DNA from: Octopus bimaculoides
Lineage: Eukaryota
DNA length: 41,032 bases
Assembly: GCF_001194135.2 (NCBI RefSeq)
Contig: NC_068988.1
Location: 68,710,985 to 68,752,016 of the forward strand
Direction of reading: 5' to 3'
This document shows positions 1 to 41,032 of the stretch, in pieces (the stretch's first letter is position 1; every line of letters starts with the position of its first letter). Position numbers and translations under genes: made by a program. The notes beneath the pieces are model-generated. The model did no database searches. It had not been told where the DNA came from and worked only from the letters and a program-made list of their open reading frames with translations.

Positions 1-340
1 TCTAGGAATGATAAAAAAAGGTACTGAAACTTATTTGAAAATGATACCAGGCTTACCATCCCTACAGGAAGTGCAAAAAATCGTGCTAAGTGGAACGACT
101 CATGTACTGAGAAGAGCATTATCGCTGTGAAAACAACATCCATTCATGAATTTGAATTTTTTTTTTTTTTAAATACATGTTTTACCTCTGAATTTGCGTG
201 TGTAAACTGGGAATGCCTACAACGAGTTTCTTTGCCCTAGGTGTACGGCGGAAAACACTCGGCGAGAAATGGAAGAAAATTTGAAGAAAGAAGAAAAAAA
301 CAACATAATAATGATAATAATAATGATAATAATAATAATC
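1..340 (+). mobile_element. 3' end of an R4/Dong-clade (RLE-type) non-LTR retrotransposon: ORF C-terminus, 3' UTR and (TAA)n tail
   Basis: 2-130 translates LGMIKKGTETYLKMIPGLPSLQEVQKIVLSGTTHVLRRALSL*, matching the R4/Dong C-terminal pattern (LG...lQK.vl.gT..ilRr.L*). An imperfect (TAA/AAT)n tail follows at ~305-339. Confidence 0.8.
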
Positions 341-574
341 TCGATACGAAACGCTGTAACAAAGATCGGTGCTGGCTATAAGTTCTATAGAATATCTATA
401 TAAGTAACCTTAACAAAATAATGTAAGTACTGCTAACGCAATAAAACGTGGTGCTGATTTATAAAAACAATTAGTTAGTATACTTCATAGTATTTGGGGT
501 TTCCATAACGAAGTACCACGTGGCTACAAATCTTTGTGTTTACATACCAGTTCCAGGAATGCGTCTAATATGGA

Positions 575-594
575 AATTAGTATATCCCATAACT
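575..594 (+). repeat. Left copy of a 20-bp direct repeat (candidate target-site duplication)
   Basis: aattagtatatcccataact (575-594) vs aattggtatatcccatcact (1532-1551): 18/20 identical. Confidence 0.65.
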
Positions 595-654
595 AACATC
601 GTTGTATAGGGTGACTATATAAGCAATGTGTTCGGAGGCAATGGTGGGTTAGAT

Positions 655-703
655 GAGTACTGAAGAAGAGGTAACAACCTACGAAACATGGCATATACTC
701 TCT
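655..703 (+). ncRNA. Type I hammerhead ribozyme fold, stem III partly decayed
   Basis: Stem I is gagta (655-659)/tactc (696-700), extended by aga/tct. Core CTGAAGA 660-666. Stem II is G-C plus agg/cct around loop taacaa. GAAA at 683-686 and U16.1-H17 = TA at 694-695. Stem III c-a-tgg-c-a is restored by two CpA->CpG reversions. TATATAAG lies upstream at 616-623. Confidence 0.6.
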
Positions 704-734
704 TCTACTTTCTGTTTTTTTTTCTCTGTCAATG

Positions 735-1482
735 CCGGAGAGGTGAGGGGAGTTGAGCGCCAATCACTTATAAAATTCCCCAGTGGCCTGCGCAAGACCT
801 ATCCCCAGACAGTGAAGCCCAACGCTTTCGCCAATCCAACAGGAGAAGAGTGGGAAAAGGTATCTGGTGCCTTCAAATAACCAGTTGTCCGGGTAGGTTG
901 TACTCGTTAGCCTTGGATAGCAAGCAGCCTAGAAAGGACACTCTGAGTTCAAACCTAGAGGAACAAGTCCCCTGCCGCCTTGATAGACTACACTGACAGA
1001 GATGGTGTCTCAATAAAAATACCAGTTGGTAGTAACCTAAAAACACACGTTATTTGGGAGTGAAAATGCCAAGTAAAATAGATAACGACAACGGTGTGAA
1101 CGGGACTGGAACCAATGGTGAAGGTACCACACCTAACAGGTGCCGAACTGTGCAGCAGGGTGGGCTGGGTCGTAATCCAGTCACTGCTAGCCATGCTACA
1201 AAACATAAGTGGAGTAAACAAGTAAACATGATGGTTATGGAGGGTTACTACCGAGGCAGTCCACTGAAAGTATAAGCTTCCAGCTACCAGCATGGCTGAA
1301 AAAGATTGCAAATGTGCAAATGTGAAGGCAGAACAACTACAAAAATCTGCATTGCTTGGAACTGCAAGAATTCTTCGCAGGGTTCTTGAAGCATGAGCAG
1401 TAAACAAGTGTCACCTTAGTCTGCTGGCTGTGGATAGCTAACGCTTTCCATCATACCCAGCAAAATAAACTAGAGTTTTTTC

Positions 1483-1521
<39 letters not shown>

Positions 1522-1529
1522 TAATAATA
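735..1529 (+). mobile_element. Internally deleted R4/Dong-clade element: 5' UTR and ORF N-terminus fused to ORF C-terminus, 3' UTR and (TAA)n tail
   Basis: ATG at 1066 leads to ...HATKHKWSKQVNMMVMEGYYRGSPLK, the R4/Dong N-terminal KW...N..vM.cYY.s.P motif. At ~1270 it joins SISFQLPAWLKKIANVKAEQLQKSALLGTARILRRVLEA* (stop 1394-1396; an 8-bp duplication caaatgtg shifts the frame). (TAA)n tail at 1486-1529. The 5' boundary is approximate. Confidence 0.75.
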
Positions 1530-1531
1530 CT

Positions 1532-1551
1532 AATTGGTATATCCCATCACT
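1532..1551 (+). repeat. Right copy of the 20-bp direct repeat (candidate TSD)
   Basis: Lies immediately after the (TAA)n tail; 18/20 match to 575-594. Confidence 0.65.
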
Positions 1552-1567
1552 ATTATTATTATTATTA

Positions 1568-2980
1568 TTCTGCTTGGCATTGACACTTTTACCTGACATG
1601 CTAAACAGAACTGGATGCGGATACAAATGTTACGGCAAAATAATCAGCCACCTCTTATATATGGATGACCTAAAACTATACGCTACAAACGATAAACAGC
1701 TGGAAACATTACTACAGACAGTATATGGATTTACCAAAGAAATAGATAAGAAATTTGGATTAGGAAAATGTGCCAAAGCAACCCTTAAAAGAGGAAAACT
1801 AGTTAAGAGTAGCAACATCACACTAGATAAAGCCAATGAAATAAGAGAACTAGACGAAAACCAGCCATACAAATATTTAGGAGTCAATGAACTAGATAGG
1901 ATACAATACACACAAATGAAAGAAAAAATAAAGAATACTATAGACGAGTTAGATCAATACTAAAAACAGAGCTCAATGCTAAAAACAAGATAATAGGTAT
2001 TAACACTTTAGCCGTCCCAGTTATAAGTTACAGCTACAATATCCTTAACTGGACACTATACGAACTATCTAAAATAGACAGGAAAACAAGAAAAATAACG
2101 ACAGGATCTAGGATGCACCACCCAAAATCTGACATAGAAAGGCTATATATACAACGTGCAGAAGGTGGTAGGGGTCTTATACAGCTTGAAAACTATTATA
2201 AAATAACCACCATAGGACTGCAAAAATATCTCCTTCAGAAGTAAGGAGAACTAATACAAATAGCCACAAAACATGAGCAAAACAAAAATCTGTTTTCAGT
2301 ATTTAAGGAAGCTGACAAATACAAACAAGAAATCATACTACCTAACAAATAGGAAGAAGTAGAAGAATCAACAAAACTTATAGAACAAATGAAATCCAAA
2401 CTAAACCTAGAACAGCAACGGACCATGAAAAAAAGATGGCAAGAAAAGCCCCTTCATGGGAAATACTGGGCTAAATTAAATGCAAAACAAATAGACAGAG
2501 AAAATCCCAGCAATTGATGAGAAGCTCAGGACTCAAAGCAGAGATGGAAGGATTTTTAATTGCAAGCACAAGACCAAAGCCTCCCCACCAGAAATTACCA
2601 AAAATATATAATGAAAATAAACATAACAAGTAACTGCAGAATATGTGGAGATGGACCAGAAACAATAAATCATATTATCTCTGGCTGCCCAGTGTTGGCT
2701 AAGAAGGAATATATTCACAGACACTATGGAATAACAACAGAAAAAGATGGTATGGATACACACCAAAAAAGGTCACAGAAAACGAGAAAGCAACCATACT
2801 CTGGGATATGCCAATACACACAGATAGAGAAATTAAGGCCAATAGGCCAGATATAGTTGTCAGAGATCAGGAAGAAAAACAATACTTTCTAATTCATGTA
2901 TCAATACTAGCAGATGACAACGTTTCCCTAAAAGAAATGGAGAAATTTCAAAATACAAAGACCTGGAAATAGAGGTAACT
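1568..2980 (+). mobile_element. R4/Dong-clade non-LTR retrotransposon fragment (RT C-terminal half, CCHC finger, RLE endonuclease), truncated at both ends and pseudogenised
   Basis: FCLALTLLPDMLNRTGCGY...ISHLLYMDDLKLYA (YMDD ~1660-1671), FGLGKCA, YKYLGV, CRICGDGPETINHIISGCPVLAKKEYIHRH (~2635-2722), RPDIV (~2845) and KYKDLEIEVT (to 2980). Several stops and frameshifts. Confidence 0.9.
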
Positions 2981-3565
2981 GGTGTTTGGGGTGATCACTA
3001 GTGATGGCGATGATATGCTTCCATTCATCTTCCCACACGGCCTCAGACTCAACAGGGTAGCCTACGTTAAGTGCCTGGAGGAGGTAGCGCTACCCTGGCC
3101 CAATAGAGTGGCTAATGGAGGACGCTATGTCTGGCAACAGGACTCTGCGTCATGCCACACACGCAAGAGAACCCAGTCATGGTTATCAGACGATTTCTAC
3201 GACCATATCACCCCTAATATCTGGCTATCTGACTCCTCAGACTGCAACCTCCTTGATTATTATGTGTTGGTGCAGTTGAGTGAGAGACCAACAATACTCC
3301 TTGTAACACCAAAGATGATCTGAAGTCAAGGATTATGGCAGCATTAACCAATTTAAACTAGGAGACCATCCAGGAGATTTGCAGGAGATTCCGAAGTCGT
3401 CTGGAGGCCGTGGTTGAAACTAATGGAGATTTTATTGAATAAATTTACTCGTTTGTATTTCAAGATATGTTTCATGTAATTTTGGCGAATATATCTCTTA
3501 AAATGAGATGTCAGCGTTATTTCCGTTTATGTGTAACTTAGACAACAGTTTATTCACCGCACCTG
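2981..3565 (+). mobile_element. 3' part of a Tc1/mariner-superfamily DNA transposon, DD37D (maT) family
   Basis: VFGVITSDGDDMLPFIF...YVWQQDSASCHT...DCNLLDYYV, with 37 residues between the QQD aspartate and the final D. The C-terminus RFRSRLEAVVETNGDFIE* ends near 3440. Probable right TIR remnant ends ...caccgcacctg at ~3565. Confidence 0.85.
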
Positions 3566-3568
3566 CAG

Positions 3569-3570
<2 letters not shown>

Positions 3571-3636
<66 letters not shown>

Positions 3637-3679
3637 TGTGTGTGTGAGTGTGTGTGTGCGTGTGTGTGTGTGTGTGTGT
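3571..3679. repeat. (TG)n microsatellite
   Basis: Directly visible, with a few interruptions. Confidence 0.98.
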
Positions 3680-4164
3680 CGGCTCTAGTTCACTATGCAA
3701 GTGCTATAACTGGTCATTTGTTAGGTTCCAAAGCAACTGCTTTCGAATTAGCAGGTATACATAATAAGAAAAAGGACAACAAAAACGAAGGTAGGACGTG
3801 TGACTGAAGTCATTTAGAATATCTAATTAAAGGTGAATTTGAAGTAATTAATTAATTAGTTAATTCTTTAATCTATTAATTAATTATTGGATTTCTTACT
3901 GCTGTTTCTTGAATATCACAAGTGGTAGGTTAGCCTATCTATACAATAGGTATTCCGGCATCAGAGCTAATGTGAGTATGTTGGAAACTTCTAGATAGAG
4001 AATTTACAGTGTTTAAAGGAATAAGATAGTAGATAGAAGAATGAAGAATAAAACAGTACATAAGAGAATACAAACAGGAGAATAAAGTTCACAGCTCATT
4101 CTCTTCCAGGGGGTGTGGAGATTTTTCCGTACTTCTAAAAAGGTGAGGTCCTCAAGTATAATAA

Positions 4165-4165
<1 letters not shown>

Positions 4166-4211
<46 letters not shown>
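4166..4211. repeat. (TA)n microsatellite abutting the PLE inverted terminal repeat
   Basis: Directly visible. Confidence 0.98.
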
Positions 4212-4217
<6 letters not shown>

Positions 4218-4600
4218 TTGCAAGACTAAAGAATATATTAGAATCATAATAGCAAAAGTATTCAACAATAATGTACAAAATAAGATTTTTTCTTCTCACG
4301 TACTAACCGGTTTCGCTATTGCTTTCCAAATTTTAGTTTTGGATGCAATTTTGAATTAGACATTTTGTATGCTAGCGGGAATAATTGGTAACCAAGATAT
4401 TTTTCAGTAAAGGGGTGGTAAATCTGTTATTTTTTATATTGGTCTACATTTGATTCTGGCTTATATCTTACAATAGATGAGGTAAATCATTAATTTTCAA
4501 TATGGGTTTATAATTAACTCTGGCTTATATATTTCTATAAATGAGGCCTCTTTATTTAGCCGAACTTGTGTTGAGGTCCATATGGAAAATTGATATAATG
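4211..4600 (-). repeat. Inverted pseudo-LTR (left), reverse complement of 6762-7147
   Basis: Hand alignment: the reverse complement starts cattatatcaatt...ggacctcaacacaag and ends ...aaaacaaat, as does 6762-7147. About 13 differences in the first ~100 aligned nt. Confidence 0.92.
4295..4338 (-). ncRNA. Degenerate minimal hammerhead ribozyme in the left pLTR
   Basis: Minus strand reads ...aaat TTGGAAA GC AATA GC GAAA CCGG TT agtac...: GAAA core, 2-bp stem II and palindromic ACCGGT stem III. The CTGANGA box is mutated. Confidence 0.45.
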
Positions 4601-6761
4601 GTAAGATTAGGAGTTGTGGTTGCACGGGAGAAAGCGAAGGTAATTAACCTGTCACATCAATCTCTATCAACAATCCTATCTAAAGGGCTAAAATTTGCCC
4701 CAACGCCACACGATACTAACCAAAATAAGATCAAAGACAGTGTATCAGAATTCTTCAAGAAATTAAGGCTTTCAGAAGCACTGACCAATTACAATAGCGA
4801 AGATGATTCACTAGTCAAAAACAGAAGTCAACACATCTCCCATAAAGAAAGAAATAAAAATCTCAACGAATTCTGCTACCACATTGAAAACTTCACTCAC
4901 TTCATCTTGCACAAAAAATCATTTCAAACTTAGCACCACCGAATGGAAAGAACTAACTGAACAACAAAACAACGAAGAAATAACAATCACAGAAGCATAT
5001 AAAGGGAGTGCAGTAGTGGTAACGGACACATTTTATTACAAAAATCTAGTAACATCCATAAAAAATAACGACGAACACTACGAAAAAATCAATGATTACA
5101 CCTCACGAAAATAATGAAAATCCTCTTTACACTAATCCAAACCTACGGAAAAGACCTAACAAAAAAGAGAAGTAGACTATTTAACAATTTTTTAAATGTA
5201 AACCTAGCCTATTCTATGGTCTACCGAAAATTCACAAAAGCCAAACTATAAAAGAAACCATCAAAAAATCACCAAAGGCATATATACATACACCAGCACC
5301 AGGAGACCTAAAATTATGGCTCATTCTAACTGGACAATCCTGTAAAATACATAGATAAAATTGCCTCATAAACATTCCTCCTGAAACCATTTCTAAAATA
5401 CATCAAAAGTTATAGTAGAGATGATTTAGATATGTTAAATCACCGACAAGAAAAGGTCAAAGAAGAAACAGTCATGGTTTCATTTGATGTGATAAACATC
5501 TACACTAACATACCTCATAATTATGCAATAGAAGCAATCCGGGTCTGGCTGGAAAAATATCCAGAAGAAATACCAGAATGGATCAACAAAGATTTCATAA
5601 TCGAAACACTAAAATTCATCCTTCAAAACAACCATGCTATGTTTGATACCACTGTTTATCGCCAAGAATTCGGAATTGCCATCGGAACTAGGGCAGCTCT
5701 GACTATTACCACTCTAACAATGGGCTATTTAGAAATAAAAATATATCAGGAGTCATTTTCAAAAGTTAGAAGCCCTCTTTCCCAATACATAAAAGAACAT
5801 TGGAAAGATTTTTGGACGACTGCTTCATCCTCTGGAATGAAAACATGGATAAACTCATGGAGTTCAGAAGACTCCTTAATAGCATTAACACCAACATACA
5901 ATTTACAATGGAACACAACCAAGAGTAACTCTCGTTCCAAGATATACTGGTTAAAAAATGAACAAAAAAACAGAAGCGGACATCTTTTACAAAGCCACAG
6001 ATGCTAAACAATATCTATTATTTAGCTCATGTCACCCGAGATATATCAAAACAAAAATCCCCTTCAACCTTGCAAGAAGGATTTGCACCATAGTGTCCGA
6101 GAAAACACCAGAGAACTAAGATTGCATGAGCTTAAAAACGTACTCCAGGATAGAAACTACCAAATTCAACTCATAAATGATGGGATTATACGTGCAAAAT
6201 CGATTGACATGAAAACATTAAGAAAAGTCGAACTACATACCTACTCTGAAAACACTACCTTATATTTCCACATACAACCCATGAAACAACGAAGTTTTAA
6301 CATCATTGTCAAAAATCTCCCAATAATCCGTATTGACCCCAAACTGAACGAAATTCTACGTACCCATAAAATCAATAAAGGTACTAAACAACCAAAGACA
6401 TTAAAGAAGATCCTCCCAAATGCTAACTTATTCTCAAGAATAACGGACGCAAGAGTAAAACATTGTGGTTGTCCTAACTGCGGAACATATCCCATTCATT
6501 TGGAAGGTTCAGAATTCCATTTCAGACAAGGGCAAAAATTCAAACTTAAATCCAACTTCTCTTGCGCCTCTGAAAAGCTCATTTATGTAAGCAGATGCTT
6601 GGGCTGTCATAAAAATTATATAGAGTCCGCAGGAGTGTCGGTCAGACGGAGATGCATAGTCCGCAGACAACAGGTACCTTTCCCACAATATCACTAAATA
6701 TTTCTCAGTGAACACATTGACAGATGTGCAGAACAACTTCAACCGCAATTCTTAAACTTAA

Positions 6762-7147
6762 CATTATATCAATTTGCTATTCGGACCTCAACACAAGTAC
6801 GATTAAATAAAGAGGCATCATTTATCGAAAAAATATAAGCCAGAATTAATTATAAATCCATATTGAAAATTAAAGATTTACCCCATGTATTTTAAGATAT
6901 AAGCCAGAACTAAATGTAAAAATATCAAAAATAACAGATTTACCACCCCTTTACTAAAAAATACCTTGGTTACCAAATATCCCTTCTAGCAAACAGAATG
7001 TCTAATTCAGAATTGCATCCAAACTCAAAATTTGAAAAGCGATAGCGAAGCCGGTTATTATGATGGCAGAAAAAATCTAATCTTGTGCAATATTGTATAA
7101 TATTTTTGTTATGATTCTAATATATCCTTTACTCTTGTAAAACAAAT
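6762..7147 (+). repeat. Pseudo-LTR (right): end of ORF plus 3' UTR
   Basis: Reverse complement of 4211-4600. Confidence 0.92.
7024..7064 (+). ncRNA. Degenerate minimal hammerhead ribozyme in the right pLTR
   Basis: ctcaaaat TTGAAAA GC GATA GC GAAG CCGG TT attatgat. Stem I pairs 6/8 and the core is an apparent decay of CTGAAGA...GAAA. Minimal hammerheads with a palindromic stem III are established PLE pLTR features. Confidence 0.5.
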
Positions 7148-7244
7148 CTTGTATGGTTTTTCATGTTATTTTTTCCGTATATATTCAACCACGTGTAATC
7201 ATCCACCATACTTTCTACCTTATGTATATGTGTGTGTGTGTGTG

Positions 7245-7455
7245 CAAGGAGCTGAAAAGTTCCTGGCTTTAAGGGTATATCGAAAGGTCTGGTTGGATGC
7301 TCAGACTTCCGAGTTCTTTTACAGGGCTTAGAAAGAATGACCCCCTGCAATAAGTGGATGGATCCGAAAGGGAAATATGCTGCATAAAATCAATTAGCTG
7401 ACCCTCTTGTGTTTTCTTTTTACTCAAAACCAGGAACTTTCTGAACCCTCTCATA
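7245..7455 (+). mobile_element. Mariner-derived MITE (~210 bp, internally deleted)
   Basis: Imperfect TIRs: gagctgaaaagttcctggcttt at left and aaaaccaggaactttctgaaccctctcata at right. The interior resembles a mariner transposase C-terminus (FF..GL..L..RCNK..D.KG.Y). Confidence 0.65.
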
Positions 7456-7803
7456 TTTGTGTATACATACACGCATGCATGTATGCATGCATGCATACAT
7501 TTATACACACACACAAATGTGTGTGCGCGCACTGATTTCGCAATCATGAGTTCACAGCGCTTAATTTATCATGGTTTCTAATCGGCCTAAGCACTGTGGG
7601 TTAAATTGGATCGACAGTGTGTGGAAGTAGTACTACCATACAACTGGACATCTGAACTATTATACTTTGAGTTACATTGATTTTAGTTGAAAAGTACATT
7701 ACTTGTATTTGTAGAATAATCATTTAGGTTATAAGTAAATGAGCAGGAAGCTCAGCTTAATATAACAGCTCTTTAATCACAGTCGAAAGACAAAGAGAAT
7801 CTA

Positions 7804-7840
7804 TCACACACACACACACACACATACACATAAATATATA
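7804..7840. repeat. (CA)n microsatellite
   Basis: Directly visible. Confidence 0.95.
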
Positions 7841-8044
7841 TTTTGTAGCTTCGAGATTTAGAGCCGAGAAGGCTGACAATAGGAAAAGGATGTAAGACAT
7901 GTACGGTAGTATAAAGTTTTTATGTTAATGCCATACTTTTATATAATTTCCTCAATATCAAAGTCTCAGTACGAAATATTTGTACTATGGTAGCGTATTT
8001 GTTTATATAAAATCCCATATTAGGGTATGTTTGTGCATCTGCGA

Positions 8045-8046
<2 letters not shown>

Positions 8047-8077
<31 letters not shown>
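8047..8077. repeat. (TA)n microsatellite
   Basis: Directly visible. Confidence 0.97.
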
Positions 8078-8080
<3 letters not shown>

Positions 8081-8654
8081 AGCAGTATCTGTACGCTTGC
8101 TAAAATCCTTTAGAAAACATGGCATACATTCCTGTTTTCAGTTCCTATACGCAGAATATATGATATATTCATTTATTCACTCAGCAAGATGCGACACTGC
8201 CTCACTGTTCAAATATATTCAGATTTAAAAGCAAAAGTATTAACAAATATAAACCACTGATCCATCATGGAAAACACATCCCCTGTACTAATGGCTGCTG
8301 AATATTCGATTTTTGTCTCCAAGAGAGAAAAGATATTCTATTCTGTATGAGAATTAAAGAAAAGATTTGAATTGGTAAATTCGTGTAGACCGTCATTGAT
8401 ATTAATGGGGTTCCAACAATTAACTGTTGAACTAGTGTATTCCCTCGTAAGGTATTTGCCATGCCCTTGAAGATGGACATGTTGAAAAATAAAGAACATT
8501 CAGTAAGCAAACAAGTCGAAAGTTTTATTAACTACAAGTGTTTTCTTATTTTCTGTATGTTTACTCATACGATACTGAAGACATGAAAATATTACGTGAT
8601 AGTTTCACTTATATAAGGGAAAGAAAAGAATATTCGACACATATCGTTGGGATT

Positions 8655-8735
8655 AAACGTCTATGTTGTCAACTTAGAAGCTATTTCTACTCTCCCCCCT
8701 AAGAGATTATAACACTGGTACTTATTCTATCGAAT
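8655..8735 (-). mobile_element. Degenerate SINE fragment (family of 30030-30248)
   Basis: Contains actggtacttattctatcga, the reverse complement of the family's tcgataaaataagtaccagt block. Confidence 0.4.
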
Positions 8736-10109
8736 CTCAATATCTACATCGGTTTGTATTTAGCTAACATGTTCTCTTATTTATTCGAATTTATTTTACA
8801 AGCATTATGTTGGGAACAGACGGTTAATTTATTTCTATATTTTCACTTGTAACACATTGATTTCTAGCATCAATACATGAGTGCCAGATATATATATAAT
8901 TGGGGAAATATAATTGATTGACATTCATGACGTTCCAACACACATAACTAATCCAATTTCATTGAAATATCTACATTTGGAAATCAATATCATCTTGTGG
9001 ACTTGGGTCACCAGAAATACAATCATTCAGTAGAATCTAAGAATTATATTGAAAACTGAAATATCTCATTTCGCATTTGACATATCAACACAACTTCAAT
9101 TGTTCTCTTAATAGAACAGTATAATCTTTTGTCTCAAAATATTCTCTCATTGGAACGGTTTATAGATAAAATCAATGGCGAATGCATATATAAACTAACA
9201 ATCAATGGTTGGCATTTTAAAGTTTATTGGATTTGTTTTTTAAAAAATAACATAATCCGACTTGTCATTAGTAGATATTGAACTTTTAAATGTTGGATTG
9301 TTACTTAATGCTTTTTACAGAAATCTGCTCTACCTGCTACAATGCAACAAATTTTCAATATATTTTCTGGGCGAAAGGTGAACATTTGTGTATTTATAGC
9401 TGACTGCTTAAACATAAACTACAAAAATATACATACATTTAGATTATATTGCATCAGGGACTCAGAATAATAGTATTGTATGATAAACAACATACTTGAT
9501 TTGTCCACCTAAAGGTTAGAAATTTCACTGAATTCGACTGATTTCAGCTGTGAAAGTAGCACTGTTACCTGCTAAAGTTAACAAATGATTTCTTTATTTT
9601 CATTCTACTGTAAAATGATAATGCTCTTTTATTTATTTATTTTTCACACAATGAAGTATATGAATTGAGTAAATTTCTGGGGAGTGGTTTAAAGGATGCG
9701 AGTTCGAGGAGAATCTGCATCAATGTTAATAAAACCACAGAGATAGTACAATGGTGGGATTTATCATTTGTAATGTTAGTGCTGTTAATGAACTGATAGC
9801 ACAGACCATTAAGCGATCGAGTTACAAGCCTAGTGGCTGCGATTTGGAACTGTTTTCTAAACACTCTAGTGGTAAACTTATTAGACTACTTTTTCATGGA
9901 ACTGGACGATTCTGCGTCGCTCTCGCCGATGTGAATTCAGTTGTTTTGTTAACTGAATTCCTACTTACTGGTTTAATGTGTAAAATGCAGAGCATTTCAC
10001 ATACATTTATACTCTCTTGCTTCTATTTTCTGGCTACATAAACGATATTCATTATGATATTGAAGGTAGTAGTTGAGATGAATACAGTCTCAGTACTGGA
10101 CGGTTAATT

Positions 10110-10215
10110 ATTTTATCAAACTAAACATAATGAGAGAGTCGGGACTTGAACGCTGGATCGAATAGGACAAATCATTCTATACGAGGCTTTAACGATTCTC
10201 CAAGTTTACCGTCTA
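10110..10215 (-). mobile_element. Degenerate tRNA-derived SINE head
   Basis: Minus strand ggtaaacttggagaatcgttaaagc...gttcaagtccc gives A-box-like and B-box-like motifs, similar to 30030-30120. Confidence 0.5.
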
Positions 10216-10634
10216 AGTAGTAAGCTTATCATGAAATGTCTAAGTCAGCAATTTTCATCTTTTTAACCAGGCCTACTGAATAGATTACACACTGATTAAG
10301 GCACTAAATATTTGTGATGAAATGCTGTCAGCTTTTAATTGTCTTTTTTTTTTGTTTTCAAAATGAGTTTCAAAAATATTTTAAAGCAATCGGATGCACA
10401 TATTGCATTTTACACAAAGATGGGTGCACAAATGCATATTGCCATAGAGATGAGCGCACACGTTGCTCCTAACCACAGAGATGCGTGCACATATTATAGT
10501 TTTACATCAGGCTGGCACACACATTACACTCTTCACACTATGCACAACAGCGGATCAGGTCAATTTAAAGGATTACTCTACTTAAAAATTTTCTGTCCAT
10601 GACCATTCTACCTCTTTATAGAACTCGTCTCAGA

Positions 10635-10790
10635 TTACTCTGGCATTTTTCTGAAAGGCAGAGTGTTATTTGAGAGATACTTGGCAGCTATTGATAACTG
10701 GCGGAGCAACCATATAAAAGACTTGTGTGAAGAAGATTACCGTTAGCTGCATATTCATGGAGAGTATGTGGCTACAAGTAGAAGTCAAAC
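10635..10790. mobile_element. Degenerate interspersed repeat, family unassigned (opposite orientation to 39200-39390)
   Basis: tttgagagatacttggcagctattgata is a diverged reverse complement of aacagataaattttcctcaaatca near 39230. Confidence 0.35.
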
Positions 10791-10928
10791 GGTTGTTAAT
10801 TTCAACGGCTAAAATTATTGATCAACTTAATCTAATAACTTTAATACCTAGATAAATAGTATTAAAGCGTGGGTTTGTGCTTGTAACACCAATCTCCATA
10901 ATAATTATCACTGAAACAGGATAACCGC

Positions 10929-10929
<1 letters not shown>

Positions 10930-10960
<31 letters not shown>
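10930..10960. repeat. (TA)n microsatellite
   Basis: Directly visible. Confidence 0.97.
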
Positions 10961-10962
<2 letters not shown>

Positions 10963-11304
10963 AAAGTGCTGAAGTACTGACTACTTTAATGAAATATATT
11001 GCTACACAGTATTTCTAACTCTCAGAGGAGGTTAGTAATGAATGTTTATAGAGTATCTTGTTTAACATTTACAATTCAAACCGTATTAAATAACGATGCT
11101 AGTGAGCGCTGCAGGACCACTTATTCTTGTTTATCGTTTCTGAAGCTGTTTGAATTGAGTGTACCGTATGATCTCATCTTTCAACTGAGAACTGGATGTA
11201 ATTCATTCAAGGTTCTTGACTAAGTCGTGGAAATCCTATCAGCTCACTCTTCTGTACGATTACCATATTTTTAGCTAGAGTAAAAACTGAATTCCTTTTC
11301 TTTT

Positions 11305-11500
11305 TATTCTTTTTCTTGTTTGAGTCATTGGATTGGGGCTATGCTTGAGCACCATCTTGCATTTTGTAGAACAAATCCACTCCAGTTCTTATGATTTAAA
11401 GTTACACTAAGTAACAGGAGCGTAAACAAAGCAACACCGGTTGTCAAGCAGTGGTAGAGGACAACCACAAAACATAAAGACACACACACACACATATATA
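11305..11500 (-). mobile_element. 3' half of a tRNA-derived SINE (same family as 30756-31119), degenerate
   Basis: tattctttttcttgtttgagtcattggatt...taaacaaagcaacaccggttgtcaagcagtggt aligns by eye to 30756-30925. Confidence 0.7.
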
Positions 11501-11717
11501 GTTGTTCGAATTTGTGTAAATGTGTATAGAATAATATATCAGTTGAATAAAGTTACAATATGGTCTCGTTTCCACGGTTTTTATTACTGCATTAATTTTT
11601 TTTTTGTGAATGTAGAAGTGTGTTAAACATTAAAAAATATTTGGTAATGTTCATAAAGTTCAATTAGTGCTTTTATACATTCGTTGTAATCATCAGATAT
11701 CAAAATGTATTAACTGA

Positions 11718-11961
11718 CATACATACATACATACACACACACANNNNNNNNNNNNNNNNNNNNNNNNNNNNNNNNNNNNNNNNNNTATATATATATACGC
11801 ATATACATATATACGCATATACATATATACATATATATACATATATATACACATATATATATATATATACATACATATATATATATATATACGCATATAC
11901 ATATATACATATATATACATATATATACACACATATATATATATACATACATATATATATA
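11718..11961. repeat. Compound (CATA)/(CA)/(TA) microsatellite containing an assembly gap (N 11744-11785)
   Basis: Directly visible. Confidence 0.97.
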
Positions 11962-12228
11962 TCTACTACATATGTGGAAAATCGGTGTGTGTTTGTTAGT
12001 GACGTTGTTAGTTAACTCCTACATCGTTTTATTGATTTTGATGAAACTTGACACGTGAGTAGAACTCATGTCTAGAAACCTCGTTTCTGGACATGAGTTA
12101 GATTGTTGAAAAAATTGATAATACTTAGATTGTGGAAAAAATTGATAATACGGCCAATAGAAGGGACCTTTATATCTACCTCATATAACTTTTTTGAAGC
12201 ACCCAACGGAAATAACCCGTACCACTTG
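11962..12228 (+). mobile_element. Possible non-autonomous Helitron-like element (~270 bp)
   Basis: 5' A|TC start, an internal gattttgatgaaacttgacac motif typical of non-autonomous Helitron-type repeats, and a 3' end CTTG|T resembling CTAG|T. The subterminal hairpin is poor. An internal ~27-bp tandem duplication sits at ~12098-12151. Confidence 0.35.
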
Positions 12229-12338
12229 TACAATATTTTTTCTAAACACTCAAGGGAAATAACCCATTTTATTGTTTAGGTTCGATTACTTTGCATATTG
12301 ATTGCTTGTGTGTCCTGTTTCTAATTTTTGCAGACAAT

Positions 12339-12442
12339 ATAGGCGCAGGAGTAGCTGTGTGGTAAGTAGCTTGCTTACCAACCACATGGTTCCGGGTTCA
12401 GTCCTCCTGCGTGGCACCTTGGGCAAGTGTCTTCTGCTATAG
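12339..12442 (+). mobile_element. tRNA-derived SINE head plus start of a CORE-like domain, 3'-truncated
   Basis: ataggcgcaggagtagctgtgtgg (A box), ggttcagtcc (B box) and ccttgggcaagtg. Reverse complement of 31015-31119. Confidence 0.85.
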
Positions 12443-12789
12443 TGCTGAAAAAGTCTATCATAGGTATCTAGAAGTATTTCGTCATTGAGCTGGTAGATAT
12501 ATATTGAAACGATAACAAACAAGCAAACCTTTTGACATTATTCAGGAAAATTTAATTTATAATGTAAACATAGTACAGAGTAGTGAAAATAAATATTTAA
12601 AGCCTCTTACAGCTGTTTCTAGATAAAGAAGCATGTGGATCATATGTTATTGAGTAAATAACTCTACGTAAACTAAGTATTCCAATATCGGAGCGAAAGA
12701 AAAAAAAGAGAATATATAGAGACGTAGAATATCCTCAGTGGAGAAGATTAATAGTTACCAGCTTTTCGAAAAGACTAGCAATGTCTCGA

Positions 12790-12890
12790 GTGCCTAAAAG
12801 ATACTTGCTCAAAATGCCACTTAGTAGAACTGAACTGGGAAACATCTGGTTAGGAGGCAAAATTCTTACCGCACAACCACACCTGCACCT
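12790..12890 (-). mobile_element. Degenerate SINE head (family of 12339-12442)
   Basis: gatacttgctcaaaatgccacttagtagaactgaac...cttaccgcacaaccacacctgcacct aligns to 31030-31118. Confidence 0.6.
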
Positions 12891-13309
12891 GTTTTAATAT
12901 TCAAAGAAAATCGTATAATCATTATCGGTTTAATAAATTCGTGAATATCTGTCCAGCTTTTACACGTTTTTCTTCTCCCTCTTCCAAAATCATCCACACC
13001 CCAAAATCCAGTTTCATCTAATTCAATCAATCTAAAATCTGGAGTTCACATAAGAAAATTAGATTTTACATGGAGATGAATAGCATAAACATGAACATTG
13101 CGCTTTGTTAAATTTACTTTCCAAATACTTGCTTTGGAGTTCGATTCCAATCTATGTAACTTTGGATAACAATCTTATAACATGCCCTCGGGTCAATCAA
13201 AACATTGTGAATGAAATGAAATTTGGTACATCGAAATAGTGAGAAGACCTATTGGGTGGATGGGTGGTTGGATGATTCGAGAGAATGATATACGCATATA
13301 TGTGTGTAT

Positions 13310-13330
13310 GAGCGCACGTGTGTGTGTGTG

Positions 13331-13378
<48 letters not shown>
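13310..13378. repeat. (TG)n(GA)n compound microsatellite
   Basis: Directly visible. Confidence 0.97.
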
Positions 13379-13380
<2 letters not shown>

Positions 13381-14505
13381 ATATAAGCCATAGAAACAGA
13401 CAAATACACTGGCATTCATAACATTAATAACAATTTGATATTGAAAATATAGTGACTACAATGTAAAAATGAGATTATTCTAAAGGAGGGTTGCAGAAAA
13501 GTTATAAGTAGAAAGAATGTGGACAATCTCCAAAATATACATTTGAAATCTTAAATACAAATGACTTCTTAAAATGATTCCTTCCATTTAGATAATGTTA
13601 TTCTTGCTTTTAATAGTTTGGATAAGTTCATTATAAGGTCACATTCTTGAGATATTTATGGAAAAAAATTAATAAACATAGGTTGATATACTTATTCTTT
13701 GTTTTTCTTGCTTCTATCTCTCTTAGAATTTAGTCAAAGACAATGACTTATAATTATAATTTGGGGATACGTGTGAAGCTGAAATATTGAGATTCGCAAA
13801 GAGGAAATAAATCAATGCAATTAAATTCAGTAAGTTCATTAAGTACAATCCAATATTTTAATGTGATATATTTCTACTTGACGTCGGTTGGATTTGTAAT
13901 TAATTTGCCTGTGTTTTCAAGGATTATGTGTGTCTGTGTATCGTCAAAATTTCACTTTCTTAACTATGTAATTTCGAGTTCAACTCCCCTGCCCTGTACC
14001 TTGAGCGTCATCTACCAAAGCTTCATGTTGACCACAATCTGTTTTAGCAAATCACCCACTACAGATTTTAAACTTTAATCAACCAACAAGTCGGTCAAAT
14101 CGGTAACAATAAAATTAACTAAATTTATAAATTTAGAGCTGAAGGGACTGCCTGTACCTTTATGTGGGATACGTAAACCGTCACACAGTTTAACATGGAC
14201 TCTTAAATAATTTCCTGTCGGAATGGGTAACCTGTCTGATAATAAAGTTACACTTTGATTTCACCAAACCGAGAGGTACAGGAGAATGTCATGGGTGCCG
14301 TTCTTCTTTTCTGATGTGATCAAACAGTCTGTACATTTAGCTTTGTAGTATTAAATAGCTTGATACGAGCATGGATACTGAAAAACAGTAACGGCTTTCT
14401 TCCGTTTTATCTTCCTTCTCAACTCTGTCTGAAGGTTGACATTATCAGTGATAAGAGCAAGCAGGAGCAGGTGTAAATATTCCATTTAATATTTAAAACA
14501 AATTT

Positions 14506-14679
14506 AAGGCGGCAAACACAGAATGATAAGCATACTGGAAAAATTGCTTAGCGTCTGCCTTTAGGTTCTGAGTTCAAATTCCGCCGAGGTGGACTTTGCT
14601 TTTCATCCTTCCGTAGCTGATAAAGTACCAGTTACACACAGGCCGATGTAATCGACTTATCCTCTCCTCACTGAAATTG

Positions 14680-14682
<3 letters not shown>
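14506..14682 (+). mobile_element. tRNA-derived SINE (second family)
   Basis: aaggcggc...gttctgagttcaaattccgccgaggtggactttgcttttcatcc...aagtaccagtt...gatgtaatcgac, homologous to 30030-30248 and to the reverse complement of 38784-38990. Confidence 0.8.
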
Positions 14683-14765
<83 letters not shown>

Positions 14766-15376
14766 NNNNNNNNNNNNNNNNNNNNNNNNNNNNNNNNNNN
14801 NNNNNNNNNNNNNNNNNNNNNNNNNNNNNNNNNNNNNNNNNNNNNNNNNNNNNNNNNNNNNNNNNNNNNNNNNNNNNNNNNNNNNNNNNNNNNNNNNNNN
14901 NNNNNNNNNNNNNNNNNNNNNNNNNNNNNNNNNNNNNNNNNNNNNNNNNNNNNNNNNNNNNNNNNNNNNNNNNNNNNNNNNNNNNNNNNNNNNNNNNNNN
15001 NNNNNNNNNNNNNNNNNNNNNNNNNNNNNNNNNNNNNNNNNNNNNNNNNNNNNNNNNNNNNNNNNNNNNNNNNNNNNNNNNNNNNNNNNNNNNNNNNNNN
15101 NNNNNNNNNNNNNNNNNNNNNNNNNNNNNNNNNNNNNNNNNNNNNNNNNNNNNNNNNNNNNNNNNNNNNNNNNNNNNNNNNNNNNNNNNNNNNNNNNNNN
15201 NNNNNNNNATATATGTATATATATGTATGTATATATATGTATGGATATATATATATATATACATATGTGTATATATATATATGTATATATATATGTATGT
15301 ATATATATGTATGGACATATATATATATATATACATATATATGTGTGTGTGTATTTATGTATGTATATATATGTAT
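14683..15376. repeat. (TA)n(TG)n and compound TA/TG microsatellite spanning an assembly gap (N 14766-15208)
   Basis: Directly visible. Confidence 0.97.
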
Positions 15377-18068
15377 GCGTTCGGGCCATGAGAGGGGTAG
15401 AGAGCTGGACTGAACATCATCTAGTGCATGGAAAATTAGATTTTTCGATAATGCCTAAAAATTTACAGTGTGGTCCTAAGGGACCCAAAATGTTAAATGC
15501 TGCAAACTTTAAATTATCAAAGAAATTGCAAAGATTCCACGATGCTATAGAAAGTATCAATCTTGACTCAAACAATATATGCGAAGATTTCAAAACAAAA
15601 GTATTTCAGGCTGCACGATCGTCAGTGGGATTTAAATCACATAAGTCCAGTGATTGCTTCTCATATAGATCAGGAGAAATTCATGATCAACTTCTAGAAA
15701 ACAAAACTCAGTCCTTGAACCCCAACTCAAATGAAGCTTATAGAAATCTCAAAAGGAAAGTGCAGACTGCTTTAAGGAAAATTACACACGAATGGTGAAA
15801 TGATACAGCAAAAGGGGCACAAGAATTAACTGATAGAAATTATGCCAAGGGTTTGTACTCTTATGTTAAAGAGGTATATGATACAACAAAATTTTCTCAA
15901 ATATCTCCAGTGAGAACAGAAAATGGACGTTTGCTACTGACTGACACCGCTTCTATTCATAAGGGCTAGGTAGAACATTCTTCTGCAGTTTTGAATAGAC
16001 CATCATCCGCTGACATGAAAACGATAGAAAAAATCGAACACCTTCCAGTTATAGAAGAGATTGCATTTGAACCAACTCTAAATGACATTTATTTAACTGT
16101 GAATAAGCTGAATAACAATCAGTCTCCAGGGCCTGATGGAATCTGTGCAGAAGTCTTGAAATATGGGGGTGACAAAATGTTTGAACGCTTAAATATATTA
16201 ATTTGCCACTGTTGGAGACTTGAGAAAGTGCCTCCAGACTGGATTGATACCATTTTAGTCTCCTTGTATAAATCGGGGCCAAAAGATCTGTGTGGTAATT
16301 TTCGTGGGATTTCGTTTTTGTCTGTGGTTGTAAAGGTACTTGCCCGCATTTTGATAGAACGTTTAAATACCTTTATAGTTCCAAATATAGTGTCTGAGTT
16401 TCAGTGTGGTTTTCGTTCTTCCAGGGGCACAGCTGATTGTATCTTTACTGTCAGACAATTATAAGAAAAGTGGATTGAACAGAATCTTGCCCTATACCAT
16501 TGCTTTTTTGATTTGAGCAAGCATTCGATACTGTTAATCGAAATGCTCTGTGGCTAATTCTAAGGAAAATAGGTTACCCGGAAAAATTTGTAAAAATGAT
16601 CAAGGCTTCGCATCAAGATATGAAAGCTAGAGTTAACTTTGGTGGTAGGCTCTCTAAATCTTTTGCCGTGAAAAATGGAGTAAAGCAAGGAGACCTTGAT
16701 GCACCCACCCTTTTTGCAATATACTTTGCTATTGTGTTGTCTCATGCTTTTCAAAACTCTGAGGAGGGTATTTACATAAAATATCGAACAACAGAGAATG
16801 TTTTTGATCTGACCAGACTGAAGTTCAAACGAAGGTTTTACTTCACTCATTAGGGAACTTCTGTACGCTGACGATTGTGATCTTGTCAGTCACTCTGAAA
16901 CAGGTCTGCAATCTCTTGTATCTGCAGTTGACTCAGCTTGTGAAGATTTTGGCTTTACCATCAACTTGAAAAAAAAAACAGTTGTAATGCATCAACCTGC
17001 GTGTGGTGCTGTTTGTAACGCCCCTAAAATTTTTGTTAAGTGTAAGTTACTTGAGGTTGTCGATTCGTTCATCTGCCTTGGAAGCTCTTTTCAAAATGAT
17101 GGAAATCTTGATAAAGATGTACAGCTGCGAATTCAAATGGCAGCAAAAGCATTCGGTGACTTGGATTCACGCGTTTGGTACCAGTGACATATAAATAAGA
17201 ATACAAAGCTGGCTCTTTACAAATTATTTGTCTTACCATCCCTGTTGTATTCCTCTAAAACTTGAACTTGTTATGAAAGGTATTTTAAATTGTTAGAACA
17301 ATTCCACCAAAAATGCCTTCATCGCATTTTGAGAATTAGATGGATTTCTTTTATTCCAAAGACCGATGTCCTTGCATCTGCAGGCATCACCTCAATTAAA
17401 GCTATGATTTTGAGGAACCAAATGAGATGGTGTGGCCATATTGTCCGAATGGCACATGAATGCATGCCGAAACAGCTGTTTTATGGTTAGCTTGCAAAGG
17501 AGAAACGCTATCGGCGTAAACCTAAAAAAGGTTTAAGGACGGCATAAGGACTACTATGAAGTCACTTGGAATGGATCCAGAAGACATAGAAACCCTTGCT
17601 TCGGATCGAGTTGGATGGCGAACAAAAGTGTGGAGTGAAGTGAAAGCATTTAAAGAGGCCAGGATAACGCATATAATACTCAGAAGAGATCCAAAGTAAA
17701 TGACAATGACCTTTTTATATGCACAGTCTGTGATATATCATACCCGTCAATTGCTGGGCTCATATCTCATCTGCGAACGCATGGAACAGGAACCTCCACT
17801 AACTATTCTGCTTATATGACTGTGTACACCTTTGAACGCAGTGTATGTCAGAATGTTTGCAAATCCAACGGAGGCTTCAAAAGACATTTTAAGATCCACA
17901 AAGATCAGAACTTATCTGCATCTCTTCGTGGTCAAAATCGGATGTGAAATCTGTGCGGGTGTCCTTTCAGAACATTGTCTGGTTTTAAAATTCCACAACA
18001 GCTGTCATGTTGGTACTAAGGTCTAGGTACAGGTGGGCAATCTCTGAAGAAGGAATGGACAACCACCA
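15377..18068 (+). mobile_element. 5'-truncated RTE-clade LINE (end of APE, RT, C-terminal C2H2 array), pseudogenised
   Basis: [15 protein letters not shown] (APE end), SPGPDGICAEVLKYGG, CGNFRGISFLSVVVKVLARIL, QCGFRSSRGTADCIF, GVKQGDLDAPTLF, LLYADDCDL (YADD 16864-16875), QMRWCGHIVRM and PKQLFYG. Zinc fingers at 17720-18010; 3' end ~18068 runs into a microsatellite. Confidence 0.93.
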
Positions 18069-18083
18069 TGTATATAAATATAT

Positions 18084-18088
<5 letters not shown>

Positions 18089-18135
<47 letters not shown>
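18089..18135. repeat. (GA)n microsatellite
   Basis: Directly visible. Confidence 0.98.
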
Positions 18136-18138
<3 letters not shown>

Positions 18139-18274
18139 AGTATTATCACAACTGCCTGGTAACCGGTCACGTAAATCTCGGAATACCAATCCAATATGTC
18201 AAAATGTTTCTCAGCTTTAATAANNNNNNNNNNTATATATATATATATATATATGTGTGTATATATATATATAT

Positions 18275-18860
18275 GAGATAGTTTTTGTGAAGCATTCTGT
18301 GGCATAACTTTAAAAAACGTTGTTGTGTAAAGCCGGCATAACGCGAGAAGATACAAAGTAAGCTACAAAAGGTTAAGAACATGCGCAGACTGGTGTTGCT
18401 ATAGCAACCAGCCTGTGCCGTGTAGTTCCTTCTTGTGGCTAATGGCTGGTCTCAATTTGTTTATAAGAAGGGCTTCCACAATTCTGAGATTGCCCCTGTT
18501 GCGTTGGGTTGCCTTGATGTAAACTTTGAAATTCAGGGTTTGACACTTCTTAAAGTGTTAAATTATGGAAGTGTCCGTTTGCATGTGCTCATTTATACGA
18601 ATGTGCAGTTTCCTGATAGTACTTCCTATTTAATATGTCCACACATTTACTGCAGACTACTTCGTATACCACATAAACCCTCGAGCATGTTTTGATGTCG
18701 TTAATGAGGCTGTTGGTGAGTGTGCACCCCAAGGTGCTATCTTTTGGGTGCACTCTACAGAATCTGAGACCAACATTCCCAAATTGTTCGACACTATTTC
18801 ATACACTGACCAGCAACTGAATTTCGGCCAACTGCACCACCAGTCACACGGCGTCGTCAC
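18275..18860 (-). mobile_element. Penelope-like GIY-YIG endonuclease end plus 3' UTR, inverted relative to 18870-19965
   Basis: Minus strand reads VYVVYEVVCSKC..(frameshift)..IGSTIRKLHIRINEH...NLRIVEALLINKLRPAISHKKELHGTGWLL*. The outer end abuts (TA)n at ~18274. Confidence 0.8.
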
Positions 18861-18869
18861 CTGCTGCTA

Positions 18870-18880
18870 ATGCTGTTGTC

Positions 18881-18913
<33 letters not shown>

Positions 18914-19965
18914 ATCAATGTTGCTAATTTGGCTTATACCACTACAACTATCACTACTACTGCTGCTATTACTGCTGCCTCTACAGAAAACTTTGTCACA
19001 CACTTCATCGGCTCACTCGCTTCAACTCCTAATCCTACGACCGAAGTTGATGTTAACACAACGTCTCAATGACAAACTCATACTTGACACAGGATCTAAC
19101 TTTTGCAGGAATACTTACCAATTAAAATTGGTTTCCGCCTTAAAACATCTTCCTTCCTCTTCTTCATCATCATCATCATCATTATCATCATCATCATCAT
19201 CATCACCTCCAGTTCCCTCACTCTCTTCTTCTTCTTCTTCCTCTCCTCTTTCCACTTCAAGATATACCCATTTAGCACCTTGACAACACACTCCACCCTT
19301 CCTCCACACAACCTCGAGCTCAACACTAGACTAGCTAGAATTGATCCCATTTTTAACACCTTAGATACACGCCCCACTCCACCACACAATCTTTAAAAAT
19401 TTCAATTCCTCACCCTAAAAAACCACGACCTAATGACCTCGACTACCTGCCCTCAACAAGGGGAAGGAATTCTGCGTCATAGCTTGGTCCACTTACGACA
19501 AATTAGCAATCAAATATTTCAACGACACTACACTATACGATAAAGCACACACCACACCTAGTAAGCTTGAACTCAAGATTAACGTCTGGTGGACCAACAT
19601 TTTCCACAATAGAAACCTCTCGAAGAAGATTAGGCTCGATTTCACATATAAAATTATCCACCTCCCCTCTTTCTACTGCTTAGTAAAAACCCGGGTCCAA
19701 ACTTGCTTATGTGCAGAATAAGATCACACGTATAGGACAAAGATGCAGCGAAGCAACGGACAAAGCTACAAACACCATGTGGTTTCTCAGGAACTTAGCA
19801 CACAACGGCTATCCGCCATCTGCAGCTAAACGACTGCATCCACGAAACAAGAAAGTGGGGAAAGAACATGAGCCAATCCATAACACCAAGTCGGAAAAGT
19901 GCTTCCTGGAACTGCCCTACTTCGACGACAGAACTGCAGCTGTCCAACATGGAACTCAATATACT
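18870..19965 (+). mobile_element. Penelope-like element 5' ORF region, internally deleted (RT core missing)
   Basis: EYLPIKIGFRLK (~19106-19141), KGKEFCVIAWSTYDKLAIKYFNDTTLY (~19458-19540) and LPSFYCLVKT (~19661-19690) jump directly to thumb-region motifs LAHNGYP and FLELPYFDD (~19795-19930). The N-terminal region carries (CTG/CTA)n, (CAT)n and (CTT)n tracts. Confidence 0.7.
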
Positions 19966-20699
19966 GTTGAGGATTGAACTCATACTTAATAGAGACGGAA
20001 TAAAATGTTACAAGTTATTGGATCGATGTTCTACCCTTTCTGCAATCCTATTTTTTCTCTCGTGAATGAAATAAAAACTCACTTTGCATTACCGTTTCTC
20101 AGAAGCAATTATCATTGAATACTAAAATATCACAAACATTATGTTAAATGAAGAAAGAGAATTAAAAGCCTTAGGCCAAATACAGAATAAATGCTCAGAA
20201 ATAACAAGATAGTATACAGCACACACATAATGGAAGATTTAGGAAGAATTATAATGCATGCAGTGGAATTTATTTCAGTAAACTAGGCTAAATGCCTAAA
20301 ATAATGTTATAGTTATAGCTACTATAGTTATTGTTTTATTGTAAGAGTCTCAACTGCGAGCTAAAAAAATTATCAACACTACACGAGAAAATAAGAAAAA
20401 TATCGCTATGATTCCAATACACCGCCGAATAACTGACGCCGAAACATCATTTTTACCATAATAAGGAAGATAAAGACCTCGTGTGATTAGAGAACTATTA
20501 TAAAATATCTGCTCTACTAGAATATCAAATAAAGAATACAGGAAAATAATGCAGAAACCTTTTAAAATTGAACCATACAAAAATGTTTTCCATCTTCAGT
20601 GAGGCTAATAGATATGAAACAGGAGCTGATATAGATGAAATGTACAAGGAGGGTACAAAAACATTAAGACAATTCGTTTTCGAAAGGTTTCAATAAAAA

Positions 20700-21360
20700 T
20701 CAAACTGCAAAATATCATAAGATTTTCACCCCAAAAAACCCACCCAGAATGGTCAATATTTGACAGAAATAGAAAGCAGAATTGTATGTTTTATACACGA
20801 CCATGTCAGAAAAGGTTTCGTTGATATCACAGGTCTTTTCAGAATAGGTTGGTGTAGTGAAGAAACAATCAACCTTATTGTTTCTGACAACTTAGTCTCA
20901 GATATAACTAGATATGTCAAGATTAATTGGAAGATTCAAACAATGGAAAATATGTAAGAATTATGCAATAACAGAAAATACAAGAGAAAAGGAAATGAAA
21001 GCTATCATAGTCGTACTTGAATTGTCAACATTGTGAAGATACTCTTAAAGATATCGATTTATATGGACCAGACTATTTAGAAGAAAACGAGATATTTTAC
21101 AAATAGAAACAACAAATAAAGAAGCTCTCAATGTTTCACCTCCTACCAACATCAATATGTATGTGAAAGAAGTTAAAAACTATAGGATTTTGTGAAACTG
21201 GAACTAGAAATATGGTGGAATTCAAAGCATTATTAATAATAGACGACTAGCATGATAAAACTAAAAAACAACTAGAAACAAATAAATTAAAAAACTTATT
21301 CACCAAAACATATCACAGCTAAGCATTCAACACAAATTATGTTGGGTACTCACAATACAG
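20700..21360 (+). mobile_element. Highly decayed R4/Dong-like RLE LINE 3' fragment
   Basis: Scattered motifs in the expected order: EETINLIVS (CCHC region), a PD-like ggaccagac, a K..KY.D...E...W-like stretch at ~21165-21220, and IQHKIMLGTH. Confidence 0.4.
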
Positions 21361-21694
21361 TAGCCACAATCACAACACAAAATACTTTCCAAGTACAAGA
21401 CGCTGGCATTCGGTGAATGTGCGCAATAATAACATGACTAGTAAAATGATTACACGCTAAGGCTTCTGTCGGTCAATGTGGGCTATATATCTGAGATCTG
21501 TAGACGAAAATTTGCTCTCTAAGACACAGGCTTGTGCAGTTTTCCTTCTTTTTTGTATGCAAGACCAATAATTGCAGCCAAACTCCTCTCTCCACTCTGC
21601 CGATGTTGTCTATGGAAAAGATAAGAACCTTTAAAGGTTGACACCAATGTTGTGAACTCGGAAAACAATGTGCCAGAACAAATACCACAAGGTA

Positions 21695-21790
21695 TCTTGT
21701 CCAGTATTTCAACACTGCTTCCTGGGTTGTCACTTTATTTTATCGAACTTGGAAGGATGAAAAGTATAGATGATCTGGCCGTGGTTTGTA
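21695..21790 (-). mobile_element. Degenerate SINE fragment (family of 30030-30248)
   Basis: tttattttatcgaacttggaaggatgaaaagtatagatga resembles the reverse complement of the family core. Confidence 0.45.
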
Positions 21791-22971
21791 AATATTACGT
21801 AAGAATGAGAACAGATACCGCAATTCATTTATTCGTGGTTCATAACGTTTCAACCACTCAAATGGTAAATTTTCCCATCAATAATTATCATTACACCTCA
21901 AATCTGAGACCTCACTATGTACAATCCAAAACCAGATTATAAAAGAGGACGTTTTAAGAAAAGCTTGAGGTTGAACATGTTACTCACTTCTCCTTGAACT
22001 TAGACAACATAAGTAGACTACTAAGTATCTTTTGTTGACACTCATAATAAACCAATAAATGATCATTGAAACTGAATTACATTTTAAACACAGAAAAATG
22101 TGAAACTAACACGATGACAACTTTGGAATTATTAATAGTATTTTTGACGAATATTATACTCATGCACGTTTGTTCAAAAGAGCTATATCAAATATAGAAA
22201 ATAAATGTAATTACGTCATTATCTGTGTGGGCTGATACACACAAATGTACTAAGGTGTAAAAAATAAAACCGAGGGAATTTTAGTGGTCTGTGTCACTAA
22301 AGTTTCACCGAGATCTTCCGTGTTTGTATATGAGGATGTCTATGTTGTAATATACGTATTACTAGGACGCAGACTGTCAACTCACATATACACAAGCTTA
22401 AGCATTGTTATGCTCATTATATTGTATCTTCAGGCAACAACAGTATTCTTCTATATGACTTTGTCATAAACCGTAGTGGAAAACAACTATTACCTCCTCT
22501 AGTTCACAGTTGATTAGGTAGCGTTAAGAAGAGCATCCAACTGTAAATAACACCCCCTTCTAAAACTGCTCATGCACGATATCGAAATTCGTGGAACCAT
22601 CTAGCTTCAGGTTAAAAAAACAGATGGAGAAAATCATAAATAGAAAACACACAAGAAATATCCTAACTTAATTCTGATATCTCAATTTGTTATTTTATAT
22701 ACGAAAAATACAGAAAAAGAACAAATGAAAAGAAGCTTGATTTTTATTCTTCTAAACAACTTTATTGTGGTCTAATCATAGAAACTTATGAATGTTAAAC
22801 AACTAACGTCTATATTAACATATTTATAGGAATTTCTCATGACATTTCTGTGGTTCTCTTTTATGCATTTGCATCAAATTACTAACTGTAGCCATACATT
22901 ATATTTATTCATATTCTTGCTTCTTATAATATGTAAATATATACAGAACTATTATGAGGTTATAAGAATAA

Positions 22972-22990
22972 GTGTGTATGTGTGCGTGTA

Positions 22991-23049
<59 letters not shown>
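22972..23049. repeat. (TG)/(TACA)n/(TA)n compound microsatellite
   Basis: Directly visible. Confidence 0.97.
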
Positions 23050-23051
<2 letters not shown>

Positions 23052-23399
23052 CGACAAAAATATGGAGATAGCTGTGAAGCTGTAAATTAACGATTTACTA
23101 TAAAATACTTTGATCCGAAAATAAGTATGAGTGCATCATTATTATAGAAACGGAGGAATTTACTAACAAAAATATGAATAACCAGCTATTTTCTATTCTG
23201 GATTATTTTGCTTACATTGCATATTACTTTTTGATGGTTATATTTATGGTTCGGATTGATGTATACGGTATAACTTAACCTATTCTAACTTTTGTATCCA
23301 ATATATCGAATATTTGTTTGTATTCCATCAGTTTCTTGAGCTATAGTTATAGGTTAAATCAGAGCGAAGGTTACAGCGGGAAAAAAACCCCAGAACATC

Positions 23400-24960
23400 T
23401 CATAAAGCTGCTTTCAAGTTTGTTACCTGTCTTTCACTTTCTGAATCTGAAGGAAATGGAAGAATACATAACCCTTGAAGACCCTAAAAAACTAGTAAGA
23501 TTGATGCTGGTAATTTGCCACTGAAGCTCAACAGGGGTAGTAAAGATATGAGAGAGTGGATGAGATTCCATTGGGCCAATGTTCTGAGGATTAAGTATTC
23601 AGTATAATAATTAGAACAAGGGAAAGGCGTTAGACACAACAAGGCTATCTAGAAATGGATGGAGGATGAGTGACTTGGAGGCACGGACCAGCCAACTCCG
23701 AAGAACAGATGTTATAGTGGTGATAGAAAAGATAGAGAAGTCACAGCACACCCGTGGGCCAGAGGCTAGAATGTGTCCGTTAGTCATAAAACACAACTCA
23801 GCCGAGTGGCCCTTTTGTTGATGCGATCCTGGATGTCATTTTGAGTAATAGTAGCACCATCCCAGATGTGGGAGAAGTACTCCATTGTGGGCCTCGCTTA
23901 AGCCTTGTAGAATGTCAGTAGCGGTTTGGGGCTGAAATATCTTCTGACATGAAACAGGACTAGTCTAAGGGATGCAGCCCTCACTATGCTATTGACCTAC
24001 ATTCGCCAGGAAACATCCTCGGTCATAGTACGAATGTGTATTTGGAGCGTCTATGACGATTCTAGTTGACTGTCGCTCATGTTAAGAGAGTGTGATGCAA
24101 TAGTGTTTTACTGATATGTGTAGTGTTTGATGTTCCTTGCTGTTACAAAAGCTGTTAAAAAAGTTGGCCGAGCTTCACTGAAGGATGCTTTCAAGGTCTC
24201 TGTTTATAGAATTAGTGTGGGTGTGGCGTATACTGCCTAAGTCGTTTGTGAAGGATGCATCGTTAAGGAATGCATAAGAGTGAATGTTGTTGAAAGTTGC
24301 GGTAAATAGGTCATCGACGAAACACCAGAGATTGGAAATATCAGAATTAATTAAGTGTAGGGTAGAAACATCTCCTCAAATGCATGCCGTAATTGTGTGA
24401 TCTAAAATAAAACCAATCGAAGGGATAAGAGATGAGTGCAGCTCGTAGGTGGAACGCTTACATAAATTTGCATGCCAGACATATTCAAAGGATTTGCTGA
24501 AATCTATAGCACAACATTTCTTTCGCTGAAAATCCCTACAGCGAAAGCCCACTAGTTTGCGACATAAATGAGAGGATCTCCAATAGATCTGCTTCTATGG
24601 AAGCCGTATTGGTGATCATTGAAGGAGAGAAGGGTTTTTGGCTGTCTCTGTTACCTTAGATATGTTAGAAATGAAAGCAATTGTATGATAGTTGGCTGGC
24701 TCGCAGGAATTGTTTCATTGAAATGGGACACAATCACGTTTGCATTCTAATTTCAGGGTATATCTCTTTAAAGAGTAAAAGGTTTATGAGTCTGTGGGTG
24801 TAGATGCAATTCCTGGGGTACATTATTTAAGTGTAATGAGATATTGCCATAGCCACTCAACTTGCTTTGTTAAAATCAGCTGTAAGTAGATTCGTTCTTG
24901 CCTTGTATGTAAACGAGGTGGAGAGCCTATTGGGAAGTTTAAAGATATGAAAGAGAGATC
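23400..24960 (-). mobile_element. CR1/L2-group LINE, RT and 3' end, 5'-truncated and decayed
   Basis: Minus strand motifs: PANYHTIAFISNISK, DHQYGFHRSRS, AIDFSKSFEYVWHANL, FVDDL, RPTMEYFSHIWDGA, and a C-terminal (F)IPRT..LWN-like block near 23560-23610. Confidence 0.8.
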
Positions 24961-24965
24961 AAAGG

Positions 24966-25107
24966 CACGTATTCAAATTCTGCCGAGGTCGACTTTGCAT
25001 TTCATCCTTTCGGAGTCGATAAAATAAGTACCAAATAAACACTAAAGGTGATTTAATCGACATACACCTCCTCCAGAATTATTGGCCTTGTGCCAAAATT
25101 TTAAATC
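24966..25107 (+). mobile_element. 5'-truncated tRNA-derived SINE (family of 30030-30248)
   Basis: ttcaaattctgccgaggtcgactttgcatttcatcctttcggagtcgataaaataagtacca...ccttgtgcc. Confidence 0.85.
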
Positions 25108-25839
25108 AGTTTTATTATAAGAAGGTAATTATAAATATGAAAGTGAAAAATAGAAATATATCCAGACTGTTTAACGGTCAGTATATATTTCTATTGTGTT
25201 GGTGTATGTTATGCATTTTAAGGCAAAGCCTTCTTTCAAGAGCACACTTTTAAGAGTTCTATAATCCGCATGGAGCATTACAGCCACAATTTATACACAC
25301 CTTTCTTACAAAGCATATAAGATGTTCTTTCCTTTCACCATATAAGCTTTTCCATTTGCAACACCACTAAATGTACAGAATGTTATTCTGGAATGGCCAC
25401 TCCCTACTAGTTATTGCGGAATTTATCCGAAAGTTTATAATGTCAAATTAGATTTAAATGATATATTGAACATATTTCTCTAGTGCTCTTTCCTCACGCA
25501 TATAAATGTGCGTGCTATACCTCAGTATACATATTTGCTTAAAACAATACACTGAACTGCAAAAGAAACGTGATTTTATTCAATGTCACTTTCATATGGT
25601 AAATTCTGAAAATTTATTTCGGGGATGTAAGCGTTAATATTCCAAGACATGCTGATTTATGGCTGACACCCAAATTGTAGGTAGCTTTTCAACTTTCCCA
25701 AAAATGCCAAAACGCAACCGCGTTGAATGCCCTGGGTAGTGATCGCAAATAGTTGTCATGAAAACCGAAAGGCATGTGCATCTCGTGGAGGTTATGGGTA
25801 TAAAAATCAACTTGAACCGCGTTCTTGGCATTCGAAAAT

Positions 25840-27620
25840 TCTCTTTTATCGACGTTGGCTGGTTTTTACAGTAAAGTACTGTTTGTTGTAATTATTGTTA
25901 AATTATTGTTGAATTTTTTTGTTACCGAGTTGTTAAAACACTTTATCAATTTTGCATTGTTGCAGACACGTTGACATTTTCCCCCTTATTTGAAGTGGGG
26001 GAGGGGGGAATATCTAATTGTGTTTTGTTTAAAAGAAAAATGATATTATCGGACGTGAGTTCAACTGACGTCGAATCCTCCGAAGAGGAATTAACCCATT
26101 GTGTCAAATGTGGGACAAAATTAGACAGAAGGAAACGACAGTACGACTGAAACCAAAAGGCAAACTATTTTGCAGCGGTGACTAGAGTCACAAGAGAGGA
26201 AATGTGCATCAAAAGGAACCAACTTGATAAATTCAAAGGTCTTCTACGTAAGGAGAGGCATGAAATTAAACTGACCCTTCTGAACAAATTGTCCTATACA
26301 AATTCCCGTAAAAGGGTGCTTTTTAAAACTATCTCTATGAAAAACAATGTGATAAAAGAACAGGTGGAAAAGTGTCTGATACTCATCTGGCAAGATATAG
26401 TATATCTTGCAAGGGGCAAAAAATTTGCGACGGTAGAGGTGCGGTTGTTATCCGAAGATATTGCCAGGCAACACTCTACAACCCCACCGAAAACCAGCGA
26501 AGTGGTTCTCTTATCCACATACCAGGGTGGACGTACTTCCAACGTTAAGGTGGGAGAGATTCCACCAGAGGTCTACACTGCCTGGCTGGTGGTAGCAATC
26601 ACCTTAGGCTTGGAGAAAAAATAACAATCCTCCAAGCAACCAAAATCAAACAACAGAACTGGCAGAGGCAGGGATTAGAGATGCTAATCGAGGCTGCCCC
26701 TGAAGACCTCGAGGAGATTGTTGACACCTAGTTAAGGGTTATGATGGAGGGTAGAAAACATTGTTGTTTTAAATGTGGCCAGAAGGGCCAAATAAGAGCA
26801 GGGTACCCTCCACATACACCACAAGAGAACCTGCCAGTAAAGAAAGCGGCGGCACCTCCAGCGATAAAAGCAGCATCTCCTCACCCTTCTGCGACACCAG
26901 CGGCAGCAAAGACCCAAGAGGAGACGAACATAGTGAAAAGGAAAGAAAATCAAATAAAAGCCTAGTGGACTATTGGAAAAAAGTAAAAAGAATCCCCATC
27001 CTATACCTACAGACAACAGTCCCCACCCTTCCCCTATAAACACTGATTCCTACCCTGCAGACACCATTCCCCACCCTACCCCCATAGTCACTGATCCCTG
27101 CCCTGCCCCTGCAAACATCTCGCCTCTCTCTACCACCTCTGACACGATTCCCATCCCTGTCACCTCACAAAAAACGCAAAGGCAGACACACAGGAACTCC
27201 AGACTCGTCAACCCCTTGAAACAACCCTCGTATCAGCGTTCAATTTGAACATTAAAAGAAACTAAGAAAATTAGTTAAATCACAAAAAGTATACAATCAT
27301 CCCACAGACAGAGACATTCCAGAAAATATTCATTTCATTTGCATGAACAAAGAACAGCATCGCAGACTTAAATCATCATTCTCAGAGGACGTAGGTCATC
27401 TGAAGAAAAAAGGTTTTCTGCTTCAGTATTTCATCAATTCATCCAAGTGACTTCACAGTCCTCGTACGATGAGGAGGAGTCATCCTCCCACCACTAGGTA
27501 AGAAATCTTTTTGTCTTCGCTTAAGGTAGGCTGTATAAATGTACGCGGCCTGGGACAGGATTGGAAGCAAGGTCGCCTCCTTAATGATCTCACGTCGCAG
27601 AGTTTAGATCTTGTCGCTAC
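25840..27620 (+). mobile_element. L1/Tx1-clade LINE copy A: 5' UTR, disrupted ORF1 and first ~34 codons of ORF2; 3' part missing
   Basis: ORF1 starts at ATG 26040 and contains a zinc knuckle CFKCGQKGQIRAGY (26765-26806) and a Pro-rich tail. ORF2 APE N-terminus reads LKVGCINVRGLGQDWKQGRLLNDLTSQSLDLVAT (27520-27621; the L1/Tx1 NVRGL motif). Confidence 0.75.
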
Positions 27621-28940
27621 TTTTTGAGTTCGGACGTGGTGTTTCAAATTTCCAAGGTCAGTAAGCTTAATTGCTTATCTCACGTTTTGAGTTTGTAACT
27701 TTGTTGTGTTTTTAAAAAACACCTTGTTTCTCCCGCGTGTGCGGAATTGTCTTCGTTGTTGCCCCTTACTTGAGGGAGGGAAACGTTTGACAATTAACAT
27801 GAAGACCAATTTCGAGAAGACTGGCTCTTCTGACATAGATTCGTCGGAGAACGTGTTCCTAGAATGTGTGAACAGCATGAAGGAAGAACTACGGAAGAGA
27901 AAGGCGGCTGTGAAAAGAAAAGTTTTGCGGCTGCAGCCGGTTTAGAATGGAAAAATTTTGGAGTGGTGATGAGCAAATTAAACAAATACAGAAGTATGTT
28001 GTATAGGGAGTGGCAGGAAATTAGATTGTCCTCTCCCGGTGAAGAGGCTCAGAGTGTAACCAGGAAAACAGTAACGTTTAAAAGTTTTAACAAAAAGGGG
28101 AAAGCCATCAACGTGGCTGAAAGAAGAGAAATCGGCTCCCATCTGGTCAGATATAACTCACTTGGCCAGGGTGTCCAAATTCACATGGTGTAAGTGAGGT
28201 TTCCCACTGAAGAGAAGGCCATGCAACACTCTACAGCCTCGTTAGCAACAAAGAATATAATCCTCCTACCTTCTTAACTTGGAAGACGAACTTCTAGGTG
28301 ATGGCGGAGGAGATACCACTGGAGGTGGATGTTACCTTGCTGATTGCAACCATACTATTGGGCCTGGATGTGAAAGTAACAATCCTCTAGGCCGCAAGAG
28401 TACCGGCACGGATCTAGATGGAACAAGGCCTGGAAATGGTCATCCAGTCTGCACCAGAAGACTTGGACACGACAGTGGACACGATTGTGGTGGGTGAAAA
28501 TAAGTTGAGGTTTATGGTGGAGGGCAGAAAGACCCGGTGTTTTAAGTGCGGCCAGATGGTCCACATAAGAGCTAAATATCATCCCTCCCTTGCTAAGGTT
28601 CTAGAGGCTCAACCAGTGGAAACCGTATTTCCACCCAATGTGGCACGACATGCGATGGAAATACAAATTGAGGATCCATGTGAACAAGAGGAAGCAGTGA
28701 AAGAATGGACGGTCGGAACAAAAAAAAAGGAAACGAAGGATGAGACAACATACCAGTGACAAAGATCCCCAACCTGATTCAATCTCATCCCTACTCTGCC
28801 CAATCCTCCCCACCCTGCCCCTGCATGCACCAGCCCCTTCTCTGCACCACCAAACGCTGACCCTGATCCTGCTCCCTACAAAAAAAAAAGAGAACGCAGA
28901 CATGAACCGAAAGCCCCAGCCCCAACCCCCAGAGTTATAA
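27621..28940 (+). mobile_element. L1/Tx1-clade LINE copy B: 5' UTR plus disrupted ORF1 of a divergent family; no ORF2 seen
   Basis: ATG at 27799. Colinear homology with copy A ORF1 (EIPLEV/EIPPEV, TLGL/LLGL, QGLEM.I..APEDL, MVEGRK.CFKCGQ). Knuckle at 28538-28579, followed by a Pro-rich tail. Confidence 0.75.
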
Positions 28941-30029
28941 TGTAATATTCAGTAGGTCGATGACATAATGAAATTAAAACGTATTTCACAGTCACACAGG
29001 TCTAGCGTTTCTTCTGCGGTTCAGTGTATACCCACATTGTAAAATGAAATTGAGATAATACAATCCTAGATTCTCCGTAGCAATAATGTGTGACTATAAC
29101 ACTTACTACAGCTCTGCATTTTGTTAACTTTCAGGCGTTGCTTAATTCCTGTAGCAGCGATGCTTAGAATAATGTCGAAAATCATCATAAGTATCGAAAA
29201 TCATCATATCGACACGAAATTGTTCTAATTTGCAAAATGACATTTGACGATTCTTATTGATTTAGTAATGATTAAATAATACACTAGCACACCATGAATA
29301 TTAAAACAATTGTTTGGTTAAGCTATAGTTAGAAATTTATAGATTTATTAATGTATTTGATTTAAAACATTATTGAAAAGTTACAATGTATACTGATAAA
29401 TATATTACTTAATTAATATATATATATTTTTTTAAGCAGTGTTTCACTAAGCAGAATTTTATGTTTTAAATATAATATTCTTTCCTATGCATACGAAATT
29501 ATATGAAATATTTCGTAGTGGTCGGTTTACTGAAATCAATAAGCAAATTAACTCATACTGAAATGAGAATTCTACCTATTTATTACAGTTGAAAGCGATT
29601 CATTGTAGGTAACACAGCCGGAGGGTGGAACGGAGAGCAGGTAATTGAAACCTAACCAAGACTAAGTGAAGCCCAAACCCCGAGTTGTTGAGCGGATATG
29701 AATTGTTGCACGGGTTTCCTTGACAAAGTTTTACGTTCTAAGGAAACCTGATCAAAGATGGAATTTCACTGTTGTTGTTCAATCTAATGAAAACAAAATC
29801 CAGAACTGCCTCAGATTCCTCAAACACGCACATACAATAAACATACACATTCTTAAATTTATTCAGTGCCTCAGCAAAGTGCGTCTTTGCTTAACTTTAT
29901 CAGAAAAGAAATATCTAATTTTTTTCTCACTGACTTTTTGAGCGAATATACACTCCACTGAAATCATCGAGCCAATATTGTAAGAATATGAATGCATTTA
30001 TTTCTTTTCTATATTTTTCTGTCCTCAAT

Positions 30030-30248
30030 GCAGCAAGCTGGCAGAATGGTTAGCATGCCGGGCGAAATGTTTAGCAGTATTTCACCCGTCGATACGTTTT
30101 GAGTTCAAATTCCGCCGAGTTCGGTCTTTGCCATTTTAACCTTTCGGGGTCGATGGAAAGAGTACCAGTCAAACGGTGGAGTTGATATAATCGACTGTCC
30201 CCTCCCCGAAAAAATTTCGAGACTTGTGCCTATAGTAGAAATGATTAT
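30030..30248 (+). mobile_element. Near-full-length tRNA-derived SINE (second family)
   Basis: A box tggcagaatgg, B box gagttcaaattcc, and the body shared with 14506, 24966 and 38784. Confidence 0.88.
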
Positions 30249-30755
30249 ATTTCTTGGTCTTTAATTCGGATATCCAATTTGGGAACTACAATAATACCGA
30301 AGTTTGAACCATATCTATATGCACATATGAAAACATCAGATAGTAGTGTCATGTTTAATAAATTCTATTATACATATATCGATCGCTCGTACGTGGGACA
30401 CTGTTCAGCTGGTTGTGATGCATCCTTCGGTGCAGATGCATCTATTCAGGTGATGTTATAAGGAGTATTTCGTTAAATGAACTCTGTTTCGCTCGGTTTA
30501 ATACAGAATGTTGTTAGTGACAGTATGTTTAAGTCGTTAGGTAGGAATATTGAGGGACACATTCTGTTGAGACTTTATAAGATAAAGACGGAGAAATAAA
30601 GAAAAATAAGACGCAAAATAAAAATAAGACAAACAATAAAGTAAAACATTATTTGCGTTAGTACCCATATATAGATACTTATGCACCCACGCATATATAC
30701 ATGTGTATGTGAATGTCTGCATATAAGTATATAGGTGTGTGTGTGCGCATACGCA

Positions 30756-31119
30756 TATTCTTTTACTTGTTTCAGTTATTTTACTGCGGCCTTTAGTCGA
30801 ACAAATAGGCCCCCAGCACTTATTTTTGTAAGCCTGGTACTTATTCTATCGGTCTCTTTTGTCGAAGCACTAGGTTACGGTGGCTTAAACACACCAACAT
30901 TGGTTGTCAAGCGATGGTGGAGAGACTAACACACACACACACATACATATATACGACGGGCTTCTTTCAGTTTCTGTCCGCCAAATCTACCCGCAAGGTT
31001 TTGGTTGGCCCGAGGCTATAGTAAACGACAATTGCCCAGGGTGCCACGCAATGGGATTGAACCCGGAACCATGTAGTTGGGAAGCAAGCTTCTTACCACA
31101 CGGCCACTCCTGAACCTAT
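30756..31119 (-). mobile_element. Full-length tRNA-derived SINE with CORE-like domain and internal (TG)n tract
   Basis: Minus strand head ataggttcaggagtggccgtgtgg...ggttccgggttcaatccc, matching 12339-12442 and 34229-34333. The 3' part matches 11305-11500. Confidence 0.9.
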
Positions 31120-31241
31120 GTATATAAATAGAAAAGCTATTAGTTCTAAGCGTATGTTGTGATATATGTATTGAGTACAATAGCCACTAAAAGATTACGA
31201 CCAACAAATTCTCCCGACCGAGTCAGCCAGAACCGCCGGTA

Positions 31242-31274
31242 CCATTCTCGTATCACACCGTGATACGAGAATGG
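31242..31274. repeat. Perfect 15-bp inverted repeat with a 3-nt loop
   Basis: ccattctcgtatcac-acc-gtgatacgagaatgg. Confidence 0.95.
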
Positions 31275-31335
31275 CTGGACATTTATCAGAGTTTAATAAC
31301 ATTTGTTTAACTCTGCATGTGTGAGNNNNNNNNNN

Positions 31336-31398
31336 GGGGCGTGCGTGGGTGATGCGTGCGTGTGTGTGTGTGCGTGTGTGTACGTGTGTGTGTGTGCA
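31336..31398. repeat. Imperfect (TG/CG)n microsatellite next to a 10-N gap (31326-31335)
   Basis: Directly visible. Confidence 0.9.
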
Positions 31399-31939
31399 CA
31401 GAACAGCTAGTGTGGGTAAGGAAGTAACTTTACGTGGATAATAACGCAAATAGTGCTTTACTTTATTGTATGCATTACTTTTCTTTCTCTTTTTCTTCTT
31501 TTTTTTATTACTCCCTATCTTTGTCTATAAACCCACAACGGAATCAATCTCTCACCATTCCTACCTAACGGCTTAAACATCCTGACGCTAACAACATGCT
31601 GTATTAAAACCGAACAAAACAGATTATTTAAATAGATACTCATTATAACATATTAGGAAATGTTTCCGCACCGAAGGATACACCACAACCAGTTGTACAG
31701 TATCCCACGCGCGAGAGTTCGATGCAAGATGCGTCGAAACAAACGTTGTGAGCAATAAAATTTCCCCTATATTCCATTTTCTTTCACTATTATTTGCTAT
31801 GTATTGACCGTACAATGAGGTTTGCCCGATGTATATCGAGCGATAATTGTATTAAAACTATGGAAGGCTATAGGCAGTGAATGTGTTTCATCGGTCTACC
31901 ACTAGGAACATACCGAATACTTAAATATTTACGATATTT

Positions 31940-31978
31940 ACACACACACACACACACACACACATACACACATACACT
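31940..31978. repeat. (CA)n microsatellite
   Basis: Directly visible. Confidence 0.97.
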
Positions 31979-31999
31979 GTAGGTAACCAGGGTTGTCGG

Positions 32000-32560
32000 G
32001 TATGCGAATAAGAATACCAGAGTTAAGGAATGGAGTCCATAAGATCTGAGCTACATATGTTTCATAGCGAGTAGAACTGCGGAAGTGGTAAATATCCAGA
32101 CAAGGTGTATTCAGCAGGCTACTAGTCAGGCCGAGAGTATCTTGATTAAATGAAGTTTACATTGTCGGAAGGAGGCACATGTTAACACACGGAAGATTCG
32201 AAGAATGTATAGAGAGCACAGTTGAGGTGGAGAATATAATTTTGGAGAAATTAGGAATATAAGAAAATATAAGAAAGAAAGTAGAAAAGAATAAAAAGAA
32301 TATAAACATAAGGGAGTGGGACAGTTAAAGGTCATTAGACAGTTTTCAATAGGGTAGGGCGATTTTGGTCGAGTAATAGTGATTTGCAAAGGGAGTGGTA
32401 TTTGAAAATGACAGTGTGTGTGTTGAGGAGCATTTGTGGTCAAGAGAAAGAAAAAATGTATGCTTCAAAAGATGGGGTGGTAGTAGAATAGAAATTCAAG
32501 AGAGAATGCGGAGAATTGTAGTAAATACTACAAACTAAAATTTAAGGGACATATCTTGTG
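32000..32560 (-). mobile_element. Possible decayed Penelope-like N-terminal/RT-start fragment related to 19270-19690
   Basis: Minus strand PLPQFYSL (~32065-32090) resembles LPSFYCLVKT at 19661-19690. It is preceded by a similar C-rich stretch and a weak match to the EFCV...YDK block. Confidence 0.3.
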
Positions 32561-33559
32561 CGCGAGAGTGTTTACTGTATGAAATAGTAGAGGTGTATGT
32601 GCGCGTACGTACTTGTAAGTTTACAAACGAGGAGGTGGTGAAGAGGCTGGTGAAATAAGATTTTAAAAAGGGTATAAATGATAAGGAAAGATAAAGATAG
32701 ATATAAACAACGAGTCAAAATGAATATAATGGGAATATATTGGTGGTTTAATTGGTGTCCGACCGCCAACTTTTACTGATGGTTCATGTCCTTCTTGAGT
32801 AATTCTAGATGTTGGTGTCCATTAATCTGCTACCAGTAGCCATTGTAGATTCTCCTCTGTTCCTTAATGTTGTGGTTTGACTGGTTTTTTAATTACGTTG
32901 AACCAACAGTAATATTCTTTAAAATTTCTGTTATTCAGACTTCTTTCAATAGTCTGGAATATGGTAGACCATTGCATTTAAACGGATCTGCAGTAGATTA
33001 AATCAACATAATCTATCCTTTGTAATCCATTAAAAACAGAGTGAATTTTCCCTTTAACTTCGGTCTCTTTTCTAAGTATCTAATTTCCTCTCTATTGACT
33101 CGCAATAATTGCAGAGACAAGATGTTTATCCTATCATAGGTGACAGAAAGCACTAATTTGATTAAGTAAAATACTGACAGCTAATTGAGGAATACGGCTG
33201 CCGCTTTAGAGAAATGATCATATCAGCATAAGAATTAAACCTGAAAGGCATTATAGTAAATGACCTACGGATGCTTTTATGAACTAGGGCCTTCGTCAGT
33301 GAAAGTGGTGGGCCATACATCTACACATGTAAAAGAAGGTCTGGGCAAGATATTTGATACTTTTTAGGAGGACTAGCAGTTGTCTGTGCATGCAAGGTGT
33401 TCCACACTACCAACGTTTATTCAAGAGAGATGCCACCGACTTAGGGTGATACATCTTGATACACGTTTCATCTCATGGGGTTGCTATCAGAATGCAAAGA
33501 CCCGGAACAGATACCGCAAGGCCCGGTTCTCTAATAGTTAAAACCAAACAACCATCCTA

Positions 33560-33690
33560 AGTTGAAAGTTTTTTACTCTGTAAGGATGAAAGGCAAAGTT
33601 GATTTCAGCTGGTTTTGGACTAACGTCGCAGAAATGGAACAAATGCAGAAAAGAACCTTTCTAATGCACTTACGACTCCGATAATTCACC
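33560..33690 (-). mobile_element. Degenerate SINE (family of 30030-30248)
   Basis: aaggatgaaaggcaaagttgatttcagc is the reverse complement of the family core. Confidence 0.55.
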
Positions 33691-34228
33691 ACCATCCACT
33701 AACTCTCTACGTATTAACTTTATCTGATGAAAAATCACTTCTCGATAAGAACTTTCATACGATATTGTCTTTCTTGAATATACCAGTCATGATCTTCATT
33801 GTAATTAATGAGAGACACGAGAATATTCAAGTTAAGACACAAAGACAAAAAACATCTGAGTGTAGTTAATATCATCCAAGGAGAAATTCTATGACATTTG
33901 ATCAAGCTTTAAATGTCATTGTCTAGAAATACTTGATATAATGTCTTACACAAAAGTGTTGAGACAAAATGTTTTAAGTTAAAGATGTTCAAAACTCTTT
34001 TGAAGTAACAAATCTTATTTTAAAGATCTATTATTACCACTGTGCCATTACCAATGTACGCCGATATTTAATAAAAACTGAAGTAATAATAGAAAGGAAT
34101 TTTAACGTATCCGTGTTTTTATATATATNNNNNNNNNNNNNNNNNNNNNNNNNNNNNNNNNNNNNNNNNNNNNNNNNNNNNNNNNNNNNNNNNNNNNNNN
34201 NNNNNNNNNNNNNNNNNNNNNNNNNNNN

Positions 34229-34333
34229 GGCTATAGTAGAAGACACTTGCCCAAGGTGCTACGCAGTGGGACTGATCCTGGAACCATGAGGTTGGGAAAC
34301 AAGCTTCTTACCACACAGCACGCCTGCGCCTAT
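34229..34333 (-). mobile_element. tRNA-derived SINE head; the rest is hidden in gap N 34129-34228
   Basis: Reverse complement of 12339-12442 with few differences. Confidence 0.88.
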
Positions 34334-34639
34334 GCGCGAGTGTGTGTGCGCACGCGTGTTTCACTTTATAGATAGATAGATAGATAGATATTAATAGCTT
34401 GATTCTGTAAAGGAAGAAAGGAGAAGCCTTCCAGCTGTGTAACATTTATATCAATATATAGAATAGTTAAAAAAGATCAACTATGCCTGAAAGTAAAATA
34501 GAAAAAAAAAGAACAACAAAATTATATATTATTAGAAAATTCATTTTTAATATAAAAAATATTCCTATATTCCTGTCATCATTAATTAAATATGAAAGTT
34601 TTCTTTGAGAAAAATATAACCCTGGGTCCCTTGATATCT

Positions 34640-34747
34640 GTTGTGTGTGTATGTATCCATGTATGTATCTACCCATCCACAAGCACACACACACACATGC
34701 ACATACATACATACATACATATATACATACATACATACATATACACA
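34640..34747. repeat. (TG)/(CA)/(CATA)n compound microsatellite
   Basis: Directly visible. Confidence 0.9.
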
Positions 34748-34960
34748 GGTAATTTGTAATTCATATTGATAGCTTTTAAATTTTAGGCTAAAATATAGTT
34801 TAAAAAATTTGGAAATTTCACATCATTGAAATATATACAGAATATTATAGCTCTTTGTCCTCTTAATGGCTTAAAATCTTAATATAATTCTTCTCTTGAA
34901 AAGCTTTTACGAAAATTTTGTAAATTAAAGTATCCTCAATGTTTTTTCCCTTTTCTTTAA

Positions 34961-35408
34961 NNNNNNNNNNNNNNNNNNNNNNNNNNNNNNNNNNNNNNNN
35001 NNNNNNNNNNNNNNNNNNNNNNNNNNNNNNNNNNNNNNNNNNNNNNNNNNNNNNNNNNNNNNNNNNNNNNNNNNNNNNNNNNNNNNNNNNNNNNNNNNNN
35101 NNNNNNNNNNNNNNNNNNNNNNNNNNNNNNNNNNNNNNNNNNNNNNNNNNNNNNNNNNNNNNNNNNNNNNNNNNNNNNNNNNNNNNNNNNNNNNNNNNNN
35201 NNNNNNNNNNNNNNNNNNNNNNNNNNNNNNNNNNNNNNNNNNNNNNNNNNNNNNNNNNNNNNNNNNNNNNNNNNNNNNNNNNNNNNNNNNNNNNNNNNNN
35301 NNNNNNNNNNNNNNNNNNNNNNNNNNNNNNNNNNNNNNNNNNNNNNNNNNNNNNNNNNNNNNNNNNNNNNNNNNNNNNNNNNNNNNNNNNNNNNNNNNNN
35401 NNNNNNNN

Positions 35409-35456
<48 letters not shown>

Positions 35457-35465
35457 TATATGCAT
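34961..35465. other. Assembly gap (N 34961-35408) followed by (TA)n(TATG)n
   Basis: Directly visible. Confidence 0.99.
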
Positions 35466-35844
35466 ACAATGAAGCCTAGTGCAGTCTTTTGCTTAACCAG
35501 TTCCTGTCATCAACTGATATTAATGATGATATATGAAATGTGTTTCCTCTGCCATTACCATGAGTACCTTCATGCCATTATCGCTCTCATTGCTACTCTT
35601 CACATCATCTATAACATCGTCATCATCACAATCCTTAACATCGACAGAAAATCTACTCACATCACTTTCTCTACGTCCATTACCTCCATTTCATCACAAG
35701 CCCCTAAACAACTTTTTATCCACTGTCTCTCACCTACGTCCCCACATGTATCGATATGATTCATCCATATATATATATACATATAAGAGGTATTGGTATC
35801 CAGGAGAATATTTCTAATATTTCCCTCTATTTAACCATCATACA

Positions 35845-35903
35845 ACGTCGCTGATGAAGGGATATCCCTATATTCCTAATATCCCAGAAACACCTGTAAG
35901 ACC
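35845..35903 (+). ncRNA. Hammerhead-like fold with an intact catalytic core, probably a PLE pLTR relic
   Basis: CTGATGA at 35851-35857. Stem II is GGGATAT (35859-65)/ATATCCC (35879-85). GAAA at 35887-90. Stem III ACA-cc-TGT is one change from palindromic ACAGCTGT. Cleavage triplet GTA. Stem I is weak (gtc/gac only). Confidence 0.45.
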
Positions 35904-35969
35904 AACTTTCTCTTTGTAAATGTCCTGAAAATTCCACACACCCTTGGCTTTGTTGTCTCATTTTATATA

Positions 35970-36062
35970 ACACACACACACACACACATGCACACACACA
36001 CACATACATACACACGCACATACACACGCACACACACATGCACACACATATACATATGTGAT
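35970..36062. repeat. Imperfect (CA)n microsatellite
   Basis: Directly visible. Confidence 0.95.
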
Positions 36063-36259
36063 ACATTTATGCATGTATATATGTTTTTTCTACTGTATGT
36101 GTATATCTAGCTATGATCACAACCTCAAGCAATCTCTGAAATTCCTTCAAAGACCAACTTAAATTTGGAAGAGGGCCCTTACAAATTATTCTCACTCTTT
36201 TTATCAACATCTATTAAGCACACATTTTTCATCTTTTCTACCATCCTCAGACAACTATG

Positions 36260-36261
<2 letters not shown>

Positions 36262-36303
<42 letters not shown>

Positions 36304-36456
36304 GCGTGTGCGTGTGTATGTGTGCGTATCTGAGTGTGTGTGTGTCTGTGTGTGTGTGCGTGCACTTGTGTCCTGAGTGTGTGCACAGAAACATACGCAC
36401 GCACACAGATGGATGAATGGATGGAGGGATGGAGGGATGGAGGGAGGGAGGGATGG
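36262..36456. repeat. (TG)n compound microsatellite followed by (GGAT/GGAG)n
   Basis: Directly visible. Confidence 0.95.
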
Positions 36457-37310
36457 ATTGTTCTGTTGAGATCAAATGAGGAAGCGAAAATCTGATTATG
36501 CAAGAAAATCAATTTAATGTATTCAGCAACATCGAATTTTATGCTGAGAGGATTGAAAATCGGGGTAGAATTTCTTTTAAGTTAAACTGAACATTCATTT
36601 TGCCACCATGCCACAATTTTTCACCCGAATCAAAAACTGCCAATTGATCCGTTTCCTTCTCGGCTACTAGGATCTAGATATCCCTTTTTGCTCATGCTTT
36701 TCTTTAAATATTTAACCCACAAATATTGCTGAACATTAACTTCATTAATCTAATCAGACTAGCAGATAATCCTGAAAATGCTAGGTCGACCGCCCTCCTT
36801 CTGAATGATATGACACAGCATTGATATTCTGAAGAGATATACTTCCCAGTATATACTTCCCACTGGAAATAATTCATGAGATCATTAACGAGTACTATTC
36901 TCAAAACAAAGCAATCGCTGAATATTTACGAAGGATGTAATATCTACATCCCAATGCAGTTTTAAATTATAAACAGAAAGCCATTAAACAAATGCATCTT
37001 ACGCGGCAGTTGATCTCAGGGTTTAACACAAGAACTGTTCTAAGAACTTGCATATAAAAAATAAACAGGTGAGAAAAGAAACACTCTTCACATGATAAAA
37101 TGGTTAGCACAGGTATTTTTCCCAGCATTTAAAATGATAGCGATAGTGACTGGAATATGACCTCTCTTGAAATTGTGAGCATTTATGTCATGATCTAAAA
37201 ATACAGTTCTCAAATACAAGATCAAATGGAAGCTGTATGATACCATTTGATAAAGATAGACATTAGCCTTCGTGAACTCTCATGGTGTGACCAAAACTAT
37301 CAAGTATCTA

Positions 37311-38626
37311 TCTGGTCATCCCATAAGTTTTGTCCGAATTATGACTTCCTTCCATCTATTTACAGGCCTTTTAATCCCACCAATGTAAAACTTGGTTTCA
37401 AAGCAAAGAACTCTGCAATGTCAGTTTCGACCTCCTCCTGGCTTGCGAAATTTATGTCCCCCAAATGNNNNNNNNNNNNNNNNNNNNNNNNNNNNNNNNN
37501 NNNNNNNNNNNNNNNNNNNNNNNNNNNNNNNNNNNNNNNNNNNNNNNNNNNNNNNNNNNNNNNNNNNNNNNNNNNNNNNNNNNNNNNNNNNNNNNNNNNN
37601 NNNNNNNNNNNNNNNNNNNNNNNNNNNNNNNNNNNNNNNNNNNNNNNNNNNNNNNNNNNNNNNNNNNNNNNNNNNNNNNNNNNNNNNNNNNNNNNNNNNN
37701 NNNNNNNNNNNNNNNGATGAAACATCACTCCTTTTCGATTCACTAAAGCGGGTCTTTTTCCTTCAAAGCTTGGTTCAAACTCTCTAATTGCTGATAGTAG
37801 ACTTGAGCATTGATTGTTGCATTAGGTGGTAACAATTCAAAGTGAATTATTCCTTTGCAATCCCACCAGATAGAGAGAAGAACCTTTTTCCCATGAATTT
37901 CCCTTCTCGGTTGTGGTTGAGCTTTTTCCCTTTTACCAAGCCACTGTTTACGACGTTTAACATTTTGATAGAAGATCCATTTTTCGTCACTAGACACAAG
38001 TCTATCCAAAAAGGGTGAAATGAGTTAGCGATGAGAGAAGAGCAGATGTCAACTCGGGATTTGCGGTTGCTTTCGGACAATTCATGAGGCACCCATTGTC
38101 CAAGTTTAGGAATCTTTCTAAATTGTTCAAGATGACGATGAATAGTTGTATGGTTTGAACTAAGCTTTATTGTCAATTCTTCAACTGATAATGCAGGATT
38201 TCCTTCAAGTTATGTCCTCAAGGAGCTTATCATCAAACTCAACAGGACGTCCTGTTCGATCTTCGTCTTCAAGACTGAAATTTCCACTTTTGAATTTTGC
38301 AAACCATCTTCTGCAAGTTCTTTCATTCAAGCATTCTTTCCCAATAAACTGAGTGTATGTTTCGAGTCGCTTTGGTTACAGAGTTTCCTTTTTTGTACTC
38401 ATAAAGTATTATATGCCTTAAATGCTCTTTGTATGCTTCCATGTTAGAAAGGGTTTTAATCAAAGAAGTATTTATTCTATTATTCTGTCAAATAATATTT
38501 AATTAGTTTAAATGTACACAAATGAATAAAAATAACTTTTAATTTCATTAGACATTCTAAAATACTATCAAATTTCATTTGATTTTAAAAAAGTTAAAAT
38601 CGGACAAGACTTATGGGATGACCTGA
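37311..38626 (-). mobile_element. Mariner transposon (DD34D-type) with both TIRs and a TA TSD; transposase frameshifted
   Basis: TIRs are TA|tctggtcatcccataagttttgtccga (37311-) and tcggacaagacttatgggatgacctga|TA (-38626). From ATG 38442 on the minus strand: MEAYKEHLRHIILYEY...RWFAKFKSG...GRP...WVPHEL...DEKW...KVLLSIWWD. At least three frameshifts. The second and third catalytic Asp fall in gap N 37468-37715, so DD34D is inferred from the WVPHEL/DEKW motifs. Confidence 0.93.
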
Positions 38627-38783
38627 TAATATGTATGTAGATATGGCATGAACAGTTTTCTTGTCATCAAGCTACCTTTCTCCATCTTAGGCATGACGTT
38701 GTTACAAAGATAACAGACAATGTAGTCAGGAAGGGACACTGCCTGGTAAATAGATGTGAAAGTATTTGGGAATTGAGTATATT

Positions 38784-38990
38784 CTTTTCTACTCTAGGCA
38801 CAAAATCCAAAATTTTGGAGGAGGGGGACAGATCGACTCCAGTACGCAACTGGTACTTAACTTACCGGCCTCGAAGGAATGAAAGGCAAAGCTGACTTCG
38901 GCAGAATTTGAACTCAGAACGTAAAAACAGACGATACACCGCTAAGCATTTCGCCCGGCGTGCTAACGTTTCTGCTAGCTCGCCGCCTTA
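38784..38990 (-). mobile_element. Full-length tRNA-derived SINE (second family) with a perfect 13-bp TSD
   Basis: Minus head taaggcggcgagctagcagaaacgttagc...gagttcaaattctgcc. TSD aattgagtatatt at 38771-38783 and 38991-39003. Confidence 0.93.
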
Positions 38991-39032
38991 AATTGAGTAT
39001 ATTAGTACACGAATAATTTCATTCAAACCACA

Positions 39033-39190
39033 GTACAGTAGATCACAAAGGGCACAACAGATCAGAAACCCTACAACAGATCTAAAAGGCAACAACTGAA
39101 CTGAAATTTCACAAGAGCTTAGAAAACTTACAAGATCTGAAAGATTACGACAAATCTGAAAGCGTACAACAAATTTAAAGTACTACGAAA
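39033..39190 (+). repeat. Degenerate minisatellite, ~17-20-bp unit (consensus ~acaacagatctgaaag...)
   Basis: Units include acaacagatcagaaaccct, acaacagatctaaaaggc, acaagatctgaaagatt, acgacaaatctgaaagcgt and acaacaaatttaaagtact. Confidence 0.65.
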
Positions 39191-39199
39191 ATTAATAAA

Positions 39200-39390
39200 G
39201 AAGACTATCTGGTCACTTGACCTATTGAAATTAACAGATAAATTTTCCTCAAATCACAATCTACTCTCATGAAAAAATGGAAATTATGTACTGGATATTG
39301 TGATTCTAGATGCTCATAAAAAGGTAGAATAGTCAAGGCCGGAATGTCTTTGATTGTAAGTCTGCTATCTAATTATAGCAGACCTGGGGA
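39200..39390. mobile_element. Interspersed repeat, family unassigned
   Basis: Has a diverged inverted partner near 10635-10790. Recognised from memory as resembling a common cephalopod repeat; not verified. Confidence 0.4.
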
Positions 39391-39429
39391 TAAGCAACAG
39401 CAACAAAAAAAATTAAAAGTTTATTTTAT

Positions 39430-39960
39430 TTATTGGGTCTGGAGTTTTGGACACTCTGAAGTCTCTTTGAGATCGATGAGATTGATGCCATTAGTATTTT
39501 GCAAGAGAATGACAGCCAGAAAGACATGTTCAAGAAGCATTCAAGAAAACAGACGTTCTGGGAAGAAAGAATATGTGTTGGCCATGTGGGGACAGGGGCC
39601 TGGACATATCATAGGCAATTAAAGGTGGAGAAACAAATTAATCGCAAGTGCCCGAGAGGAAGTATATGAAAGAATCCAGCTTCAATGATCATAGGCCTTT
39701 GTAGGAACGTAGAAAAAGCAGGGAGAAGCAACAGCATGTGTGTCAAATATTGGATGTATTTGTAATTGACTCTATGCCAGTCATTTGAGTAGCCTTTCTC
39801 TGGAATATATTTGTGTGCAGCAAGAGTACTGTCTCAATTCTGGGAACAGTATCCCACTGTGGGTCTCACCTGAACTTTATAGAAAGTAAGTAGTTATTGA
39901 ATCTGCAGTATTTGGGAGTTTGAAACAGTGTAGAAAATAGCAACCCAACCAATATGAATG
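39430..39960 (-). mobile_element. Decayed CR1/L2-group LINE 3' fragment (same type as 23400-24960)
   Basis: Minus strand YKVQVRPTVGYCSQN*DST is a decayed YK..VRP.MEYCSHIWDG motif, followed by a weak HRR.VASL.LFY-like block. Confidence 0.6.
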
Positions 39961-40124
39961 TTTTATCTTAAAATTTAACAAATTATCTGTTGACAACTGC
40001 TTCAAAACCTACTGTGCCTGTACTTAGATTGTGCATTTATGACTGAATGATTCACAGCCTTGTTTACATCAATTATTGTTTCAGTAATGAAGAGAGGATT
40101 TTCATGCTAAGAATCAGAACATCA

Positions 40125-40301
<177 letters not shown>

Positions 40302-41004
40302 CAGCCTACAAATGCAATCCGTAATCAAGCAGTAAAAAATATGTATTTTCTCAATTGCAGCAGGAAACTCGTACCTCTTGTAAACATGTCAAATCAGGTG
40401 AAGAATTTTTGCTTCTTAGTTTGATATAAACACTTTTCTTCACAAGAAAATTTAACGGAGTTAAAATAGGAAGAGACATACACATATTTCCGTTATGCTT
40501 TTGTACTTTGTAATTTAATATCAAACATAAACAACTGTGGTTATTGTAATAGAATATACGCAAGTTGTTTTCCAGCACGATGAAAAAGCATGCTTGTGTA
40601 AATAACGATTTCAAAAGTAATGAAAATATACACTTACACCTGCTAAGCACATACCATCGTTTTACTTTTTGAAGGTGTTTCAATCTAGTATCATTTTCCA
40701 GAGAAATTAAATATAATTTTATTAACAGGGTGTGCTTTTCTAATGCCTACAGAGTGGCTTTCACAATTTTTAGATCTCCACAGCGATGCTTTAGGGGAAA
40801 AAATATTTCCTGTAAACATGTTCCACAAGAATTTTACATAATCTTACAGAGTTGCAGCAGGATATTATGCTATGGCTATCAAACATCTCACAACTTTCAA
40901 TTTATTCGATATTTGACTTGCAAAAATTTGGCAATACAAATTCAAATTTCCAACAGGATATATACATCTTTTTCTTTCTCTCTCCTCTCTCCTTCATTCT
41001 CATT

Positions 41005-41032
41005 CATATATATATATATATATATATATATA
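41005..41032. repeat. (TA)n microsatellite at the window end
   Basis: Directly visible. Confidence 0.97.

What the first reader, a model, noticed from the sequence alone, without database searches (positions are those of the whole stretch)
575..1551. TSD-bounded ~937-bp composite retro-unit: TATA box + hammerhead + internally deleted R4/Dong + (TAA)n tail
Seen: an 18/20 direct repeat (575-594 and 1532-1551) brackets a unit that ends in a (TAA)n tail. In order the unit holds TATATAAG (616-623), a hammerhead fold (655-703), an R4-type 5' UTR and ORF start, and a direct fusion at ~1270 to the last ~40 codons and 3' UTR, so the RT and RLE are gone. Established: R2/R4/RTE 5' ends are associated with HDV-like ribozymes, whereas hammerheads are typical of Penelope pLTRs and retrozymes. 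Inference: this may be a non-autonomous, ribozyme-headed SINE-like family mobilised in trans by R4/Dong, or a one-off PLE-pLTR/R4 chimera made by template switching or read-through.
Basis: partly seen in the sequence, partly recalled or inferred. Interest (0 to 1): 0.7.

Follow-up and report, generated by a model that had tools for sequence, protein, structure and literature searches.

The report
Internally deleted Dong LINE copy with foreign head
A 936-bp insert flanked by a 21-bp duplication is a dead, gutted copy of a Dong/R4-type jumping gene that carries about 240 bp of unrelated sequence at its front, including a hammerhead-ribozyme-like motif of doubtful activity; it is most likely a single chimeric copying accident, not a new class of mobile element.

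Summary
The sequence features are real. A 19/21 direct repeat (575-595 / 1532-1552; never above 16/21 in 3,000 shuffles) brackets a 936-bp insert ending in (TAA)~16.

Positions 833-1531 are an internally deleted R4/Dong-clade LINE. It keeps a 5' UTR with a hairpin that covaries across distant relatives, the first 69 codons, then, out of frame, the last 42 codons, the 3' UTR and the tail. About 3 kb (RT, CCHC, endonuclease) is missing. The junction (1268-1278) is where related copies continue into the full ORF.

The first 237 bp (596-832) match nothing in any relative I could fetch. They hold a hammerhead-like motif (655-700) with a complete core, a G10.1-C11.1 pair and 5-bp helices I and II (0 of 1,500 shuffles match). 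Against it: helix III is one pair with a non-palindromic loop, Rfam finds nothing, and a competing hairpin is 8-10 kcal/mol more stable. TATATAAG is not distinctive: such octamers occur about every 1.4 kb here.

Best reading: a one-off, SIDE-like chimeric retrocopy (template jump or read-through) mobilised in trans by a Dong-type RT. A ribozyme-headed family is untested and mechanistically awkward, because a type I hammerhead is cut away from its own downstream product. Copy number in the source genome could not be examined.

The parts
575..595 (+). Left copy of the target-site duplication (AATTAGTATATCCCATAACTA)
   Evidence: 19/21 identical to 1532-1552; 0 of 3,000 shuffles reach 19, maximum 16
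596..832 (+). Orphan 5' head, not shared with any related Dong-like copy
   Evidence: No homology to L006/L007 upstream sequence, to the first 188 nt of L011-type 5' UTRs, to any fetched locus, or to the rest of the window. No tRNA. Fold z-score -0.77, so not rod-like
616..623 (+). TATATAAG octamer (TATA-like)
   Evidence: Present, but TATAWAAR occurs 30 times in the window against 19 expected. It lies inside the copied unit, so it cannot have driven the template RNA
655..700 (+). Hammerhead-like motif, type I topology. Helix I: 655-659/696-700. Core: CUGAAGA 660-666. Extra A667. Helix II: G668-C682 and 669-672/677-680, with A681 bulged. GAAA: 683-686. A686-U694. Predicted cleavage between 695 and 696
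   Evidence: Only match in the window to relaxed and PLE-type descriptors; 0 matches in 1,500 dinucleotide shuffles. No Rfam hit. Hammerhead fold -4.3 to -5.9 kcal/mol against an MFE of -13.9; pair probabilities <=0.004
833..1065 (+). Dong/R4-type 5' UTR
   Evidence: 72% identical to L006/L007 from 833 onward. nhmmer matches a profile of L011-type UTRs at 890-935 and 972-1065
896..929 (+). Conserved 5' UTR hairpin: 6-bp stem 896-901/924-929 and 3-bp stem 913-915/921-923, with an 11-nt 5' bulge carrying the near-invariant UUAGCC. A degenerate second copy of the module lies at about 960-1000
   Evidence: 7-sequence alignment A2: 95% of cells paired, 3 pairs with changes on both sides, 0 of 500 shuffles reach the observed score, slid controls 40-60% paired. 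Duplication seen by nhmmer
1066..1275 (+). Remnant of the element's ORF: the first 69 codons, then a stop created at the deletion junction
   Evidence: Translation. 97 homologues at E<=1e-3; relatives continue past '..ECYYRS.P' into a Myb-like region (PMC7998251)
1268..1278 (+). Internal deletion junction; about 3 kb of ORF removed
   Evidence: Homology to L006/L007 ends at 1268 while those copies continue. C-terminal homology starts within a few codons. The full-length relative has about 3.4 kb from ATG to stop
1268..1396 (+). Last 42 codons of the ORF plus the stop codon, in a different frame from 1066-1275
   Evidence: Translation ends ..EQLQKSALLGTARILRRVLEA*. Similar to P0001/P0002 and to the L009, L011 and L018 C-termini
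1397..1484 (+). 3' UTR
   Evidence: Lies between the stop codon and the tail. No homologue retrieved
1485..1531 (+). (TAA)n / (ATA)n tail
   Evidence: TRF period 3, 16.7 copies, 91% matches. (TAA)n is the Dong target and tail (PMC7998251, PMC3774820)
1532..1552 (+). Right copy of the target-site duplication (AATTGGTATATCCCATCACTA)

Best explanation
One target-primed reverse-transcription event inserted a chimeric, non-coding RNA of about 936 nt. This created the 21-bp duplication.

The 3' 700 nt of that RNA came from a Dong/R4-clade LINE that had lost about 3 kb of its interior. That makes it a 'short internally deleted element': 5' UTR with its conserved hairpin, 69 N-terminal codons, 42 C-terminal codons, 3' UTR and (TAA)n. 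Because it kept the 3' UTR and tail, a Dong-type RT made elsewhere could use it in trans (inferred).

The 5' 237 nt are foreign to the LINE. They were joined in one of two ways (inferred; the two are not distinguished). [quoted passage not shown]

The foreign piece carries a hammerhead-like motif that may be a relic of a Penelope-type or retrozyme hammerhead. It played no part in making this copy, because the copy spans the predicted cleavage site uncut. The copy is now dead: it has no RT, and the frame is broken.
For: The TSD and tail are statistically solid. Both ends of the Dong part match the two ends of full-length relatives. Those relatives' RT is closest to solved R2 proteins, with a CCHC zinc finger and no APE domain. 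The deletion breakpoint is mapped by L006/L007. The head is absent from the closest relatives and from every other fetched sequence. There is no second copy in the 41-kb window. Neither the junction-spanning ORFs nor anything near-identical is in the protein collections. An independent N-terminus/C-terminus fusion with a different breakpoint exists in another organism as a singleton, so such deletions recur as accidents. Precedent: R2 SIDEs, R2/R1 hybrid SIDEs, and U12 or tRNA sequences joined to R2 5' ends by template jumps (PMC3414825); U6/L1 chimeras (PMC4476161).
Against: The source genome could not be searched, so 'one-off' rests on absence from limited data. The exact 5' end of the cephalopod-type Dong family is not known, so the head/LINE boundary (about 815-833) is approximate. 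This insertion is not in a (TAA)n target, unlike the relatives L008, L009 and L011, so use of a Dong-type endonuclease is not proven. The hammerhead-like motif is rarer than chance (0 of 1,500 shuffles), which leaves room for a functional link.
Confidence: 0.55

Rival explanations
1. One reading: the unit is one member of a multi-copy, SINE-like non-autonomous family. Its head supplies a promoter and a hammerhead that trims the 5' end. Its Dong 3' end recruits the Dong RT.
For: The unit keeps exactly the parts a trans-mobilised element needs, and it has been mobilised at least once (TSD). The hammerhead-like motif has a full core, G10.1-C11.1 and two 5-bp helices, and is not matched in 1,500 shuffles. 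SIDE families exist in the R2 superfamily (PMC3414825).
Against: There is no second copy in the window. No protein in the 1.84-billion representative library carries the junction-specific ORF end; the closest is 63% identical and not deleted. Related copies lack the head. A type I hammerhead stays on the 5' fragment, so processed RNA (696 onward) could not pass it on. This copy starts 100 nt upstream of the cleavage site and 20 nt upstream of the TATA-like octamer, so neither shaped its template. The hammerhead fold has <=0.4% ensemble probability, helix III is 1 bp, and there is no Rfam hit.
Confidence: 0.12
2. The head is simply the native, lineage-specific 5' part of the 5' UTR of this genome's Dong subfamily. 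The unit is then a plain internally deleted full-length copy, and the hammerhead-like motif is chance or incidental.
For: LINE 5' UTRs are modular. The first 188 nt of the L011-type UTR likewise has no counterpart in the unit. The unit is a full-length-looking copy with a TSD.
Against: L006/L007, 72% identical across 833-1268, show no similarity upstream of 833; the alignment score is below the shuffle mean. A 470-nt UTR would be about 190 nt longer than those of full-length relatives.
Confidence: 0.2
3. The 21-bp repeat is not a TSD. The region is a patchwork of separate insertions or rearrangements among three neighbouring Dong-like copies.
For: The area is a cluster of same-strand Dong-like fragments (1-340, 596-1531, 1568-2975) and microsatellites.
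Against: The repeat abuts the tail end exactly and is far beyond chance. No alternative boundary or second repeat was found.
Confidence: 0.05

Closest known systems
[quoted passage not shown]
   Same: (TAA)n tail. The N-terminal ORF is homologous to elements whose RT is closest to R2, with a C-terminal CCHC and no APE domain. Relatives sit in (TAA)n and form head-to-tail arrays. The literature gives (TAA)n as the Dong target in molluscs (PMC7998251).
   Different: RT, zinc finger and endonuclease are deleted. This copy is not inserted in (TAA)n. The HDV-like 5' ribozyme reported for Dong and R4 (PMC3774820) was not recognisable.
SIDEs, short internally deleted elements of R2, and R2/R1 hybrid SIDEs (PMC3414825)
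   Same: The 5' end plus the 3' end of an RLE-type LINE are joined by an internal deletion and mobilised in trans. The same paper documents foreign RNA (U12, tRNA) attached to R2 5' ends by template jumps.
   Different: SIDEs are multi-copy and keep an active HDV-like ribozyme at their very 5' end. Here copy number is unknown, and the 5' end is a 237-nt orphan segment with a hammerhead-like motif.
Chimeric retrocopies made by LINE RT template switching (U6/L1 chimeras, PMC4476161; tripartite chimeras, PMC2104539)
   Same: A second RNA is fused 5' of a LINE-derived part, and the whole is bounded by one TSD.
   Different: The second RNA here is unidentified. A read-through (5' transduction) origin is equally possible.
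Penelope-like-element minimal hammerheads and metazoan retrozymes (PMC4209133, PMC7229834)
   Same: Type I topology; an extra nucleotide between A9 and 10.1; a G10.1-C11.1 pair; a short helix I (5 bp); a very short helix III.
   Different: Positions 15.2-16.2 and loop 3 are not palindromic, so no dimeric helix III can form. There is no tandem or second copy, no PLE ORF or pLTR context and no rod-like fold. Helix II is shorter, with a bulge.

Membership tests
R4/Dong-clade LINE (as a deleted derivative) | ORF ends homologous to elements with an R2-type RT, a C-terminal CCHC and restriction-like endonuclease, and no APE domain | tested here: met
   N-terminus: 97 homologues, including P0007 in tandem full-length elements of L011. 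The L011 RT is closest to solved R2 proteins (E 2.6e-25 against 1e-11 for L1). RVT_1 and zf-RVT are found, with no Exo_endo_phos. C-terminus.
R4/Dong-clade LINE (as a deleted derivative) | RT and endonuclease present in the copy itself (autonomy) | tested here: not met
   Only 69 + 42 codons remain, and they are out of frame. About 3 kb is missing relative to L011.
R4/Dong-clade LINE (as a deleted derivative) | (TAA)n 3' tail | tested here: met
   1485-1534, 16.7 copies.
R4/Dong-clade LINE (as a deleted derivative) | Insertion into a (TAA)n target | tested here: not met
   The 5' junction follows a unique 21-bp TSD, not (TAA)n. Only a (TAT)6 tract on the same strand lies just downstream. Relatives L008, L009, L011 and L014-L019 do follow (TAA)n.
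R4/Dong-clade LINE (as a deleted derivative) | HDV-like self-cleaving ribozyme at the exact 5' end (PMC3774820) | tested here: inconclusive
   No Rfam HDV-like match at E<=10. My descriptor hits 896-1030, and the P1-like stem covaries. However, the P1.1/L3 features are inconsistent, and in L011 the module lies about 190 nt inside the element.
Hammerhead ribozyme (type I / PLE minimal type) | Conserved core: C3 U4 G5 A6 N7 G8 A9, G12 A13 A14, A15.1-U16.1, H17 | tested here: met
   660-666 CUGAAGA, 683-685 GAA, A686-U694, A695.
Hammerhead ribozyme (type I / PLE minimal type) | Helices I and II flanking the core, with a G10.1-C11.1 pair | tested here: met
   Helix I has 5 bp. Helix II has 5 bp with G668-C682, provided A667 is the extra nucleotide typical of PLE hammerheads and A681 is bulged (PMC4209133). 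0 of 1,500 shuffles match.
Hammerhead ribozyme (type I / PLE minimal type) | Helix III, or a palindromic 15.2-16.2/loop 3 that allows a dimeric helix III | tested here: not met
   There is one pair only. The loop CAUGGCA is not self-complementary across 15.1-16.1 (read from the sequence; criterion from PMC4209133).
Hammerhead ribozyme (type I / PLE minimal type) | Match to a curated hammerhead covariance model | tested here: not met
   No hammerhead family is listed at gathering score or at E<=10, even for 101 nt.
Hammerhead ribozyme (type I / PLE minimal type) | Conservation or covariation among copies; self-cleavage | not testable with these tools
   No other copy of 596-832 could be retrieved. 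Cleavage needs a bench assay.
SINE-like / SIDE non-autonomous family | Several copies sharing the same internal junctions, each with its own TSD | not testable with these tools
   The source genome is not searchable here. Partial negatives: none in the window, the exact ORFs are not on record, and no near-identical ORF is in the representative library.
PLE pLTR / retrozyme | Hammerhead within a tandem or pLTR repeat next to a PLE ORF, or in 170-400-nt tandem, rod-like monomers | tested here: not met
   There is no tandem or second hammerhead-like site in 41 kb. The head has no similarity to the putative PLE at 4.2-7.1 kb. Fold z-score -0.77.

The most novel reading that the evidence does not exclude
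The head is a functional module. On this reading a cephalopod Dong-derived SIDE family has replaced or supplemented the clade's HDV-like 5' ribozyme with a Penelope-type hammerhead and is amplified in trans by Dong RT. That would be the first hammerhead-headed LINE-dependent element, and a direct physical link between hammerhead-bearing RNAs and a non-PLE reverse transcriptase.
Probability: 0.08. Interest if true: 0.7.

Novelty: new member of a known kind. Interest (0 to 1): 0.3.

Why it matters
As it stands, this is an ordinary product of LINE biology: a dead, internally deleted Dong-type copy with a chimeric 5' end.

It has modest value as a clean example that R4/Dong-clade machinery makes SIDE-like and chimeric copies outside (TAA)n targets, with a 21-bp TSD.

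If the head proved to be a hammerhead-bearing PLE or retrozyme RNA, the copy would show that a LINE RT can capture such RNAs. That bears on the open question of who mobilises metazoan retrozymes (PMC7229834).

The by-product may be more useful: a 5' UTR hairpin of Dong-like elements that covaries across distant animal lineages.

Tried and rejected
(1) I supposed that 341-594 was the upstream RT part of the flanking Dong-like copy, which would have given an internal 'empty site' proof. This was refuted. tblastn with close RT homologues and blastn with their DNA (L012) start only at 1568, and 341-595 scores below the shuffle mean.

(2) Exact look-ups of window ORFs (the 69-aa sense ORF, the 139-aa antisense ORF spanning the junction, and the flank RT ORF) are not on record. 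A word-index search with the N-terminus found nothing.

(3) The loci of P0001/P0002 come from another animal and have no DNA similarity. Their RTs are unrelated types.

(4) A metagenome scan for the hammerhead segment gave 0 hits.

(5) tRNA-derived head: ARAGORN found none.

(6) Retrozyme-like rod structure: fold z-score -0.77.

(7) My first, symmetric hammerhead descriptor made the motif look marginal (about 0.01 per window). After reading the PLE hammerhead criteria, a proper descriptor gave 0 of 1,500, so I raised my estimate. Both descriptors are post hoc.

(8) HDV-like ribozyme: the strict descriptor gave one candidate at homologous sites in the unit and in L011a. The relaxed descriptor at L011-type 5' ends gave many inconsistent hits. 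Rfam found nothing. This is left unresolved.

(9) A split 13-nt complementarity between 655-682 and 893-905 was judged to be chance-level.

(10) Pfam gave no support for my by-eye reading of a PLE at 4.5-6.7 kb or a mariner fragment at about 2982-3323.

Full report
SETTING. The window is animal genomic DNA: AT-rich, full of microsatellites, assembly gaps and tRNA-like SINE copies. From memory, the SINE looks cephalopod. The nearest relatives of the element come from Logan assemblies of one set of sequencing runs. I did not establish the species.

OBSERVATION.
- The repeat 575-594 / 1532-1551 is 18/20 and extends to 19/21. In 3,000 shuffles of the upstream 1,485 nt, no 21-mer matched better than 16/21.
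- The right copy directly follows a (TAA)/(ATA) array of 16.7 units at 1485-1534.
- The bracketed insert is therefore 596-1531, and the simplest reading is one target-primed reverse-transcription event with a 21-bp TSD.
- I tried to prove the empty site internally by showing that the two flanks form one continuous older RT gene. That failed. The flanking Dong-like copy starts only at about 1568, and 341-595 has no RT homology.

THE LINE-DERIVED PART.
- The ORF 1066-1275 (69 codons) found nothing in the word-indexed search. It found 97 representatives by exhaustive HMMER.
- Long hits (P0012, P0016, P0050, P0054, P0057) show it is the conserved N-terminus of a LINE ORF that continues '..ECYYRS.P...GYRKRM..'. 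This is the region reported as a diverged Myb/SANT domain of R4/Dong elements (PMC7998251).
- One hit, P0007, lies in locus L011, where full-length elements stand head to tail. Each begins with AATTGTCC.. right after the short (TAA)n tail of the element before it, and each encodes an RVT_1 protein with a zf-RVT CCHC.
- That RT is closest to solved R2 proteins (E 2.6e-25) and much further from L1 ORF2p (1e-11). No APE domain was found.
- Dong-like elements of molluscs, insects and cnidarians target (TAA)n (PMC7998251). A 5'-truncated relative, L008, is indeed preceded by (TAA)8. The R4/Dong label is therefore supported.

THE DELETION.
- Two related copies (L006/L007, 72% identity) align to 833-1268 and then run on into the normal ORF. 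The window instead continues with '..KLPATSMAEKDCKCANVKAEQLQKSALLGTARILRRVLEA*'.
- That sequence is the typical C-terminal end of these proteins.
- The two remnants are in different frames. About 3 kb is missing, compared with about 3.4 kb from ATG to stop in L011.
- A similar N-terminus/C-terminus fusion with a different breakpoint (P0010, locus L009) exists in another organism. It is flanked by (TAA)17 and a 134-bp direct repeat, and it is a singleton cluster. Such deletions therefore arise repeatedly.

THE 5' UTR.
- From 833 to the ATG, the unit matches L006/L007.
- Two blocks (890-935 and 972-1065) match a profile of L011-type UTRs. The second block includes a degenerate duplicate of the first.
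- A pattern taken from the conserved block retrieved seven more loci from JGI metagenomes.
- Across seven sequences, a hairpin (unit 896-929) is 95% paired, with three pairs changed on both sides. No shuffle of 500 reaches the observed score, and slid registers drop to 40-60% paired.
- Its topology resembles the P1/P2/P3 core of HDV-like ribozymes, which Dong and R4 are reported to carry at their exact 5' ends (PMC3774820). However, the L3/P1.1 features are inconsistent, the module lies about 190 nt inside L011-type elements, and Rfam finds nothing. I leave it as a conserved structured element of unknown role.

THE HEAD (596-832).
- Nothing I could fetch resembles it. That covers the sequence upstream of L006/L007, the first 188 nt of L011-type UTRs, all 19 loci, and the rest of the window.
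- It is not tRNA-like and does not fold unusually well.
- The TATA-like octamer is not distinctive: TATAWAAR occurs 30 times in the window (19 expected), roughly once per 1.4 kb. It also lies inside the copied unit, so the template RNA must have started upstream of it.

THE HAMMERHEAD-LIKE MOTIF.
- For it: every core nucleotide is present. If A667 is read as the extra nucleotide that PLE hammerheads carry between A9 and 10.1, there is a G10.1-C11.1 pair and a 5-bp helix II (one bulge), plus a 5-bp helix I (criteria from PMC4209133).
- For it: this descriptor matched nowhere else in the window or in 93 kb of other loci, and never in 1,500 dinucleotide shuffles. The bare core pattern alone is expected 0.26 times per window.
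- Against it: helix III is one pair with a non-palindromic 7-nt loop, so neither a monomeric nor a dimeric helix III can form.
- Against it: no Rfam hammerhead model matches, even at E<=10 on 101 nt.
- Against it: the hammerhead fold is worth -4.3 to -5.9 kcal/mol against -13.9 for a competing hairpin that buries the core. Pair probabilities are <=0.004.
- The descriptors were written after seeing the candidate. I put the chance that this derives from a true hammerhead at roughly even, and the chance that it is active now as low.

MECHANISM.
- A type I hammerhead cleaves 3' of its catalytic core, so the downstream product (696 onward) loses the ribozyme. Unlike an HDV-like ribozyme, it cannot be inherited by a LINE-like RNA unless it lies in a terminal repeat, as in PLEs.
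- This copy begins 100 nt upstream of the predicted cleavage site. Its template was therefore uncut.
- The head was thus a passenger. It was joined either by read-through from upstream of a deleted source copy, or by a template jump of the RT from the LINE RNA's 5' end to another RNA.
- Template jumps that attach U12 or tRNA sequences to R2 5' ends, and internally deleted SIDEs, are documented for the sister clade (PMC3414825). U6/L1 chimeras are the mammalian parallel (PMC4476161).

VERDICT.
- The 'one-off chimera' alternative is the best-supported reading (about 0.55).
- A native, lineage-specific UTR extension is the next most likely (about 0.2).
- A ribozyme-headed family is possible but unsupported (about 0.1).
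- The key test is copy counting in the source genome, which could not be run with these tools.

Noticed in passing
window 896-929 (duplicate module about 960-1000); L006 about 314-347; L011 about 2217-2250 and 6006-6039; L013-L019: A 5' UTR hairpin of Dong-like elements is conserved between the window's element and distant relatives. It has a 6-bp stem, an 11-nt 5' bulge carrying the near-invariant UUAGCC, and a 3-bp UUG/CAA stem. Covariation is clear: 95% paired, 3 pairs changed on both sides, 0 of 500 shuffles. The topology is HDV-ribozyme-like, but it is not at the element's 5' end and matches no Rfam family.
   Followed up: partly
window 1-340: The 3' end of a different Dong-like element on the same strand. 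The ORF ends ..LQEVQKIVLSGTTHVLRRALSL* at about 128, followed by a 3' UTR unrelated to that of the unit and an (ATAATAATGATA)n tail at 305-339.
   Followed up: partly
window 1551-2975: A (TAT)6 tract, then a third Dong-like copy. It is 5'-truncated inside the RT (it starts at 'FCLAL', 1568), decayed by frameshifts, 74% identical in DNA to the NCBI contig L012, and retains YMDD, CCHC (zf-RVT) and endonuclease-like motifs. It is cut off near 2975 by what looks by eye like a mariner/Tc1 transposase fragment (2982-3430; no Pfam hit).
   Followed up: partly
window 4246-7115: 195-nt inverted repeats (84% complementary) flank ORFs 4541-6697. By eye these resemble a Penelope-like RT plus a GIY-YIG endonuclease. 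Pfam gave no hit, and neither descriptor found a hammerhead there.
   Followed up: partly
L009 2530-3530: An independent internally deleted Dong-like element in another organism. It has an in-frame N-terminus/C-terminus fusion of 103 aa, lies after (TAA)17 and is flanked by a direct repeat of about 134 bp. That suggests a very long TSD, reminiscent of the long TSDs cited for R9 elements.
   Followed up: partly
protein P0003 and its cluster (ENA contigs of 260 kb and 2.3 Mb): Proteins made of up to seven in-frame tandem copies of the roughly 83-aa Dong N-terminal region. This indicates that the 5' end of a Dong-like element has been amplified into a satellite-like array in some organism.
   Followed up: no
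L011 1-9600; L014, L015, L019: Full-length Dong-like elements of different subfamilies stand head to tail. Each 5' end (AATTGTCC.. / TTGTCC..) begins immediately after the short (TAA)n tail of the previous element, as expected if the tails are themselves the target.
   Followed up: partly
window 12787-12877, 31014-31104, 34229-34319: Three copies (65-86% identity) of a roughly 90-nt tRNA-like SINE.
   Followed up: no
window about 11744-11785, 14760-15210, 34960-35410, 37470-37720: Runs of N (assembly gaps) sit inside (TA)n/(CA)n-rich stretches. ORFs and repeats reported across them are artefacts.
   Followed up: no
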